A stretch of 64,000 nt of DNA from a virus (IMGVR_UViG_2634166398_000003:3548-67547), one strand, 5' to 3'; counted from the first letter of the stretch, positions 1 through 64,000 are shown. The notes: a model not told the origin generated them from the letters alone. Translations and numbers: made by a program.

Positions 1-1132
1 CGACCTTATTACGCATAAATTTCCGCCGGCCCGAAGAAGTAGAATCATTGCTACTATAGGACGCATACTCCTGATACGCGTACGTGCTGTAGTTATGAAC
101 GAGCAGATAGCCGTTGTTATTTACTGGGGCGTTTAAAGACGTCGTTGCACCGCTCATGTAATAGAAGCCGGTATCCGTCACCGTATTAAAATCGACGTCA
201 GTCATGTACTTTGCTGCGCCGGTATCCTGCGTCAATTTAAACAACTGCGATCCGTTCCACTTGTCCTTCTCAACTTTTGATGTGTGACGTTCTCCGTTGT
301 TGTCGTGTTGGCGAAACGCATAATAGTCGGCCTGTCTGACATTTTCGACGTTACTAAGTCCGATCTGATCCTTCGTCACTGAGTGCGGGTTATCAGTCCG
401 ACCTGTGTGTTCGTCCGTGTACGCTTTGCTGTCCGTTAAGGCCTTGTCGGCTTTTTCCTGCGCACCATCCGGCGTTTCCTGCCTCACATTCGCAACGTTT
501 CCAAGACCGATTTGCGATTTCGTTACGCCATGCGGATTGTCTGTTCTTTTCGTATGAGTATCCGTATACGATTTCGCATTCTTTTCCGCAGCATCCGCTT
601 TTGCTTGCGCTCCCTCTTTCGTTTCAATATTTTCAAGGTCTTCGAATTTCTTGCGCAGCTCTTCGACTGTTTCGACCACTTCGTCGTATAAGTCGTTGAT
701 TTGTTGACGCAACGCTTCGAAGTCATCCACGTAGTATTCCGCCAACGGTACGATATCCGTATCAATCAGCGCCTTGTCGATGGTAAACGAAAACTTATGG
801 ATGGAAAGCGCCTGCTTATTCGCGTAATACAGATAAAGTTCCGCCTGCACATCGCCACTGTGTCGGATCTCTTCGGCTGACAGAACGTACTGCGCAACCC
901 CTTCGACTTTATCTGTGATCTCTACGCTTCTTATGAACCGGCTGCCGTCCGCCGTGAACATGACGAGCTTCCCGGTAACAGCAGACAACGGCAATGGGAC
1001 GCCATCCTTTGTTAACGAGAAGATCAAACGCGCCGTACCGATGTCTTGCGTGCTGAACTGTATTGCGGTTTTTATATTCGTTTTTGTCCGGCTCGTCACC
1101 TCAAACGCAAGTGGTGCGTTATTGTATATCAC
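1..1132 (-). CDS. BppU-family upper baseplate / receptor-binding protein, runs off the left edge (not in ORF track)
   Basis: Hand translation from GTG at 1132 after GGAGG: MIYNNAPLAFEVTSRTKTNIKTAIQFSTQDIGTARLIFSLTKDG...; open to position 1; two NPHxVTKxQIGLxNV repeats. Confidence 0.8.
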   Translation of the reverse strand, partial: MIYNNAPLAFEVTSRTKTNIKTAIQFSTQDIGTARLIFSLTKDGVPLPLSAVTGKLVMFTADGSRFIRSVEITDKVEGVAQYVLSAEEIRHSGDVQAELYLYYANKQALSIHKFSFTIDKALIDTDIVPLAEYYVDDFEALRQQINDLYDEVVETVEELRKKFEDLENIETKEGAQAKADAAEKNAKSYTDTHTKRTDNPHGVTKSQIGLGNVANVRQETPDGAQEKADKALTDSKAYTDEHTGRTDNPHSVTKDQIGLSNVENVRQADYYAFRQHDNNGERHTSKVEKDKWNGSQLFKLTQDTGAAKYMTDVDFNTVTDTGFYYMSGATTSLNAPVNNNGYLLVHNYSTYAYQEYASYSSNDSTSSGRRKFMRNKV

Positions 1133-1144
1133 TGCAAAACCTCC

Positions 1145-3709
1145 TTAGTGCTGCGGCGTAACAATCATTTGAGCTACACCGTATCCTTTTTCCGCATCAT
1201 ACGGAGACTTGATTCTCATAACAGTTCCATAGCCTCCGCTTTCTGCCTTGGTTGCGATGCCTTCGATTGCTGAAACGCTATCCCCTACGGCAACTGTTTC
1301 GTCAATTCTGACAAAGACTTGACCGATCAGGCCGATGACATGCCATTCGTCACGAGAGTCACGCGGCACATATTCGAGAGTCGGATCATAGTCGGGGTTT
1401 AATTTTGGTACGCTTAACTCTTCGCCACCATCGATAACCGTTTCGTAAACCAAGCCGCCGAATTCGTTTCTTTCGAACTGATCGTTCCAATAGAACGCCG
1501 CGCCTCCGAGCACCAAGCCGGCCGTTTCCGAAACAACTCCGAGTATCTTATCTCCTTCGCCTGCTTTTCGTATCTTATCGCCTTCTAGCGCGACGAGATA
1601 GCTTGAATCGATTTTCTGACCGTCAGCAGATTCGAAATACTCCGCGAAGTCTTTGAAATCTGAGACGCTTTCTACCCGCCCTGTGCCGCGAATATGACCG
1701 CCAGTTGAATCGAGTTCCCATTTCGTATTTCCGGTCGAGGCGCTTCCGCTTCCGTAGCCCCCTCTGACGCTGTATCCGTTATCGTTGATAACTCCGTTGG
1801 CAGCGAGTACGACCCTCGACGGACCGTCACCTTTTGTATGTGAATTGTTTGACGCTATGACCGCTTGACGCGAAGCTGTTGTGGATGAGCCGCCACTGGC
1901 GCCTAAAACGACGTTTCTAGGCCCTTTCGTTGTACATCCGCCCGTGGTCGCAATGACTGCGCTTGTTTTGTCTAAAACGTGACCTGATGTAGAAGCAGAA
2001 CGGAACCCGCCTTTCACGTTGTTAGGGACGACCGAATGTTTCTGACCCCCGAGTACTGCCGCACTTTCGTAACCATACGCCCGGACCATTAAGATATTTG
2101 TTTGCGTATTCGGCGATGTGATGCCGGCCGTACCGCTAGATACGTGAAGAATCCCATTTTCCAAGTTTACGTTATAGACACCGCCCCCGATCCCGATACC
2201 ATTTTGCGCTGAATCATGGATAACGAAATCAGAAATGAGGACGTCATCTGTGCGCTGATCGCCTCCGGTAATGTTGACATCATAGCCGGCCTTTTTAAAA
2301 CCGGAAATTTGCAGACCAGTTACAGTTATCTTCCGGCTCTTATATTGAAAGGCTATCATCGACTTTCCTTTGTAGTCATACGTCGGATCACCGATTGCAG
2401 TAAAACCGATTATCTTAACACGTTGGTACGCCGAGACGACTAAAGCTTTCGGTTCCAGTCCGTCATACAGCGAATTGAATATCGGCTCTCGCGCAGTACA
2501 GTCGATCAGCGTTACGTCCCTCGCCGTCTCGCTCCACGGATCAGTCGCTAAGTGGTGTCCTATATGCCGCAAGTCGAATGAGCGCACATCCCGGAAAGAT
2601 TCGTGTCCGCGAATATGGACGTTACAAGGCGCCGGCCATTCTGTATGAGCCTTCACCTCTACGCCTCGGATGTTTCCTTCAGTGTAGTTATCAAGAAGCC
2701 ATACGTGTTTAGATCCGTCATCGACTTCGATACCGTTCGAATTGGCGGCACCCTTACGGTGGGCTGTGCCGCGCGGATTTGTCATTACGTTATTGGTGAT
2801 GAAGATATATTCGCTGTAGTGCGTAGTGATCCCGTCATCACCGTAACCATAGCCGACGCAGCGATCGATCCAGACGTACTTACTTCCTGTTGCGGTGTAA
2901 TCCTTCGCTGTAATATCGTAGGTAGGGGCCGATATGTCGAAACAGTGGAGCCCCGGATTAATGCCTTCGACCTCCCGGACGATACCGAACTTCACTTGCG
3001 CGAAAGTTAAACAGCTCGAATGGATTCCGCCAGTTGAACTAACGCCGCCTTGACGATCCGGATTCCAGTCGAGTGACATTCCTTGGACTACGATATTCCG
3101 GTTGCCGGACGCCGGGTCCGCGTTAATGATGACCCATTCGCTCGCCGGCGTATCTTCGTGTAGCTTCAACGTAGTAACGCCCATACCTTGACCGATCAAA
3201 TACGTCCATGACGGCAACTTGATGCCTTTAACGATATACGTGCCTGCCGATAGATTTAGCCGCACCTTACCGTTCCCTATCGCCTTTTTAAACGCTTCTG
3301 TACTATCGTTAACGCCTGTCGGATCGGCTCCGTAATCATCAACGTTTACATCGCGCTCAATTTTGCGTAAAAGCTTGTTATACTCTTTGTCGAGCCGCTC
3401 TTTCAATAGAGGCGCGATGTTTCCTTCCGCGTCTACACGAGCGTCAACGACCTCTTTTACGTTTGTACCGTCCGCGTTAAGGATCAGATTTCTGATACGG
3501 TTATACAGGCCGTCGATATATGTGCGCAAAGAAAAACCGCCATGGTCGATTTGCTCCGACGTGTGGGCGGTTTTCGCGTTCTTATGTGCGGCCAGATCCG
3601 TATACGATCCTTTAATATCGTCCGCAATATCATCGAGGTTTTGGTTGTGATCGTTACGAAAAACACGGTCCCACGCCGCCCCGGCCTTTCTGTACGGAAA
3701 TTTCGGCAT
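1145..3709 (-). CDS. Tail spike / pre-neck-appendage-like protein: pectate-lyase-like beta-helix plus C-terminal peptidase G2 autocleavage chaperone
   Basis: VNVDDYGADPTGVNDST beta-helix start, DFAEYFES and GLIGQVFVR motifs as in phi29 gp12-like proteins. Confidence 0.85.
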   Translation of the reverse strand: MPKFPYRKAGAAWDRVFRNDHNQNLDDIADDIKGSYTDLAAHKNAKTAHTSEQIDHGGFSLRTYIDGLYNRIRNLILNADGTNVKEVVDARVDAEGNIAPLLKERLDKEYNKLLRKIERDVNVDDYGADPTGVNDSTEAFKKAIGNGKVRLNLSAGTYIVKGIKLPSWTYLIGQGMGVTTLKLHEDTPASEWVIINADPASGNRNIVVQGMSLDWNPDRQGGVSSTGGIHSSCLTFAQVKFGIVREVEGINPGLHCFDISAPTYDITAKDYTATGSKYVWIDRCVGYGYGDDGITTHYSEYIFITNNVMTNPRGTAHRKGAANSNGIEVDDGSKHVWLLDNYTEGNIRGVEVKAHTEWPAPCNVHIRGHESFRDVRSFDLRHIGHHLATDPWSETARDVTLIDCTAREPIFNSLYDGLEPKALVVSAYQRVKIIGFTAIGDPTYDYKGKSMIAFQYKSRKITVTGLQISGFKKAGYDVNITGGDQRTDDVLISDFVIHDSAQNGIGIGGGVYNVNLENGILHVSSGTAGITSPNTQTNILMVRAYGYESAAVLGGQKHSVVPNNVKGGFRSASTSGHVLDKTSAVIATTGGCTTKGPRNVVLGASGGSSTTASRQAVIASNNSHTKGDGPSRVVLAANGVINDNGYSVRGGYGSGSASTGNTKWELDSTGGHIRGTGRVESVSDFKDFAEYFESADGQKIDSSYLVALEGDKIRKAGEGDKILGVVSETAGLVLGGAAFYWNDQFERNEFGGLVYETVIDGGEELSVPKLNPDYDPTLEYVPRDSRDEWHVIGLIGQVFVRIDETVAVGDSVSAIEGIATKAESGGYGTVMRIKSPYDAEKGYGVAQMIVTPQH

Positions 3710-3723
3710 TGTATTCCTCCTCG

Positions 3724-5124
3724 TTATTTATTCTCTAGCGCGGTCAGGCGCTTGTTTATAGATTCGAGCTGTTGCGAAAGTGTCGATATATCCACCGTAG
3801 CCGTACCGACCTTGATGCGTTGCAGCTTTGCGAAGTCAGATGCGCTCATTAAGCCGTCAGTCGTTTCGGTAGCCAGCGAGACATAAACTTGGCCGTCGGG
3901 CCCCAATACGATACTCGCCAGCTTCACATAGTCCGATGAGCTCATAAGACCGTCCGTTGTTGCGTTTGCCCGGCCGTACGTAGGAATCGTCAGCTTTGTC
4001 GGATCGTACCCGTCTTCGTAAATCGCGTCTTTTCCGATGGTTATGTTTCCGCTTATGGCGCTGCCTTTCACTTTCCCAGTTGACGTATCGATAAGCTTGG
4101 AGAGCGTGCTCTGCGTACGACCTAGTTTTGCGACAGTTTTACTGATATTCGGCCGCAATTTTCCGAAAGTAAAAACAGACGGTTTATTCGGATTGGAATA
4201 AGATTCGACACTGACAACGCGTAGCTTGGTGCGTAAGTCAAACGGCTCTAATACGCACCACACGTAATCACCTTTTCGGATGTCCTGCATTTTCAAAGCT
4301 TCGACTTCCACATATGTCAAACTGATAGATATCTCAATCTTATCGGTCAGTTCTTTTTCTAGCCGCTGTTCAAGTTTACCCTCGTCCTTTGCCGTGTAAG
4401 AGTCGTCGAATATTGGATTTGCGTGTTTAATTCCGTAGATTGCAGCCAAAGGGCTTTTGTATTCAGCTTCGACCGCATATTTCCCTGTCTTGTCGTCTTT
4501 CTTTCCGAAGCCCTTGATAAACGTTTTTATAGAAGAGGTGTCGATTTCCTGTGTCGGATCTTTTACATTTACTCGATCGCGAATAACATAGTCTGTATCT
4601 CTCGCTATCTCCTTCGCGAAGTACACTTTCTTTCCAATACATTCATATTCCGCCGAGTATTTTTCTTTAATATCGTTTAACAGTCCGAGCGAGTATCCAT
4701 TCCCGAAATCCTCTACTTCAAATGAATCACCAAGACCATCCGGTACAACTTCGTAAGAATACCCGGAGCCTTTTAATGCGATATCCAGCATATCTTCGAG
4801 GTAAAGTTTTTTCTTTTTCCCCGAAGTCTCGTACACGTAATTCTCTCCGAGGTCTGAAAATGATCGGTGCAGGGCCGTAATGTCGACCTTTAGTCTCTTG
4901 CCTCCGATCGGTACATAGCGCGTCTTTCGGATGACAAATTCCTCGTCTTCATAAAAAAGAGAGCCTTCATTCTGAATCAGCGGAAAGGAGTGCGCGTTCC
5001 GATCGGTCTGTATAACTGATACATCTAAAGACCTGCCGTTATCGATTTCATCTTTCTTTGTCACGTTAAAGTCCGTTAAGGCTTCGACCTGATTAGCAAG
5101 GTTTTTTACAATCAAACTAGGCAT
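3724..5124 (-). CDS. Tail tip / baseplate hub (Tal, prophage tail endopeptidase-like)
   Basis: Position after Dit; TFIKGFGK and YKSPLAAIYG motifs; two C-terminal TTDGLMSxxDxxKL repeats. Confidence 0.75.
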   Translation of the reverse strand: MPSLIVKNLANQVEALTDFNVTKKDEIDNGRSLDVSVIQTDRNAHSFPLIQNEGSLFYEDEEFVIRKTRYVPIGGKRLKVDITALHRSFSDLGENYVYETSGKKKKLYLEDMLDIALKGSGYSYEVVPDGLGDSFEVEDFGNGYSLGLLNDIKEKYSAEYECIGKKVYFAKEIARDTDYVIRDRVNVKDPTQEIDTSSIKTFIKGFGKKDDKTGKYAVEAEYKSPLAAIYGIKHANPIFDDSYTAKDEGKLEQRLEKELTDKIEISISLTYVEVEALKMQDIRKGDYVWCVLEPFDLRTKLRVVSVESYSNPNKPSVFTFGKLRPNISKTVAKLGRTQSTLSKLIDTSTGKVKGSAISGNITIGKDAIYEDGYDPTKLTIPTYGRANATTDGLMSSSDYVKLASIVLGPDGQVYVSLATETTDGLMSASDFAKLQRIKVGTATVDISTLSQQLESINKRLTALENK

Positions 5125-5135
5125 GACGCACCTCC

Positions 5136-6560
5136 CTACGCGTAATAGTGGAATCTGAAATCAAAGGTGATCTCAAAATCCCCGCTCGTTCCGCTTAACT
5201 CAAAATCATTCCATCCGGGCTCAAGCGTAATGAGTCCGAAATTTGTCTGACCGAAGATGCTAACGTTACCCTTTTTCACAGTAACACCGGAAATTTGAAT
5301 CGCTTCCTTCGTAGTGGAATTGCCGGAAAACGTCCACAGATCGCCTGTTGTTCTATTTTTGATCGACAATTTATTTGACTCGCCTTTATACGTGATTTTT
5401 AAAGGCATGTATCTCGGATCTAGCCGGACGGCTCCCGCGTTGAAAATACGAAAAGTCTTCGTCTTGTGTTTGTACGAAGGGATATCGTCCGTCAGTCCTT
5501 CGCCTATCTGCCATTTGTTCGCATCAAACGTAAACGCATCCAGTGTGGTGCCGACTGATTCGCAATAAGTCGAGGCGCTTTGGAAAGTCAGCGTAAAGTC
5601 GCCAAAGCTACCGATTCTGTCAGGCGTGAATGATGCGCTTAGCTCGACCCGCCACCGTTTTTTCGGCGTCGCTTCCGAAACTAAAAAGAACTCCTCCTCG
5701 CGATGAAGCGCGTGAAAGAGTTCCGCTTGTAATAAATGAAAATCAACGTCATCCGCTCCGAGCAAGAGACATTCGGCAGTCAGCGTTCGGGCTCCGAAGT
5801 TTTTCCCCACTCGAACTAATCCGTCCCTTCCCGGAATCGTTTCGTAATCGATATCGGGAGTGGGCGAAGCAATTTTGAAACTTCGCACAAGAACTGATAA
5901 ATCGCGAGCCATGTCAATTATGCGGCCATCCTTGTAAAGTATCCGGAAGTTGCTATCCGTAATAGGGACACCGGATGGAGGCGTTGTATAAACGCTTGAA
6001 AAAACGTCGATAGATACCTCCGGCTCTTCAACGACAACCGGAGCCGGGTTGTTTGTGCCCGGCGTAGTAGGAGTGGACGGATTCGACGGAGACGGGGCGG
6101 TGTCGTACTTCGTCAGGTTGTACGTTTCAATAATTCTGTTAAGCTTTGATGCGTAAGACGGGTCCGTTGCATAACCGGCGTCTACCAGCGCAGCAGTCGC
6201 TTTCTTGTAGTTTTTCTCGCCTACGACCGCCTTATAGTGATTCGGGTCCCAACTGACGCCGTTTACGTAAAGCTTCGCAAGGTCTTGCATCGACTCATAC
6301 CACGTCGGGTACTTCCGGAACTTGGCGTCCACTTGAACGTTTCTTCCGTTGATTACTTCCCACGTTTTCATGATGACGTATTTTCCGTTATATTCGCCCT
6401 TCACTCCGAAAAGGTTCTTTCCATTAACGGCAAGACCACTGGTTCCGTACGCACTTTCGAGACATCCCTGCGCGATTACAAGGCTGGCGAGAATTTTATA
6501 ATTTACGAATATCTTCTGTGCATCCGGGGCGATTTTCTTTATGAAGTCCGTATTTCCCAT
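5136..6560 (-). CDS. Distal tail protein (Dit) with N-terminal GH73 glucosaminidase domain
   Basis: AQGCLESAYG, NLFGVKG and GYATDPSY GH73 motifs; Pro/Thr linker; then YETIPGRDG...LEPGWNDF Dit motifs. Confidence 0.85.
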   Translation of the reverse strand: MGNTDFIKKIAPDAQKIFVNYKILASLVIAQGCLESAYGTSGLAVNGKNLFGVKGEYNGKYVIMKTWEVINGRNVQVDAKFRKYPTWYESMQDLAKLYVNGVSWDPNHYKAVVGEKNYKKATAALVDAGYATDPSYASKLNRIIETYNLTKYDTAPSPSNPSTPTTPGTNNPAPVVVEEPEVSIDVFSSVYTTPPSGVPITDSNFRILYKDGRIIDMARDLSVLVRSFKIASPTPDIDYETIPGRDGLVRVGKNFGARTLTAECLLLGADDVDFHLLQAELFHALHREEEFFLVSEATPKKRWRVELSASFTPDRIGSFGDFTLTFQSASTYCESVGTTLDAFTFDANKWQIGEGLTDDIPSYKHKTKTFRIFNAGAVRLDPRYMPLKITYKGESNKLSIKNRTTGDLWTFSGNSTTKEAIQISGVTVKKGNVSIFGQTNFGLITLEPGWNDFELSGTSGDFEITFDFRFHYYA

Positions 6561-6566
6561 TCGAAA

Positions 6567-9365
6567 TCACCTCCCGCTCTTTAGACTTTCTATATCGAGG
6601 CCGTCTTGTTGGATCGCGCTGATATGCGGCTCAATTACATGGCCGAGTTCGTATCCATCTACGATTATGGAAGCGCCGCCTTTCGTCTTAATCGCCTGCT
6701 CAATCGAACTAAGCGCTCGAAGCATATCCGACGATAAGCCGGAATCTCCTCCAAGGCCCGTCGTGTGGCCTGCGTCAATCATTCGCATAAGATTCGCCTG
6801 TTGTGCTTCGGTAAGCACCATTTCGTTACGCAGGGCCCGGATATCGACTTCGTGGCTCATCGGATTAGCAAATTGAGACGCTAGGCCGCCGATGTGAAGT
6901 TTATTGATCTGTCCGAGGCCGATGACGCCGCCAGTGTGGTAAGTACCTTCGTTCCCTTTTCCCCGACTTACGGCACGCTCCGTCTTCATAGAAACATCCG
7001 AAGTAATTGTCGTGATTCGTTTCGTGATGTCCTTACTTAGAGTAGCGTTCATCCTTTGGGCTTCCGACGTAATATCCGCGACCCGCCCTCTTGCTGTACG
7101 AAGGTTTGCTATCTCGTCATCAATTGCTTTAACAGACTTTCGATATTCATCCGTTTTACGATCGGCTGCTGTCGTGTTATTTTTCAGATTCGCCTTCGCA
7201 TCTTGTAAACGCCCAATCTCCTTATCGATCACTCGCACGCCTTCGCCCTTTTTGGCGTTTAATCCGACTTGACGGAGCTCAAGGTCGATCATCTTCTGAT
7301 TAACGACATCTAGCTGATTGATGTTCTCACGGGTCTTTTGGAGCTCTTGATTCTTAGAGCTCAGGTTTTCCATATTTGTAGAAAACTGCTCGCGCAATCT
7401 CTGTAACTTTGTCTGCTCTAAGTTGAGCTCATTTTCAGCTATTGCCACCCGTGCTGTATCTTTAGCCTCTTTAGCTGCCGCCAATTCGCTCTCTTTAGCT
7501 GCCACAACTTGTAATTGATCAGATACCTGCTGCTCTAAATCGGATCGCTCTCTCGTCAACGCATTAACTTTTTCTTTTAATCGCGCTTCTTCGGCTATAT
7601 ATTTAGACATATTGGCCTCAGCTTTAGCCCGTTGGGTTTCCAGTTCCAGCCGGAGTTCCTCGGCTTTTTCTTTGTTAAGACGCTTTAATGCGTCTGTGTT
7701 CTTTGCTGCGGCATTGCCTTGCTCGCTGATTGCGGCCGCAGTGTCCGGAGCTTTTGCGATAACCTTATCGTTTAAATCTAAGTAGCGATTAAATTCTTCA
7801 TTTGTAAGACCTGATTTTTTTCGCAGCTCTTCCTGTTCTTCCTTCATCCGTTTAATGGAATTGGCGTCCGTCTCCGTTTTAATTCGATCATTCAAATCGA
7901 GATAGTAAACGAATTCATCGGCAGTCAGCTTCGTTTTATTTTGAAGTTTATCGAACTCTTTCGTTAAGCTGTTGATAGAATCTATTTCCTTCTGCTTCGA
8001 CTCGGCCGCCTCTAAACTAACGGTGTTCATCTGATCGTATCCCGCTTTCACCCCGACGAGTGCTCCCGCTAATAAAGAGAGCCCGGTGATCACCCATCCG
8101 GCCGGACCCATCGCAACGAACAAACCGCGCACTGCGATTCCGAGTTTCATCATGGAAGACGCAACTAGCGCCACCGCTGCCGCCGCACCCGCCATTTCGA
8201 GGCCTGTCGTAATGATTCCCGGATTCAGCTCACTAAGGAACTCGACCACCTTCGTACCGGTATCGACAATTTTTCGGAAAGTAGGTAAAAACTCGTTACC
8301 GATCGCAATTCCGAGGCCGTCGAGCGCAGACGTAAACTGTTCGAATGACCCTTTGAGGTTATCCATCTGCGTTTTCGCTACTTTGTCCGCTGTCCCGCCG
8401 GCTTCCTTCAGCGTCTTCGAATAATTGCGCAGTCCCTTTTCTCCGACGCCCAAAAGCGTAACGAACCCGGAAGCCGCTTCAACTCCGACGAGCTGTGCCG
8501 CCGCTGCCGTTTTCTGCGCCGACGTCATCCCTTCGAACTTCTTCGAAATATGGCCGACGAGCTCCGGTATCGGCTTTAGATTTCCGTGTGCGTCCTTTAC
8601 TTCGATTCCGTACTTTTTCATCGCCTTGGCCGACTGACCGACCGGATTCGTAAGGTGTAAGAGTGACGCACGAAGCGCCGTACCCGCCATCGATCCCTGA
8701 ATACCGGCATCTGACATTTTCGCAACGGCTGTCGCAGTATCTTCGATGGAGTATCCGAGAGAGTGCGCAACAGGGGCGACGAATTTCATTGCATCGCCTA
8801 ATTGCGGCAGATCCGTGTTGGCCGTCGTCATCGCTTTTACGAGTACGTCAACGGCATGCCCGGAGTCTTCAGCTTTAATGCCGAAGCCGGTCATGATGTT
8901 CGAAACGATATCCGCTGAACGTCCGAGTCCTTCGCCTGAAGCAGCCGCCAAGTTAAGCACGGCCGGTAACGATCCGACTTGCGCTTTTACGCTGAAGCCC
9001 GCCATCGCGAGGTATTGAAGACCCTCGGCCGCCTCGACCGCGGTATATTTTGTTTCGGCACCCATCTTAGCCGCGATGTTCTTCAGATCTTCGAAGTCCT
9101 GACCGGTTGCACCGCTGATCGCTTTAACTCGCGACATGGCCTCCTCGAAGTCAGCCGCTTTCTTAACGGAAACACCGATGCCGGCTACGACTGCGCCACC
9201 AACCGCAAGCGAAGCCTTTTGGATGAGGCCCATTTGCTTCGAGAGATTCGCGGATGAACGGCCCATTTGATCCATATCGCTTCGAGCTTGCTGAGATCGA
9301 CGGGACCAGTCCGCCATGTCTAATACGAGACGCGCCCGGATTTCTCCGACTGTTGTTCCGGCCAT
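6567..9365 (-). CDS. Tape measure protein
   Basis: 932 aa Ala/Gly-rich helical protein with TP901-type core (AADFEEAMSRVKA...DAGIQGSMAGTALR), hydrophobic segment and coiled coil. Confidence 0.92.
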   Translation of the reverse strand: MAGTTVGEIRARLVLDMADWSRRSQQARSDMDQMGRSSANLSKQMGLIQKASLAVGGAVVAGIGVSVKKAADFEEAMSRVKAISGATGQDFEDLKNIAAKMGAETKYTAVEAAEGLQYLAMAGFSVKAQVGSLPAVLNLAAASGEGLGRSADIVSNIMTGFGIKAEDSGHAVDVLVKAMTTANTDLPQLGDAMKFVAPVAHSLGYSIEDTATAVAKMSDAGIQGSMAGTALRASLLHLTNPVGQSAKAMKKYGIEVKDAHGNLKPIPELVGHISKKFEGMTSAQKTAAAAQLVGVEAASGFVTLLGVGEKGLRNYSKTLKEAGGTADKVAKTQMDNLKGSFEQFTSALDGLGIAIGNEFLPTFRKIVDTGTKVVEFLSELNPGIITTGLEMAGAAAAVALVASSMMKLGIAVRGLFVAMGPAGWVITGLSLLAGALVGVKAGYDQMNTVSLEAAESKQKEIDSINSLTKEFDKLQNKTKLTADEFVYYLDLNDRIKTETDANSIKRMKEEQEELRKKSGLTNEEFNRYLDLNDKVIAKAPDTAAAISEQGNAAAKNTDALKRLNKEKAEELRLELETQRAKAEANMSKYIAEEARLKEKVNALTRERSDLEQQVSDQLQVVAAKESELAAAKEAKDTARVAIAENELNLEQTKLQRLREQFSTNMENLSSKNQELQKTRENINQLDVVNQKMIDLELRQVGLNAKKGEGVRVIDKEIGRLQDAKANLKNNTTAADRKTDEYRKSVKAIDDEIANLRTARGRVADITSEAQRMNATLSKDITKRITTITSDVSMKTERAVSRGKGNEGTYHTGGVIGLGQINKLHIGGLASQFANPMSHEVDIRALRNEMVLTEAQQANLMRMIDAGHTTGLGGDSGLSSDMLRALSSIEQAIKTKGGASIIVDGYELGHVIEPHISAIQQDGLDIESLKSGR

Positions 9366-9737
9366 CTATTTACCTCCTTTCCGAAAATTCCCCTGTAAAG
9401 CCCGTAGTTGTTCGAATTTCTCACGGTCGAATTTCACTTCCGGACGAAGACCAGCCGCCCGAATCAACGTATTCATGAGCTGTTTATACTCGTCGTCCTC
9501 ACTTGCCCGGCTATTCGTCGCGAGAAGTACGCGAATGTCTTCTATCCGCCTTACCGCGCCTTGCTTCGTCTTGGCACGCACAAATTTCGGTATGTCCACC
9601 ATATAAAACTCGTTTTCTATTTGATGCTGCGTGACACCTAAACTGATCGCCGCTTCGATCAGATAATCGTCAATCGTATACGGATCGCCCTCTTCGTCTA
9701 CTTTTCGAGTTTCGGAAGAAGGCTCTTCACGTTTTTT
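9366..9737 (-). CDS. Tail assembly chaperone, -1 frameshift extension (GT-like)
   Basis: The -1 frame is open from slippery site A AAA AAC (9737-9731) through REEPSSETRKVDEEGDPYTIDDYLIEAA...MVDIPK to the stop at 9366. Confidence 0.8.
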   Translation of the reverse strand, partial: KKREEPSSETRKVDEEGDPYTIDDYLIEAAISLGVTQHQIENEFYMVDIPKFVRAKTKQGAVRRIEDIRVLLATNSRASEDDEYKQLMNTLIRAAGLRPEVKFDREKFEQLRALQGNFRKGGK

Positions 9738-10069
9738 GCTTGCGAATCGAGACGGTTATTTTTAACAGTGAGCGTGATGTACTCGATAATTTCGTCCGTT
9801 CCGACTTCTTCACGGATGTACTCGGCATCTACGCCGCTCAATAATGCCGTAATTTCGACGATCTCATCCATACCGACTTCAATCGCGCTTACTAAATACG
9901 AGTAGAAATCAGTTTTAGGCGCGCTAAAGACTTCCAGAACTAGAAACGGAATTTTATCGAGTGCTGCGAAAAGTTGTTTCCACTTGGCCGGAGTGAGCTT
10001 CGCAACCTCGACCGGATACTTACCGAGCTGGATCGAATCAGTCTCCTGTTTCTTTTTGAAAATGTTCAT
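9698..10069 (-). CDS. Tail assembly chaperone (G-like)
   Basis: Lies between major tail and tape measure genes; contains the slippery heptamer near its 3' end. Confidence 0.8.
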   Translation of the reverse strand: MNIFKKKQETDSIQLGKYPVEVAKLTPAKWKQLFAALDKIPFLVLEVFSAPKTDFYSYLVSAIEVGMDEIVEITALLSGVDAEYIREEVGTDEIIEYITLTVKNNRLDSQAKNVKSLLPKLEK

Positions 10070-10090
10070 GCGACTCTCCTTTCGTTAATT

Positions 10091-10119
10091 AAAAAGACAC
10101 CGCCTCTCGACGATGCCTT
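10091..10119 (-). terminator. Intrinsic terminator after major tail gene
   Basis: GGCATCG-loop-CGGTGTC hairpin followed by T5. Confidence 0.55.
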
Positions 10120-10126
10120 TCGTTCG

Positions 10127-10681
10127 TTATTCGCTACCAGAGCCAGAAGAGGTACCGGCCGTTTCATCGCCCATAATAAAAAGATCGCCCTCTCCCATCG
10201 TGTCCGGATAACCGGTAAACGTTAGGTTAGCGATCCTCTCATTATCGGAATCATAGGTATACTCGATGTCAGTCGACGCACCAGCTAACGGAATCGTGAG
10301 CCAGTCGTTGGCCGTCGCTTCTGGATCTGTCGGCTTAATTCGTAAAGGCTTCGCGTCCTTCAGCAAGTCATATCCGGCTTTACCGCTGACTACAAGCTTC
10401 TTTTTGTCTCCGTCAGACACGTACTTACTGTTCGGAACCGCCTTATGAATCTTTTCTAAATCATAGATTGCAAACGGTACGGTACATTCGCAAGTTCCGC
10501 CCTTTGTCCGTGAGCCTACAATCGAGTCACCGTATTGGTCGACCGTTGTATCCTGCTTAGACATCTGCGCCTTAAAAACGATGCCGCCCTTCGTGATGTC
10601 AAACGTCACCATATCCTTACCCTCGCCGTACTCGACGATTGCGGGGCCGATAGGAACTTGAATCGTTTTAATTCCAGCCAT
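10127..10681 (-). CDS. Major tail (tube) protein
   Basis: Size, position and GPAIVEYG...TKGGIVF pattern of siphovirus tube proteins. Confidence 0.8.
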   Translation of the reverse strand: MAGIKTIQVPIGPAIVEYGEGKDMVTFDITKGGIVFKAQMSKQDTTVDQYGDSIVGSRTKGGTCECTVPFAIYDLEKIHKAVPNSKYVSDGDKKKLVVSGKAGYDLLKDAKPLRIKPTDPEATANDWLTIPLAGASTDIEYTYDSDNERIANLTFTGYPDTMGEGDLFIMGDETAGTSSGSGSE

Positions 10682-10705
10682 CCGTTTTCCTCCTTTATTT
10701 TTGCA

Positions 10706-11095
10706 TTAAAAAAGCGCCCGGTCAGGGCGCACTACACAATCGAAATTTAACGAGTATTGGGGACGATCATTGTCGTCGTATCCGATAAATAACGGCACCG
10801 AATTGGCCGCGCGGATAACAACGATTGAGCTATTACCGATAAACACTTCACGGAGATTCGTTAACGCTTCCTGAAGCTGATACGCTTTCTCTTCGCAGTC
10901 AGCGTCGCCCCTTGCCTTTCCTCGTACGATTATTTGAAACGACGGCTGACTCTTTCCGGTCCATTGAGACGGAGGAAATCCGCCTGTAAATCGCACATAA
11001 GTACATTCGTCTGCAGCATTCCGCGGGAATCCGTTTGCGTAATAAACGCCGTCAACCCGCGACTGTATGAACGAGATTAATTCGGTTATCTTCAA
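10706..11095 (-). CDS. Tail terminator / minor capsid-type protein
   Basis: PSFQIIVRG and IGYDDNDRPQYSLNF motifs; gene order. Confidence 0.75.
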   Translation of the reverse strand: MKITELISFIQSRVDGVYYANGFPRNAADECTYVRFTGGFPPSQWTGKSQPSFQIIVRGKARGDADCEEKAYQLQEALTNLREVFIGNSSIVVIRAANSVPLFIGYDDNDRPQYSLNFDCVVRPDRALF

Positions 11096-11101
11096 CGATT
11101 A

Positions 11102-11509
11102 TCACAACTCCCTTCTCACCGCGTCTGCTACGTGATTAATATATTTCTGTGATTCACCTTTCAGCGGACGTTCCAGATATTTATTACCGACCGGATAGCC
11201 GCTAATGTCGCCGGCACTTGCCGAATTCGGTCCGAGTTTGTATTCCGCTTCGTGGGTCCATAGCGCATAGTTAAAGCCTTTATCAACGGCCCGGAACGAT
11301 ACTTCACCGATCAAACTATCGCGCTTTAACGTAACCTTCTTTTTCATGCCGCGACGGAGCGTAGCTTTATCGATCGGGGCGATATTTTGCGCAAGTCTAG
11401 CGAGGTCATCCGTGTTATCATGCATCGCTGTCTTTGCTGCCTGCTCAACGGCTGCCTCTCGGCTATCCAACAACGATAGAAAATCGCCAGCATCCAACGT
11501 AAAACTCAT
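11102..11509 (-). CDS. HK97 gp10-like tail completion protein
   Basis: AQNIAPIDKATLRR, YALWTHE and KYLERPL motifs. Confidence 0.75.
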   Translation of the reverse strand: MSFTLDAGDFLSLLDSREAAVEQAAKTAMHDNTDDLARLAQNIAPIDKATLRRGMKKKVTLKRDSLIGEVSFRAVDKGFNYALWTHEAEYKLGPNSASAGDISGYPVGNKYLERPLKGESQKYINHVADAVRREL

Positions 11510-11841
11510 ACGATTACCTCGGTCAGAATCGGCTTACCGCTGACATGCCGTTTCACATTTATTTCCTTCGGCTTACGCTCAATAGTTTCGCCCAGCTCGT
11601 TCGTGAACGCGAGTGTATCCGTATACCTGATGTCGGCTAATTTATCGACCAAGATGCGCGCCGTGGCTACGACTTCCTCGCTCTTCACAACGCCGGAAGA
11701 ACGTGAATTCGCAATAGTAGATCCTTCGTCGATTCGGCACTTAATTTCGAACGGCTCGACGTTCACAGGGTTTCCCCACACGTCTATTTCATCTGAAGCA
11801 CGAGTAACGGTCACGGGCTGACGCATTGGTATGATCGCCAA
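11506..11841 (-). CDS. Head closure (stopper) protein
   Basis: Gene order; DVWGNPV motif. Confidence 0.6.
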   Translation of the reverse strand: MAIIPMRQPVTVTRASDEIDVWGNPVNVEPFEIKCRIDEGSTIANSRSSGVVKSEEVVATARILVDKLADIRYTDTLAFTNELGETIERKPKEINVKRHVSGKPILTEVIV

Positions 11842-12228
11842 TTACATCACCGTCGCTTTTACGGTCCGGCCGCTAAGTTTTACGTCGTTCGCTTCTTCGA
11901 TCAGGTCGATTGTCTTTTTCGGTATGAGAGACTCATCGTCAGCTCGAAGCGTTTCCTTATACGTAAACGACCCGACGCCGGTGATTGAGTAAGACGCGAT
12001 ACCATGCTTATTCAGGCGGTTCGTATCGTTATAAGCAGTCGCAAGCACATTCGTAAACTCGTAAACTGCGTCGTCAGGAATGACGTACTTACGAAACTTT
12101 CGAGACAAGACGTCCTCGGCTACGTTTAGTACACGCTGCTGCTTTGCGGCGTCATAGTCGTTCCAATCCTCGTTATCGATTGTCATTCGGTTAATATATT
12201 CGTTTGCAGCTTCTACGCTTAAAGCCAT
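11842..12228 (-). CDS. Head-tail adaptor protein
   Basis: Gene order; SVEAANEY start and GIASYSITG motif; ATG at 12228 after GGAGG. Confidence 0.65.
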   Translation of the reverse strand: MALSVEAANEYINRMTIDNEDWNDYDAAKQQRVLNVAEDVLSRKFRKYVIPDDAVYEFTNVLATAYNDTNRLNKHGIASYSITGVGSFTYKETLRADDESLIPKKTIDLIEEANDVKLSGRTVKATVM

Positions 12229-12242
12229 ACGCACAGCCCTCC

Positions 12243-12461
12243 TTATTTTCCGGAGGACTTACGTGCAGGCTTTTTCGGCGCCTTAGCCTCCGCCTTTTCC
12301 GTCTCATCGTCTGACGCAATACAGCTAATCCATCGCGGACATAATGCATTCAACTGCTTAGTTTCGGCCGGAACATCGGTTTCGTAAACGCCTTTATGGT
12401 CGAAAACGATCGTCTGGTCGGTGCCTACGGAATAAAACGGTGAAGCCTTATAGACGGCCAT
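12243..12461 (-). CDS. Small head-module hypothetical protein
   Basis: 72 aa ORF coupled to neighbours, Lys/Ala-rich C-terminus. Confidence 0.6.
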   Translation of the reverse strand: MAVYKASPFYSVGTDQTIVFDHKGVYETDVPAETKQLNALCPRWISCIASDDETEKAEAKAPKKPARKSSGK

Positions 12462-12463
12462 TA

Positions 12464-12718
12464 TTACGAGCCAGCTCCCTCTAACGCTTTAAGCCGCGCG
12501 ATGATGTCGTCATACTGCGCCTTGGTTCCGAACCCGTCCGCTCCTTTTGGTCCGGTATCGCCTTTCGGTCCTTGAGGTCCAGTGTCCCCTTTATCGCCTT
12601 TCGGACCAGCCGTGCCTCCGCCTTCCTGTAATTCCTTAATTATGTCGCCGAGCTTTAGATCGTTGGCGACTGGCATAGATTCATTTAATCTCCGTTTCTG
12701 ATCATCTGTAATTGCCAT
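12464..12718 (-). CDS. Collagen-repeat head decoration / fibre protein
   Basis: GPKGDKGDTGPQGPKGDTGPKGAD Gly-X-Y run directly after the capsid gene. Confidence 0.7.
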   Translation of the reverse strand: MAITDDQKRRLNESMPVANDLKLGDIIKELQEGGGTAGPKGDKGDTGPQGPKGDTGPKGADGFGTKAQYDDIIARLKALEGAGS

Positions 12719-12738
12719 TGTTGGCCTCCTTTCAAATT

Positions 12739-12761
12739 AAAAAGACGGGCCGAAGCCCGTC
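12739..12761 (-). terminator. Intrinsic terminator after major capsid gene
   Basis: GACGGGC-TTCG-GCCCGTC followed by T5. Confidence 0.8.
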
Positions 12762-12769
12762 GATTTCCA

Positions 12770-13873
12770 TTAAGATACAGTTGTCGAGATATTTTCAAGG
12801 ATGGCGATTTTTTCGTTCGCGTTTTTGATCTTGATTCCGTATTCGCCACGGATCTGGCGCGCAACAAAATCAGCTCCCGGAACTGTGGCATCCTCGTCGT
12901 AGACAGAGCGCTCGCTCAATGGATGCAGAGAGAGAATGTTACGGTCAAACAAAGCGATTTTGTTCTTAGGGAAGTTTGGATCGACGATTACAGTCGCCTC
13001 GCCTCCGCCTACCATGTCAGAAACAAAGGTGCTCACTCTGTGGCCTGTAACTGTGTCCGTTCTCTCTGTGCGGATAGTATCTTTCGCCAATTTTGAAATT
13101 TGACGAGCTCCCGCAGTATTGGTGAGAATCGTGTTAGCAGATCCGCCTCTTAAATAAACTTGTTCCATAACATCGTTAATTGCCTTAGCTCCAACCTCTT
13201 CGCCTTTTAAGTTAGCTCTAGTAGCATTTTTCAAGCTAGCGAAGTGTAGAAGACCACCCGTTGTACGAGGCTTACCGTCAATTCTGCGGCCATAGATCAA
13301 CCAGTCGTTAAATTCCCGCGCCATCTCTTTAAGACGTAGCTTTACTTGGTAGTCAAGCTCACTCGTCACATTGTGTGTGCGGACCGCTTGTTGGGTTTTT
13401 GATACAGCAGCATACCTTTCGATAATTTGCGTGAAGTTGTAATCTACATAACGGTCATGACCTTCATCGATACCGACACCAGCGCCTTCATTTTGCGGAC
13501 GGGAAACGATGCGCAGCTCAGAGCCCGCCTTGATTTCCTCTTGAACTGTTCCGTCAAATCCGCGAACAACCGTCAGCACATCGCCGGACACGTTTGTGAC
13601 TTTCAGATACTCTTCGCCAATAACAACGATGGCATCTTTACGGAACTTCTCCCCGTCATCTTCCGCCACAGTAATTTTTCCGTCTTCCGCTACCGATTTA
13701 ACAGTCGCGAGGTTTGAGTTCAGTCGGTCAGACATCCACTCGAATTTAGTCTGATAAAGTGCCTCTCCGTTTAAGCCGATCAGACCAAGCAACGTTGGTT
13801 CATCCTGAATAATAAGTTCAATCCCCGCATCAAGCTGCCGTACCTGATCTTTAAAATCGTAACTAGTTAACAT
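12770..13873 (-). CDS. Major capsid protein (DUF5309/SU10-like)
   Basis: 367 aa after scaffold; KFEWMSD, NFTQII, RTTGGL and QIRGEYGI motifs. Confidence 0.85.
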   Translation of the reverse strand: MLTSYDFKDQVRQLDAGIELIIQDEPTLLGLIGLNGEALYQTKFEWMSDRLNSNLATVKSVAEDGKITVAEDDGEKFRKDAIVVIGEEYLKVTNVSGDVLTVVRGFDGTVQEEIKAGSELRIVSRPQNEGAGVGIDEGHDRYVDYNFTQIIERYAAVSKTQQAVRTHNVTSELDYQVKLRLKEMAREFNDWLIYGRRIDGKPRTTGGLLHFASLKNATRANLKGEEVGAKAINDVMEQVYLRGGSANTILTNTAGARQISKLAKDTIRTERTDTVTGHRVSTFVSDMVGGGEATVIVDPNFPKNKIALFDRNILSLHPLSERSVYDEDATVPGADFVARQIRGEYGIKIKNANEKIAILENISTTVS

Positions 13874-13884
13874 TTATTTTCCCC

Positions 13885-14556
13885 CTACTTCTTCAAAAGT
13901 GATTTCAATTTGTTTGAAAGCTCGATAACCTTCGAAAAATTCTTTTCTTTCCTTGCTTCGCTTAGCTGCGCTTCTAACGTCTTGATTTCTCCGCCGTCTC
14001 CGTCTCCTCCGCTATTAGAGGGTTGGCCGATCGGCTTCAGCGTTTGCTGTTTCGCAACCAAGTATGGTTTATTGTCAACGAGCCCCTTTACAACGTCCTC
14101 CATGCCGATTACTTTTCCGTCCTCAACCTTTACCGCGGATAGGTCAGCCAGACGTAAAGCGTCGTCAATGTAGGCGATGCCGTTGCTCGTAGCAACCTTG
14201 ATAAATTCGTTCGCCACTTTTTCCTGTTCAGCAGCCGCTTTTAAATCTTCGATCTGCTTTACGAAGGCGGCTTCAGCTTCGGCCTTTTCGTCGAGCTGTT
14301 TCGTAAGCTTTTCCAGCTCGGTCATTTCCGCCTCTTCTCGCTCTTTCTGGGCTTTTTCGTAATCGCTGAGTTTCGCCTTTACTTCGTCATAGTCAGCGTA
14401 CTTGTTCTTAACGCGCCCCTTTTCGCGAGCAATTACAGCGTTAAATTCCTCTTGCGTCATAGTCACCGTCTGCGCTTCAGGTTTATTTTCCGGCACCTCA
14501 GCCGTAGTTTGATCGGTAACCTCGCTTGTTTGCGTTTCTTTAAGTTCTTCGCTCAT
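13885..14556 (-). CDS. Capsid scaffolding protein
   Basis: Acidic coiled coil, TQEEFNAVI and KPYLV motifs, upstream of capsid gene. Confidence 0.8.
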   Translation of the reverse strand: MSEELKETQTSEVTDQTTAEVPENKPEAQTVTMTQEEFNAVIAREKGRVKNKYADYDEVKAKLSDYEKAQKEREEAEMTELEKLTKQLDEKAEAEAAFVKQIEDLKAAAEQEKVANEFIKVATSNGIAYIDDALRLADLSAVKVEDGKVIGMEDVVKGLVDNKPYLVAKQQTLKPIGQPSNSGGDGDGGEIKTLEAQLSEARKEKNFSKVIELSNKLKSLLKK

Positions 14557-14645
14557 ACAGTCCCTCCACCGCTTAAAGCCCGTCGGCTATTGAGTGATGC
14601 AGCCGTTTCTTTTAACGTCATAACGTTCGGACAAAATAAAAAGCG

Positions 14646-15470
14646 CTACACGGCGCTTGATGGGTTTCTTATTGTGGAAATTACGTGCTTACAACGCGGA
14701 TGAAATATCTCACCGGTCGCTTTGAGTTCGTCATATGTCGGATAATTGCCGGGAGCGTCGTCGGTCAGCTTAATGATTTGTCCCTCGTGGAGACGGCATA
14801 GATCCTTCGCTCCGTGCGACGAAATTTGCGCATAATAAGCTCCGCGGCTTACCGCCTCATTCGTATGAGCTTCCCGGTAGGTTTCCATCATCTTTGTACG
14901 GACGACCATGTCCGCATACACTTCCGGCTTCCATCGATTTCCCCTCGCGTCAATAATGCCGGTATTCACCGAAGCCCGAAGAGACTTGCGCACCAGATCC
15001 GTTATGCTCCGCCGTCCGTTCGTCCCTTTGGTCATATTAAGCCGCATCGAATCCGAAACGGCTTTCCTCACGGCGGCCCGCGTCTTCCTATCGACGTTTT
15101 GCGTAATTGCTAATAAATCCGACTGCGTATCCGCTACAGCAGCCGCAACCATGTACTCGTTTACCTCGTTAAAAGCAACGACCTTTTCCGCGCCCGCCAC
15201 CGTCTTTGCTACGTCCAGAGCGACCAGTGCACGCGCAATACCATCGGTGGCCGCCTTCGGCACATTCTTTTTGACCCATGCGGAAGATTTTTCGTCTAAA
15301 TCGCTGAGGATCTCGCTAATAGATTTCAAGGTCGCCAACGCGTTAGCCCTTCGAAAATTATCGAGGTCAATTCGTTCAAGCTCCGCCAAAATGTCTCGGA
15401 CCGCTTCCTGATAATACCCGGCAAGTCGATTCGTCTGATAATCGTATTGAGGCTCAGGAGAACGAGGCAT
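14646..15470 (-). CDS. Minor capsid / head morphogenesis protein
   Basis: DARGNRW...YADMVVRT, ISSHG and FHPRCKH motifs. Confidence 0.85.
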   Translation of the reverse strand: MPRSPEPQYDYQTNRLAGYYQEAVRDILAELERIDLDNFRRANALATLKSISEILSDLDEKSSAWVKKNVPKAATDGIARALVALDVAKTVAGAEKVVAFNEVNEYMVAAAVADTQSDLLAITQNVDRKTRAAVRKAVSDSMRLNMTKGTNGRRSITDLVRKSLRASVNTGIIDARGNRWKPEVYADMVVRTKMMETYREAHTNEAVSRGAYYAQISSHGAKDLCRLHEGQIIKLTDDAPGNYPTYDELKATGEIFHPRCKHVISTIRNPSSAV

Positions 15471-17101
15471 TAACTATCGTCCTCCTCTGTGATTTCCTCT
15501 TTATCCTCGTCTGAAGGGCTCTTTTCCGATTCTTCCTTGTTGAAAATCGATCCGTCAACAAAGCCGCTCGTCGTTTTTTCGTCTTCTTCAATGCGGCGAA
15601 TAATTTCGTCAGCTTTCTCGTCGTCCACATCGTCCTGCTGTTTAATGGCTCCGCGAACATCAATCGTAGGCTTGCCGCCTGTACGGATTTGCATAATTTC
15701 GGCGAGCTCTTTTTCATTCTTCGGAAGTCCGTCGCTCCAAATAGCCCGCGGATAAACCGCATTTTCAACGTCGATGACACCGACTGCTTTTTCGAGCAGC
15801 ATACACGTCCAAAGGGCGTCTCTTACCGCTCGGTCATAGTGCGCCCGTATCCGCTTTACCTTCGAAAGAATCGGCATGAAGCGAGCTTTGATCGCCACAC
15901 CGTCTGTATGCGACGTGCCTGTTCCGCCTGAATTGTCTCCGGACATTGTTGTTCCGAAAAGCCATTGCGGAGTCTCAGACATCTGAAAGACAATACTCAA
16001 TAGCATGTCGAGCTGTTTGAACGCGGCATCAAGCTGAGCCTGCCACACCATATATCCGGGCGTTGGGTCGTCTTTATTTACCGGAATGTATTTGCCACCA
16101 AACTGAACGGCTCCGTTAGTTGCTTCTAAATCCGGACCGTACGCTGTGGGGTCACTGTGTTTCCAAAGAATATAATCGATCTGAACAAGCCGGTCGTTGA
16201 TCGCTGCGAATACCGTTTCAATCTTCTCCAATCCACCAATACCGAAATAACTGTCATCAATAGACTTGTACGGGATGTGAAATACCGGAATGTGCGGGAG
16301 GAATGTTTCTTCGTGGTCTTCTTCGCGGCCCGTCGACACCTCTTCGCCTATATTGAAAACGCTGATTGGGGCGCCACCTGAAACATCGACGCCATTCTGA
16401 TATAGTCTGTAGCGCGTATAGAAGATGTGTCCCGGTATATGGCGCTCTACGTTTAGGAAAGGAATTTCCGTCTTCTCCGTCTCTACCCATTCGACTTGGG
16501 CTATATTGACCGCTTTGATCTGCTTAACGTTTCCGGCTGAAAACTCAGGAAAAACGCAATTCGCATTAACATGCTCAACAACGGCCTCCATTTTCGCGTC
16601 TTCCGGAACCTCTAAGCCCATCGCGACGAGCTCGGAATAGTCTTGTCGGTAACCAAACCGCACTTTAATCCACGCGTCGCCTCGATATCCGTTCGACATG
16701 GCGCTCTCGTGCAGCAGTTGGTTGAGGTCGTTTTCTTCTACGTATCTGTTGAGCGCTGTTTGCTCTTTGCTAGTGTCATCCAGCCCGCTCTCAAAATGAA
16801 CAGGTTCTCCGACGAGCATATCCGCGGGCTTGGTGACGAGTATGTCCGCCAAATTAACCGCGATGTAGAGCTTTTCGAGCTGTTTCGATTGTGGCGAATC
16901 TTTTAATATGTCCGTAGCCCTTTCGTACACGTCTCGGTGCTTTCCTTCGAAGAGCTTACGCATACGCTTATACTTCGCCAACCTCTCGATTGAATCATCC
17001 GGAGGAAATTGCGCGCCTTCCCGAATGATACTGTATGTCTTTTTGACTGTGTATTCATCCGAAGGCTGGTCGTGTTTCTTTAGTAAGTTGAAAAACCCCA
17101 A
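15470..17101 (-). CDS. Portal protein (SPP1 gp6-like)
   Basis: 543 aa; size, position and acidic C-terminus. Confidence 0.85.
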   Translation of the reverse strand: MGFFNLLKKHDQPSDEYTVKKTYSIIREGAQFPPDDSIERLAKYKRMRKLFEGKHRDVYERATDILKDSPQSKQLEKLYIAVNLADILVTKPADMLVGEPVHFESGLDDTSKEQTALNRYVEENDLNQLLHESAMSNGYRGDAWIKVRFGYRQDYSELVAMGLEVPEDAKMEAVVEHVNANCVFPEFSAGNVKQIKAVNIAQVEWVETEKTEIPFLNVERHIPGHIFYTRYRLYQNGVDVSGGAPISVFNIGEEVSTGREEDHEETFLPHIPVFHIPYKSIDDSYFGIGGLEKIETVFAAINDRLVQIDYILWKHSDPTAYGPDLEATNGAVQFGGKYIPVNKDDPTPGYMVWQAQLDAAFKQLDMLLSIVFQMSETPQWLFGTTMSGDNSGGTGTSHTDGVAIKARFMPILSKVKRIRAHYDRAVRDALWTCMLLEKAVGVIDVENAVYPRAIWSDGLPKNEKELAEIMQIRTGGKPTIDVRGAIKQQDDVDDEKADEIIRRIEEDEKTTSGFVDGSIFNKEESEKSPSDEDKEEITEEDDS

Positions 17102-17103
17102 CG

Positions 17104-17535
17104 CTATTCCTCCTCTCCGATAATGTCAGCCAGTTCTTCGAGTTCCTTCTCGATATCTTCGTTACTGCGGGCGCCTCCGTCAGCTTCATTGGTCGTTATC
17201 TGACGATCGGTCAACAATCCGTGACGACGCATGAACAAGTCGATAGCTTTAACTGAAGGCTGCGGTCCTTTTATCAGCTTTAGGAGCTGCCCGTATACTT
17301 CGGACCGGTGCCCGGAAAGCATGTCGTCCGCTAATATGTTCATGTATTCGATGAATATCGGATTTTGAAACCGCCATCGATAGAGCGTCATACGACTTAC
17401 GCCGATTTCTTCGGCCAGCGCGTCCTGACTTCGTTTGTTCCCGTCTTCGGGTGTGACTTCATTACTCGCAACGACTTGCGCTGCCTTACGTTGCTGAAGC
17501 GTTAGTTTTGCTTCGAGCTCTTTCATCCGCGACAT
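17104..17535 (-). CDS. HTH protein, probable terminase small subunit
   Basis: SQDALAEEIGVSRMTLYRW HTH and PSVKAIDLF motif; lies between terL and portal. Confidence 0.7.
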   Translation of the reverse strand: MSRMKELEAKLTLQQRKAAQVVASNEVTPEDGNKRSQDALAEEIGVSRMTLYRWRFQNPIFIEYMNILADDMLSGHRSEVYGQLLKLIKGPQPSVKAIDLFMRRHGLLTDRQITTNEADGGARSNEDIEKELEELADIIGEEE

Positions 17536-17551
17536 TTTATCGCCTCCTTTC

Positions 17552-19306
17552 TTATAGCCATCCCGGCTTCTTCACCAGCCTTGTTTTCGGCCTGAATACT
17601 GATTCGAGCGCCTGCTGAAGCGCGTCGAGTGAATCAACGTAATCGCCGAAAGGATACTGCGCCATCTGATCGAGAAGCATCGTGTGCCTATCGTTCAGAA
17701 TCAGCGTTTTGTTATGCAACATCGGCTCCATCGACTGAATACGCTCGTCTTTCGAAGATTTATGCGATTTCACATCGTTCACGCGGCACGTATAAAGACC
17801 TTCCTGCCGGACCCGCTCCTGAAGCTGACGATAGTATTCGTGCTGCGCGTTTATTGTTTCGACGTTGAAGGAACGATGCCGGTATTGTTTGATCTTCCGA
17901 ATAATGACGTCAATGTATACGTGCGCCGGCTCCTTCGACGCGTATTCATCGAGTACGAAAATGTATCCGGTCGGCTCGTGTTTGCCGAGCGTAATAACCG
18001 AGTTGTAGCAAGACCTCGCATTCTTACCCTGCGCGATATCCCACGCGCCAACAATTAGAAGATCGCTGACCGGTATTTTTAATTCGTTGTACACGACGTA
18101 TGCTGTTCCGTTCTCGTGGTAGTAGTGATAGTAAGCGTAGTTATCCGGGAAGAAGAACTGCTCGTCTTCACTGAAAGCCAAGTTTCGGAATTCCGAATTG
18201 TATGCTCGCGTCCCCATGTTTACTTTTTCGTGCATAAGCTCTCGATAGGTCCAGCGCCAAGGCCACGCCAGTTCGACGCCGTCCTCCAACGCCTCTTTAT
18301 GAGCTTCGTAAAATTCGTCAGCCTCTTCGATCGTTTCTGCTCTCGCATAGACCTCGCAGTATTTGTCCCATAATTCCGGGTGTGTTGGCTCGCTTATGAT
18401 CGCTCCGTGAAAGCTCGCCTTGAAATCCTTACGCTTCAGAACGTGGTTAAGAAGCCCGGTCGCCGAAACCATTGTCCCGACTAACACGATTGCCGTCGCC
18501 TTGGACCCGATCGGAACGACGACGGAGTTAAACCAATGAACGAGCTTTTCACGCGCTTCCTTGGTTCCTTCGTTGTTTGTCGATGACGGGTCGTCAATTA
18601 TTACGAGATCCGGCCGGACAGCTCCGTGTCTTTTACCGCGAAGCTGCTTACCCGAGGATGACGACTCGATAAGGATATTCGTCGTTGTAATGAACGCCTC
18701 TTCGTTATCCTTTTCGTTGCGGCTTGCCGACTCGTGCATCATAGGCCCGAAGTCTTCCCGCAGCTTGGCGTTAAATTTCATTTGCTTGTTAACCCATCCG
18801 ATGAGCTTTTTCGATAGCGAATCCGTCTCTGATATCACGAGAATATATTTGCGCTTTCTATAAGCCGCCTGATGTAACGGCAAAGCGTTCGAAAACATTC
18901 CGGACTTTGAGTGGCCACGAGCTGCCGCGATTGCAAGACGCGCATTCCTTTTTTCTTCGTTGACGTAATCGCAAAGCTCAAAAAACTCTTCGTGTATCTT
19001 CGCGATATCTTCAATGCCATCATGGGGCGTCCCGTCATCAGAGTTCCTTACGACATTATCCTCGTTTTCCGGATTTAGGCCGTCGCTCAAATACTCGTAG
19101 GTGAAATATGCGATATCCACCTCAGCACGATGAACACGCTTCAGCTTAATTAATTCGGCCTTGTTCTTCCGGAACATATCGATATGGTAATCGGTGGCTT
19201 TTTTCGCTTTAATGAGGGCCGCTAATCGGCGCACACTCTCGATCAATAAGTCGATACGCTCCTGTCGCTCTTCACGATCCAACCATTTTCCGTTAATATA
19301 CGCCAA
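17552..19306 (-). CDS. terL: Terminase large subunit
   Basis: AARGHSKS Walker A, LRGKRH...LVIIDD Walker B, C-terminal nuclease (GAWD, DSLDAL); start set at TTG 19306 after AGGAGG. Confidence 0.92.
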   Translation of the reverse strand: MAYINGKWLDREERQERIDLLIESVRRLAALIKAKKATDYHIDMFRKNKAELIKLKRVHRAEVDIAYFTYEYLSDGLNPENEDNVVRNSDDGTPHDGIEDIAKIHEEFFELCDYVNEEKRNARLAIAAARGHSKSGMFSNALPLHQAAYRKRKYILVISETDSLSKKLIGWVNKQMKFNAKLREDFGPMMHESASRNEKDNEEAFITTTNILIESSSSGKQLRGKRHGAVRPDLVIIDDPSSTNNEGTKEAREKLVHWFNSVVVPIGSKATAIVLVGTMVSATGLLNHVLKRKDFKASFHGAIISEPTHPELWDKYCEVYARAETIEEADEFYEAHKEALEDGVELAWPWRWTYRELMHEKVNMGTRAYNSEFRNLAFSEDEQFFFPDNYAYYHYYHENGTAYVVYNELKIPVSDLLIVGAWDIAQGKNARSCYNSVITLGKHEPTGYIFVLDEYASKEPAHVYIDVIIRKIKQYRHRSFNVETINAQHEYYRQLQERVRQEGLYTCRVNDVKSHKSSKDERIQSMEPMLHNKTLILNDRHTMLLDQMAQYPFGDYVDSLDALQQALESVFRPKTRLVKKPGWL

Positions 19307-19325
19307 ATTATCGCCCTCCTTTCGC

Positions 19326-19354
19326 TTGACTTTCGTTTTTAATTTCGTTAATAT
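19326..19354 (+). promoter_or_regulatory. SigA-type promoter for the small recombinase, overlapping an inverted repeat
   Basis: TTGACT-17-TAATAT; AATATG-N7-CATATT at 19350-19368. Confidence 0.55.
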
Positions 19355-19388
19355 GAATTTAACATATTGAGAACGGAGTGAAATTCGA

Positions 19389-19937
19389 ATGAACGAAGTC
19401 CAACCGATTAGAGAAAAACGCCAAATAAACGCAATAAAAAAAGCCCTTCGCGGGCGTGATCTGCTTTTATTTACGCTCGGCATTAATTCCGGCCTACGTA
19501 TTTCCGATATACTCGCACTCAAAGTCGGTGATGTGCGCGGAAAGGACTTCGTTGCGATTACGGAAGGGAAAACGAAGAAGTCAAAACGTTTCTTCTTCAA
19601 TGCCGCAATCAAGAAAGCCGTTGCTGACCTGATTCCGGCCGAAGCAAACGACGACGACTGGCTTTTCCCTTCTCGGAAAGGTTCGAAAGCTATTACCCGC
19701 GTCCGTGCTTACGGGATTCTTAACGAAGCTATTGAGCGCGCAGGCCTTTCAGAGAAGCTCGGCACAATCGGCTGCCATTCGTTGCGTAAGACTTTCGGCT
19801 ACCACGCGTACAAGAACGGCACAGATCTTACGCTACTTCAATCGATTTTCAACCACTCGAAGCAGTCGGTCACGTTGAGATATATCGGAATCAATCAGGA
19901 CCGGATCGACGAAGTATACGCGAATGTTAATCTATAA
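19389..19937 (+). CDS. Small tyrosine recombinase (catalytic domain only, 182 aa)
   Basis: SGLRISD (R), K, HSLRKT (HxxR), FNHS and TLRYI (Y) catalytic residues. Confidence 0.9.
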   Translation: MNEVQPIREKRQINAIKKALRGRDLLLFTLGINSGLRISDILALKVGDVRGKDFVAITEGKTKKSKRFFFNAAIKKAVADLIPAEANDDDWLFPSRKGSKAITRVRAYGILNEAIERAGLSEKLGTIGCHSLRKTFGYHAYKNGTDLTLLQSIFNHSKQSVTLRYIGINQDRIDEVYANVNL

Positions 19938-20145
19938 GACGACGGGCGCCCCAACGTTTGAGCCGCAGCCAACGTAGGTGTGCTCGTCTTTTTTCGTATA
20001 TGCCGACTGCAGCTCCGACTTCTTCCTGCCGCTTCCGTATTTCGGCTCCATACCGCAGCAGACACATCGACTTGCATTCGCAAACTTCGAAATGGCGTGA
20101 ACAATTGGATGGGGCACAGTGGGATTCCATTTGCTTATTTGTCAT
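19927..20145 (-). CDS. Hypothetical protein (Cys-containing)
   Basis: ATG at 20145 after GGAGG; overlaps the recombinase 3' end. Confidence 0.45.
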   Translation of the reverse strand: MTNKQMESHCAPSNCSRHFEVCECKSMCLLRYGAEIRKRQEEVGAAVGIYEKRRAHLRWLRLKRWGARRLID

Positions 20146-20438
20146 AGGCGACCGCCTCCGTTTAATTTTATCCACTGTGTCTTCTTCGTCGGATGCGTGT
20201 CTTTATACCCGATATTTCTGACGACCTCTCGCTCCCACCGCTTCTCTCGATCGGTTGTAAGTTCCCTGTACGCTACTATAACCTTAGTTGGACGCGTTCC
20301 TTTATGTTGCCAACCGACGGCTGCCTGACCAACAGCTAAAGCTCGGAAATAAATACGCTTGTTGTCGACATCTCTAAAAATATTTTCGAGAAATCTGGCT
20401 TGCTCCGGTGTCTCGACTATCATAACTACGAACTCCAT
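20142..20438 (-). CDS. Hypothetical protein
   Basis: ATG at 20438 coupled to the upstream stop. Confidence 0.55.
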   Translation of the reverse strand: MEFVVMIVETPEQARFLENIFRDVDNKRIYFRALAVGQAAVGWQHKGTRPTKVIVAYRELTTDREKRWEREVVRNIGYKDTHPTKKTQWIKLNGGGRL

Positions 20439-21016
20439 TAACACGGAACTCCATTTCCATCTACACAAGAGATTTTTAATAACCGCTTGATTCTCGGTCC
20501 TCTCGGAACACTGACACCCGGATCTACAAAAACTACTTTTCCGTTTAAATTCGGCGCGTTTCTTTGGGTTTCTACAGATAGATAAACAACATCTTTAAAC
20601 GTATTTTCTAATGCCCGGATTGACGTGCTTGTTCCCATCCCTCGACCAATGTAGACTTCACCTTCTGCGCCTGAAGAGTAAGCGCCGTAAATAATGTCGT
20701 TCGCTAATCGAAATTCCTCCGAGTACCAATCGCCAGCTAATCGTTTTACATTTTCGATATACTCCTCGTAAACAGTTGAGGGAGTATCTTCGTGCTTCGC
20801 CTGCTCCTCGCGCAATTCAGCCAGCGCCTGCGTCGCCGTCTTTGCTTCGCGCTGAAGCGCTTTGAGGCCGGTTATAGCTTCTGATACCTCTACGACTACT
20901 TTTACGCTAACGTCGCCTGTTGCGTAAATATTTCCGGTTTGAGATTCTAGGCTGAATTTTGTAGTACCCACCTTCGCCATTTCTGAATTTACTGTTGATT
21001 CGCGTTTATCCGCCAT
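20438..21016 (-). CDS. Hypothetical protein with degenerate P-loop-like segment
   Basis: SD AAGGAG; YIGRGMGTST and VVFVDP segments. Confidence 0.6.
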   Translation of the reverse strand: MADKRESTVNSEMAKVGTTKFSLESQTGNIYATGDVSVKVVVEVSEAITGLKALQREAKTATQALAELREEQAKHEDTPSTVYEEYIENVKRLAGDWYSEEFRLANDIIYGAYSSGAEGEVYIGRGMGTSTSIRALENTFKDVVYLSVETQRNAPNLNGKVVFVDPGVSVPRGPRIKRLLKISCVDGNGVPC

Positions 21017-21072
21017 TCACATCGTCTCCTTTTCATTTCTTAAAGCGCGCTCCAACATGAAACCCGCTTTTA

Positions 21073-21144
21073 CAGGGGCGGCAGGGATCGAACCTGCCCA
21101 CGCGGTTTTGGAGACCGCATCGCCACCGAGGAACATGCGCCCCT
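21073..21144 (-). tRNA. tRNA-Trp(CCA), atypical D arm, CCA end not encoded
   Basis: Acceptor AGGGGCG/CGCCCCT+G; anticodon arm GCGGT-CTCCAAA-ACCGC; T arm GCAGG-TTCGATC-CCTGC. Confidence 0.85.
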
Positions 21145-21254
21145 ATTTGCCACACCGACCGGGGTCCGCATTGTTAAGAGGCGTGTCGGTGGGTGCGCTA
21201 GCGTCACCGGAAGGCTCGTAAGCACATTCCGGCCGATCGGTAAAACGCAAGCAC

Positions 21255-21286
21255 AAAAAGACCTCCGCCGTAGGGTGCGGAAGCCT
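21255..21286 (-). terminator. Intrinsic terminator upstream of the tRNA region
   Basis: GGCTTCCGC-loop-GCGGAGGTC followed by T5. Confidence 0.6.
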
Positions 21287-21300
21287 CGTTCTGATTGCGT

Positions 21301-21570
21301 TTAATTGTCGTTTACTTCTTCGTAAGTCTTTTCGAAAATGTCCGGCTTGCACGGGTAAAGTTCGCCCTTAATGCCGCGAATAATGTAGTCACCAACCTGT
21401 GCGATCATATCTCCCTCTAAAGTCTGAATCGTTAAAGTCGGGTATTCGCTCTGATAACTGTATACGATCGTCCTTCCGCCAGCCAAGTTCGAAATATCAG
21501 TGATTGAATGCGCCGTATCCTCGAATTTTACCGCTTCTATTTCAACCGGCTTTTTACGATATTTCGCCAC
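21301..21570 (-). CDS. Conserved small phage protein (KKPVxIEA...GDYII...YPCKPDIF family)
   Basis: Recognisable widespread phage motif set; SD GGAGG. Confidence 0.75.
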   Translation of the reverse strand: MAKYRKKPVEIEAVKFEDTAHSITDISNLAGGRTIVYSYQSEYPTLTIQTLEGDMIAQVGDYIIRGIKGELYPCKPDIFEKTYEEVNDN

Positions 21571-21684
21571 CCTTTCGTCCTCCCTTCGAAATCACACGAA
21601 ATTAGCGTATCTAACGTTTACCCTACCGAATACCTTCCGTCTGGATTAAAACGGCTGTGGCGTGCTTATTTCGTGGTAGAATCG

Positions 21685-21813
21685 TTATGTTAAGCCGCCA
21701 TAATAACAAGCCTCGTAATATTCGTCCCAACACCGCTCGCACATATGACGATCGTTAATATCATCGTATTCTACTTCGCAATCTTTTTCGCAAACGTCGC
21801 ATTTATGAGGCAA
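21685..21813 (-). CDS. 42 aa acidic zinc-ribbon protein (not in track)
   Basis: GGAGG then TTG: MPHKCDVCEKDCEVEYDDINDRHMCERCWDEYYEACYYGGLT. Confidence 0.6.
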   Translation of the reverse strand: MPHKCDVCEKDCEVEYDDINDRHMCERCWDEYYEACYYGGLT

Positions 21814-21831
21814 CGTCTACACCTCCGTTTA

Positions 21832-22011
21832 TCATTTCGTAATCGATTCGATGATTTCGAAGCTCGTCGTTCTACTTACCATGTCGTATATGGAGGGTCT
21901 TCCGCAATTTACAGTGATCTTTATCGCGCCATCTCCTTCAAGCATCTCCGCAAACCTTTCCGTTAATAGCGCCTTCTGGTCGTCTGTCAGCCGTTGAACC
22001 TGAATGAACAA
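21832..22011 (-). CDS. Hypothetical protein, first gene of the late operon
   Basis: GGAGGTG SD then TTG at 22011. Confidence 0.5.
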   Translation of the reverse strand: MFIQVQRLTDDQKALLTERFAEMLEGDGAIKITVNCGRPSIYDMVSRTTSFEIIESITK

Positions 22012-22575
22012 CGCGATCACCTCCGTTTAGTTAACGCCCCGAGTTCGAAAAATTGTGCGCAAGTTCCGGACAGCAGTTGCGCCGGTATTTTTGGGGGCGG
22101 TTGGGGGCCCGGCGTTTCCGCGATTCTTCGTTTGGGTCATCGTATATTAAATACATATTTATGAATAACGAATTTAACAGAAGTAAATTGAGTTACATTC
22201 GAATCAATAGACAAACGTTGATATGATAACGTTCGTCATCGTTTACTCATCGCAATTAAACGTACATTGTTTATGCATTCGAGAATCCGCGCCACGCCTG
22301 CACCCTGCCGCATGCCCTGTGCCGTATGCTATGTATAGGATCGTGCATATTGCGTTGGTCATTCGGTTTGACCCCGTGAGTTTCGGAAGGGCTCATCCTC
22401 CGGCGGTGGCTCGTTGCTGTTCGCCTCATCACGCATCGCAACCGGACGCCTCTCCGCCGCCTTCCTTCCTATATAACTATACGTATGCCTATACGGTGTT
22501 ACATATAGCGTACGTGTGCCGGCTATATCCCGCCTGCCTATCGCTAGGTTATACGGTATGTTACGTCCTTCTATT

Positions 22576-22610
22576 ACGTATAGACAGCTAAGACGGTATT
22601 TAACAAGTAT
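22576..22610 (-). promoter_or_regulatory. Putative phage late promoter (class C)
   Basis: TACCG-NN-TTAG-N-TGTCTATACGT, also present at 29701-29735. Confidence 0.6.
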
Positions 22611-22871
22611 AAACGTCGGCCTATCGCTATTTATTTCGTTAGGTTAACGCTATATTAACGGATGTCTTCCGCTTGTATTTAAACATAGCGCTAATTCCGG
22701 TCACTTCGTTCCCTACATACGCGCAGATATTAATAGATATATTGATTGCGTTAACACCGGACGGAGGCGAAGCCGTAGTTCCGGAGGCTTGTGATTCACA
22801 AGACTAAGAAGTGATTGGCGGACTAAAACGGCTGTATCCCTTGCGGCTCTAAGCGCGAACCCACTTTTCGG

Positions 22872-22923
22872 TTGTGCGAATAAAGTCGTGTTTTTGCCCG
22901 ATTTGTGCGAATAAAGTCGTGTT
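22872..22923. repeat. Two perfect 21 bp direct repeats TTGTGCGAATAAAGTCGTGTT (iteron-like)
   Basis: Copies at 22872-22892 and 22903-22923, 31 bp period. Confidence 0.9.
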
Positions 22924-22975
22924 CATTATCATTTAGGTTATCGTAGTTGAGAATCGCAGGATAAACGAACCCACG

Positions 22976-23006
22976 AAAAAAAAGACGCCAACTATTCGTC
23001 AGCGCC
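22976..23006 (-). terminator. Terminator of the glycosyltransferase gene
   Basis: GGCGCTGAC-loop-GTTGGCGTC followed by T8. Confidence 0.7.
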
Positions 23007-24021
23007 TCAACGTAAGTATTTTCCCCGTCAGAAACAATCCAACGACCGCCTTCCGTTTCAGCATCGCCAGATACATCCGCCTCGCCCAGCTCTCCTCGTG
23101 CTGCAGCGCTATCGTAACCGCCTTCCCTACGTTCGGATGTTCGACTATGCGCTTAATCAGCGTCAACTTTTCGCGCACTGTTTTACGGCAGCCCGGCTTG
23201 AATTCGTTTTGTATGCAACCGTTAACCGCGATATAACATTTTCGCCGCGCCAGATCTACCGCAACTTTCTCGCTATATAAGCCCCACCGTTTCGCGTACC
23301 GTTCAAGCGTATCGCTATCGATGTACGAATCGAATAGCTCCGGATTATATTCGCGCATCAAACTGGCGTCATTGATCTGCCGGTAATGGTACAGCGGCTT
23401 ATCAACATAGTATGCCGTCCGACAATACGTAAACGCGTCCATGTTGAACAGCCAATCCTCGCCGAGATACTTGCCGTCAGGGAACGTTATGTTATGCGTA
23501 TCGAGCACGCTTCTGCGGATTACCTTGCCGACGCCGCCGTACGATCCGTTATATAAGAAATCCGTTAATATAGTCGCTTTAATCTCGGCCCGTCCGATCG
23601 GCTCATTCGCTTTTGCGCTATAACTTTTCGTATAGCTTTTCGTTTTGTCTTCGTAATCCCAACGCATGTCCGTAAACACAATATCTGCGTTGTTTTCACG
23701 GGCGGCTTCGTACATAATCGCGTAAGCTTCAGGCTCGATCCAATCGTCCGAGTCGATAAATGCTACGTATTCGCCACGCGCCTGCCTTAACGCAGTATTA
23801 CGCGCCGTTCCCGGACCTTGATTCGCCTGATAAATCGGTTTGACTCGTTCATCTATCGTGGAATAGTACCGCAGAATATTGCGCGTCGCATCAGTCGAGC
23901 CGTCATCTACGACCAAAACCTCGATATTTTTAAGCGTCTGTCCGAGTACGCTGTCAATGCAATCGCAAAGATACTTTTCGCCATTGTATACCGGTATAAT
24001 AACGCTCATTTTCGGATTCAT
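22999..24021 (-). CDS. GT2 family glycosyltransferase (EpsH/EpsJ-like)
   Basis: SVIIPVYN, VDDGSTD, ARN and FIDSDD (DxD), GED motifs. Confidence 0.92.
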   Translation of the reverse strand: MNPKMSVIIPVYNGEKYLCDCIDSVLGQTLKNIEVLVVDDGSTDATRNILRYYSTIDERVKPIYQANQGPGTARNTALRQARGEYVAFIDSDDWIEPEAYAIMYEAARENNADIVFTDMRWDYEDKTKSYTKSYSAKANEPIGRAEIKATILTDFLYNGSYGGVGKVIRRSVLDTHNITFPDGKYLGEDWLFNMDAFTYCRTAYYVDKPLYHYRQINDASLMREYNPELFDSYIDSDTLERYAKRWGLYSEKVAVDLARRKCYIAVNGCIQNEFKPGCRKTVREKLTLIKRIVEHPNVGKAVTIALQHEESWARRMYLAMLKRKAVVGLFLTGKILTLRR

Positions 24022-24072
24022 TTATAACCGCCCTTTCAGTTCGGGAATTCCCGTACTTTATTCGATAGGATA

Positions 24073-24100
24073 ATTATACCAACGCGCGCTCGAATTTCAA
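24073..24100 (-). promoter_or_regulatory. SigA promoter of the glycosyltransferase
   Basis: TTGAAA-16-TATAAT with extended -10 TG. Confidence 0.65.
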
Positions 24101-24119
24101 CACAAAAAAAGACGCCGAT

Positions 24120-24344
24120 TTACTCAGCGTCCTCTTCCGTGACTTCTTTTACCTCAAATAATTCTTCGTATTTAACTCCGGTTGCTTTCATGATAGATGC
24201 TACGTGCCAGTCGTAATGCCTTTCGGAATTATCGAATCGAGAGATTGCCGACTGAGTAACGCCGGATCTACGCGATAATTCGGATTGGGACCACCCTAAT
24301 TGCGAAAGTAGCGCTCCAAGACGAGGCTTTACCGTAATTTTCAT
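24120..24344 (-). CDS. Xre/Cro-family HTH repressor (74 aa)
   Basis: WSQSELSRRSGVTQSAISRF HTH; ATG 24344 after GAGGTG. Confidence 0.85.
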   Translation of the reverse strand: MKITVKPRLGALLSQLGWSQSELSRRSGVTQSAISRFDNSERHYDWHVASIMKATGVKYEELFEVKEVTEEDAE

Positions 24345-24362
24345 TTCGACCACCTCGTTATA

Positions 24363-24426
24363 ATTATACGCTAGAGGATATTTTTTCGCAAATACCCTTG
24401 ACGACACCTATGCGCTGGCGTATAGT
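24363..24426. promoter_or_regulatory. Divergent SigA promoters, each containing a 16 bp operator
   Basis: Minus: TTGCGA-17-TATAAT with operator 24365-24380; plus: TTGACG-17-TATAGT with operator TATGCGCTGGCGTATA at 24409-24424. Confidence 0.8.
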
Positions 24427-24475
24427 TTAGAATAACGAAGGGCCCTCGTTAATAAAATCCGAGAGGGGTAACGAA

Positions 24476-25273
24476 ATGATTAATGATTCACGAAAACTGA
24501 ATAAGGCGATTAAAGAACGAAACGGAGGCGCAGCCCCACAGACCAAAGCAAAGCTGCACCGTCCGAACCGAACGAAGCACTTCCAGTATATCACAGCGTT
24601 TATTCTATGCGCAATGTTATTCGCATCCACTTCAACCACCGCGCAAGCCACCGACGTTTACCGCAACTTTGTCGAACTCCAAGCCAACGAACCCGAGACG
24701 AACTACAACATTTTCGCAATCGACCACGCCACGCCCGTCCTGATACTAGCGCCACACGGCGGCAGTATTGAAGGCGGAACTAGCGAACTTGCTCGCGAAC
24801 TCAGTACCGACTATTCTACGTATCTATTCGAATCTCTTAAGACGCCGAACGGCTTCGACCTCCACATCACGAGTACCCATTTCGACGAACCAACTGCGCT
24901 TGCCTTAGTTGCGCGACACCATCGCGCTATATCTCTCCACGGCTATAGCGACAGCGCCGAGCATATTATCGTAGGTGGCACCGATCCGGTCCGCGGACAG
25001 ACGTTAGTAGATCGCTTGAACGTTGCCGGCTTTAGTGCCGAACTTGTAGGCGCTGGACATCGATTCGCAGGCGCAAGTAGCGCGAACATAGCGAATAAGT
25101 GCATAACCGGCGAAAGCTTACAGATCGAGCTTAGTACCGGTTTACGCAAAAGCATGTTCGATAAGTTCTCACTTAACGGACGCGCTGGAACCGAAACCGA
25201 GACGTTCTATAAGTTTGCTGGGTTGCTGTCGGATTTCATTAACGAAAACTATAACGCTGGAGGTAACGAATAA
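24476..25273 (+). CDS. Poly-gamma-glutamate hydrolase (PghP/DUF867 family) with signal peptide
   Basis: APHGGSIEGGT, LHITSTHFDEP, SLHG and QIELS motifs; hydrophobic stretch ending AQA. Confidence 0.9.
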   Translation: MINDSRKLNKAIKERNGGAAPQTKAKLHRPNRTKHFQYITAFILCAMLFASTSTTAQATDVYRNFVELQANEPETNYNIFAIDHATPVLILAPHGGSIEGGTSELARELSTDYSTYLFESLKTPNGFDLHITSTHFDEPTALALVARHHRAISLHGYSDSAEHIIVGGTDPVRGQTLVDRLNVAGFSAELVGAGHRFAGASSANIANKCITGESLQIELSTGLRKSMFDKFSLNGRAGTETETFYKFAGLLSDFINENYNAGGNE

Positions 25274-27039
25274 TGATGCGATATACGTTGGAAGTCGAAA
25301 AGTACGGTATCTGTAGCGATGGGACTGATGCGGACGTGACTACGGCGGGGTTTAACCAGGCGCTTAAAGACGCATCAGAGGCGGGCATTTGCGAGATTGA
25401 TATACCACGTGGCGATTACCTGATCGACGGGGTTAATAAAGACTCCGCTAATAAACCAGAAGAACGCGCAGGTATTATTGTTCCGTCCAATATGTCGTTA
25501 AATCTACACCCGGAAGCCGTATTCCGCGTGGAGCCGAACAGTTCTTTTGGATATACGTGTTTCTATATCGGAGAAGTCGAAAACGTGACGATAAAAGGCG
25601 GTAAGATACGTGGCGAACGTTACCAGCACGACTTTACCGGGCACGGTGATCGCGTAAAGAAAGAAACACACGAATGGGGATACGGCATAAACGTACATGG
25701 CGCCAAGAATGTCGTCATCGAAGGCGTGGATATTGCGGATTGTACAGGCGATTGTATTATGGTGAACGCGCAAGGCATGTTAAACGTACCGTGGACGACT
25801 TACCGGCCTGCCCGCAATATTACGATTGAGCGCTGTAAATTAGACGGAGCGCGTCGAAACAATATATCGGTCACCGGCGGAGAAGATGTGAAGATCGATA
25901 AAAACGTAATAACCAATGCAGGTATAAACGATGGCTGCAAGCCTATGTTCGGCATTGATATCGAAGGTTACGGAGAAGGTAATATCGACTACGAAGAGCC
26001 TCGCAATGTGAAGATAACGAATAATACTTTCGTAGGCAATGTGCTACAGTCCGTTTGCAACTTCAGCGGATACGAGGTCGTTATCTCCGGCAACTATTCG
26101 GATAACTCGATCTCTTACGGATTCGGAACCGACACTGCCATTTCGAATAATACGTTAGTACGTACGGACAAGAAATATACTGCAATTACGAGTCTCGGCG
26201 TGTCGGCCGGCTTTACCGGAAATAACACGACAATCACAGGAAATACGATAAAAGGCTTCAGCAGTGGTATTGACATTCGCGGAGCAGACGTTTCAGTATC
26301 CGGCAATACAATTTCGGAGCTTAGCGCGGACGGTACCGCATTAGCTACCTTCGAAGCCAAGAACGTTAAGTTTTCGGATAACATCGTAAACCACTGTCCG
26401 GGTAAATTATGTAGCGCGCGTAACTCAAAAGACATAACGTTCGAAGGTAACGATCTCCACGATTCGGATATTACTGCGATAGAGATTGCCGATTCCATTA
26501 ACGTTAAAGCGAAGTCGAACGACATTAAACGCAGTAAGCAAGGCGTCGTGGTTACGAGGTCTTCGGCGAAACTGATAGATAACGACATTGATCTTGCCGA
26601 CTACCCTGGCGCAACAGGATACGCTATATCTTTCGATAAGGGAAGCGACGTGAATATCGAATACAGCCGTATACCAAAACCGGCAAACATGGCTATTTAC
26701 GGAGAAAGCGCTGAGGGTCGAACCGTTCGCATTAAAAATAACGACATTACTGACGCGAAATGCTTGGTACCGATTTACGTCGTCGGTGGTAAAAACCCTG
26801 AAATATCCGGAAATGACATAACGTTTAATCGGAAGGCTTCGGGTGGTTACGGAATTCAAACGAAAAACACCGACGGTGCCTTAGTAAAGGAAAATGTTGT
26901 GTATTCGGCCAACTCATTCGCGTTGTACAATCCGATTAAGACTTCCGAGTCTGTGAATTCGCGAGTCATCGGAAATAAGGTATCCGGCACCCTATCGCTC
27001 AACGAAACCGACAAGGAATATCAAAATATTCCGATTTAA
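25273..27039 (+). CDS. Right-handed beta-helix protein (pectin-lyase-like; SPbeta YorA-like)
   Basis: Many I.GN.I coil repeats, HEWGYGI, ARRNNISV and FGIDIE motifs; coupled to the hydrolase gene. Confidence 0.8.
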   Translation: MMRYTLEVEKYGICSDGTDADVTTAGFNQALKDASEAGICEIDIPRGDYLIDGVNKDSANKPEERAGIIVPSNMSLNLHPEAVFRVEPNSSFGYTCFYIGEVENVTIKGGKIRGERYQHDFTGHGDRVKKETHEWGYGINVHGAKNVVIEGVDIADCTGDCIMVNAQGMLNVPWTTYRPARNITIERCKLDGARRNNISVTGGEDVKIDKNVITNAGINDGCKPMFGIDIEGYGEGNIDYEEPRNVKITNNTFVGNVLQSVCNFSGYEVVISGNYSDNSISYGFGTDTAISNNTLVRTDKKYTAITSLGVSAGFTGNNTTITGNTIKGFSSGIDIRGADVSVSGNTISELSADGTALATFEAKNVKFSDNIVNHCPGKLCSARNSKDITFEGNDLHDSDITAIEIADSINVKAKSNDIKRSKQGVVVTRSSAKLIDNDIDLADYPGATGYAISFDKGSDVNIEYSRIPKPANMAIYGESAEGRTVRIKNNDITDAKCLVPIYVVGGKNPEISGNDITFNRKASGGYGIQTKNTDGALVKENVVYSANSFALYNPIKTSESVNSRVIGNKVSGTLSLNETDKEYQNIPI

Positions 27040-27040
27040 C

Positions 27041-27069
27041 TTGACATTTTCTATGCGCTAGCGCATAAT
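27041..27069 (+). promoter_or_regulatory. SigA promoter with perfect palindromic operator TATGCGCTAGCGCATA
   Basis: TTGACA-17-CATAAT; palindrome at 27052-27067. Confidence 0.85.
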
Positions 27070-27098
27070 AGAGTTATAGAAAGGAGGTGAACGGTAAA

Positions 27099-27245
27099 TT
27101 GATTGACATCATCGTAAAGCTTTCCGCGCTCCTTGGCACTTGGTTAGCGATTTTCAAACTCTCGCTAGAACTTCGCAAGATGCGCAAAGAGGCGAAAGCA
27201 AAAGAGCGACGGCTTCCGACCAAGAAACACCGTCGCCGCACATAA
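27099..27245 (+). CDS. 48 aa YonT-like type I toxin candidate (not in track)
   Basis: AAGGAGGTGA SD; MIDIIVKLSALLGTWLAIFKLSLELRKMRKEAKAKERRLPTKKHRRRT has one hydrophobic helix and a very basic tail. Confidence 0.65.
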   Translation: MIDIIVKLSALLGTWLAIFKLSLELRKMRKEAKAKERRLPTKKHRRRT

Positions 27246-27287
27246 CCCAACGGGGGCGAAAGCCCCTGTCAATCAATTATACCACGT

Positions 27288-27461
27288 ATGAAACGGATTA
27301 ATACCACGGAAATTTTGCTAATTGTCGTCCTTGTCTCATGGATTGCGAGCATGAATTTCGCCAAGCTTTCCGCGCTCGATTATATCGGAATCGGATCGGC
27401 GATCGTATTTTTTGTCCTTCTGATCTTACGGCGGAAAGGCGGTGTGGAAAATGACGCTTGA
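27288..27461 (+). CDS. 57 aa two-helix membrane protein (not in track)
   Basis: MKRINTTEILLIVVLVSWIASMNFAKLSALDYIGIGSAIVFFVLLILRRKGGVENDA; no clear SD. Confidence 0.55.
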   Translation: MKRINTTEILLIVVLVSWIASMNFAKLSALDYIGIGSAIVFFVLLILRRKGGVENDA

Positions 27462-27654
27462 TATAAGATGCCTGTGGTCGGACAGTCCGCCATTAACAAC
27501 GAAACAGAAAGCGCAGATCATCGACCTGTACGAACGACCAAAGAACATATTTCAGGACAGCGGACGCGCGTATCAGATCGGTTTTAACACGGCGCTTACC
27601 TACTTCGGATATCTAATCGAAACTAAAGGAGACGATCTACATGAAAACGGTTAA
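27451..27654 (+). CDS. Hypothetical protein
   Basis: ATG at 27451 after AAGGCGGTG; overlaps neighbours. Confidence 0.55.
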   Translation: MTLDIRCLWSDSPPLTTKQKAQIIDLYERPKNIFQDSGRAYQIGFNTALTYFGYLIETKGDDLHENG

Positions 27655-27823
27655 AGCTTACTTTACTCAGGATGAGCAGATCCCATTTAACAAATTATCT
27701 TCTTGCGAATGTTGTGACGAAGAAAACTCCAAAGAAGTTTACGCAGAAGAGGTTCCGAGGGGCTACGTATGGACGTCATATTGCCACTCATGTCGATACG
27801 AAACCTCAGGGTACGAATTTTAG
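27641..27823 (+). CDS. Small zinc-ribbon protein
   Basis: CECC and CHSC motifs; SD AAGGAG. Confidence 0.55.
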   Translation: MKTVKAYFTQDEQIPFNKLSSCECCDEENSKEVYAEEVPRGYVWTSYCHSCRYETSGYEF

Positions 27824-27852
27824 TATTAGTAGGGAAACGGAGAGTCATAACG

Positions 27853-27969
27853 ATGATTGAATACACTTGCCACGATTGCAATTACGCAAAGTTAGATATC
27901 GAAATCAAGCCGGACGCGTGCTGCCCTACGTGTGGTACGCGGCTGGAAGTTGAGGAGGAAATCGTATGA
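27853..27969 (+). CDS. 38 aa zinc-ribbon protein
   Basis: MIEYTCHDC...CPTCG; SD GGAG; ATGA overlap with the next gene. Confidence 0.55.
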   Translation: MIEYTCHDCNYAKLDIEIKPDACCPTCGTRLEVEEEIV

Positions 27970-28403
27970 AACGTTTAGTCAAATCGCTCGTAATCACCGC
28001 CACCCTATTAACCGGCACTATTGCGCTGGCTCCGCAAGCTGACGCGGCATGGTCGGGCTGGCAGACGGAGAAGTTCGGACACACGGCGCGGGTATATACG
28101 GACGCAACCACGTACAGCAGTAGCGCAAGCACGGTCGACTGGAAAGCCGAGAAGAAAGGCGGCGCAACGCTGTACTACACAGCCGGCGTTTATAAAAAGC
28201 GCAGCGGTGGCGGGCTGACTGATACGAATCTGGTACAGCGCGGAAGCTTCAAGACGTCAACGCCGCTGAAGTCGTTTAGTGCGAAGTCTATCCGCAGTAA
28301 GACCGGCAAAGGCACCTACGTTATTCAGATCGACTGCTATTCGGATTCAGGCAAGCGCAAATACGTCGGTACGTTTGAGTCAGCGAAATTCAACGTTAAA
28401 TAA
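27966..28403 (+). CDS. Secreted basic beta-rich protein
   Basis: Sec signal peptide ending ADA; Lys/Ser/Thr-rich mature region. Confidence 0.75.
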   Translation: MKRLVKSLVITATLLTGTIALAPQADAAWSGWQTEKFGHTARVYTDATTYSSSASTVDWKAEKKGGATLYYTAGVYKKRSGGGLTDTNLVQRGSFKTSTPLKSFSAKSIRSKTGKGTYVIQIDCYSDSGKRKYVGTFESAKFNVK

Positions 28404-28533
28404 TGAACGAAATGAGCCGTTTCGAGCTTTCGGATACCTATCGTACCTGAACGCGTCCGAGACGGCTCTCTCGTTGTAATTTCGTGGTATAATCGTTCTA
28501 TACAACGATGTAGGACACGGGGGTACAGCGAAA

Positions 28534-28713
28534 ATGGAGGAAAAATACGAGACTAACGGCATTGATACGTCGATCACTTACGAATACAAGGAATTTCCGG
28601 ACAAGCGCGCAGGGCGATGCGACAATTGCGATTATACGCTTTTCAAAAGCTCGGTGAAGAGCGGAAAGTTTCTTCGGGAGTGCCGGCGGTGTGGGATGAA
28701 AAAGAATATATAA
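28534..28713 (+). CDS. 59 aa zinc-ribbon protein (not in track)
   Basis: CDNC and CRRC motifs; TGGTATAAT extended -10 at 28485-28493. Confidence 0.6.
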   Translation: MEEKYETNGIDTSITYEYKEFPDKRAGRCDNCDYTLFKSSVKSGKFLRECRRCGMKKNI

Positions 28714-28719
28714 AAATAG

Positions 28720-28746
28720 AGACGCCCGTATAAGGCGTCCTTTTTC
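28720..28746 (+). terminator. Terminator (possibly bidirectional) ending the plus-strand island
   Basis: GACGCC-loop-GGCGTC with T run after and A run before. Confidence 0.65.
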
Positions 28747-28846
28747 GTTCTATGCTCCGCGTGACGGACTCGCGCCTCTGATTGCACTCTCTAACGGATT
28801 AGCTCCTCGTGGCATTCCCATTCGCCTCACCTCCGGTATAGTAAAA

Positions 28847-29647
28847 TTATACCTTCTTAACGTTAAACAGCGCAATCAGCGTTTTGTCCGGCGTCTTGGA
28901 TTGTCGATAGAATACGTTAGGATTAAACGTATAGCGCTCCGGCTCGCTTCCGACTTTAATTCGCGCAACAACGTATTCGCCGTCGAATTTCATCTGCTTC
29001 AGGCGCCGGCCAAGCGTATCCGAAGTAACACCGATCGCCGCCGCAAGCTCTTTTTTGTTAAACCAACGTATACGCTTCGGGTTCTTTTCGAAGGGATTTT
29101 CGCATAGAGCGTTTGTTTCGTAATGAATGAACGGTAGCATACGATAGATCAGACCGATGTCAGTCGCCTTCACTTCGCTGTACACACGTTTAATCTTCGC
29201 GCTGTATAGCTTGACGACTTGCTGGCTACCGAAATTACCTTTGAAGTGGTAGCGGTCATTTACACTGTAGCGTCCGCCCTCTTCCCGGATAATGTCGTGA
29301 TTGGTACAGGCGGAAAGGAAGTCGTAAAAGGTCCGTGGTTTTTTACCGAGCTGCAAAACGTCCATCATGTCCGCGGTGTTCATCGGTGTTTTATTACGGC
29401 TGGATTTTATTAGAACACCGTTGTAGTCGACGTAGCACTGAAGCAGCATCAGATAGCCGCACTGTGCCGTCGTAAGAGCGTCATAGACTTCGTGAATATT
29501 AGACATATTGGCGTTTGAGAAATCGCGCCGATCGGCCGTCTTTTCTTGCTGTTGACGAAAGGCTGCGTCTTGATTGCGATGTCGCAGCGTGTACATTTCC
29601 GACCAGTCTTCGCCTGTCTCCGTATTAATAACTCGTAATCTCTTCAT
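28847..29647 (-). CDS. Winged-helix DNA-binding protein resembling Firmicute plasmid Rep (RepL-like)
   Basis: VINTETGE start, two HTH-like segments, YTFNPNVFY C-terminal motif. Confidence 0.55.
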   Translation of the reverse strand: MKRLRVINTETGEDWSEMYTLRHRNQDAAFRQQQEKTADRRDFSNANMSNIHEVYDALTTAQCGYLMLLQCYVDYNGVLIKSSRNKTPMNTADMMDVLQLGKKPRTFYDFLSACTNHDIIREEGGRYSVNDRYHFKGNFGSQQVVKLYSAKIKRVYSEVKATDIGLIYRMLPFIHYETNALCENPFEKNPKRIRWFNKKELAAAIGVTSDTLGRRLKQMKFDGEYVVARIKVGSEPERYTFNPNVFYRQSKTPDKTLIALFNVKKV

Positions 29648-29700
29648 TATACCGTCTCCTTTTTCGCAAAATAAAAGAGCGCTGAACGGGCGTCCTCACA

Positions 29701-29735
29701 ACGTATAGACAACTAACGCGGTAAAATACGGGTAT
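29701..29735 (-). promoter_or_regulatory. Putative phage late promoter (class C)
   Basis: Matches the motif at 22576-22610. Confidence 0.6.
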
Positions 29736-30223
29736 TAGTGATAAACTTTTTCGCCGGTTGCGATATTTACGGTGAACTGGCCGTTAGACTTTCCGTTAAC
29801 AAACGCCGAATAACGTTTCCTTCGCTCTTCATTCCGTGCCTTGGCGCGCTTATCTAGTAATTTATTTTCGTAGGAAGAGCGTGGCCTGCGGATCGGCCGG
29901 CCTTTATAGGAGCCGGTTTGGTCGTATTCCTCCGCCAATTTATCCGAAGCTTCACGTTTGTATCGCTCTTCGAACTGGGTTTCGCTCATGATCGGGTACT
30001 CTTCACGCGTCACCTTATCCGGATGCGCGTCGGAAAGCTCTTCGTAGAGTACGAGATTAGCCATTCGTTCAAGTGCTGATAGCTCCGGGTGCTCACCGGT
30101 AGAGTCGTAGTAAGCGTCTGACAGGGCCGTTATTTCCTCAATACGTTCCTTCCGCGTCATATCGCCAGCCTTAGTGCGTGTGTACATTTCCGTAATTGTT
30201 TCGTGCAAAATCGTTTTATCCAT
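29735..30223 (-). CDS. Conserved phage hypothetical protein (possible late-regulator partner)
   Basis: ATG 30223; HPDKVTREEYPIMS motif; coupled to the region-4 HTH gene. Confidence 0.65.
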   Translation of the reverse strand: MDKTILHETITEMYTRTKAGDMTRKERIEEITALSDAYYDSTGEHPELSALERMANLVLYEELSDAHPDKVTREEYPIMSETQFEERYKREASDKLAEEYDQTGSYKGRPIRRPRSSYENKLLDKRAKARNEERRKRYSAFVNGKSNGQFTVNIATGEKVYH

Positions 30224-30605
30224 CAATCCGTCCCCCTGTCGTGTATCCTTCGCCATGACTGGCCCAATAGTAATAAATGTCCGCAAGCTTTTCAGCAGAC
30301 AAAGTTAGGTTAAAATCGACACCTTGCTGCGTTATGCCCATCCGTTCTCCCGCCTCGGCCTGCGTTAATTCTCCGAAGTAAACGAGCTCGATCGCCTGTC
30401 GTTGCCGATCCGTTAAGCCGGCGAGCTCGATCGCCTTGTGTATGTCGATTAGTACTTCCACGGCCGCATAGTCGCCGCAGCGCTTCCGGCTGACGAACTT
30501 CTGATAATCGGCGAGTAGCAACTTGACGCCCTCTGCGTCGTCGAGCGCATATGCGGCGTTAAACTCGCGGTCCTTGCGGTGCAAATCGATTTTTACCGTT
30601 CCCAT
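30216..30605 (-). CDS. Sigma-70 region-4 HTH protein (putative late transcription regulator)
   Basis: LTDRQRQAIELVYFGELTQAEAGERMGITQQGV; ATG 30605 after GGAGG. Confidence 0.8.
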   Translation of the reverse strand: MGTVKIDLHRKDREFNAAYALDDAEGVKLLLADYQKFVSRKRCGDYAAVEVLIDIHKAIELAGLTDRQRQAIELVYFGELTQAEAGERMGITQQGVDFNLTLSAEKLADIYYYWASHGEGYTTGGRIDG

Positions 30606-31363
30606 CAAACCACCTCCGCATCTATACCGCAAAGTAAGTGAAGAAACTTGGTCTCGGCGCTCACCGTGCCGAACTCCGAGGGATTAAGCACATGATGCGG
30701 AATCTCTTCCGACTCAATAAGGTCATCGTAAGGAATTAGATCGTCGTCCCAAATCACATTTAGTTCGCTCGCAGTTAAGTCCGTATAAGGAAGAACGTTA
30801 AGCGACGAAAAGTGCATAAAATCGTCCCGATCATTTTGAATAAAGAAAGCCCCTTTGCTTTTTCTCGTCAAAACGTCGCAATGTACGACCACTGCATTCA
30901 TGCCGCGGAACAATAAGTTAAATAATAAAAACGGTATTGCGCGGTCGCTCATCTCCTCGCAGTGGTAGAAATACCACGATGGCTTATAGTCGAACGGTGA
31001 GTGGTTGAGTCGGTCCGCATGCCATTTAGATATAGTCAACCCGCCAGTACCAGCGCACCCATCGTAAGTTGTTCGTGAATAAGTGTCGTCGTTTGCTATG
31101 CCCGCTAATAAATCCCCTACGCTTCCGGGCGTGAAATCCTGTTTTTTATCCTTCCGATCAGCGTGCTCCTCTTGGAAATACACATGAAATACGTCCTCTT
31201 CAGTTTTGCAAAGTTCCGGATCATTCACGAACTGTCTAAATACGTCCTCGCGGCGTTCTCGATCGAACAATACCTCCATGATCCTCGCAGGAGCTTTATA
31301 GGAGTCGTCGATACATAAAATACGATTAATTTTCTCGGTAACCGTTTCTCGCAATTCCGCCAC
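30605..31363 (-). CDS. N6-adenine methyltransferase-like protein (SAM-binding half only)
   Basis: QDFTP and YDGCAGTGGL motifs of HsdM-like enzymes; no NPP(Y/F) motif. Confidence 0.7.
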   Translation of the reverse strand: MAELRETVTEKINRILCIDDSYKAPARIMEVLFDRERREDVFRQFVNDPELCKTEEDVFHVYFQEEHADRKDKKQDFTPGSVGDLLAGIANDDTYSRTTYDGCAGTGGLTISKWHADRLNHSPFDYKPSWYFYHCEEMSDRAIPFLLFNLLFRGMNAVVVHCDVLTRKSKGAFFIQNDRDDFMHFSSLNVLPYTDLTASELNVIWDDDLIPYDDLIESEEIPHHVLNPSEFGTVSAETKFLHLLCGIDAEVV

Positions 31364-31372
31364 TCCTTTCGT

Positions 31373-31401
31373 TTGCTTTTCGTCCTCAAATCTCCTATAA
31401 T
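31373..31401 (+). promoter_or_regulatory. SigA promoter of the antisense-oriented 126 aa gene
   Basis: TTGCTT-17-TATAAT. Confidence 0.6.
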
Positions 31402-31431
31402 CGTCTTATAAAATAAGCGAGGTGTATCCGT

Positions 31432-31812
31432 ATGGTTATTAATTGGATTTCAGCGCAAAGTAATGACGCTTACATAACGCTTGATAAACAACGAAGAATA
31501 TACGTTTCGTCCGGCGCACGTAAGATCATCGGTCTGCCCGACAAAGCACCGTTTTACCTGACGATCGGCTACGATGACGAAGCGAATCGCCTTGTTTGCG
31601 CGAAGCCTGAAAGCGTAAAGGCCGATGCGACTCCGTTCAAATTCGATAAGCGTTCGTATAATAAAGCCGCAAGCAAAGTAATTAAGGCGACCGGCTTCAA
31701 AGACGAGGACCTTCCGCTACGTTTTCAGATGATTGGCGAAGAGGAAGCCGCAAAGCAGCCGTATATGGCGTACCCTTCCGGCGTTTATGCTTTCGATTTA
31801 AATCGTAGCTGA
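31432..31812 (+). CDS. Hypothetical protein, possible AbrB/MraZ-like fold
   Basis: Own promoter and GAGGTG SD; ITLDKQRRIYV motif. Confidence 0.65.
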   Translation: MVINWISAQSNDAYITLDKQRRIYVSSGARKIIGLPDKAPFYLTIGYDDEANRLVCAKPESVKADATPFKFDKRSYNKAASKVIKATGFKDEDLPLRFQMIGEEEAAKQPYMAYPSGVYAFDLNRS

Positions 31813-32735
31813 TCCGCCAATGCACATCCGATATACCACGCCACACGCGAAGCAATTCCGTTTCCGACAATCCGGTATTGCGCCGATAAAGAAATATCGT
31901 CTGGCAGGACGTAAGTGTCTGGCGCAGATTGGATTCGGAGACATTCGCGAACGGTGAATCGTCGTGGTGCTTCGGTCGGATGGATCGGCTGTCCGCTGTT
32001 ATGGTGCGCCGGAATTGTATTAGACGGTTTGTCTAGCGATTGCACGCGGTTAGCTTGGCCGTATGTGTATTCGCTTTTTGGCGTCCAATACTTTCCGCAA
32101 TCTTGGCGCTCAGGCTCAGGCAAATCCCCGATAACATCCCGCAGGACTCGCGTCTGAAAATCGCCTTCTAACGGCTTCGGAAACTCGAAGGTGAATCCGA
32201 GGTCTTTTCGAATTCCGACGATAAACACGCGCTCTCGCTTCTGTGCTACTCCGTAGTCCCACGCGCTCAGCGCTTTCCACTCAATCTCGTAACCTATTTC
32301 GTTAAACTTCTCGATAAGTGCGTCGAATGTAGGGCGGTGGCGCTTCGTTATCAACCCTTTTACGTTTTCAAATACGAAGGCTTTCGGTTGCTTTCGTTCA
32401 ATGATTTCGAGATACCGCCATACGAGTTTACCGCGTTCTCCATCTGCCCCGGCACCTTTACCCGCAACCGAGAAGTCTTGGCATGGCGGCCCTCCGAATA
32501 TAACGTCTGTGTCCGGCAAATTGTCGATACCAATTTCGTTAATGTCCGCCTGTTCTACGTAATCACCAAAGTTGTGGCGGTAGGCTTTGACGGCGTTCTT
32601 ATCGAAGTCCAGCGCCTTTACGATATCAAAGCCGGCCGCCTTAAAGCCGATTGCTCCCAGTCCGCCTCCACAGAATAATTCGAGCACAGTCAGTCCGTTC
32701 GCCGGCTGTTGTGGCGTTAAATTAAAGTCGCCCAT
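31785..32735 (-). CDS. C5-cytosine DNA methyltransferase (orphan, short target-recognition domain)
   Basis: ELFCGGG, GGPPCQDFS, ENVKG, QKRERV, RRFTVRECLRIQ and YRIVGN motifs; AAGGAG SD before ATG 32735, frame open to GTG 32924. Confidence 0.92.
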   Translation of the reverse strand: MGDFNLTPQQPANGLTVLELFCGGGLGAIGFKAAGFDIVKALDFDKNAVKAYRHNFGDYVEQADINEIGIDNLPDTDVIFGGPPCQDFSVAGKGAGADGERGKLVWRYLEIIERKQPKAFVFENVKGLITKRHRPTFDALIEKFNEIGYEIEWKALSAWDYGVAQKRERVFIVGIRKDLGFTFEFPKPLEGDFQTRVLRDVIGDLPEPERQDCGKYWTPKSEYTYGQANRVQSLDKPSNTIPAHHNSGQPIHPTEAPRRFTVRECLRIQSAPDTYVLPDDISLSAQYRIVGNGIASRVAWYIGCALADQLRFKSKA

Positions 32736-32920
32736 GTATTCGCTCCTTTCGTTATGTGGTACGGGATAGAAGACACCGTAAGGCACTCCCTTATAGATGA
32801 CCGCCGGTATTGTAGCCGCCACTTTGTCTGTAGAATGAATAAATCTACGTTTTGGATTGGCGTACATATATCTCAAAGCTTTTTCGCTTAGTGTTTTCGG
32901 TTCGTGATTCGGAATCTCCG

Positions 32921-33493
32921 TCACCTAACGCCCACCTCCGCCATTAAATCGTCCAACTTCGCATAAAGCTGCTCGTACGTCCCATCGTTAACAATTTCGT
33001 AATCAATTTCGAAAGTTTGCAGCGCTTTTTCAGTCGGATGATCGAGCGCTGCTAAATCGAAATCGTCGCCGGCCTTTTGTGCGCGTTCGACCCGCAGTTC
33101 CTCCGGCGCTGTGATGCGGACGATGGTAAATCCTTCGGCGCGCAGCCGGTCATATTCGTTCTGCTGCCGAACGTCTTCGATCAGTACGCGATTCTTCAGG
33201 GACGGAGCTAATCCGCAATCACATTTGCGAGAAAAGAGCGCCGTATATGCGTCGACTTTCGCCATACATGCGTCTATCCAGACGTTCTCGCCGAGTATCT
33301 TCCGCACCGCCTGACCGAATTCTTGATAATACGCACGTGGCTTCGGCTTTTCAGGTACGGAAGGGAACGCGCGATGAAAGGCGGCTTTGAGTTCGTCACT
33401 GAAGGCGAACGTTTGGAAATCGTAATACGTCGATAGATAGCCGGCAGCTTGCGACTTGCCTGCGCGTAAAGGTGCGGTCAGAGCGAGCTTCAT
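32921..33493 (-). CDS. Deoxynucleoside monophosphate kinase-like P-loop protein
   Basis: APLRAGKS Walker A; IEDVRQQNE and HPTE motifs. Confidence 0.8.
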   Translation of the reverse strand: MKLALTAPLRAGKSQAAGYLSTYYDFQTFAFSDELKAAFHRAFPSVPEKPKPRAYYQEFGQAVRKILGENVWIDACMAKVDAYTALFSRKCDCGLAPSLKNRVLIEDVRQQNEYDRLRAEGFTIVRITAPEELRVERAQKAGDDFDLAALDHPTEKALQTFEIDYEIVNDGTYEQLYAKLDDLMAEVGVR

Positions 33494-34419
33494 GGGCGCT
33501 CCTCCTCGGTTGCCCCGGAAACAAATTCGATATCGTGCGTGGTGAATTCACCCTCCGCTGCATCAATACGAATATGCCTTACCCCGCGCAATTTCTTACC
33601 GTCTTGATACACATCAAACGCATCGCCAATTTTCCGTTGAATAAAAACTAGTGGCGCATCAGTCGGAGCGCACTCTGCAGTCTTCGTCGGCTCCTTCAAC
33701 CGCGCTAACTCTTCGCCAAGCGTCCGTTTGTCTTTATACAGCGTGTCGATTTCGTCTCTATGGCGGTCGACCGTCCGTTTTAAAGACGCTACCTCTTGCG
33801 CTAAACTGGCGATAACGTCGATTGGGTCGGCGGGCTTCAGTTCGTCTTCGGCGGCTTCGACCGGGACGAGGACGCGATAATACCCGTGATCTAAACCGAT
33901 CCACACCCCTTCTTCGTCTTCATACGGATCGACCTCTACTCCTTCGTCATCAGTCTTACGAACCTCTCTCGCGATTCCACTCGATTCGCCTTCGTATAGG
34001 TGAATAATCTTCTCGCCCACTTCCGCCTTGCGATCGGTTAATTCGTAGCGACCGCCGTCAATATGAACGATGTCGGTCGGCTCGAGTACGTGATATTCAA
34101 AATCGAAGATATCTCGATGACATGCCGTCTGTATGCCCCTACTGCAACCGAGTAAACTTTCCACCTCAAATCTATATCCGTTATGATACGGCTCTTCACA
34201 TTGAACGTCTGCGTTTACGATGACGATCTTCTCGCCGACCTCCGCTTTACGATCGACCTCAACGTATTCTCGCTTGATGCCGCCAAGTGTTTCGTCAGCC
34301 AGTACGTGGATCTTTGCGTTTGCGTTTACGATATCCTTCGCCATATTATCGATATTCCTCCTTAATATTCGATCATATTCTGATTTAGCTCTTTCCGCCT
34401 CAGCGCTGAACCAACCCAT
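33490..34419 (-). CDS. Hypothetical protein with two RKAEVGEKI repeats and a coiled coil
   Basis: ATG 34419 after GGAGG; internal duplication. Confidence 0.7.
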   Translation of the reverse strand: MGWFSAEAERAKSEYDRILRRNIDNMAKDIVNANAKIHVLADETLGGIKREYVEVDRKAEVGEKIVIVNADVQCEEPYHNGYRFEVESLLGCSRGIQTACHRDIFDFEYHVLEPTDIVHIDGGRYELTDRKAEVGEKIIHLYEGESSGIAREVRKTDDEGVEVDPYEDEEGVWIGLDHGYYRVLVPVEAAEDELKPADPIDVIASLAQEVASLKRTVDRHRDEIDTLYKDKRTLGEELARLKEPTKTAECAPTDAPLVFIQRKIGDAFDVYQDGKKLRGVRHIRIDAAEGEFTTHDIEFVSGATEEERP

Positions 34420-34909
34420 CCGATCGCCCTCCATAAATGACGTCATTTCTAACGTTAATTAATGCCGCCCTACAGCACTTCGTTTTATAACTTTGCGGAC
34501 TGGTTCCCACTCTCTTTGTCTCGGTAAAGCTTTCATTTCCGCACTCCATACATTCGAAACGAACGATAGGGCCGAAGCACTCGAAAGTATCTGTAGGGCT
34601 GACGTTATGCTTTCGCAACTCATTCTCAAACGTAGGATCTCCATCCCGGTACGGCTTCTCTAGCTCGAAAAGAGCGTAATGTATCAGTTCGTGCTTTAGA
34701 GTATCAATAGCGGCCTCTTTACCCCCGTAATCTAGTAAAATACCACTAAGCTCTATACAATCAGACTCCCTGCCTCTATGAATAAATTGACCTAACGTTC
34801 TTTTAAGCCGATTGTTTCTTCGTACGGGGATTCGCAGATCTATGCCGTAGTTTACTGAGAGAAATTGGCGAGCTTCTTCGGTCATATCCTCGATAGTTAC
34901 TAACACCAC
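34400..34909 (-). CDS. SprT-like zinc metalloprotease
   Basis: RLKRTLGQF, TLKHELIH (HExxH), C-terminal Cys cluster. Confidence 0.85.
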   Translation of the reverse strand: MVLVTIEDMTEEARQFLSVNYGIDLRIPVRRNNRLKRTLGQFIHRGRESDCIELSGILLDYGGKEAAIDTLKHELIHYALFELEKPYRDGDPTFENELRKHNVSPTDTFECFGPIVRFECMECGNESFTETKRVGTSPQSYKTKCCRAALINVRNDVIYGGRSDGLVQR

Positions 34910-34925
34910 ACGGACCGCCCTCCCG

Positions 34926-35516
34926 TTAATTTATTACGCGAACCTGCACCGACTGCCGCCCGAACTGTACCGCCTCGGCTTCATCCGCAACTAATACGTC
35001 AATCTTGGCGCCCTTAATCGCGCCTCCAGTATCGAGCGGCACCGCTTCGAATGTCGTGCCGTCTGCCTGCCGCACCTCAACCGTTGAGCCTAACGCAATC
35101 ACTGACGGATCTACCGCAATAATACGCTTGCCTGCGTGATAGATCGTATGGCTGACGTCGAGGCCGGTCGCTGTTGTTCCGGTACATCCTTCCGCGCAAT
35201 AAGCCGTATACGCAGTCGCTTCGAACGTTTGCCATCCGGAAGGCTCTTCGTGCTTTTGCGGCGGCTTCTCGTGCTTTTCGTTATCCCGCGCCTTGACTTC
35301 GTCTTTTACGGAAGCAAGTTCGGCTTCGAGCGCTTTTATCTTCGCATCCTTGGCCGCCAGTTCAGCGTCCTTGCCTTCGATAACGGCTTCCGCCTCTTGG
35401 AGCGCGGCTTCCTCTTCGGTGATGCGAGGCGGATCAGGCGGTGGCGGCTCCGGTGGCTTGGCGGTTGGATTCGTAAGTAATTGCGTTGACATCGCTAGAT
35501 TCGTTAGTATGCCGAT
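34926..35516 (-). CDS. 3D-domain (MltA-like) cell-wall protein with coiled coil; start uncertain
   Basis: ATAYT, IAVDPSVIALGS and DTGGAIKGAKIDV motifs. Confidence 0.85.
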   Translation of the reverse strand: MGILTNLAMSTQLLTNPTAKPPEPPPPDPPRITEEEAALQEAEAVIEGKDAELAAKDAKIKALEAELASVKDEVKARDNEKHEKPPQKHEEPSGWQTFEATAYTAYCAEGCTGTTATGLDVSHTIYHAGKRIIAVDPSVIALGSTVEVRQADGTTFEAVPLDTGGAIKGAKIDVLVADEAEAVQFGRQSVQVRVIN

Positions 35517-35518
35517 GC

Positions 35519-36301
35519 TTACACCTCCTCGAAAAATTGCGCAGTCCACGGTTCCACGTCAACCACTTCGCGTCTTAGCGCTTCGGCTAATTCGGTGATT
35601 TCCGCCTGTGCACCGCGTCCCTTTTTGCGTTTGGAATAGAACGACAACAACGCGGTCAGATTCGCAGTCATCACGAGATTCGTTGCGGCTGCGTTTGGTA
35701 GGACGGCGCGGGCATCTTCTGCGGGCACTCCGGCCTCTCGCAGTTTATCGTAGAATAGTTGCGATATTTCCATAGCCTCCACGAATATATCCGTGGCTGG
35801 GCGATCAGTCATTGGCGCTCCGTACACAAAATCGTACATGTCCGCCGTTTTATCGCTCGTAACTTTCTCCGGGACCACGTAATCAAATCCGCCCGATCTA
35901 TCGTCGCTCCCCATCCGCACATACCGCTGTGACTGGACGCTGAAGCTAAATCCGACACGATGCCGTGTAAGCTGCGCCAGTAACGCCCGGCTGACGCCTT
36001 CGATCGCAAAGGTGAACGAGATATGCTCCAACGTCGACGTATGTTTGGACGCGAATATGTGCCGGAAAAGCCGGTCGGCGTCCGTGCCTGCGCCGCCGTC
36101 TGACGCTTTGGAGCCGAAATACTTGGCGCCTTCCTTTGCGACGATTTCGGACGGCTTGTTGGCGCTATAGCACGTTCTGATTGCGGTTAGGGCGACCGCT
36201 TGGCCGTCCGTTTCATCACCGCACGGAACAAACGTGTCTAAGAAGCTACGAGAGACTTGCGTATGTGCGATAAGCTGTACGTTCATTTTGGTTTCCGCCA
36301 T
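35519..36301 (-). CDS. thyX: FAD-dependent thymidylate synthase
   Basis: HTSTLEH, LTRHRVGFSFSVQSQRY and EDARAVLP motifs. Confidence 0.93.
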   Translation of the reverse strand: MAETKMNVQLIAHTQVSRSFLDTFVPCGDETDGQAVALTAIRTCYSANKPSEIVAKEGAKYFGSKASDGGAGTDADRLFRHIFASKHTSTLEHISFTFAIEGVSRALLAQLTRHRVGFSFSVQSQRYVRMGSDDRSGGFDYVVPEKVTSDKTADMYDFVYGAPMTDRPATDIFVEAMEISQLFYDKLREAGVPAEDARAVLPNAAATNLVMTANLTALLSFYSKRKKGRGAQAEITELAEALRREVVDVEPWTAQFFEEV

Positions 36302-36616
36302 TTATCCGTCCTCCAATCGTTTTAACAATCGTCTGTAGCCTCGTTTAATCGCGTTTCTGCTTACGTCCGACATCGCAAGCGAATGCATGCTCACTTCGCG
36401 TTCAAGTTCCGCGTACTGTTCGTCTGAAATCGCGTTCAGATTAACGAATAGCCCACGCCTATTTTTCGCAATCCAGCGCAACGTAGTTTTAAACGGCTTG
36501 TGATATACGGACATGTGTAACGCGATGAATTTCGGTGCTCTTTCGTCAAGTATTCGGAAGGGAAACTGCATAGCCCATCGCGTTTTACTACTTTTACGGG
36601 GAAGTGGCGCCATCAC
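36302..36616 (-). CDS. Hypothetical basic protein
   Basis: ORF coupled between dut and thyX. Confidence 0.55.
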   Translation of the reverse strand: MMAPLPRKSSKTRWAMQFPFRILDERAPKFIALHMSVYHKPFKTTLRWIAKNRRGLFVNLNAISDEQYAELEREVSMHSLAMSDVSRNAIKRGYRRLLKRLEDG

Positions 36617-37161
36617 GACGACACCCCGCTACTCCCGAAACCGCCCGCACCTCGATCGCTATCGCCGAGCGTATCAACCTCCGTAAACACCGCCTGTTCG
36701 ACCGGCTTGATTACTGCTTGCGCTAGGCGATCTCCTTTGCGGATGATGTACGTATCGTTCGGATAATATCCGAAATAATCCCATTCGTTCTCTAACGAAC
36801 CGCTAATGACTTCAGGCGAAGCGATCTCAGAGTATTCGATAGCTTGCTGATTAAGATCGAGACCTAATACTTTTTTCTGCGCAATATTATCGACAATCAC
36901 TCCGACCTCTCCTCGATAGCCCGCGTCAACCGTCCCTAACTGAACGCGCAAAGGCGTCTTCAGCGTAATGCCGGATCGTGGTCGGATTTGCATTTCGTAT
37001 CCTTCCGGAATCTCGAAAGCCAAGCCCGTCGGCACACACGCCGTTGCTCCCGGCTCAATAATAACGTCCTCTGCCGCCACTAGATCGAAACCGGCGTCCG
37101 TTGCGTGCGCATAAGCCGGAATCTGTGCATCCGGTGATAACCGTTTTATATTTACGTTCAT
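36613..37161 (-). CDS. dut: Trimeric dUTPase with an internal insertion
   Basis: DAGFDL, RPRSG, GTVDAGYRGE, GDRLAQ and RGAGGFGSSG motifs; ATG 37161 after AAGGAGG. Confidence 0.92.
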   Translation of the reverse strand: MNVNIKRLSPDAQIPAYAHATDAGFDLVAAEDVIIEPGATACVPTGLAFEIPEGYEMQIRPRSGITLKTPLRVQLGTVDAGYRGEVGVIVDNIAQKKVLGLDLNQQAIEYSEIASPEVISGSLENEWDYFGYYPNDTYIIRKGDRLAQAVIKPVEQAVFTEVDTLGDSDRGAGGFGSSGVSS

Positions 37162-37316
37162 TTCGTTTCCTCCTTCGTGCTTTCGCTTGTTAATACCGCA
37201 ATCAAGGCGAACACGGCCACTATCGAAAACCAACGGAATCCTATCGTATGGATATACGGTAGAATGAAGAGCAGTCCGGCGATAATCGTTGCCGTGGCGC
37301 TGATAAATCGTTTCAC
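37158..37316 (-). CDS. 52 aa membrane protein (not in track)
   Basis: GAGGAGG then GTG: MKRFISATATIIAGLLFILPYIHTIGFRWFSIVAVFALIAVLTSESTKEETK; ATGA overlap with dut. Confidence 0.55.
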   Translation of the reverse strand: MKRFISATATIIAGLLFILPYIHTIGFRWFSIVAVFALIAVLTSESTKEETK

Positions 37317-37329
37317 AGGCGATGACCTC

Positions 37330-37411
37330 CTCACTTATATAATGGGTAAGTAATCGCCCGTTTTGCGACATCCTACGTGAAATAATATGCGCCTAGTAGA
37401 AAAACCGCGCA
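37330..37411 (-). promoter_or_regulatory. Tandem phage-specific promoter motifs, class A (37382-37411) and class B (37330-37371)
   Basis: TGCGCGGT-N11-GCGCATATTAT then ATGTCGCAAAA-N12-TACCCATTATATAAGTGAG; the same pair occurs at 62808-62903. Confidence 0.7.
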
Positions 37412-37412
37412 A

Positions 37413-38396
37413 TTATCCCTCGAAATAAAAATCCGAATCTTTTAGCGCCTCGACCGTCGCCTTCTTATAGCCGTTTCCTTTTTGCGAAAAGAAGTCGTGC
37501 GATTTCGTCTTCGTATTCAGTCCGTTCATGACGATAGGATTCGGACTTTCCTCTTCGAAATACGGATCGAAGCCGAGATTTTGCAGCGCCTTATTCGCGT
37601 TGTACCGAAGGAATCGCTTTACATCGGGCGTTAAACCGACCGCATCGTATAGATCCTCGGTATATGCGACCTCATTATCGTACAGTTCCGTCAGCAGTTC
37701 GACGGCAAAGTCGCGCATCTCAAGCTGGATGTCCGGCTCTTGCTTTCCGTAGATCTCCTGCGCTAATAAGCCGACGTAAACGCCATGGATCGCCTCATCG
37801 CGAATAATAAGGTTAATGATCTCGCCGCTGCTCGTTAGCTTGCCTTGGCCAGCGAAATATAACGGATAATAAAATCCGGAGTAAAACAGGAAGCTTTCGA
37901 GGTAAACCGAAGCCACGAGCGCCTTATATAGCGAAAGGGCATCGCCCTCTTTTATGTCGCGATATAGACCGGTTATTAGCGCCGCCTTCCGCTGCAAATA
38001 CGGATTCTCCTTAACCCATTCGAATACTTCGTTGATCGTCTCCGTCGGTGCCAGCGTCATGAATATGTTCGAATAGGACTTCGCATGGACAGCGTTCTCC
38101 ATCATCGCCATAAAGTTCAGGACGGCTTTCCGTTGGTGGCCGACGATGTGCTGCGCGATGATCGGCATTCCGGTATTTCCCTGCTCCGTGTCTAATAGCG
38201 TTAGGCCGGCAAGGCCTCGCATGTACGTCGTCTGCTCGGCCGGGCTCAGCGCCTTCCACGAAAGGAGATCGCCATTAAGCGAAATCTCTTCCGGAAGCCA
38301 GAACTGCTTAACGTTTTGGTTGTAAAACATTTGCGTAAAGTCGTCTTCGTGGCGCGACCAATCGGCCGCCGTATGGGTTGCGTTTTCATTTGTCAA
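37413..38396 (-). CDS. nrdF: Class Ib ribonucleotide reductase beta subunit
   Basis: [32 protein letters not shown] and HDFFS motifs; TTG 38396 after GGAGG. Confidence 0.95.
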
Positions 38397-38438
38397 GTAT
38401 TCGTCCTCCATTTCGCAATTTTTTAAGCTACCGCTCTC

Positions 38439-38466
38439 TTGACATATAGAAGCTATAGTTTATAAT
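38439..38466 (+). promoter_or_regulatory. Consensus SigA promoter of moron
   Basis: TTGACA-16-TATAAT. Confidence 0.7.
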
Positions 38467-38495
38467 TTCAAAGTTAGAGAAGGGAGTATCTGTTT

Positions 38496-38678
38496 ATGAA
38501 AAAAGAGCGCATAATAGCCGTAACTAAAAACCAGGCATTTCCACCATTTTCCCCTGTAATAGTACACACTAGTGGTAAGAATAAGGGAAAGATGGAAGAT
38601 GTATCTATAGATGATTTATCCTTTGCTGAGAAACAGAAGTTTGATAGTTTGGTTAAAAAAATAATAAAGAAATACTAG
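38496..38678 (+). CDS. AT-rich moron, 60 aa basic protein
   Basis: Own promoter, GGGAG SD and terminator AGAGACGA-loop-TCGTCTCT-T run at 38677-38701. Confidence 0.7.
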   Translation: MKKERIIAVTKNQAFPPFSPVIVHTSGKNKGKMEDVSIDDLSFAEKQKFDSLVKKIIKKY

Positions 38679-38706
38679 AGACGAATTATCGTCTCTTTTT
38701 TCTCAG

Positions 38707-40806
38707 CTAAACCGCACAGGACAAACAACCTTCCTGCCCGGTATCCTTTGTCCGCGCATAATACAGCGTTTTAATTCCTTTATGATGCGCGTATAAGTCA
38801 ATCCGGTTCAGATCGCGCGTCGTCACCGTATCCTTCAAGAACAGCGTAAACGAGATTCCTTGATCGACGTGCTGCTGAATCGTTGCGATCATATCGACGA
38901 CCTTAAACATATCCATGTCGTACGCTTCTTTGTAGAAGAACCAATTCTGCGGCGATAATCCCGGCATCGGATAATACGTCTTCGAATTGCCGTACGTACG
39001 CTCCTCGATGCGCTCCATAATCGGCATGACCGATGCCGTTGCCGATTGCACATACGAAATAGATCCGGTCGGCGCAATCGCAAGTCTGTACGAATGGTAG
39101 AGTCCATGGAGCATAACGTTAGCCTCCAAGCGAACCCAATCGACGCGCTTCGGAATTTCAACGCCTTCAAACAGCTTTGCGACCTTCTCCGTTTTAGGAC
39201 GGAAGTCTTCTGCGACGTATTTATCGAAATAGCTTCCGTCTGCATACGTCGATCCCTCGAAGCCTTCGTACGTGCTCCCGGTCTGCTGCGCTAATTCATT
39301 CGAACGCACAAGCGACCAATAATTAATGAGTACGAAGAATACGTTAGCGAAATCGCGCGCTTCTTCCGATTCATAGGCGATGCCATTCTGCGCTAAATAT
39401 CCGTGTAGATTCATCGCGCCAAGCCCAATCGAACGCATCTCGCGGTTAGCTCTTGCGACTGCCGGCGCGTTCTTGATATTCGAAGTTTCCGAGACTCGCG
39501 TTAGGGCATCAACGGACAGCTTGACGATAGATTCGAAGTCTCCGTTTGCCATAACGTTCGCAACGTTGAGTGATCCGAGATTACACGAAATATCGAGGCC
39601 GATTTCGTCCGGCTCGCCGTAGTCGGTGTATTCCGATACTTGCGACGCCTGAAGCACCTCCGAGCACAGATTCGAAAATTTAACCTTCGATACGTGGCCG
39701 TTCGCGTGCTCTGCGTTTACGTTGCCTTCGAACATGATGTACGGATAGCCCGACTCGGAACGCAGCACGGCGAGCTTTTCGAGGAGCTTACGCGCGTCGA
39801 TCTTATCTTTTCGGACGGCCGGATTTTCGACGAGCTGATCGTACATCTCTCCGATATCCATTTCGTCTAAATGTTGGCCATACGCTTTGTAAACGGTGTG
39901 CGGATAGAAAACGTAAGCCGGCCGATTTTCTCGCGCCAGTTCGATGAATTTATCCGGAATAACAACGCCGATGGATAACGTTTTGACTCGGACGTCCTCA
40001 TCCGCCGAGATTTTCTTCGTATCGAGGAAGTCGTGGATGTCCGCATGGAATACGTTAAGGTAAGCCGCGCCCGATCCTTGTCTTTGACCTTGCTGATCTG
40101 CATATCGGAATGCGTTATCGAGGAGCTTCATTACTCCGACGACGCCTTTCGTTACATTCTCGATGCCCTTAATCGATTCACCTTTCGCGCGAATCTTCGA
40201 TAGATTCAACGATACGCCTCCGCCTACTTTCGATAGCTGCATCGAGATCCCGACGGCCCTTTCGATGTCATTCAGCGAGTCTCCCACTTCGAGCAGGAAA
40301 CACGAAACTAATTCGCCCCGACGCTTCCGGCCCGCATTCAAGAACGTCGGCGTTGACGGTTGATATTCCTGACGCATCATAAGATTTACGTACTCGATCG
40401 CCTTGGTTGCGTCTCCTCCCGCGAAGAACAACGCACAGCAAGCGACCCTGTCTTCGTAGCGTTCGAGGATTTTTTTCTGATCGTTCGTCTTCAGCGCATA
40501 GTCGTTGTAGAATTTGAACGCGCTCATGAACGAAGGGAATCGGAATTTGTGCGCATAGGCCGCCTGATAAACCGCCTTGATTTCATCGAAAGTATAGGCG
40601 TCGAGGAATTCGGTTTCGTAGTAATCGTTCTCGCGCAAATAGTCGAGCTTCTCGCCCAAGTCGTGGAAAAATACGGTGTTTTGATTTACGTAGTCAATAA
40701 AATAAGCGCGGACGGCTTCGATATCCTTTTCGAACTGGAACCGGCCGTCCTTCTGTAGCATAATTTCGTTATTAAGTTCGATGTAGCTTGCGTGTTTATT
40801 CGTCAA
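38707..40806 (-). CDS. nrdE: Class Ib ribonucleotide reductase alpha subunit
   Basis: PSTPTFLN, LVSCFL, SNLCSE, SCNLGS, APTGSIS, TLYY and C-terminal CLSC motifs. Confidence 0.96.
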   Translation of the reverse strand: MTNKHASYIELNNEIMLQKDGRFQFEKDIEAVRAYFIDYVNQNTVFFHDLGEKLDYLRENDYYETEFLDAYTFDEIKAVYQAAYAHKFRFPSFMSAFKFYNDYALKTNDQKKILERYEDRVACCALFFAGGDATKAIEYVNLMMRQEYQPSTPTFLNAGRKRRGELVSCFLLEVGDSLNDIERAVGISMQLSKVGGGVSLNLSKIRAKGESIKGIENVTKGVVGVMKLLDNAFRYADQQGQRQGSGAAYLNVFHADIHDFLDTKKISADEDVRVKTLSIGVVIPDKFIELARENRPAYVFYPHTVYKAYGQHLDEMDIGEMYDQLVENPAVRKDKIDARKLLEKLAVLRSESGYPYIMFEGNVNAEHANGHVSKVKFSNLCSEVLQASQVSEYTDYGEPDEIGLDISCNLGSLNVANVMANGDFESIVKLSVDALTRVSETSNIKNAPAVARANREMRSIGLGAMNLHGYLAQNGIAYESEEARDFANVFFVLINYWSLVRSNELAQQTGSTYEGFEGSTYADGSYFDKYVAEDFRPKTEKVAKLFEGVEIPKRVDWVRLEANVMLHGLYHSYRLAIAPTGSISYVQSATASVMPIMERIEERTYGNSKTYYPMPGLSPQNWFFYKEAYDMDMFKVVDMIATIQQHVDQGISFTLFLKDTVTTRDLNRIDLYAHHKGIKTLYYARTKDTGQEGCLSCAV

Positions 40807-41152
40807 GCGCGTTCACCCTTTCGAGAAATTGTCGTACATCTGCGTCTGTGCCCGATAATTCAAAGCGCCCGACTATCGGCACGCCGTATTGCGCCGCAAT
40901 CACATCGGCCGCCTTTGCGTAATTATCGCCCCAGTTACGATTGCCTGACGCAACTACGGCCGCAAGATAGTCGCTGTTATCCGCAAGGAAATCGGAAACC
41001 GTGCCGGCAACCTGACCGAAGCCATACGTACCGGTCACGCATACGAACGGCTCGGAGAGCATCAGCCCCGGCTTAATTTCGACGGCTGCCAGACCGGTCT
41101 TAGCGACGAATCGGCGGACGTTGCCGGTCAGCGAGTAGTAAGCGATTAGCAT
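40796..41152 (-). CDS. nrdI: Flavodoxin-like RNR stimulatory protein
   Basis: YYSLTGNVRRF, TYGFG, SGNRNWG and FELSG motifs. Confidence 0.93.
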   Translation of the reverse strand: MLIAYYSLTGNVRRFVAKTGLAAVEIKPGLMLSEPFVCVTGTYGFGQVAGTVSDFLADNSDYLAAVVASGNRNWGDNYAKAADVIAAQYGVPIVGRFELSGTDADVRQFLERVNALDE

Positions 41153-41340
41153 TCGGAATCCTCTTCGTCTTCTAACGAATCAAGTTCGTCTTCAATATCT
41201 GCGATTTGATCTTCGATATCGTCAATATCGTTCTGAACGTCCTGCATCTCCTCGCGTAAGTCTTCAAGATCACTCTCCTTCGACCGTAGTTCGAATTCCA
41301 ACGCCGATAATGCATTTTCTAGTTCTTCACGTTTATGCAT
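41146..41340 (-). CDS. Extremely acidic 64 aa coiled-coil protein
   Basis: D/E-dominated heptads (DIDDIEDQIADIEDELDSLEDEEDSE). Confidence 0.65.
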   Translation of the reverse strand: MHKREELENALSALEFELRSKESDLEDLREEMQDVQNDIDDIEDQIADIEDELDSLEDEEDSEC

Positions 41341-41345
41341 CCGAT

Positions 41346-41531
41346 CTACCCCTTCCGTCTCTCGATTTCCGCCTCAACTTCGTCCAAACGCGCCTGTGTC
41401 CGTTCACGTTCGATGCGCTCTTCGATCAGTTTCCGGTCGTGGAAGTTGATGGCGGTATCACTTTCGATCAGTTTTTCGTTAAGCCAGCGTTTCATATTCC
41501 GCAAACCTTCGTCAGTCGCTCCGTAAATCAT
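41346..41531 (-). CDS. Hypothetical coiled-coil protein
   Basis: Coupled ORF in the operon. Confidence 0.55.
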   Translation of the reverse strand: MIYGATDEGLRNMKRWLNEKLIESDTAINFHDRKLIEERIERERTQARLDEVEAEIERRKG

Positions 41532-41767
41532 TCGGCCGCCCTCGCTTTCTCGCGTTTATGTGCGCGGTATGGTTCAACGATCAGCCATAAGATAAAACGG
41601 ATGATTCCGTAAAGTCCGACGAGAAGCCGTCCGAAAACGGCAATTACTATAGCTAACGTCCTTACTACCGGAAACCCCGCGGACCAAATCATTAAGCTAA
41701 TGGGCACCAAATACGCCACACCTGAACATATCCACGAAAGTGTTTCGAGTAGCCTCCGCTTAAACAT
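41528..41767 (-). CDS. Small membrane protein
   Basis: Two hydrophobic segments; SD AAGGAG. Confidence 0.6.
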   Translation of the reverse strand: MFKRRLLETLSWICSGVAYLVPISLMIWSAGFPVVRTLAIVIAVFGRLLVGLYGIIRFILWLIVEPYRAHKREKARAAE

Positions 41768-41771
41768 CCGA

Positions 41772-42137
41772 TCACTTCTCCTTTACCGTCATTATGTTTT
41801 CATAGCTCGACATAAACGGAATCCGGAAGCCCACCGTCTTGAATTCGTACGTCTTACCGACTTCAATCTCCGCGTACAGATCACTGGAATTAAACTTCCG
41901 CGCAAATATTGCGTCTGTGTTTTCGAACACTTTTGCGTTACCTTTCTCGTCATCTCCGAAAATCAAATACTTCGAGGAATCGGCAGACGTTTTCGTTTCT
42001 TTATCCGTAACCTTTATTACGTAAGTGTTTTCGTTATGGTAAGACGCAATCGTATATCCCGGCAGCGCTACCACGAAAACAAACACAGCCAGCGCAATCA
42101 TTGCGATCGTTCCCCATTTAATTAAGCGCTCCATCAA
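41772..42137 (-). CDS. Membrane-anchored protein (DUF1523-like)
   Basis: N-terminal TM; VTDKE, FENTD, KFNSSD and GFRIPFMS motifs. Confidence 0.7.
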   Translation of the reverse strand: MMERLIKWGTIAMIALAVFVFVVALPGYTIASYHNENTYVIKVTDKETKTSADSSKYLIFGDDEKGNAKVFENTDAIFARKFNSSDLYAEIEVGKTYEFKTVGFRIPFMSSYENIMTVKEK

Positions 42138-42385
42138 TCCGCCTCCTTTACGTTCTCAATCGCCTTCTGTGCGGCTAGACCGTTGAGTACGTGCGTAAAT
42201 TCCAGCGCGTTCTTTTGATCGCCTGTAAATTCGTTGAACAGCAAAAGAAGCGCCATGTTTGCGGCAGTAAAGAATTCCGTCAAATCTACGTTTTCCAATT
42301 CCGTAAGATAGTGCTCGGAATCTTCGTTAAAGACATCGGAAATCGCACTGAGAATTCCTTGCGTGTATTGTTCGTATTTACCCAT
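42134..42385 (-). CDS. Hypothetical protein
   Basis: SD GGAGG; coupled ORF. Confidence 0.6.
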   Translation of the reverse strand: MGKYEQYTQGILSAISDVFNEDSEHYLTELENVDLTEFFTAANMALLLLFNEFTGDQKNALEFTHVLNGLAAQKAIENVKEAD

Positions 42386-42583
42386 TTATTCGTCCTCCCC
42401 GATAGTCGCGTTATCATCAATTCGATAGACGGTTTTAGTGACGTAAAAGATCGAATACCCTTCGTGTCTAAGCGAGTTAACAAGGCTTTCTGCATCGACT
42501 TCGGAGCCGCAACGAAGAGCTTTAGCGTCCTCATAACTAAACCCCTCCGTTTTACCAGCGATTAAAAAATATCCTTGACTCAT
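42386..42583 (-). CDS. Hypothetical protein
   Basis: Coupled ORF. Confidence 0.55.
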   Translation of the reverse strand: MSQGYFLIAGKTEGFSYEDAKALRCGSEVDAESLVNSLRHEGYSIFYVTKTVYRIDDNATIGEDE

Positions 42584-43117
42584 CTACTCCGCCTCCCCCG
42601 GTTTTATAACCTTCTCGCGAACAAGATACGAAAGCCCAATCGCAACCGCATCCGATTCGTCATCTGTCCGAAATGTAAAGTCGGCCGGGAGCGAAAGCAT
42701 CCGCCGCACTCCCGCCTCTACTTCGTCTTTTAATGCGCTGCCTTTTCCGGTTACGTCCTTTTTAACCGTTGTCGGCGTGATCTCCACATCCGCCTTGTAT
42801 CCGTATTTGCCGAGCGCTAAGTCGATGACCGCCCACGCACCAAACACCGTCTGTGTCGATCGCCTATTGCGCCCTTTCGTGTAATGCTCCCGGACAACAA
42901 CGTCGAACGGTCCGTGTTCGTGCAGGACCATCGTTGCCGCTGCCTCGATATAGGAATACCGGTGGCTGTCCGGCGACTGGCTCGTCGTGCTGACAGACGT
43001 TACGTGTACGAGATTCACGCGCGGACCTGACTTCAGCCGTTTGACTTCGAGGACCGCGAAGCCGGGATTAGTCGATATGTCTAACGCTAGAATGCGGATA
43101 GGCTTGGCGCTAGTCAT
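42584..43117 (-). CDS. RuvC-like Holliday junction resolvase
   Basis: ILALDIS, VVREH, TTVKKDVTGKG and DDESDAVAI motifs. Confidence 0.88.
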   Translation of the reverse strand: MTSAKPIRILALDISTNPGFAVLEVKRLKSGPRVNLVHVTSVSTTSQSPDSHRYSYIEAAATMVLHEHGPFDVVVREHYTKGRNRRSTQTVFGAWAVIDLALGKYGYKADVEITPTTVKKDVTGKGSALKDEVEAGVRRMLSLPADFTFRTDDESDAVAIGLSYLVREKVIKPGEAE

Positions 43118-43271
43118 CTAATACCGCCTTCCACCCTGCGATGAGCCCTATAATAAGGGAGATAGGAACCGATAGTGTAGCGCTTACCTCCGGATTAATT
43201 AGCGATATCAAAAAGGTAACGAGAGTCGATAACAATACCGCAATTAACGTGTAAAGAATAAACCTCGCCAT
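43110..43271 (-). CDS. 53 aa membrane protein (not in track)
   Basis: GGAGG then MARFILYTLIAVLLSTLVTFLISLINPEVSATLSVPISLIIGLIAGWKAVLDD. Confidence 0.55.
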   Translation of the reverse strand: MARFILYTLIAVLLSTLVTFLISLINPEVSATLSVPISLIIGLIAGWKAVLDD

Positions 43272-44329
43272 CAAACCGCCTCCCCTTTGCGTACTTTTTC
43301 GATAAACTCTAGCGCCCCGGCGTACTGCCTTTTCGTAGAATCAAAGACGTTCGACCGTTTGACTCGCGAAACCTTATCGCGGATGGCTTCCAGCTCGGCC
43401 GCCGTAAGCGATTGCGCAATAGCCGTTTTGTATCCGTTGAATGTCCAGCCGTTAAGGTCGACCGCCATCGGCTTTCCGTCGTCAATCGAATTCTGAATTT
43501 CTACGAATCTATCGAGCAGCACATCGATGTCTTCGCGTCCGATTTCGAGGCCAAACGCCCGAATGTCCGGCGACTTTTCGAATTCTCCCTCCTCGTACTC
43601 CCACGCCTTCTTCGATGCGTTTACGTAGAGGATTACGTATAAGTCGACACCGTACATCTCCGCATAAGCGACGCACTGCTTAACGTGCTTTTCATCCGGC
43701 TTCTTCAGCGAATAGAAAGACGTACGGGCCGCGCTCGTTTGCTTCGATTTGATTTCGAGGCCCACGCGCAATACTTCGCCATCTTCGGTGACATAACGCA
43801 TGATGCCGTCGCATGTTCCGAAGAGGTGAAACGTCTTGCCGCCGCGCTCGATCTTGTGGTTCAGCTTGGCGAAGTCCTCGAACATCGGCGTGCCGTCCGG
43901 ATTACGTTCGAAGCTGAACGGGCAGGGGCGGCCGACTTTCTTTTCGAAGTGTTTTTCCATAAAGAGCAAGTCGCGCTGTATCATATCGCCGATAGCCGTT
44001 CCGATGCGCGTCCAACGTCCTTGATACGGAGGCTTTCGTGTTACGTCTTTCGGTGATCCTACCGCCTTATGATAGAGCTCACGTGGACAGGCGTTTGCAG
44101 ATGACGGTGAAAAGTACGGCTTCTTCGGAAATATCTTCGGAGCGTCTGCGTACCATCGGTGTATCTGCGCGTCCAAGGCGTTATCCCACGTTTCAGGAAG
44201 CGAGTGCCATTCGTTTAGATATTCGATGAGTTCATCCGCAATCTGCTGCGCATATGTGGTCGGCTCGGGTGCCGGCGCTAATTGGGCGCGCAGTGAGTTT
44301 GCGGCTGATCGTGCGTTGGCGTTCGTCAA
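43271..44329 (-). CDS. PD-(D/E)XK exonuclease-like protein (Cas4/RecB-like fold)
   Basis: FSPSSANACPRELY, GTCDG, LEIKS and QxxxY motifs. Confidence 0.75.
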   Translation of the reverse strand: MTNANARSAANSLRAQLAPAPEPTTYAQQIADELIEYLNEWHSLPETWDNALDAQIHRWYADAPKIFPKKPYFSPSSANACPRELYHKAVGSPKDVTRKPPYQGRWTRIGTAIGDMIQRDLLFMEKHFEKKVGRPCPFSFERNPDGTPMFEDFAKLNHKIERGGKTFHLFGTCDGIMRYVTEDGEVLRVGLEIKSKQTSAARTSFYSLKKPDEKHVKQCVAYAEMYGVDLYVILYVNASKKAWEYEEGEFEKSPDIRAFGLEIGREDIDVLLDRFVEIQNSIDDGKPMAVDLNGWTFNGYKTAIAQSLTAAELEAIRDKVSRVKRSNVFDSTKRQYAGALEFIEKVRKGEAV

Positions 44330-44466
44330 TTAATCGTCCTCCCTTTTATAACCATCTAACAACGCGAGCAGAACTCCCGGTGAAATACTTGCGTAATTCA
44401 TAAGATCACAGCACCGGTTAGCGTATCGCCTCAATTCCGATATTTCTTCGTCTGTGAGTTTCTTGG

Positions 44467-46755
44467 TCACATCTCCGCCTCCTTGTTTTTAAACCATTCT
44501 CCAACGGGCACACCTTCGCCCCATTTGCGCATTACTTCGATATCCGTTCCGTTCGGCACAACGTCGCCCCAACGATATGAATTAAGCATGATATCGCGAA
44601 TTTCTTGCGCTTCTTCCCACGTAAAATCCTCCGGAACTTCGAAAATGAGTTCGTCATGCACCGTTGACCATAGAGCCCAACCCGGCTTTTTAGCGCAATA
44701 TTCGTGTGCTTTAATCATCGTGACTTTCGTTTGAATAGACGACGATCCCTGTACGCGAGCATTAGTCGCTTGACGCAAAGCGCGATTGATCCGCGAGTTA
44801 TGTTTCCTGGCGGCATCGTATTTCGGATCATTCCATTTCCCATACGGAATGTTTTTGCGCGGTAGTTTAGCGTCTGGCAGCCGCCGTTTTCGCGCTTTTA
44901 AATCCGCCCATACGTATCCGTTCTTACGCACAAATTCTTCGTTCTCTTTCAGCCACGCCGATAAATCCGGCATACTTCCGAATAATTCTTCCTTAAATTC
45001 GGTAGCTTCTTTCTTACTGACGCCAAGCATGTCTGCGAGTGAATAATCGCTCATACCGTACAATGTCGCAAGCCAAGCAACTTTCATTCGCTTACGCTCT
45101 TTCGTATCAGACCCGTCAGGGTTTTTGTAAACTTCCTCATACGGACGCTTGTAAAAGTTCGATGCCATCGTTGCGTAGGGATCTCGCTCTTCTAAAAAAG
45201 CGTTTATCAGTACCGGCTCACCCGATAAATACGCCACACATCGTATTTCCTGCGCTTTAAAGTCGGCGCCTACTAGCAACTTTCCGGGAGGAGGACCAAA
45301 CATCGGACGCGCTTCCGGAGGCTGGTTCTGAACGTTAAAACCTTGCTGTGTTTTGTCTTCCTCGTCCTTGCCGGAACTGAATCGCCCCGTTACGGTTCCC
45401 ATCGGATTGAATCGCGAATGCCAACGCTCAGTTGTCGGATTCTGCTTCGTCGGTAACGTATCGATGTATGTGCCACTTAGCTTAACGATATTTTTATACT
45501 CGAGAAGTTTAGCGATGATCTCGTGGTCGTCTTTCAACGGCTTCAGCGTTTTCTTCGCATCCATGTTCGGGAGATCCTTGCCGATTGCCTTCGAAAGTGC
45601 GGGGCGCATCTGCTGGGTCGAGTTTAGATTTATCGGTTCGTCTCCTTCATGAAACGGCGCCAACTCTGCGACCAATTCCTTGCGCAACTCTTCTGCGCGC
45701 TTATGAAGCTTTTCTCCGTATTCTTTAGCGAAATCCAGGTCGAGAATGTAACCGTTAGCTTCTAAGTCAACGATTACGTACAGTAACGGAACTTCCACGG
45801 TTTGGTAATATTCCAAAATCGTCGGCATTTTCTCCATGTGATAACGTTGAAATTCGTATAACTTCCAAGTTAATTCCGTATCCTTCGCTGCGTAAACTAG
45901 CGCAATATCTAACGGAACTTCTTTAAACTGCGCATTTCTACCGAACAAGGCATCGAAAGTGTCTGCAGGTGTTTTTAAATATTTCGGCGCCAGGTCTTTT
46001 AATTTAAACGAGCCTGCTCCGCCTAACGTACGATCGCCTTCGTTTTCATTAAGTAAATGCATCGCGGTCATCGTATCCCAAACGACGCCTTTAAGGTCGA
46101 ATCCATGCCGACGAAGCATCGCAATATCGAATATTGCGTTGTGCAGAACCTTTCCGACCGACTCATCGTTAAATACAGGCGCCAGGCCTTCGAGTACATA
46201 TTCGCGACTTAGCTGCTCGCAATCAACGTGATCTACCGGTATATAAACGTGCCTGTCAGCGATCGGCAACGTTAGCGAAAGCCCGACGATAACATCCGTA
46301 TATACATCTACGCCTGTCGTTTCGGTATCAACCGCGATGATTTCTTCGTTACTTAACGCTTCAATTAGCGATTGGAACCGATCTTCAGTCGCAATTAACT
46401 CGTAATTACCGGGCGTGTTCTCGACCTTCTGCTGCAAGGTTTCGCCACGCTGCGCCTCTTGTAGCGTCTTCCATAACCGAAGCGCCTCCGCCTTGCTGAA
46501 CGCTTTAGGATTGCCGGCCTTGTTAACGCAGTCAGCCGGATCGCGCGCTAACTTGCCCGCATCCATGGCCGCCTTGACTTCGGTAAGCCGTTTGCGGTCG
46601 GCATCCGATAGCTTCATCGCGAATATCTTGCGCCAACTTTCCTCGATCGGCTCGGCGGTTTTGGCTTTTGCCTTCCGCTTAGCCGTCGCCTCTACTGCGT
46701 CTGATTTCGGTGCCGCCGGCTTCAGCGCGTTCATGTTTAACCGTAAGCCTTCCAT
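44467..46755 (-). CDS. Family A DNA polymerase with 3'-5' exonuclease
   Basis: AVDTETTG, HNAIFD, TGRFSS, ADFKAQEIR, RKRMKVAWLATLYG and TVHDE motifs. Confidence 0.95.
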   Translation of the reverse strand: MEGLRLNMNALKPAAPKSDAVEATAKRKAKAKTAEPIEESWRKIFAMKLSDADRKRLTEVKAAMDAGKLARDPADCVNKAGNPKAFSKAEALRLWKTLQEAQRGETLQQKVENTPGNYELIATEDRFQSLIEALSNEEIIAVDTETTGVDVYTDVIVGLSLTLPIADRHVYIPVDHVDCEQLSREYVLEGLAPVFNDESVGKVLHNAIFDIAMLRRHGFDLKGVVWDTMTAMHLLNENEGDRTLGGAGSFKLKDLAPKYLKTPADTFDALFGRNAQFKEVPLDIALVYAAKDTELTWKLYEFQRYHMEKMPTILEYYQTVEVPLLYVIVDLEANGYILDLDFAKEYGEKLHKRAEELRKELVAELAPFHEGDEPINLNSTQQMRPALSKAIGKDLPNMDAKKTLKPLKDDHEIIAKLLEYKNIVKLSGTYIDTLPTKQNPTTERWHSRFNPMGTVTGRFSSGKDEEDKTQQGFNVQNQPPEARPMFGPPPGKLLVGADFKAQEIRCVAYLSGEPVLINAFLEERDPYATMASNFYKRPYEEVYKNPDGSDTKERKRMKVAWLATLYGMSDYSLADMLGVSKKEATEFKEELFGSMPDLSAWLKENEEFVRKNGYVWADLKARKRRLPDAKLPRKNIPYGKWNDPKYDAARKHNSRINRALRQATNARVQGSSSIQTKVTMIKAHEYCAKKPGWALWSTVHDELIFEVPEDFTWEEAQEIRDIMLNSYRWGDVVPNGTDIEVMRKWGEGVPVGEWFKNKEAEM

Positions 46756-46789
46756 TCGTCGTCCTCCTTCCCCGCGAAGTAATTGCGTG

Positions 46790-46954
46790 TTACTTTTCGA
46801 TTGTATCTGCTACGGTCATAATACCGAACGCAATGACAGCGATAGCCGCGATAAGAAACATTGCTAAGGGCGATTCATCTGCGCCAAGACCCGCTGAGAA
46901 TGCGATTGATATCCCGAGCGCATAAGATAGCGCGCGTTCTTTTTTCCGAGTCAT
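46790..46954 (-). CDS. Small membrane protein
   Basis: ATG 46954 after GGAGG; two hydrophobic segments. Confidence 0.55.
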   Translation of the reverse strand: MTRKKERALSYALGISIAFSAGLGADESPLAMFLIAAIAVIAFGIMTVADTIEK

Positions 46955-47127
46955 AAATCGACCGCCTCCGTCCATTTCCGTTTATACTCCGCTTCATTAT
47001 CCGCATACCATTCCGACCAGCAAGACGGCCCGCACGCATAAACCTCGAAGAACGAATCGTAAATTGCGGATCGCCCTTCGTATAGGTTAGCGTTGCAATT
47101 GGCGCAGACGGCGGCTTTAGCGGTCAA
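46951..47127 (-). CDS. 58 aa Cys-motif protein (not in track)
   Basis: MTAKAAVCANC...ACGPSCWSEW; fills the gap with overlapping start and stop. Confidence 0.5.
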   Translation of the reverse strand: MTAKAAVCANCNANLYEGRSAIYDSFFEVYACGPSCWSEWYADNEAEYKRKWTEAVDL

Positions 47128-48415
47128 AGCGCGCCTCGACTGGCGTGATGAGGTTGATTTGCGTATGTTCTAGATAATACGACGTTTTGAGGCCTCTACT
47201 ATTAACCGCTTCGATCGAAGGGCCTCCTTCGGGTCCAAAACCAACAACTTCGCCGATACCACTATTCACAAACCAACGACCATCCACGTACGCAACCACA
47301 TCACCGACCTTATATTCGCCAACCTCGCGTCCGATTTCCGCCCATTTCTTGCGCTCGATCTCGGCGGCTTCCTCTTCGGTTAAAATTTCGAGCTGATCCG
47401 GCGTTGCGCATCCGGAGCCGTTAAACGGAATGGCGCCGCCTTCGATTCGAATGCGTTTGCCCCTCGTATGGTTATATTCGTTATCGGAAACCTCGTAAAT
47501 CTTACCAGTCTCGAATCCGCCTAAAGGGAAGTCTCCGCCGCCCGAAAGCAAACGAACCTTTGCGCCTTCCTTAAATTTCGCGAATTCGGCTTCGCGTTTA
47601 GCTTCGGCAACTTCTTCGTCAGTGGCGCGGACTAACTGATGTTTTGGGACGTATTGATTTTTTCCGTCTGTAAGCCTGCGGGAAAGTTCGTTATACGGCG
47701 ATCCAAAACGGTCTCCGATTATTTCAACGATATCTCCGTCAGTGAAGCGATGGCAATCGGTAGCATTAACCACCTTCGCATAATCACCGACCTTCAGGCG
47801 CTCAGGCTTCGGCTCAGCTTCTACGCTTGCGGCGCTTACTTTGCGGTAGACTTCGAAATGACGGTTACTAGCGTCGTACTCGTCTCTGTCATCGTCACTG
47901 ACTATCGGATCTCCATAACTATCGATACGGACAATTTCGTAATATTCCTCATCGGTTAAGGAGTGCGGCGGATCATCGAATTTAACGAAATCGCCCACCT
48001 TCGCCTCATCTGCGTCAATCCGCTTATATTCCGATGCACCCTTCAACGCAGTCACGTCGGATTTTAACGATTCGATTTCGCCTTTCGCAGAGCTGACGCG
48101 TTCTTCTAAGGACGGGCCGGTGCTAGCGGATACTTTGCGGAAGAGTACGCTAGAATCGTGCAAAGTCGCTCTTCCGTGAGGCTGACCGATATCATCACTT
48201 ACTGTAACTCGTCCGTATACTCCGTCAACAATAACTTCGTAGAATTCACCGACGCTGAGATCTTTGTGATCACGACCGTTAAGCATCAAGTCTCCGGGAT
48301 TGCCTATCTCTCGCACGATTCCTTCCACGCGCTCGTAAACCGCACCGCCATACGCAACCTTCGTAATTTCACCGTTCACCATATCAAGTGTCTTAACGCC
48401 GTTTAATTTCGCCAT
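47117..48415 (-). CDS. Multi-domain protein with repeated KVGD (SH3/KOW-like) modules
   Basis: About five K(V/E)GD.V-type units separated by helical linkers. Confidence 0.7.
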   Translation of the reverse strand: MAKLNGVKTLDMVNGEITKVAYGGAVYERVEGIVREIGNPGDLMLNGRDHKDLSVGEFYEVIVDGVYGRVTVSDDIGQPHGRATLHDSSVLFRKVSASTGPSLEERVSSAKGEIESLKSDVTALKGASEYKRIDADEAKVGDFVKFDDPPHSLTDEEYYEIVRIDSYGDPIVSDDDRDEYDASNRHFEVYRKVSAASVEAEPKPERLKVGDYAKVVNATDCHRFTDGDIVEIIGDRFGSPYNELSRRLTDGKNQYVPKHQLVRATDEEVAEAKREAEFAKFKEGAKVRLLSGGGDFPLGGFETGKIYEVSDNEYNHTRGKRIRIEGGAIPFNGSGCATPDQLEILTEEEAAEIERKKWAEIGREVGEYKVGDVVAYVDGRWFVNSGIGEVVGFGPEGGPSIEAVNSRGLKTSYYLEHTQINLITPVEARFDR

Positions 48416-48670
48416 TTATACCGCCTCCTTTTTAATTACAAGAACGTCGTCACTTTGCGCGCAACCCTCAACGTAGTCAGCTTCGACCTCTGACACCCAG
48501 AAATCATTTCCGCAACAATCGCAAGCAACGCCGTAAGGATCAAGGTCAAGCTCGCTTTCAAAGATATCGTTAGCTTCGTACTCGTCGTGAGCCTCAACGA
48601 AAATAGTTCCGTAATCACTTTTCTCATAGCCGCCCGTGCTCATATCGCTGTATTTAAACCACGCCATCAT
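48416..48670 (-). CDS. Acidic protein with CxCCG motif
   Basis: STGG...IFVEA...EAN...CDCCGNDFW; paralogue of 61744-62229. Confidence 0.65.
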   Translation of the reverse strand: MMAWFKYSDMSTGGYEKSDYGTIFVEAHDEYEANDIFESELDLDPYGVACDCCGNDFWVSEVEADYVEGCAQSDDVLVIKKEAV

Positions 48671-49101
48671 ACCGCCTCCGATTCGTTAATCTCCGTAATC
48701 TCTACGTCTTCGCGCCGGAAGTTCAAATCCATCCGTACCCACCGCTTGCCGTCCTTTGATTGCGGCCCCCAATACTCGGTAAGCTCGCGATTCTCGAACA
48801 TCCACACGGTAGGCACCGGACCGCGGCCGATAAGCACGCCGATAAAGTAATCGACTTCATCGAGCTTATACGGTGTCCGGTCGCTTTTCCGCGCCTGAAC
48901 GATAAGGCTGCCGCGCTTCTTCCGATCATAAATCGTCTTCACCTGAAACGTTTTCCACTCGCCACTCAACGGATCTTTTGCGCTAATATCGAATGCCTCT
49001 TCCGTTTCGGACGTACTGACCGCCTGCCAGCCGCTAGCCAGCAGCGCAGCACGAGCGATCAGTTCCGAATACTTGCCGGTATCTTCTGCTTTATGCGCCA
49101 T
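48667..49101 (-). CDS. PD-(D/E)XK endonuclease
   Basis: GKYSE, FDI, FQVKT and Y..DEVDYF motifs. Confidence 0.75.
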   Translation of the reverse strand: MAHKAEDTGKYSELIARAALLASGWQAVSTSETEEAFDISAKDPLSGEWKTFQVKTIYDRKKRGSLIVQARKSDRTPYKLDEVDYFIGVLIGRGPVPTVWMFENRELTEYWGPQSKDGKRWVRMDLNFRREDVEITEINESEAV

Positions 49102-49143
49102 ATGAGCGCCTCCTTTTCGTTTGGTTGCTCGGTTGATACGTGA

Positions 49144-49944
49144 TTAGAACGGTAATTCTTCGGAAGTAGGTTCGTTAGAGTCTGCCGCGTTGCCTCCGAT
49201 CGTTAATCCGAGAATACTAATATCGAAGTCAGCTTTGACGAGCGACTTAATCATTTCCTCTTCGTCCATTTCGTATAAGACACCGTCAAACATCGAAGTA
49301 TCAAACGGCTGGCCTGCGGAAGCCTCAAGATTCCCCTGTTCCTCAGCCGCCAGACCTTTCGAAAGGTTAATGATTGGCGCGAGTGATCCAGTCGTGTTAG
49401 TGCCGCTTCCTTTCTTCGAAAGCTTAAACGCCATATCGTAAATTTCGTGCTCACCGCCTTCTACAACGTTGCCCTGCTTATCGAGCTCGACATATTCGCG
49501 AATGGTTGAGTACACCGCCATTGCTTGGTTCTTCGTAAAATCGACGATAATGTCTTTTCCGGATTCCAGATCGTAGAAGCCCATAATATAGCGCGGCTTT
49601 GCACGGAATTTATAACCGAGCCTAGATAGTTCATCTTTCTTCGAACCGTCCTGCTCTTTCTGCGCTAATTTATAATAGTAATCGGAAGCTTTATCCCACG
49701 GAGTTAAGTCTCCGCTCGCAAACCCGTCCTTGTTGTAAGTCGGAGGATTCTTCGCAATGAACGTATTGACCTGTTTATGCACTCCGTAAGCAAAGTATCG
49801 CATTAAATCAAACGGTCCTTTGACGCGAACTTTAATTGGTTCTTCGCCAAGTCGTGTGAATTCGGCCTTATCCTTTTTAGAACCGCCACCGTTACCTCCG
49901 ATTAATGAACCGAGTGCCGCTGCACCTTTTTCAAATTTGCTCAT
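49144..49944 (-). CDS. Single-stranded DNA-binding protein (gp32-like, inferred)
   Basis: ATG 49944; KKGSGTNT motif and acidic C-terminus EELPF; replication module. Confidence 0.7.
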   Translation of the reverse strand: MSKFEKGAAALGSLIGGNGGGSKKDKAEFTRLGEEPIKVRVKGPFDLMRYFAYGVHKQVNTFIAKNPPTYNKDGFASGDLTPWDKASDYYYKLAQKEQDGSKKDELSRLGYKFRAKPRYIMGFYDLESGKDIIVDFTKNQAMAVYSTIREYVELDKQGNVVEGGEHEIYDMAFKLSKKGSGTNTTGSLAPIINLSKGLAAEEQGNLEASAGQPFDTSMFDGVLYEMDEEEMIKSLVKADFDISILGLTIGGNAADSNEPTSEELPF

Positions 49945-50093
49945 TCGTTTTCCCCCTACGTTTTTATTAAGGCTTTTCGCCCTCGCAAAATGCCGGTGTC
50001 TGCGCCCGAAACGCCACCAGCGCTTGGCAGTAGCGACGCGACACGGATTACCTAACGGCCGCCCCGACATTCTCCGAGGACGCAACGCGCCTA

Positions 50094-50189
50094 TCATGCG
50101 TTGTCTTCGCCCGCTTTCGTCCACATTCCGAAAAATATTAATCCGATAATGACGGCGGCAATCGGTCCTACCCACGAAAGATCAGACAT
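50094..50189 (-). CDS. 31 aa membrane peptide
   Basis: MSDLSWVGPIAAVIIGLIFFGMWTKAGEDNA; overlaps the upstream stop. Confidence 0.45.
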   Translation of the reverse strand: MSDLSWVGPIAAVIIGLIFFGMWTKAGEDNA

Positions 50190-50748
50190 ACGCCGCCACG
50201 CCTTTCTCAATCGATTCGATTTCGGATTTAATCGCGGTAGCTTTTTCGTTAATTGACGCGTATTCAGAACGAGCAACGGTGATCTTTGCGTCAATGACTG
50301 CGATAATCTTATGTGCGCGAGCTTTTGCGCGGTTTAATTCGAGCTGCGCGATTTCGAGGTTCTTCTCCGCAAGCTGAATCGTTAAGCTTCGTAATTCGCG
50401 TTTATGACGGACAATAAGTACGTCAGACTTTCGTTTAAGTACCGTCTTGAGTTCGTCAGGCAACTCGGTAATCAGCGGTGTACTTGCGGTCGGGCTATCT
50501 TCGACTGGCGCCAAAGGATCGGCCATCTTGTAGACGGTCACTACTCGAATACCATCGACGATCAATCGTGTTCTTGATTTAATATGATCGAACGCTTTTG
50601 TTCGATGGCCATGTTCGTTGCTGAGATCGCCTACATAGAAAGCCGTTTGCATTAAATTCCTAATATGCCCGGCAGCTTGTGGACGACTTATCCCTAATCG
50701 TTCTACCGCACGATCAACGGCGTGTCTTGTGACCTCGTAATGTTTCAT
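50182..50748 (-). CDS. Hypothetical protein: RelE-like N-terminus (TRHAVDRAVER) plus coiled coil
   Basis: THAxxRxxER-type motif and VVTVY; C-terminal heptads. Confidence 0.65.
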   Translation of the reverse strand: MKHYEVTRHAVDRAVERLGISRPQAAGHIRNLMQTAFYVGDLSNEHGHRTKAFDHIKSRTRLIVDGIRVVTVYKMADPLAPVEDSPTASTPLITELPDELKTVLKRKSDVLIVRHKRELRSLTIQLAEKNLEIAQLELNRAKARAHKIIAVIDAKITVARSEYASINEKATAIKSEIESIEKGVAAYV

Positions 50749-50906
50749 CCGACGCGCACCGCCTTAATCGATGTAGCTGGCAAATAGTCGGCCGGGTCTT
50801 CATCGTACGGCCATGCGCCTTGGTAAATGAAATCGGTGAGTTTGCGCTCATCTAGCGCTAAAAGCGTTTGAGATTCGTTAAATGCGGGTAAATTCGATGT
50901 ATGCAT
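50745..50906 (-). CDS. 53 aa hypothetical protein (not in track)
   Basis: GGAGG then MHTSNLPAFNESQTLL...; ATGA overlap with the next gene. Confidence 0.55.
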   Translation of the reverse strand: MHTSNLPAFNESQTLLALDERKLTDFIYQGAWPYDEDPADYLPATSIKAVRVG

Positions 50907-51042
50907 AGTACGTTAGCCTCCGTTATTTTAAGGATAATCGCACTAGGCCGAGGACATGTTCGCATAATTGTTCGCTTGAATTCGTTGACAATATGCAATA
51001 CAATGAGGACGTAGCGAAAGTCCTTCGGGCCTAGCTGCGTAG

Positions 51043-51651
51043 TTATTGCGCGATCAAGTAGTCTCGGTAATCGCCGAACTGTTTGGTATCGAAATTGCGT
51101 GAGAGCTTTTCGAGTTTGCGTATGACTGTTGAGTGATGTAGACCCAACTTTTTTCCGATTGCCGTCGGAGTTGGCTTTTCACTCGAAAGATATGCTTCGG
51201 CGATTTGTATTGTCGTTGCGTCAGATGTAGTACCTAATAGGAAGTCGATCAGTTGCCGCTGGTCAACTTCTTTTTTTGTAGTCAAAAGTTCTTCCGGGGT
51301 TATCGTGCAAGGGACCTCGAATGTTGCCGCATCCTTATGGTCTCCTTTTGGTATAATTTCTCTTTTGTTTCTGTTTACCCGCCCCCTTAAAAAATAACGC
51401 CTCTGTAACGGAACACTTGCATTAAATAACCTTTCAAAATCATGCTCTCCGTTGTACGAATCAATGCAAGAAAGTAAGGTATCTTCATAAATCGCTCTTG
51501 CCTCATAATAATCTGCACCAATTGATTTACCAATTGTTTTGAACTTTCGGTCATTTCTTGTTATGAAGTAATCGTAAACCACCCTAAAAGCAGATTCACT
51601 TCTACTTTCTCGGTACTTTAATACTTCGCTATTCAATTGTTCTTTTCTCAA
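51043..51651 (-). CDS. Sigma-70-family-like phage sigma factor
   Basis: Region-2-like segment (AFRVVYDY...YEDTLLSCIDSYN...FERLF) and C-terminal HTH (TPTAIGKKLGLHHSTVIRKL). Confidence 0.7.
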   Translation of the reverse strand: MRKEQLNSEVLKYRESRSESAFRVVYDYFITRNDRKFKTIGKSIGADYYEARAIYEDTLLSCIDSYNGEHDFERLFNASVPLQRRYFLRGRVNRNKREIIPKGDHKDAATFEVPCTITPEELLTTKKEVDQRQLIDFLLGTTSDATTIQIAEAYLSSEKPTPTAIGKKLGLHHSTVIRKLEKLSRNFDTKQFGDYRDYLIAQ

Positions 51652-51680
51652 TTTTTCGTCCTCCCTTTTGCTTACATACG

Positions 51681-51710
51681 ACTATATGCACCTGCTTACA
51701 CAACCGCGCA
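51681..51710 (-). promoter_or_regulatory. Class A phage-specific promoter motif upstream of the sigma gene
   Basis: TGCGCGGT-N11-GTGCATATAGT. Confidence 0.65.
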
Positions 51711-51849
51711 TTTTTTGTTTGTTTTTTCTCTATGTGTAAATAATACCAAGTATTTTCTGCAATTATCTGAAAACGACACCCTATTTATATAAAAATAAGT
51801 AGCGCGGATACGACCTGAGTATCGTGTTTCGTAGAAGCTTTAGAAAATT

Positions 51850-51880
51850 AAAAAACCCCACAACATTACGTTGTGGGGTT
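51850..51880 (-). terminator. Terminator after aimP
   Basis: AACCCCACAAC-GTAAT-GTTGTGGGGTT followed by T run. Confidence 0.85.
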
Positions 51881-51889
51881 AATAAAGAA

Positions 51890-52021
51890 TTAAGCGCCAA
51901 CCCGAATGTCGGCTACCTTATATTCTCCTTCGGTGCTAGCTTGATTCTGTGTATCATATTTAAATGCAAATCCTGCTGCCGCCATCACTACGATTAAAGT
52001 GGCTAATAATATCTTTTTCAA
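51890..52021 (-). CDS. aimP: Arbitrium pro-peptide AimP (43 aa, not in track)
   Basis: AAGGAGAGG SD then TTG: MKKILLATLIVVMAAAGFAFKYDTQNQASTEGEYKVADIRVGA; signal peptide plus C-terminal DIRVGA; overlaps the aimR 3' end. Confidence 0.88.
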   Translation of the reverse strand: MKKILLATLIVVMAAAGFAFKYDTQNQASTEGEYKVADIRVGA

Positions 52022-53186
52022 TTAAAACCTCTCCTTTAATTAATTTTTTGAATTTTAGGAATGGTCTAAGCGCTCGTGAGTCAGCTCCTGCTTTCTCAAG
52101 CTCTTTCGCTACTAACCTTGCAAAAAAGAAGTTTTCTTGACAGAAAAAAGACTCTAGGCAATTATACATTACATCTATTGACTTTTCCGCTGTGTTTTCG
52201 AAAAATATTATAAAATTGTCTTTATCGCCCCTCTCTAATATCGTATGTAACTTCGCTAAAGAAATTTTCCCGTTTCTCGCTTTCTGATATGCTCTCAGCC
52301 TGAAGTTAGAATCTTCATCAAGCTCAACGCCGTGAAAGACTTTCGCGAAATCTAAATTGAACTTTGCCTCTTGGATATACTGCAAATCGCCCACTTCACG
52401 CATTAACTCGTAACTTTTCCAGAGGTTATACAAACAGACATTTTTATCATCCGGTAAGTACGACATCCCTATAACATAATATGCATCAGATTTCTTTTTC
52501 GCGGATATATTTGCATTAATAATGGATTCAGCAAAATCCCGAGCAGATTTTACATCATTAAGTTGCAAACTAATAGGCGCCAATAATTCACAGACCCTGA
52601 ACGTTAAGCATTCTTTATAAAAGGTTTCTCGCGGCCCTAGGTTTGTTATATCCTTCTGGATTTCCGAGACTTCATTTATTATTTTTTGTATGTCACCTTC
52701 AAAATAGTTGTTATACTGTCGAATGATATTCATTAAGATCAAAAGTGGTTTACTTGTTATATTGTGGAGTCTTCCTATTGCATCCTTCAGTTCAAAACCG
52801 CTCAACGTTCCTACCATATAGTTATAAACAATGCGGTACACTTCCACCGTCTGTTTAAGAACTCCGTCAGTATTTTGGTGAAGTAGTAATAATCTTTTTA
52901 AAAGGGGAGCGTTTGTAGTAATTGCGGAGTATTCAAATGCATTTTTTATTGTTTCTGTCCGTGTGATATGCAAACACCATTCTGACAAAATTTCATGACT
53001 TCCCTTTCCTGTTTCTCTTGAAATCAGTTGAGCGAATTTAATAAGTTTCTTGAAACTTATTTTGCCTTTCTTGAAAAAATCCCTATATGCACTTTCACTC
53101 ATTCCAACAAACTCCATAACATCCGTCTTTTTTATGTCATCGTGGTCTTCAATAAAATCATGCACCATTTTTGTGATGTATTCCAA
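51960..53186 (-). CDS. aimR: Arbitrium receptor AimR (HTH plus TPR, RRNPP family)
   Basis: 408 aa; N-terminal HTH, NAFEYS motif, TPR helices (AYYVIGMSYL); followed by a secreted peptide gene. Confidence 0.88.
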   Translation of the reverse strand: MEYITKMVHDFIEDHDDIKKTDVMEFVGMSESAYRDFFKKGKISFKKLIKFAQLISRETGKGSHEILSEWCLHITRTETIKNAFEYSAITTNAPLLKRLLLLHQNTDGVLKQTVEVYRIVYNYMVGTLSGFELKDAIGRLHNITSKPLLILMNIIRQYNNYFEGDIQKIINEVSEIQKDITNLGPRETFYKECLTFRVCELLAPISLQLNDVKSARDFAESIINANISAKKKSDAYYVIGMSYLPDDKNVCLYNLWKSYELMREVGDLQYIQEAKFNLDFAKVFHGVELDEDSNFRLRAYQKARNGKISLAKLHTILERGDKDNFIIFFENTAEKSIDVMYNCLESFFCQENFFFARLVAKELEKAGADSRALRPFLKFKKLIKGEVLIEKDIISHFNRSDGGSRICI

Positions 53187-53244
53187 GTGAGCCTACCTCC
53201 TTGATTATCTATTTAAATTCGATCAGCAACTTTTAACTAACTCA

Positions 53245-53274
53245 ATTATAATTATTGCATTATCGATATGTCAA
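53245..53274 (-). promoter_or_regulatory. SigA promoter of aimR
   Basis: TTGACA-18-TATAAT. Confidence 0.65.
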
Positions 53275-53335
53275 TAATAATTTTCGGTAGTTTTTGTTAA
53301 AGCGATAATATAAAATATACTGGACACCTTTACGA

Positions 53336-53581
53336 ATGGAGGTGTTTATCACGTTTAAGGTCGGCAAATGTCGGATACCCGAACTGTGCAAGAAACGCGG
53401 AATTAGTCTCAGTCAACTCGCAGCAATGGTCGGAGTATCAAAAACGCAAATGTCCGATTACGTCAGCCTTCGGAATCTTCCGAGCATCGAACGAACCTAC
53501 AATATCGCAATGATGCTCGGCTGCGCGCCCGAAGATCTGTACGATTGGATTGAGGTATCCGACAGCAACACGGAGGGTTAA
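53336..53581 (+). CDS. Xre/Cro-family HTH regulator divergent from aimR
   Basis: ISLSQLAAMVGVSKTQMSDY...PSIE HTH. Confidence 0.85.
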   Translation: MEVFITFKVGKCRIPELCKKRGISLSQLAAMVGVSKTQMSDYVSLRNLPSIERTYNIAMMLGCAPEDLYDWIEVSDSNTEG

Positions 53582-53597
53582 TACAACCTCCGCCGAC

Positions 53598-54593
53598 CTA
53601 AAGTACGGGAATTCCCGAACCTAAACGTAAAGTAGGTCTCACGACCTCCGCACGATCATACACGTCTCTCAACGCTTCTGTACCGCGCTTTATAAGTAGT
53701 TCATCAGCGTCTTTCACCTCCGTAATATAACCGTGCGCAAGCCGCACCTTTCCGATCAAATAACGCTCAATCTCCCGCCGTAACTTTTCGCCAGCTTTGT
53801 CGTTATCTGTAACTACCGTTAAATATTCGATAGGAGACTGCGTGATTATGTCCGCCTTCTGCAAATTAAATGTGCTGCCGCCTGTTCCGATCGCCGGTAT
53901 GCCCGCTGATCGCCACGCCATAGCATCGATTTCCGCCTCGCATATCACCGCGCTTTTAAGCCGCTGCGCATATACGAGATCCATTCCGTACACTAAGTAC
54001 CGGATAGGCATGCCGCCTTTTACGTACCAAAACGCCTTCCCCTTCGTTGCCCTATACTTAACGTTAGCCAGTCGCCCGTTAGGAAGCCGCCATGGGATCG
54101 CGACTGCATTTCCGGCAAGCGATACGCCGGCCTCTTCTTGTACCGCGGCCGCAATGCCCCGGCCCGTTAGATAAGCGTTAGGCCCCGGTATTGTGTCCGC
54201 GAGGATCGATTCCGGCAAAGGCTCCGGCTTCGTGACGGCCTTTAATTTCGGTAGCCGCAGCGTCATACGCCCGCCTTCAGCCGCCGGTGCATACGTTTCC
54301 AATAAATACTCGATTGCGTCGTCTTCGGTTTCGCCGCGCAGGAAAGCGAGCAGTTTAACGAACCCGCCTCGCGCAAATTCTTCATCATAAGCGCCTGAGT
54401 CGCCCCAATAGCCGGCTTTTGCCGACGCTGTGTCTTCGAGGTAAACGTAAAAGCTCGGCGTCCGATCGTATCTGAATGGACTGGCGGCCAGCAGGCGTTC
54501 ATCGCCCCACGTCGGCCGGGTCCAGTTGAATTGTTCGAGCTCATACCGAATGTCGACGTCTACAAAACGTCCATTCAAAGTTAATATCGGCAA
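53598..54593 (-). CDS. DNA primase (Toprim)
   Basis: SPFRYDRTPSF (Cys-less Zn-ribbon remnant), NVKYR, ICEAEIDAM, TDNDKAG and KDADE motifs. Confidence 0.88.
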   Translation of the reverse strand: MPILTLNGRFVDVDIRYELEQFNWTRPTWGDERLLAASPFRYDRTPSFYVYLEDTASAKAGYWGDSGAYDEEFARGGFVKLLAFLRGETEDDAIEYLLETYAPAAEGGRMTLRLPKLKAVTKPEPLPESILADTIPGPNAYLTGRGIAAAVQEEAGVSLAGNAVAIPWRLPNGRLANVKYRATKGKAFWYVKGGMPIRYLVYGMDLVYAQRLKSAVICEAEIDAMAWRSAGIPAIGTGGSTFNLQKADIITQSPIEYLTVVTDNDKAGEKLRREIERYLIGKVRLAHGYITEVKDADELLIKRGTEALRDVYDRAEVVRPTLRLGSGIPVL

Positions 54594-54727
54594 TTCGAGA
54601 CACTTCCTTTCGAGACTTGTAAATTATATTACGACATTGTTACGAAACTTGCAGTCGCAATTTGTCGAAAATATTCAAAAATTTAGATGTAATTGTTGAC
54701 AATATCATCCGGTAAATTCCAATCTCA

Positions 54728-56116
54728 TTAAAAATCGAATTGAGCCGCAGCAGCCTCGCCCCTCGGAAATTCACGCAGTACTCCGTAATCAAACAACGCC
54801 AGAAGTTCGAGCGTGAAGTCTTCTCCGCCGTTACGCCCTTTCTCGATGCCGATTCCGGCTATGCCTTCTTTCGCAACTGAGTCGAACCCGATAAGGTTTG
54901 TCGCGATATCCAACAATCTTGACGTCGTTTTGACTTTATCGCGTGTAGGAATTCTAAGCTCCCTTACGCCATCCTCACCGACTTCTTTCTTATCTACAGA
55001 AGCCTGAACCGTGTAGAATCCAACCACATCATTATCACCGATTATGTTTTCGAAGCGAGTAGCCGCATATTCTGCTGCACCACCGGCCGTTTTATTTACG
55101 TTCTTTCCATACACGTCAGTAAGCCCATAGAATGGATCTAAAAACACGACATCAATCTTACCGCCACTTAACTCGCGCTCAAGGTCAGAAAGTGTACGCG
55201 TTAGCTCCCTACCGCTTTTCCCTTGGAAGTAAAGCGTGCCCGGGTAATACGAATCAAGTACATCAAGCACTTCGAAGAACTTTTCGCGAACAACGTCCTC
55301 AAGCTTTCCGGAAAGGATTGCTTTATTTGGAAGCCCGACTTTTCGTCCAATCTTATCTAAAAGCAATCCGTCTACTGCCGTCGCAATCGAAATCAGACGC
55401 GCAATAAATACGTATTCTTTGACCTCGAAAGATTTAACGAGACAGTTCGCACCTTGACGCAAAAGCGAGTCGAGAATTAAACAAATAAGATACGTTTTTC
55501 CGCGGCCGGATTCACCCATAATTCCGTAAATATCACCCGTAAACCATCCCGTTATCTCTTTATTTAAAGTTTCGAAAGGCGTTTTATAAATGCGGAACGA
55601 ACGACCTTCTTCTCGTTTCATATACTCATCACGGAACGATTCTTTTATGTCCGCTAATGTACGCCCAACCTCATTTCGAACGTTTGTTCTCATTTTAAGA
55701 CTTTCGGCCTGCCCCGTCAACCACTCGAAGAAATTTCCCATATCACCGCTTTTTTGCGCTTCAATAAATCGTTTTTCGAGCTGCGGCTCCTGAACTTGGC
55801 GATTGGTTTCCGGATCAATACGGCCGTTCATCAGCTCGATAAATTCGCGCTCAGCCGCCCGATCCTTTAGGTTTTTCGCAAGATAGTCGTAGCTGGCTTC
55901 GATATTAAAATCCGGCTGGAAGTCCGGCACCTCATTCGCAACCATCTCGGCCGTCGGCGCTTGGCCTCGGTATTTCTCCGCGTAATCCATGACGTACCGG
56001 AAGGCCTTGCGTTCACCCTGCGTTTGGAAGTCGGCTTCCGAAACATTGAATCGCAGCAGGGCGTTCGGATCGTTCGCTTCGATGGCTTTCGATATTAGTA
56101 AAGTTCCGTAGTTCAT
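54728..56116 (-). CDS. DnaB-like replicative helicase
   Basis: GESGRGKT Walker A, SFEV, VVFLD and KGRNG motifs. Confidence 0.88.
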   Translation of the reverse strand: MNYGTLLISKAIEANDPNALLRFNVSEADFQTQGERKAFRYVMDYAEKYRGQAPTAEMVANEVPDFQPDFNIEASYDYLAKNLKDRAAEREFIELMNGRIDPETNRQVQEPQLEKRFIEAQKSGDMGNFFEWLTGQAESLKMRTNVRNEVGRTLADIKESFRDEYMKREEGRSFRIYKTPFETLNKEITGWFTGDIYGIMGESGRGKTYLICLILDSLLRQGANCLVKSFEVKEYVFIARLISIATAVDGLLLDKIGRKVGLPNKAILSGKLEDVVREKFFEVLDVLDSYYPGTLYFQGKSGRELTRTLSDLERELSGGKIDVVFLDPFYGLTDVYGKNVNKTAGGAAEYAATRFENIIGDNDVVGFYTVQASVDKKEVGEDGVRELRIPTRDKVKTTSRLLDIATNLIGFDSVAKEGIAGIGIEKGRNGGEDFTLELLALFDYGVLREFPRGEAAAAQFDF

Positions 56117-56130
56117 CGGCGTTCAGCTCC

Positions 56131-56457
56131 TTACGTAAAATGTGTGATAACGATAAGCTTCGGTTCCGCTTCAATCCCGAATTCATTGCGGATATGCGCT
56201 CGCATTCTTTCGCAAGCATTTTCGTAAATATCTCCGACTTCTATTTCTGAAAGCCTGAATCCCGCATATTCAGATGCTTTGGTCACGACCTCACCGACGA
56301 CAAAATAATCGCCGCCCATTACGTCTATTAAATACGTAATCTCTCCCGGTCTATCCACGCCCTCAAATTTTTCGTACTCTTCGTACTTGTATTCATCGAA
56401 TTGATCGTATCCTATATCCGCGCCAATCAAAACCCAATCCGATCTCCATACGCCCAT
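56131..56457 (-). CDS. Hypothetical acidic protein
   Basis: SD AAGGAG; coupled ORF. Confidence 0.6.
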   Translation of the reverse strand: MGVWRSDWVLIGADIGYDQFDEYKYEEYEKFEGVDRPGEITYLIDVMGGDYFVVGEVVTKASEYAGFRLSEIEVGDIYENACERMRAHIRNEFGIEAEPKLIVITHFT

Positions 56458-56543
56458 TACTTCTGTTCTCCTTTCGTGGCAATTACGAACCCAGCTATAC
56501 TTGCGCTAACAAAAAATATAAGCCCTATAATTAATTCCTGCAT
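56457..56543 (-). CDS. 28 aa membrane peptide (not in track)
   Basis: GGAGG then MQELIIGLIFFVSASIAGFVIATKGEQK. Confidence 0.45.
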   Translation of the reverse strand: MQELIIGLIFFVSASIAGFVIATKGEQK

Positions 56544-57071
56544 CTATTCGCCCGCCTCCCGTCTCATTTTCGCCATCACACCGTCAGCCTTCGTTTTATA
56601 CTCCGCATCTCCAAACGTCTCGTACAAGCGCATGTTATCGTTGTATTCGTCCAGCAGCTCGTCAGTCTTCCGTTTACGTTTCGCAACCTCCTGCGCACTT
56701 AACGCCCGCGCCGTCTTCGGCGTTTCCTTCGGTTCTCTCGCCATCCCAACCGCCTCCTTTTTCGCGTAACCTATTCCGAAAGAAAAATCATCCGTAAAGT
56801 GGAACGATGGGCCCGACGGCTCCGGATAATCCGTCTCGTCGTACTCTAAAAGGTAATCTTCCGCGAACTGTTTCCGGCAGACCAGCCGCAGATCCGTTTC
56901 GAACGCGTCGAGGAATTCACCGTTTATGGCGTCAGTCAGCTCGAACTCGATGTATTCACTTACGCCCCACTCATCGGTTTCCTTTACTTCGCGCCAAGCC
57001 TCGACGTAGAATATCCGATTTTCGTACCCGGCAACCGAGACGATATCCCCGAAGGTGAATTCCGTTTTCAT
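56544..57071 (-). CDS. Hypothetical protein (SH3-like N-terminus, IDEAL-like C-terminus)
   Basis: FTFGDIVSV start; DELLDEYND motif. Confidence 0.65.
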   Translation of the reverse strand: MKTEFTFGDIVSVAGYENRIFYVEAWREVKETDEWGVSEYIEFELTDAINGEFLDAFETDLRLVCRKQFAEDYLLEYDETDYPEPSGPSFHFTDDFSFGIGYAKKEAVGMAREPKETPKTARALSAQEVAKRKRKTDELLDEYNDNMRLYETFGDAEYKTKADGVMAKMRREAGE

Positions 57072-57850
57072 CTACGCATCCCCCTTTTCGATTCGCCTAC
57101 GAATTCAATCTCGCGGCATAGGTCGCCCACCCGATCGGCCAGACGTCGCTCACCGAATACTTGCCAAAGCTGATCGAGCGCAATGTTGCTCGTGTAGATC
57201 GTCGGTAGTTGATTCGTTACTCTTGCGTTAATAACCGTATGCAAATCGCCGCGGAAGCCGTCCGTTGCATCGCGTACCCCTATATCGTCCAGCACCGCAA
57301 ACGGCGCCATCTTTGCGGCCTCAAGCGCACGATAATAACGGGCGGCCGCCGGCTCTGCAACGGAATCCGGAACACGTGGACGGTTGAATTCGTTATAGTC
57401 GTTCTGCCACGCATTTACGTCGAGGAAATAGGCCGGCCGCTGCAACGGTTCGAGGCCACGCCGCAGGGAGCCGCTATAATGGACGCGTAGCCATTCGTTA
57501 AGAAGTGCGGCGGCCGTCGTCGTCTTTCCGGTGCCCGGCGATTCGCTTACGAGGTACAGCGACTTAATGCGGTCCGCTGCAGCTACCGAACCGGATTGCT
57601 GATCGAATTGACGATTAAATGTAGACGCGTAAGCATAAGCCGCTTTATAAGCCTCCGGTTGGTCACCGCGCGCTGGCGAATTCTGTAGCGTCACGAGCTG
57701 GTACTCACGCGGAAGCCTTGCCGCCCCTGAACGCCCGCCTTCGCCTGATGCGCCGTGCATCGCGATGAAATGCGTACAGTGCCGCGTACATGCGTCGGTC
57801 CCGGCCGCTTTGCATCCGTCAGCGAGAACGCAAGTATTTTCGTTAGTCAT
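57068..57850 (-). CDS. DnaC/IstB-like helicase loader ATPase
   Basis: PGTGKTT, VLDDIG, PTIYTSN and GESKR motifs. Confidence 0.88.
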   Translation of the reverse strand: MTNENTCVLADGCKAAGTDACTRHCTHFIAMHGASGEGGRSGAARLPREYQLVTLQNSPARGDQPEAYKAAYAYASTFNRQFDQQSGSVAAADRIKSLYLVSESPGTGKTTTAAALLNEWLRVHYSGSLRRGLEPLQRPAYFLDVNAWQNDYNEFNRPRVPDSVAEPAAARYYRALEAAKMAPFAVLDDIGVRDATDGFRGDLHTVINARVTNQLPTIYTSNIALDQLWQVFGERRLADRVGDLCREIEFVGESKRGMRR

Positions 57851-57869
57851 ATTCGCGGACCTCCTTTCG

Positions 57870-58004
57870 TTAATTCTTACGGAGAGTAAACTCCGCTTTT
57901 ACTTCCCGATTCCATTGATTGATCACAAACTTTCCTTTGGTCGCCGCGTATCCTCGCTGCTTAAGCCACTGGACCATAGCTTCGACGATCTCCGCCTCAC
58001 TCAT
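57870..58004 (-). CDS. 44 aa hypothetical protein (not in track)
   Basis: MSEAEIVEAMVQWLKQRGY...; fills the gap. Confidence 0.4.
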   Translation of the reverse strand: MSEAEIVEAMVQWLKQRGYAATKGKFVINQWNREVKAEFTLRKN

Positions 58005-58374
58005 CGTATATTTTAAAGTCATTCGCACTCCTCCTTTTGTTTTTCTCGTTTTCTAAATACGCATCTTTCTCCTCTTCGGTTAAGACCTCGTAATCTTCGT
58101 TCTCAAGGAAAAACATCGTTCCGAAGCACTCTTCGTGAATGTTTACATCCATCCGAACCCATGTCGGAAAAGCCGTAACTTCATCCGCCGTAGTCCCTTC
58201 CGGATAGTTGATTTCTACGTATTCACCATCATACTCGCCGTTCTCGATTTTTTCTCTAATCCGAGACATATCGATAATTTTATGAACGCGGAGAACACTT
58301 CCTTCCGGATAATTTTCGCCTCCGTAAATAGTCAATTTAATCAAATCTCCGACGCTTGCTTTTGCCTTGTTCAT
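57997..58374 (-). CDS. Hypothetical protein (SH3-like)
   Basis: KASVGDLIKL start; SD GAGGTG. Confidence 0.6.
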   Translation of the reverse strand: MNKAKASVGDLIKLTIYGGENYPEGSVLRVHKIIDMSRIREKIENGEYDGEYVEINYPEGTTADEVTAFPTWVRMDVNIHEECFGTMFFLENEDYEVLTEEEKDAYLENEKNKRRSANDFKIYDE

Positions 58375-59348
58375 TCACCGATCACCTCTTCGCGTGAGTC
58401 GTCGATGATTCGTGCTGCGAGGCCATTTGCGGTAGTTAGTTTCGTTTCACCGAAACCATTAGGTCGGCCTGCTACAACGGTTGCGCATCGTTTTGAATAT
58501 TGAACAACGTCGCCCACACGAAACTCAGTCGGCTGCGGAGCGTTCAAGTATTCGTCCGGCACCGCCAAGCCTAGCGCACGTCTTAGCGCAATCGCCTTTC
58601 CGATATGAACGTTGAAACAGTCGTCCGGTGCGGCTTTGGCGATTCCCTTCTCGCGTACGTATCCTTCCCCGAACGACTTTCTCAAAGCGACAACGGTTCT
58701 TTTTTCGGAGTTTACGATAAAATCGTGTCTATATCCGATGTCTCTTTTGAATAAATCCTCAACGTCCGCCTTCGCCTGCTCAACGATTTCATCACGGCGG
58801 GCTTGGGCGCTTACAATCGGAGCCTGACCGTGCGAAGTATCCATCTCCGCATCGAACTTGCCTTGTCGGTATCCTTCGCCATAAGCGCGTAGTCTGATCG
58901 CCCGCATTACGTCTTCGCCGTGAGCGATTAACTCGTCATATTCCATTGCGTTCAAATCGATTTTCATTTCGTCAGCCTCCTCGTTTTTAACTTCGTTATT
59001 GACGATGACTTCGTATTCGTTATAGTCGATAAAATCCGGCATTCCTAAAACTCGTATGTCTTTAGTGAACGGATCATATAGTGATTCTGCTACGAAAATA
59101 TCTCCTGTCTCATAGGCTTGTTTTCCAATCGGTGCAGCTACCGTAATCAACACGCGCTCACCAACTTTGGCCGGACGCTTTTCTGTGACGATGATTTCAG
59201 CGTCTTCTCTGAGTACGGCGATGTACTTTGTAAGTAGCGCAATGGAGTTTTCGTGTACAACTTCGAATATCTGACCGATCTTATCCTCATACCAAACACC
59301 GTCTACAGACGCATTCTTAACCCGCACATACTTTTTCGTTTCTGCCAT
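58371..59348 (-). CDS. Multi-module hypothetical protein
   Basis: RPAKVGERV and FRVGDVV modules; GIAKAAPDDCFNVHIGKAIALRRA conserved phage domain. Confidence 0.7.
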   Translation of the reverse strand: MAETKKYVRVKNASVDGVWYEDKIGQIFEVVHENSIALLTKYIAVLREDAEIIVTEKRPAKVGERVLITVAAPIGKQAYETGDIFVAESLYDPFTKDIRVLGMPDFIDYNEYEVIVNNEVKNEEADEMKIDLNAMEYDELIAHGEDVMRAIRLRAYGEGYRQGKFDAEMDTSHGQAPIVSAQARRDEIVEQAKADVEDLFKRDIGYRHDFIVNSEKRTVVALRKSFGEGYVREKGIAKAAPDDCFNVHIGKAIALRRALGLAVPDEYLNAPQPTEFRVGDVVQYSKRCATVVAGRPNGFGETKLTTANGLAARIIDDSREEVIGE

Positions 59349-59380
59349 TTCGCAATCCCTCCCGAATTTTTATAAAAAAT

Positions 59381-59411
59381 CGAACGCACATTCGCATTTA
59401 TGTGGTACAAT
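59381..59411 (+). promoter_or_regulatory. LexA (Cheo) box over the -35 region of an extended -10 promoter
   Basis: CGAACGCACATTCG (one mismatch to CGAAC-N4-GTTCG) then TGTGGTACAAT. Confidence 0.6.
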
Positions 59412-59442
59412 ATACCTAAGTTACCGAAAGGAGGTTCGATTC

Positions 59443-59538
59443 ATGAAAGTATCAACCGAAGATAAAGTAGTTATCGCCCTCACAGCGGCATTTGTTTTCG
59501 CATTCAGAAAGCCTATTTTCGCACTCCTTGGACGCTAA
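59443..59538 (+). CDS. 31 aa hydrophobic peptide (not in track)
   Basis: AAAGGAGGT SD; MKVSTEDKVVIALTAAFVFAFRKPIFALLGR. Confidence 0.65.
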   Translation: MKVSTEDKVVIALTAAFVFAFRKPIFALLGR

Positions 59539-59564
59539 TTATCGGCGTCCAGCCGCCGGGCGCG

Positions 59565-59933
59565 CTAGAACCACGTATCATCTACGCCTTCATTGCGCTC
59601 AGCCCGTTTCTGCTCAGCTTCCACAGCGTTCGCCACCCGCTGCAAGTTCGTCCCCATATACGTCTGCATCCATCCGAAGCTTACGCCCGGCCAGTCTATG
59701 GACGGCTTATAATCCGCGAAGCACATGTCGATGAATCGCTTCGTTATCTCCGGCCCATATTCGCCCGGCTTTCGTTTCGTACCGACCCAACGTCCGAGCA
59801 TGCCCGCTTCGGCTTGGTAGCCGCGAAAAGGTACGTACGGGACGCCGTAAAGCCGTTCATGCTCCGCTTTGAGGTACGCTTGGAAATCGCGCGTATTCCA
59901 CTTGGCGACCGGCTTCGTTTCATACGTTGTCAT
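59565..59933 (-). CDS. Conserved phage replication-region protein
   Basis: ATG 59933 after AAGGAG; KWNTRDFQAYL motif. Confidence 0.65.
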   Translation of the reverse strand: MTTYETKPVAKWNTRDFQAYLKAEHERLYGVPYVPFRGYQAEAGMLGRWVGTKRKPGEYGPEITKRFIDMCFADYKPSIDWPGVSFGWMQTYMGTNLQRVANAVEAEQKRAERNEGVDDTWF

Positions 59934-60292
59934 CGCGCATTCACTCCTTCGATTTTGATTCCGAGTAGATTGAGCGTATTGATAACGCCTTCCCTTTCGC
60001 ATTCCAAACTGAACGTAACGCCCCGGGATTGCGCCGCCCGTTCCTTTTCCTGAAGTTCGGCGTAATACTCGCGTACCCGGTCTTCCGGTGTACCTTCGAC
60101 TTCGTATCCGTTAATTAACGCGGCCGCTAATGTAGTGACGTCCATATCATCGAAAGTGTGTCCGTCATACCATCGAGGAGCGTGCCCCGATAGGAAGTCC
60201 GCATGTGCACGTAATATCCAATCGTCTTCGTGTCCGAACCCTCTTGCCGATTCGATTGCCTCCGCCTGTTCCTTCGTGATTGTCGGCTTCAT
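59930..60292 (-). CDS. DUF1642-like hypothetical protein
   Basis: ITKEQAEAIE and ALINGYEVE motifs; ATG 60292 after AAGGAGG. Confidence 0.65.
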   Translation of the reverse strand: MKPTITKEQAEAIESARGFGHEDDWILRAHADFLSGHAPRWYDGHTFDDMDVTTLAAALINGYEVEGTPEDRVREYYAELQEKERAAQSRGVTFSLECEREGVINTLNLLGIKIEGVNAR

Positions 60293-60305
60293 TTTAACGC
60301 CTCCT

Positions 60306-60689
60306 TTATATTGAGAATGACGCAATTGCTTCGCGTAACTCTTTTGATAAATCGTTAAATGCGGGATTCCTTTCATCTAAAACCGGTAGACATTTCATAA
60401 GCAACTCCACAAGATCACAGACATTCTTGTCGGACATTTCGTACATAAGCTGTTCAAATCCAATACGTGATTGCATCCGCTCGACCGTCTGCCTTACGAG
60501 GTCTTTTACGCCCTCCGGATATCCGACCGCATATTCGACCGTGCCTTCTTCGAAACCATATTCGTCCGGCAACATATCACGAATAGCCGCTAACTCTCCG
60601 CTAAGCATTTCGTTTTCCTCTTTCAACCGATCGTTCTCGCCAACCAAATCCGCCACAGCACAGCGCAATCGTTTAACTTCTTCAGTCAC
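60306..60689 (-). CDS. Hypothetical protein
   Basis: SD GGAGG; coiled-coil start. Confidence 0.6.
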   Translation of the reverse strand: MTEEVKRLRCAVADLVGENDRLKEENEMLSGELAAIRDMLPDEYGFEEGTVEYAVGYPEGVKDLVRQTVERMQSRIGFEQLMYEMSDKNVCDLVELLMKCLPVLDERNPAFNDLSKELREAIASFSI

Positions 60690-60701
60690 TTTAACGCCTC
60701 C

Positions 60702-61202
60702 CTAATAGTAAAATCCGCCAGATTGACATCCACAAACCTCGAAGTTCTCATCTACGATCAATTCAGTTCCTAAGAGGGGGCAGCCGAACGGATTATAAAC
60801 CGCAACAAGAAGGTCGCTTCCGTCCTTTAATCGAATGGTATATTCGCGCGTACTCGGGTTTTTCCAGATTGCGAATTTTTCTCCTTTGCGCAACCAAACG
60901 ACTCGCTCTCCGTCTTCAATTCCGTAGTAATCATTCATCGCTTTAAACCAAACCCGATCAGGACCGCCCGCTCTATCCGTAATAACTGCGTCTGTTTTAA
61001 CGCATTCTGCCACGAACTCCTTAACGTTTGCGGGCTCCCTATCCTGCTTATCTAAGCCTAGATATTCGTTAATAAAGCGCTGAGATATCGCCGACATCCT
61101 CTTAATAAATTCCTCCGCGTCCTTTAAACGCTCATTCTCGCGTTTTAGTGTACGTAATTCACCCGCGATGTCTTCCGCCATTCGCACGTAATCATCAGCC
61201 AT
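60702..61202 (-). CDS. Hypothetical protein
   Basis: SD GGAGG; 166 aa. Confidence 0.6.
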   Translation of the reverse strand: MADDYVRMAEDIAGELRTLKRENERLKDAEEFIKRMSAISQRFINEYLGLDKQDREPANVKEFVAECVKTDAVITDRAGGPDRVWFKAMNDYYGIEDGERVVWLRKGEKFAIWKNPSTREYTIRLKDGSDLLVAVYNPFGCPLLGTELIVDENFEVCGCQSGGFYY

Positions 61203-61249
61203 GGTCTCTCCGCCTCCATTCCGTGTATTTTCGTGGTTTACCGCTTACC

Positions 61250-61573
61250 CTACCGATTGCCCTCGACCGCCAGTAAAGCCGCTATTTCCTCGCGAAACTC
61301 CCGTATTAATCGTGCTAATTCCGCCAGCGATGTCGCATCCGAGTCGCGCAACCGTCGATTCATTACGTCTAATACCGCGCGTTCGACCGTTGAGTGATAC
61401 GCTACTTCGCGCCACTTTTCCTTCGGCGTCGGGTCAGCGTCCGGGTCCTCCGCAAGCTTCTTCGGCCAGTTCGGTGCTTTTGTCGGGTCGGTGAAATAGC
61501 GCTCATTTACAATGATGTTAAGAGCGTCGGATGTGAGTTTGTAATCGGGTGAGACCGGGATTTCAATCGCCAT
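61250..61573 (-). CDS. DUF5405-like hypothetical protein
   Basis: YKLTSDALNII and VAYHST motifs. Confidence 0.65.
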   Translation of the reverse strand: MAIEIPVSPDYKLTSDALNIIVNERYFTDPTKAPNWPKKLAEDPDADPTPKEKWREVAYHSTVERAVLDVMNRRLRDSDATSLAELARLIREFREEIAALLAVEGNR

Positions 61574-61727
61574 GGTTGGCGTCGCCTCCTTCGTTAATTA
61601 GCCGCAATACCTTTTCGCTTAAATCGGATACCGCTACCTCTACGCCCCCTTCGAATTGAACGCGAGTACCCGGATGAAGATCGTTGAGCGCTTCGTATAT
61701 AGTAGCGAGCTCATATTTCGTAAACAT
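61563..61727 (-). CDS. 54 aa hypothetical protein
   Basis: ATG 61727 after GAAAGGA. Confidence 0.5.
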   Translation of the reverse strand: MFTKYELATIYEALNDLHPGTRVQFEGGVEVAVSDLSEKVLRLINEGGDANHGD

Positions 61728-61743
61728 ATCGTACATCCTTTCG

Positions 61744-62229
61744 TTATCTGTTTTTAGAAAATTCACGCACAGTACCGTTTTTATAGAAGATGCGAGCGTC
61801 AGGTGTCGTCCATCCATATTCGTCCGCAAGGAATTGGGCGTACTGTTCAATGTTTTCAAACGCTATTTTTCCGGAATAACTACGAAATATATAATCGGAC
61901 CATGCTGGCGTAGTATGAATCGGATAGTTTCCGTATCGTTCATGCCATTCCTTTTCTTTTTCAAGCGAAGTTTCATTCGAGTATACTCAGGCTTCCCAGC
62001 CTTTTTGATTAATGCGCTCTAAATCGACCAAAGATGCCACGCCCCAACGATCTCCGCAACACGCGCAATCAGTCCCTTCGTCAACGCCGTTCCAATAGAC
62101 GCCAAGTCCTTCTGCAATTGCTTCGGCTTCGTCATAAGAATCCGCCTCAATAAAAAGACGATGACATAATTTTTCGTCCGAAACGAATGACCCTCCGCTG
62201 TTGTTCTGCGTATATACATAAAATTCCAT
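61744..62229 (-). pseudogene. CxCCG-motif protein interrupted by an in-frame TGA at 61987-61989 (nonsense mutation or readthrough)
   Basis: MEFYVYTQNNSGG...CACCGDRW...GWEA-TGA-VYSNE... stays open for 80 more codons to TAA at 61744. Confidence 0.7.
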
Positions 62230-62299
62230 ACTATCGTTCTCCCTTCGTTTATTAATAAGACCTAGCAATCGTTCGCTTTCGCTCACTCTTGCTGATGTT

Positions 62300-62470
62300 C
62301 CTAACCGCGATAGAATTATTATTTAATAAGTATCTGCGCGAAAAGGTTTTAATTGAGCGCTATTATTTAATTGAGTATAGATAATGAATATAGTAAATGA
62401 GTATAGTTCGTCTAGCGTTTAAGCAAGGGACGGCTTCACCTTACGAACCCCCGGCTTCACGAATCGAAGA
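62300..62470. other. Putative phage replication origin
   Basis: Two CGGCTTCAC-N4-CGAA repeats (21 bp period) and three TGARTATAG repeats (13 bp period) in AT-rich DNA just downstream of the HTH initiator. Confidence 0.6.
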
Positions 62471-62795
62471 TGCTCGGTATTGGAAGCAACACGTAAAGGT
62501 TCGATAACTGCCCGCTCTCCTGCGATTTCCTTTCGCGTATATCGATGAGTCCCACCGCCTTCAATTTCTTTAACGCATCCCTAACCGTATTCTCCGAACA
62601 TAAGCATTCGCTTGCCAACGTTTTTATAGACGGAAACGATCGCTTACTGTGATTGTCCGCGTGCATTGATAGCATCGTGTAAACGAGCTTCTGCGCGCTC
62701 TTATCGAGAATCTTACGGTCAGATAAAACGCAACTCGCTACCTGCGTAAATTTGTGTTCGCGTAAGTCTAATACGCCTAGCTGTTCGTCGGTCAT
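62457..62795 (-). CDS. HTH_36-type replication initiator (short)
   Basis: KLVYTMLSMHAD...SFPSIKTLASEC...SENTVRDALKKL...SNLY motifs. Confidence 0.8.
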   Translation of the reverse strand: MTDEQLGVLDLREHKFTQVASCVLSDRKILDKSAQKLVYTMLSMHADNHSKRSFPSIKTLASECLCSENTVRDALKKLKAVGLIDIRERKSQESGQLSNLYVLLPIPSIFDS

Positions 62796-62807
62796 TCGTA
62801 ATCACCT

Positions 62808-62903
62808 CTCACTTCTATAACGGGTAGGCTACCGTTAATTTTGCGACATCAGAAGTAAAACTTTTTACAACCGATAATATGCACGCCAAATTAATACCGC
62901 GCA
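62808..62903 (-). promoter_or_regulatory. Tandem class A (62874-62903) and class B (62808-62849) promoter motifs heading the replication operon
   Basis: TGCGCGGT-N11-GTGCATATTAT then ATGTCGCAAAA-N12-TACCCGTTATAGAAGTGAG. Confidence 0.7.
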
Positions 62904-62912
62904 AAAACGGAC

Positions 62913-62945
62913 AAAAAAAATAACCCGGCCGTATGGCCGAGTCAT
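62913..62945 (-). terminator. Terminator after integrase
   Basis: ATGACTCGGCC-ATAC-GGCCGGGTTAT followed by T run. Confidence 0.8.
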
Positions 62946-64000
62946 CGTCTGCTAGTTTTCCGTTTTTTATTTTTATTTTCTTGTATCTGAAGTAACGGTG
63001 AATGCTTACTATGCTCTTTGGCCAGCGCTTTTTTGGATAGATGTGTATAACGCTGTACCATACGGAGATCGTTATGTCCGAGTATCGCCTGTAAATGCCG
63101 AATGTCTCCGCCATCTTCTAAAAACATCGTGGCGCCCGTATGACGTATTAAATGAGGATGCACGCGCTTTTTGATGCCTGCCCTGTCTGCGTAGTTATTC
63201 AGTCGCTGCCTAAAATTATTAGTCGTCATCTTCTCGCCATAGTTTGCCAGAAAAACATATTCACTATCGAATTCCTCATTTTCTCTTATAAGTTCGCGCA
63301 GCAATCGAAGTGTTTTATCCTCTAACGGTACGAATCTTCCCCTTCGATTCTTTACGTCTTTTCCTTCGAGTATCAACGTTTTGGAGCCAAAATCAATACT
63401 CGACTCTTTAATGGACAACACCTCACCGACACGCATCATAGAGTCGATTAGGCAGGTTAACGCAACGTAATCTCTAAATTCAACGAAAGATCGCTGATCC
63501 ATCGCATTAAGAATCGCCCGCATTTCGTCAGGTGAAAGGATGTTTATCGGGTTCTCCGGGTTCGTAATTAACGTAACCTCTTCGAATGGGTTATCGTCCG
63601 CATACGCCTCTTTAATCGCGAAACGAAAGAAAGTCCGAATGGTCTTAATATAATCGTTAACTGACCGCGGAGATAACCCCTGCGTCTTATGCTCGTCTAA
63701 TTTGAAACTGTGACCGTCGAACTTTATTTTATCGTTAATCAGCCACGATACAAAGCCGCGCGCAAAGTCAACGTCAATATGACGTATGTCTGCGGACACT
63801 CTGATCTCCTCCGCGTACTTCGTTAGATACCGACAAGCACGCATGTACTTATCAATCGTTTCCTGAACGACATTTTCAGCGCGCTTGGCATCGCACAGCC
63901 TATCGAATATGTATTCGAGATCATACGTACCTTTTCGCGTTGTCTTTACCGAGGCCCTTCCGGCCTTCACACGCTTACCTTTTCGATTTTCTGAATGCAT
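62942..64000 (-). CDS. int: Prophage tyrosine integrase (start may extend beyond the window)
   Basis: SMMRVGE (R), VKN (K), HPHLIRHT, LGH and VQRY motifs plus an N-terminal SAM-like domain. Confidence 0.92.
   Translation of the reverse strand: MHSENRKGKRVKAGRASVKTTRKGTYDLEYIFDRLCDAKRAENVVQETIDKYMRACRYLTKYAEEIRVSADIRHIDVDFARGFVSWLINDKIKFDGHSFKLDEHKTQGLSPRSVNDYIKTIRTFFRFAIKEAYADDNPFEEVTLITNPENPINILSPDEMRAILNAMDQRSFVEFRDYVALTCLIDSMMRVGEVLSIKESSIDFGSKTLILEGKDVKNRRGRFVPLEDKTLRLLRELIRENEEFDSEYVFLANYGEKMTTNNFRQRLNNYADRAGIKKRVHPHLIRHTGATMFLEDGGDIRHLQAILGHNDLRMVQRYTHLSKKALAKEHSKHSPLLQIQENKNKKRKTSRR

What the first reader, a model, noticed from the sequence alone, without database searches (positions are those of the whole stretch)
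51043..53581. Arbitrium locus (peptide DIRVGA) placed directly on a phage sigma factor, with no visible aimX ORF
Seen: an HTH-TPR gene overlapped by a 43 aa secreted peptide gene ending VA-DIRVGA, then a strong terminator, ~190 bp with no convincing ORF, and a sigma-like gene. The gap holds a TG-extended -10 (TGGTATTAT) with a poor -35 and a class A motif. Established: AimR/AimP peptide signalling controls lysis versus lysogeny in Bacillus phages, normally through aimX. Inference: here apo-AimR may switch on the sigma gene by antitermination or activation, and the sigma factor may lock in lysis through its own class A promoter. That would be a peptide-to-sigma-cascade switch; no large CI-type repressor is visible in the window.
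Basis: partly seen in the sequence, partly recalled or inferred. Interest (0 to 1): 0.8.

Follow-up and report, generated by a model that had tools for sequence, protein, structure and literature searches.

The report
Phage peptide signalling wired to sigma factor
A temperate Bacillus phage carries a peptide-communication (arbitrium) module placed directly in front of a phage sigma-factor gene instead of the usual small aimX gene, and the same wiring recurs in dozens of related prophages, which suggests the peptide signal controls the master switch for the phage's lytic genes.

Summary
All on the minus strand lie aimR (51960-53186; curated AimR model 219 bits against a cut-off of 70), an overlapping 43-aa signal-peptide gene ending DIRVGA, a strong terminator, about 196 bp with no credible ORF, and a 202-aa gene (51043-51651). 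That protein fails curated sigma thresholds. Its predicted fold, a language-model neighbour search and a family profile (SigW, E 8.9e-6) place it among divergent ECF-like sigma-70 proteins.

AimR-AimP-sigma synteny holds in 56 of 63 related viral loci and 10 of 10 bacterial genome loci.

This promoter type occurs three times in the window, all on the minus strand: before the sigma gene, at the head of the replication operon, and before the nucleotide-metabolism genes. In five relatives, 17 of 17 such sites lie on the sigma gene's strand.

Best reading (0.55): apo-AimR activates P1, the sigma factor amplifies itself through P2 and turns on lytic genes, and DIRVGA blocks this.

Not shown: the AimR operator, the sign of regulation, and sigma activity. 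I found no published description, but the main 2019 arbitrium survey was not readable.

The parts
53336..53581 (+). Small XRE/Cro-type HTH gene (81 aa), divergent from aimR and convergent with the primase gene. It is conserved backbone and marks the right edge of the variable cassette.
   Evidence: Pfam HTH_26 5.2e-10 and HTH_3 1.4e-7. It is 80% identical at DNA level to phi18-2 and 268TH007. DNA similarity to relatives resumes at about 53305-53338.
53245..53274 (-). Consensus sigma-A-type promoter for aimR-aimP (TTGACA-18-TATAAT), in the 149-bp divergent intergenic region 53187-53335.
   Evidence: 12 of 12 hexamer matches. Sequence.
51960..53186 (-). aimR, the arbitrium peptide receptor (408 aa, HTH + TPR).
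   Evidence: NF038310 218.9 bits against cut-off 70. PF22871 93.1 bits. phrog_1728 1.9e-74. The closest phage AimRs are 37% identical (W-beta/Gamma group).
51890..52021 (-). aimP, a 43-aa pre-pro-peptide with a signal peptide. The predicted mature hexapeptide is DIRVGA.
   Evidence: ORF and translation. The same type of ORF lies at the same place in 53 loci, ending in xxxxGG/GA in most.
51848..51880 (-). Intrinsic terminator after aimP.
   Evidence: 12-bp stem plus T run. -18.3 kcal/mol, z = -6.1. A terminator lies at this place in 42 of 44 unique aimP-to-sigma gaps.
51740..51748 (-). P1: extended -10 element TGGTATTAT with no usable -35. It is the candidate AimR-dependent promoter.
   Evidence: Sequence. 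TGNTANN[AC]T lies at -130..-65 in 35 of 44 unique gaps, against a shuffle mean of 3.4 and maximum of 8. It is conserved between the window and L011.
51681..51710 (-). P2, the 'class A' promoter TGCGCGGT-N16-TATAGT directly upstream of the sigma gene's ribosome-binding site. It is the candidate sigma-dependent, self-activating promoter.
   Evidence: A TG[CT]GCG box lies at -90..-25 in 39 of 44 unique gaps, against a shuffle mean of 0.32. The strict pattern is found in 28 of 66 loci, against a background of 0.0017 per 130 nt.
51043..51651 (-). Divergent ECF-like sigma-70-family gene (202 aa; TTG start; ribosome-binding site AAGGGAGG at 51667-51660) in the position that aimX holds in SPbeta/phi3T.
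   Evidence: AlphaFold2 model, pLDDT 81.5. All 50 top PDB fold hits are sigma factors. Viral fold hits are phage sigma factors. Atlas neighbours carry Sigma70_r2/r4. The family profile hits SigW at 8.9e-6. 11 of 49 family members hit Sigma70_r2.
62874..62903 (-). Second class A promoter (TGCGCGGT-N16-TATTAT). It follows a terminator after the integrase gene and stands at the head of the replication operon.
   Evidence: Equivalent sites lie about 1.1 kb from the end in relatives G001, G002 and G004.
37382..37411 (-). Third class A promoter (TGCGCGGT-N16-TATTAT). It lies after the ribonucleotide-reductase small-subunit gene, ahead of a small membrane ORF and ORFs I read as dUTPase and ThyX.
   Evidence: Gene names are read from the translations, not from a family search. 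Equivalent sites lie about 26-27 kb from the end in G002 and G004.
62942..64000 (-). Tyrosine integrase (context: it shows the phage is temperate).
   Evidence: PF00589 130.1 bits. The record is classed as a provirus, 100% complete by CheckV.

Best explanation
This is an arbitrium lysis-lysogeny module whose output gene is a phage-encoded, divergent ECF-like sigma factor rather than aimX.

**Proposed mechanism**
1. A consensus host-type promoter expresses aimR-aimP, and transcription stops at the aimP terminator.
2. Peptide-free AimR activates P1, an extended -10 promoter that lacks a -35, and so starts transcription of the sigma gene.
3. The sigma factor then reads its own P2 promoter (TGCGCG-N18-TATnnT), giving positive feedback.
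4. It also reads identical promoters at the head of the replication operon and of the nucleotide-metabolism operon, which commits the cell to lytic development.
5. Imported DIRVGA releases AimR from DNA. The sigma factor is not made, the sigma-dependent operons stay silent, and the phage integrates.

**Shown:** gene identities, the anatomy of the region, and conservation of the synteny and of the promoter elements.

**Inferred:** that AimR acts on P1, that it activates rather than represses, that the 202-aa protein directs RNA polymerase to class A promoters, and that this decides lysis.
For: **Gene identities**
- AimR passes curated models.
- AimP has a signal peptide and a DIRVGA end.
- The 202-aa protein has a two-domain sigma fold: all 50 top PDB hits are sigma factors, best E 4.7e-4. 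Phage sigma factors dominate the viral library hits.
- A profile of 49 diverged family members hits SigW at 8.9e-6 over nearly its full length, RpoE at 5e-5 and SigE at 1.5e-4.
- 11 of 49 members hit Pfam Sigma70_r2. Atlas neighbours carry Sigma70_r2/r4 at score 0.97.

**Synteny**
- An AimR homologue lies upstream on the same strand in 54 of 63 viral loci by tblastn, plus 2 more by Pfam.
- The same holds in 10 of 10 loci from species-representative genomes of at least seven Bacillaceae genera.

**Cassette behaviour**
- DNA similarity to relatives stops at about 51041-51277 and resumes at about 53305-53338.
- GC falls to 0.31-0.39 across aimR, aimP, the gap and the N-terminal half of the sigma gene, against about 0.48 in the flanks.

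**Gap layout in 44 unique gaps**
- Terminator in 42, TGYGCG box in 39, extended -10 upstream of the box in 35. All are far above shuffles.

**Class A promoters**
- There are 3 in the window, all on the minus strand and all intergenic.
- In five relatives, 17 of 17 matches lie on the sigma gene's strand, against 3 control matches. Some lie at comparable distances from the record end: about 1.1 kb in G001, G002 and G004, and about 26-27 kb in G002 and G004.
- The motif is also present upstream of the sigma gene in L025, which has no AimR.
- phi18-2-type phages have a very different sigma C-domain (30-43% identical). They carry a different box (RTGTCCRAAA), 7 of 8 copies on the sigma strand, one before their own sigma gene and one at an early-operon head.

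**Other**
- The genes downstream of class A sites are replication and nucleotide-metabolism genes, which fits a lytic role.
Against: - No AimR operator of the published type (6-bp inverted repeats about 25 bp apart) could be defined in the window. There are 0 perfect 6-bp repeats with a 23-28 bp spacer.
- The one 7-bp repeat, TTACACA-N30-TGTGTAA (51739-51696), carries a mismatch in two 98%-identical relatives and is absent from L011, whose AimR is 69% identical.
- If AimR did bind that repeat, it would sit over P1 and P2 and would repress them.
- The window protein itself fails every curated sigma threshold: no Pfam hit, and TIGR02937 at 13.9 bits against 42.9.
- A profile of close relatives finds no solved sigma factor.
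- The family profile reaches only 451 cluster representatives in 1.84 billion, so it does not merge with the large sigma families.
- hhalign against the window's other sigma-region-4 protein is not significant (E 0.15).
- The -10 parts of class A sites resemble host sigma-A -10 boxes. The protein could therefore be an activator that binds the TGCGCG box, not a sigma factor.
- Six loci carry the sigma gene without arbitrium, so its expression does not inherently need AimR.
- No expression evidence exists. RNA-library contigs only show presence, and the one raw-read run held no reads on the stretch.
- The loci are related to one another, so the counts are not independent events.
Confidence: 0.55

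Rival explanations
1. The regulation has the opposite sign. AimR binds between P1 and P2 and represses the sigma gene while peptide is absent, and the peptide derepresses it. The sigma factor would then serve establishment of lysogeny or some other late-density programme.
For: The only sizeable inverted repeat with an AimR-like long AT-rich spacer in the window (TTACACA-N30-TGTGTAA, 51739-51696) abuts the P1 -10 and lies inside the P2 spacer. Repeats at the same relative place occur in other clades: ATTTCTT-N27-AAGAAAT in L012, a 10-bp arm repeat in L059, and TGGACA-N32-TGTCCA in phi18-2.
Against: - The repeat is mutated in L009 and L010 and absent from L011, although their AimR HTH regions are near-identical.
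- A 7-bp repeat in 240 AT-rich bases is within chance range. Perfect 6-bp repeats with a 23-28 bp spacer average 0.45 per shuffle.
- The genes behind class A promoters are replication and nucleotide-metabolism genes.
- Published AimRs activate their target (PMC6458997, passages read).
Confidence: 0.12
2. The 202-aa protein has a sigma-like fold but does not replace sigma-A. It would be a DNA-binding activator that binds the TGCGCG box and helps sigma-A holoenzyme use the TATnAT -10. Arbitrium would still gate it.
For: - The -10 parts of class A sites (TATTAT, TATAGT, TATAAT) resemble sigma-A boxes.
- No curated sigma model is passed.
- The C-terminal HTH is the most conserved part, at 55-76% against 35-64% for the N-domain among the TGCGCG-type sigmas. 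It draws generic HTH hits.
Against: - Fold hits and the SigW profile hit span both domains.
- The N-domain of 11 of 49 members hits Sigma70_r2.
- The three bases upstream of the -10 are constant within a genome but differ between clades with different N-domains: GCA, GGG, TCG, CTT, CCT. This suggests the phage protein also reads the -10 region.
Confidence: 0.15
3. Adjacency without direct control. Arbitrium and the sigma gene merely share the phage's early regulatory hot spot. AimR's real target lies elsewhere, or the sigma gene is reached by read-through or antitermination of the aimP terminator.
For: - The operator is not identified.
- The sigma gene stands without arbitrium in 6 loci. In 4 of them, and in phage Mgbh1, it stands directly after the primase region.
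- In L040 and L052 the distance from aimR to the sigma gene is about 0.8 and 2.6 kb. L052 has an opposite-strand 419-aa ORF in between.
Against: - Adjacency holds in 56 of 63 and 10 of 10 loci, across AimRs that are only 22-46% identical.
- The cassette boundaries enclose aimR, aimP and the sigma N-domain together.
- A conserved promoter without a -35 sits between the terminator and the sigma gene.
- The leader has no second terminator or stable structure, and no Rfam family matches.
Confidence: 0.13

Closest known systems
Arbitrium of SPbeta/phi3T (AimR-AimP-AimX)
   Same: An HTH-TPR receptor is followed by an overlapping secreted pro-peptide gene with a C-terminal hexapeptide (DIRVGA here; SAIRGA and GMPRGA are named in the papers read). 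Then comes a non-coding stretch and an output gene on the same strand. The phage is temperate and has an integrase.
   Different: - The output is a 202-aa sigma-70-family protein, not a short aimX ORF or RNA.
- No operator of 6-bp repeats with a 25-bp spacer was recognised.
- The AimR is distant, with its best phage match at 37%.
- The output gene carries a second promoter, apparently for self-activation, that is shared with two operon heads.
Arbitrium of W-beta/Gamma-type Bacillus cereus-group phages (closest AimR sequences)
   Same: These are the nearest AimR relatives among sequenced phages, at 35-38% identity over 95-97% of the protein. AimP is annotated in some records.
   Different: In W-beta the locus lies between the integrase and an oppositely oriented regulator gene, with no sigma gene downstream. 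These phages are about 40 kb, against 67 kb here.
phi18-2, 268TH002 and 268TH007 (Bacillus subtilis phages, 64-68 kb)
   Same: They share the backbone at 77-85% DNA identity in the flanks. The gene order is the same: XRE, aimR, gap, then a sigma-like gene annotated 'RNA polymerase sigma factor' in 268TH007.
   Different: AimR and sigma are each only about 27% identical to the window's. aimP is not annotated there. The box before the sigma gene differs (RTGTCCRAAA). The genome announcement mentions neither AimR nor sigma (0 occurrences of each in the main text).
ECF (group 4) sigma factors such as Bacillus subtilis SigW
   Same: Two-domain sigma-2/sigma-4 architecture of about 200 aa. The family profile matches SigW at 8.9e-6 over profile positions 15-183. 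A candidate cognate promoter stands in front of its own gene. That ECF sigma genes are commonly self-activated is recalled, not tested here.
   Different: No anti-sigma gene is seen next to it. Control would come through a peptide receptor acting on transcription. The -10 is TATAAT-like. Curated sigma models are not passed.
ComRS-SigX of streptococci (recalled from memory, no call)
   Same: An RRNPP-type peptide receptor directly controls transcription of an alternative sigma factor gene, which then switches on a regulon.
   Different: There the peptide activates the receptor and the system is chromosomal and drives competence. Here the peptide is expected to inactivate AimR, and the system belongs to a phage.

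Membership tests
Arbitrium system | AimR: an HTH + TPR receptor that matches curated AimR models | tested here: met
   NF038310 scores 218.9 bits against cut-off 70. PF22871 scores 93.1 bits against 26.7.
Arbitrium system | AimP: a short ORF at the 3' end of aimR with a signal peptide and a C-terminal mature peptide of the xxxxG[GA] type | tested here: met
   A 43-aa ORF reads MKKILLATLIVVMAAAGFAF...DIRVGA. Equivalent ORFs occur in 53 loci, most ending in GG or GA. Secretion and processing cannot be tested here.
Arbitrium system | AimR operator: two 6-bp inverted repeats about 25 bp apart, downstream of aimP (PMC6458997) | tested here: inconclusive
   There are 0 perfect 6-bp repeats with a 23-28 bp spacer. 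One 7-bp repeat has a 30-bp spacer but is not conserved in L009, L010 or L011. Other clades have clearer candidates upstream of P1: AAGTAC-N26-GTACTT and AAGTAA-N26-TTACTT.
Arbitrium system | aimX: a short output ORF or RNA downstream of aimP | tested here: not met
   There is no credible ORF in 51652-51889 and no Rfam match. The next gene is the 202-aa sigma-like gene.
Arbitrium system | The peptide releases AimR from DNA and shifts the lysis-lysogeny decision | not testable with these tools
   This needs EMSA and infection or induction assays with synthetic DIRVGA.
Sigma-70 family (ECF-like, group 4) | The protein itself passes curated sigma models (regions 2 and 4) | tested here: not met
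   No Pfam sigma hit. TIGR02937 scores 13.9 bits against cut-off 42.9, E 0.031.
Sigma-70 family (ECF-like, group 4) | Family-level sequence homology to proven sigma factors | tested here: met
   The profile of 49 diverged members hits SigW at 8.9e-6, RpoE at 5e-5 and SigE at 1.5e-4. 11 of 49 members hit Sigma70_r2 and 2 hit Sigma70_ECF. The narrower profile A1 found none.
Sigma-70 family (ECF-like, group 4) | Two-domain sigma-2 / linker / sigma-4 fold | tested here: met
   AlphaFold2 pLDDT is 81.5, with a disordered linker at 101-117. All 50 top PDB matches are sigma factors. TM-scores are low (0.24-0.39), as expected for two mobile domains. The viral library is dominated by phage sigma factors.
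Sigma-70 family (ECF-like, group 4) | A cognate promoter class with -35 and -10 elements | tested here: inconclusive
   A conserved, strand-specific TGYGCG-N18-TATnnT class exists and changes with the sigma clade. Recognition by this protein is inferred.
Sigma-70 family (ECF-like, group 4) | Binds core RNA polymerase and directs initiation | not testable with these tools
In vitro transcription is needed.

The most novel reading that the evidence does not exclude
Arbitrium-sigma modules form a widespread, exchangeable cassette in Bacillaceae prophages. The cassette holds the receptor, the peptide, the regulatory region and the promoter-reading N-domain of a sigma factor.

In this reading the peptide signal directly gates a self-amplifying phage sigma factor that alone unlocks the replication and nucleotide-metabolism operons. 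The result would be a bistable commitment switch that works without a CI/LexA-type repressor. It would be the phage counterpart, with inverted sign, of peptide-to-sigma circuits such as ComRS-SigX.
Probability: 0.4. Interest if true: 0.85.

Novelty: new variant of a known kind. Interest (0 to 1): 0.72.

Why it matters
How arbitrium turns a peptide concentration into a developmental decision has been worked out only for SPbeta and phi3T, where the output is the small AimX. Two recent reviews I searched describe only AimX and never use the word "sigma".

Here the output gene is a transcription-initiation factor with a recognisable candidate regulon. The whole path from peptide to AimR to sigma to the replication and nucleotide-metabolism operons can therefore be tested directly with standard Bacillus genetics and in vitro transcription.

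The wiring is not a one-off. It holds in 56 of 63 related viral loci and in 10 of 10 genome loci from at least seven Bacillaceae genera. It may therefore be a major, undescribed architecture of phage communication.

The candidate self-activating promoter suggests how a graded peptide signal could become an all-or-none commitment.

Tried and rejected
- **AimR operator search.** I scanned for perfect and one-mismatch inverted repeats with 15-36 bp spacers, and for repeats shared between the window and L011. Nothing convincing emerged for the window. The AAATGC-N18-GCATAT hit is simply the P2 -35/-10 pair.
- **Antitermination or a riboswitch-like leader.** The leader fold has z = -0.45 and no Rfam family matches.
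- **CodY-box idea (consensus recalled from memory).** The window has two sites with 3 mismatches, and other clades have sites with 1-3 mismatches, but the cereus-group gaps have none. It remains only a lead.
- **Sequence link between the sigma gene and the window's second sigma-like gene.** hhalign E 0.15, not significant.
- **PDB sequence search with the narrow profile A1.** No sigma hits.
- **Expression evidence.** One raw-read RNA run held no reads on the stretch. Three RNA libraries held only short contigs, which cannot show transcription. They were useful only for the cassette boundaries.
- **Stokar-Avihail et al. 2019** (the main arbitrium survey) was not held under either its DOI or its PMC id. 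Supplementary peptide catalogues are closed, so prior mention of DIRVGA or of a sigma output cannot be excluded.
- **Literature searches:**
  - arbitrium + sigma factor + AimR gave 8 papers. The 'sigma factor' passages of 2 of them were read and are not relevant. The other 6 were judged from the listing only.
  - arbitrium + aimX + sigma gave 21 papers. In the two of these opened and searched for 'sigma' (PMC13220667, PMC8612738), only supplier names turned up.
  - AimR + sigma-70 gave 0 papers.
  - DIRVGA gave 0 occurrences.
  - Phage names gave 11 papers. The 268TH announcement mentions neither AimR nor sigma.


Full report
**1. Observation**

The window is bases 3548-67547 of a 67,547-bp IMG/VR provirus record, rated 100% complete by CheckV.

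On the minus strand lie the following:
- a 408-aa HTH-TPR gene at 51960-53186;
- a 43-aa ORF at 51890-52021 that overlaps its 3' end by 62 nt and reads MKK + hydrophobic stretch ... GEYKVADIRVGA;
- a terminator at 51880-51854, with an 11-12 bp stem and a T run, -18.3 kcal/mol, z = -6.1, and 0 of 200 shuffles folding as well;
- about 196 bp without a credible ORF;
- a 202-aa gene at 51043-51651, with a TTG start and the ribosome-binding site AAGGGAGG.

A divergent 81-aa XRE-type HTH gene lies at 53336-53581 on the plus strand. TGGTATTAT is at 51748-51740. The hexamers 17-18 bp upstream match TTGACA at 3 of 6 positions or fewer.

**2. Gene identities**

The large gene is an AimR:
- NCBIfam equivalog NF038310, 218.9 bits against a cut-off of 70;
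- Pfam AimR, 93.1 bits against 26.7;
- phrog_1728, E 1.9e-74.

Its nearest relatives among sequenced phages are the AimRs of W-beta/Gamma-type Bacillus cereus-group phages, at 35-38% identity. The 43-aa ORF has the form of an AimP pre-pro-peptide. "DIRVGA" does not occur in the main text of any paper in the searchable library. Supplementary peptide catalogues could not be read.

The 202-aa protein is harder to place.

Against a sigma assignment:
- It has no Pfam sigma hit, and TIGR02937 gives only 13.9 bits (E 0.031).
- A profile of 41 close family members finds no solved sigma factor.
- An exhaustive profile search finds only 451 cluster representatives at E <= 0.001, so this is a compact family of its own.

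For a sigma assignment:
- The AlphaFold2 model (pLDDT 81.5) has two helical domains joined by a disordered linker.
- All 50 best PDB fold matches are sigma factors, including a SigH model at 4.7e-4 and sigma-E, sigma-32, SigB and SigW.
- The viral structure library returns the Mgbh1 homologue and then mostly phage sigma factors.
- A language-model neighbour search returns Sigma70_r2/r4 clusters at score 0.97.
- A profile of 49 more diverged family members hits Bacillus subtilis SigW at 8.9e-6 over nearly its full length, RpoE at 5e-5 and SigE at 1.5e-4.
- 11 of those 49 members individually hit Pfam Sigma70_r2.

I therefore treat it as a divergent ECF-like sigma-70-family protein, at about 0.85.

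**3. Context**

The phage is temperate. A tyrosine integrase lies at 62942-64000. No Peptidase_S24 (CI/LexA-type) domain is encoded anywhere in the record.

Small XRE-type proteins do exist. The HTH_3 search gives three matches above the cut-off: window 53381-53539 (the 81-aa gene), window 24234-24302, and the left end of the record outside the window.

The backbone resembles the B. subtilis phages phi18-2, 268TH002 and 268TH007, at 77-85% DNA identity in the flanks. These phages have the same gene order: XRE, aimR, gap, then a sigma-like gene annotated "RNA polymerase sigma factor" in 268TH007. Their AimR and sigma are each only about 27% identical to the window's.

DNA similarity to relatives stops at about 51041-51277 and resumes at about 53305-53338. 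Contigs of a relative in an RNA library break off at 51039 and 53338. GC drops to 0.31-0.39 from about 51350 to 53300, against about 0.48 outside. So aimR, aimP, the regulatory gap and at least the N-terminal domain of the sigma gene form one hypervariable cassette in a conserved backbone. Between clades, the sigma N-domain is 35-64% identical and the C-domain 55-76%.

**4. Synteny**

A scan of viral contigs with the family alignment gave 63 loci.
- tblastn with three AimRs finds an AimR homologue upstream on the same strand in 54 of the 63.
- Pfam adds L026 and L033, giving 56 of 63.
- Of the other seven, L068 has no upstream DNA. Four (L025, L058, L063, L065) have the primase gene directly upstream. 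Two (L060, L061) have a small LytTR-domain protein there.
- In L040 and L052 the distance from aimR to the sigma gene is about 0.8 and 2.6 kb, and L052 has an inserted opposite-strand ORF.

AimP-like ORFs are present too. The genera are Bacillus, Metabacillus, Niallia, Mesobacillus, Cytobacillus, Peribacillus and Neobacillus.

AimP-like ORFs occur in the 53 loci examined, with 21 different last-six-residue endings. Examples are DIRVGA, DIRIGA, DPVPGG, EIKVGG, PEKVGG, ETRPGG and INAIGG. Some endings are probably miscalled ORFs. Many loci are close relatives, so these counts are not independent events.

**5. Anatomy of the gap**

Among 44 unique aimP-to-sigma gaps:
- 42 begin with a terminator;
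- 39 have a TG[CT]GCG box 25-90 nt before the sigma start, against a shuffle mean of 0.32 and maximum of 2;
- 35 have an extended -10 (TGNTANN[AC]T) upstream of the box, at -130..-65, against a shuffle mean of 3.4 and maximum of 8.

The order is therefore: terminator, P1 (extended -10 with no -35), an A-rich stretch of 30-50 nt, P2 (TGYGCG-N18-TATnnT), ribosome-binding site, sigma gene.

Between the window and L011 (AimR 69% identical, sigma 68%), the conserved blocks are P1 with its flank, the A-run with TGCGCG, the P2 -10 region and the ribosome-binding site.

**6. The class A promoter**

The strict pattern occurs three times in the window, all on the minus strand and all intergenic, against 0.43-0.96 expected:
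- 51710-51681, before the sigma gene;
- 62903-62874, just after a terminator that follows the integrase gene. This is the head of an operon whose products match replication-initiation families. The helicase and primase assignments at its far end are read from the translations and from the annotated relatives;
- 37411-37382, after an ORF that I read as the ribonucleotide-reductase small subunit, ahead of a small membrane ORF and ORFs that I read as dUTPase and ThyX. These names come from the translations, not from a family search.

In five diverged relatives the pattern occurs 2-5 times per genome. All 17 of 17 matches lie on the sigma gene's strand, against 3 matches of the reversed control pattern. 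G001, G002 and G004 have a site about 1.1 kb from the record end. G002 and G004 have one about 26-27 kb from the end. These distances match those of the window's sites.

The strict pattern lies upstream of the sigma gene in 28 of 66 loci, against a background of 0.0017 per 130 nt. One of these is L025, which lacks AimR. The motif therefore goes with the sigma gene, not with AimR.

The three bases just upstream of the -10 are constant within a genome but differ between clades (GCA, GGG, TCG, CTT, CCT). The pairs with the most similar N-domains share them.

phi18-2-type phages have a C-domain only 30-43% identical. They lack TGCGCG and carry RTGTCCRAAA instead: 8 copies in three genomes, 7 of them on the sigma strand, with 0 control matches. 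One copy stands before their own sigma gene and one at the head of an early operon.

This co-variation is the main argument that the sigma-like protein reads these sites, but it remains an inference.

**7. Mechanism**

The proposed sequence of events is:
1. A consensus sigma-A promoter (TTGACA-18-TATAAT, 53274-53245) drives aimR-aimP, and transcription ends at the terminator.
2. Peptide-free AimR activates P1.
3. The sigma factor then reinforces itself at P2 and opens the replication and nucleotide-metabolism operons.
4. DIRVGA inactivates AimR, so the sigma factor is not made and lysogeny follows.

Shown: identities, anatomy and conservation. Inferred: the site and sign of AimR action, sigma activity, and the biological outcome.

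The phages without arbitrium place the sigma gene straight after the primase region. This suggests that the cassette, together with its terminator, insulates the sigma gene from upstream transcription and puts it under peptide control.

**8. What speaks against this reading, or is missing**

- The published operator type is two 6-bp inverted repeats 25 bp apart (PMC6458997, passages read). It was not found in the window: 0 perfect 6-bp repeats with a 23-28 bp spacer.
- The repeat TTACACA-N30-TGTGTAA (51739-51696) is not conserved in L009, L010 or L011. If it were used, it would imply repression.
- Other clades do show candidates upstream of P1: AAGTAC-N26-GTACTT in the cereus-group loci and AAGTAA-N26-TTACTT in L021.
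- The leader is unstructured (z = -0.45) and matches no Rfam family, so antitermination has no support.
- RNA data gave nothing usable on expression.

**9. Novelty**

- No paper in the searchable library combines AimR with sigma-70.
- Eight papers hold arbitrium, 'sigma factor' and AimR. The 'sigma factor' passages of two were read and concern host or unrelated phage sigma factors. The other six were judged from the listing only.
- Twenty-one papers hold arbitrium, aimX and sigma. Of the two of these that I opened and searched for 'sigma', only supplier names turned up.
- Two recent arbitrium reviews have 0 occurrences of "sigma".
- The genome announcement for 268TH002 and 268TH007 mentions neither AimR nor sigma.
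Prior notice therefore cannot be excluded.

I rate this a new variant of a known kind: arbitrium with a sigma factor as its output.

Noticed in passing
window 30216-30632 (-): This is a second, small sigma-like gene of 138 aa. It hits phrog_3512 'sigma factor' at 1e-30 and Pfam Sigma70_r4 at 1.6e-10. Its position between the early genes and the putative structural genes is my reading of the ORF map. Together with the 202-aa protein it may form a two-step sigma cascade.
   Followed up: partly
window 24042-24053 and 53606-53617: The perfect palindrome CGGGAATTCCCG, inside an identical 20-nt stretch, occurs twice. One copy lies just downstream of a strong promoter-like site before the glycosyltransferase gene. 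The other lies between the XRE gene and the primase stop. It may be an operator or a bidirectional terminator core.
   Followed up: no
window 62850-62839 and 37372-37361 (-): GATGTCGCAAAA lies about 10-25 nt downstream of the -10 of two of the three class A promoters, but not of the sigma gene's own promoter. Its meaning is unknown.
   Followed up: no
G003:55142-55171, G004:48657-48686, G005:49599-49628 (relatives): Three relatives have an extra class-A-type site about 0.8 kb upstream of the sigma-gene site. In L023 it falls inside aimR, about 440 bp before aimP. It could let the sigma factor boost aimP expression during lytic growth. The window has no such site.
   Followed up: partly
window 51775-51761 and about 51849-51835 (-); loci L011, L027, L018: Sequences resembling the host CodY-box consensus (recalled from memory) lie near P1. 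The window has 3 mismatches at two sites, L011 has 1 mismatch and the L027 clade has 2. The cereus-group gaps have none. This is a weak lead for a nutritional input.
   Followed up: partly
L060:4799-5179 and L061:4786-5190: In two loci a small LytTR-domain DNA-binding protein stands upstream of the sigma gene, where arbitrium stands elsewhere.
   Followed up: no
window 22999-27039: This is an accessory block. It holds a family-2 glycosyltransferase (22999-24021, -), a poly-gamma-glutamate hydrolase (24476-25273, +) and a beta-helix protein (25273-27039, +). A small HTH_3 ORF lies beside it at 24120-24407.
   Followed up: no
window 21073-21142 (-): ARAGORN calls a tRNA-Trp, yet the Rfam gathering-threshold scan of the whole window returned no family at all.
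   Followed up: no
window 50907-51042 (-): The 136-bp gap after the sigma gene holds a long-range inverted repeat, CTAGGCC...GGCCTAG, that flanks a promoter-like TTGTCA-16-AATTAT. The fold gives -36.4 kcal/mol and z = -2.2. It belongs to the conserved backbone.
   Followed up: partly
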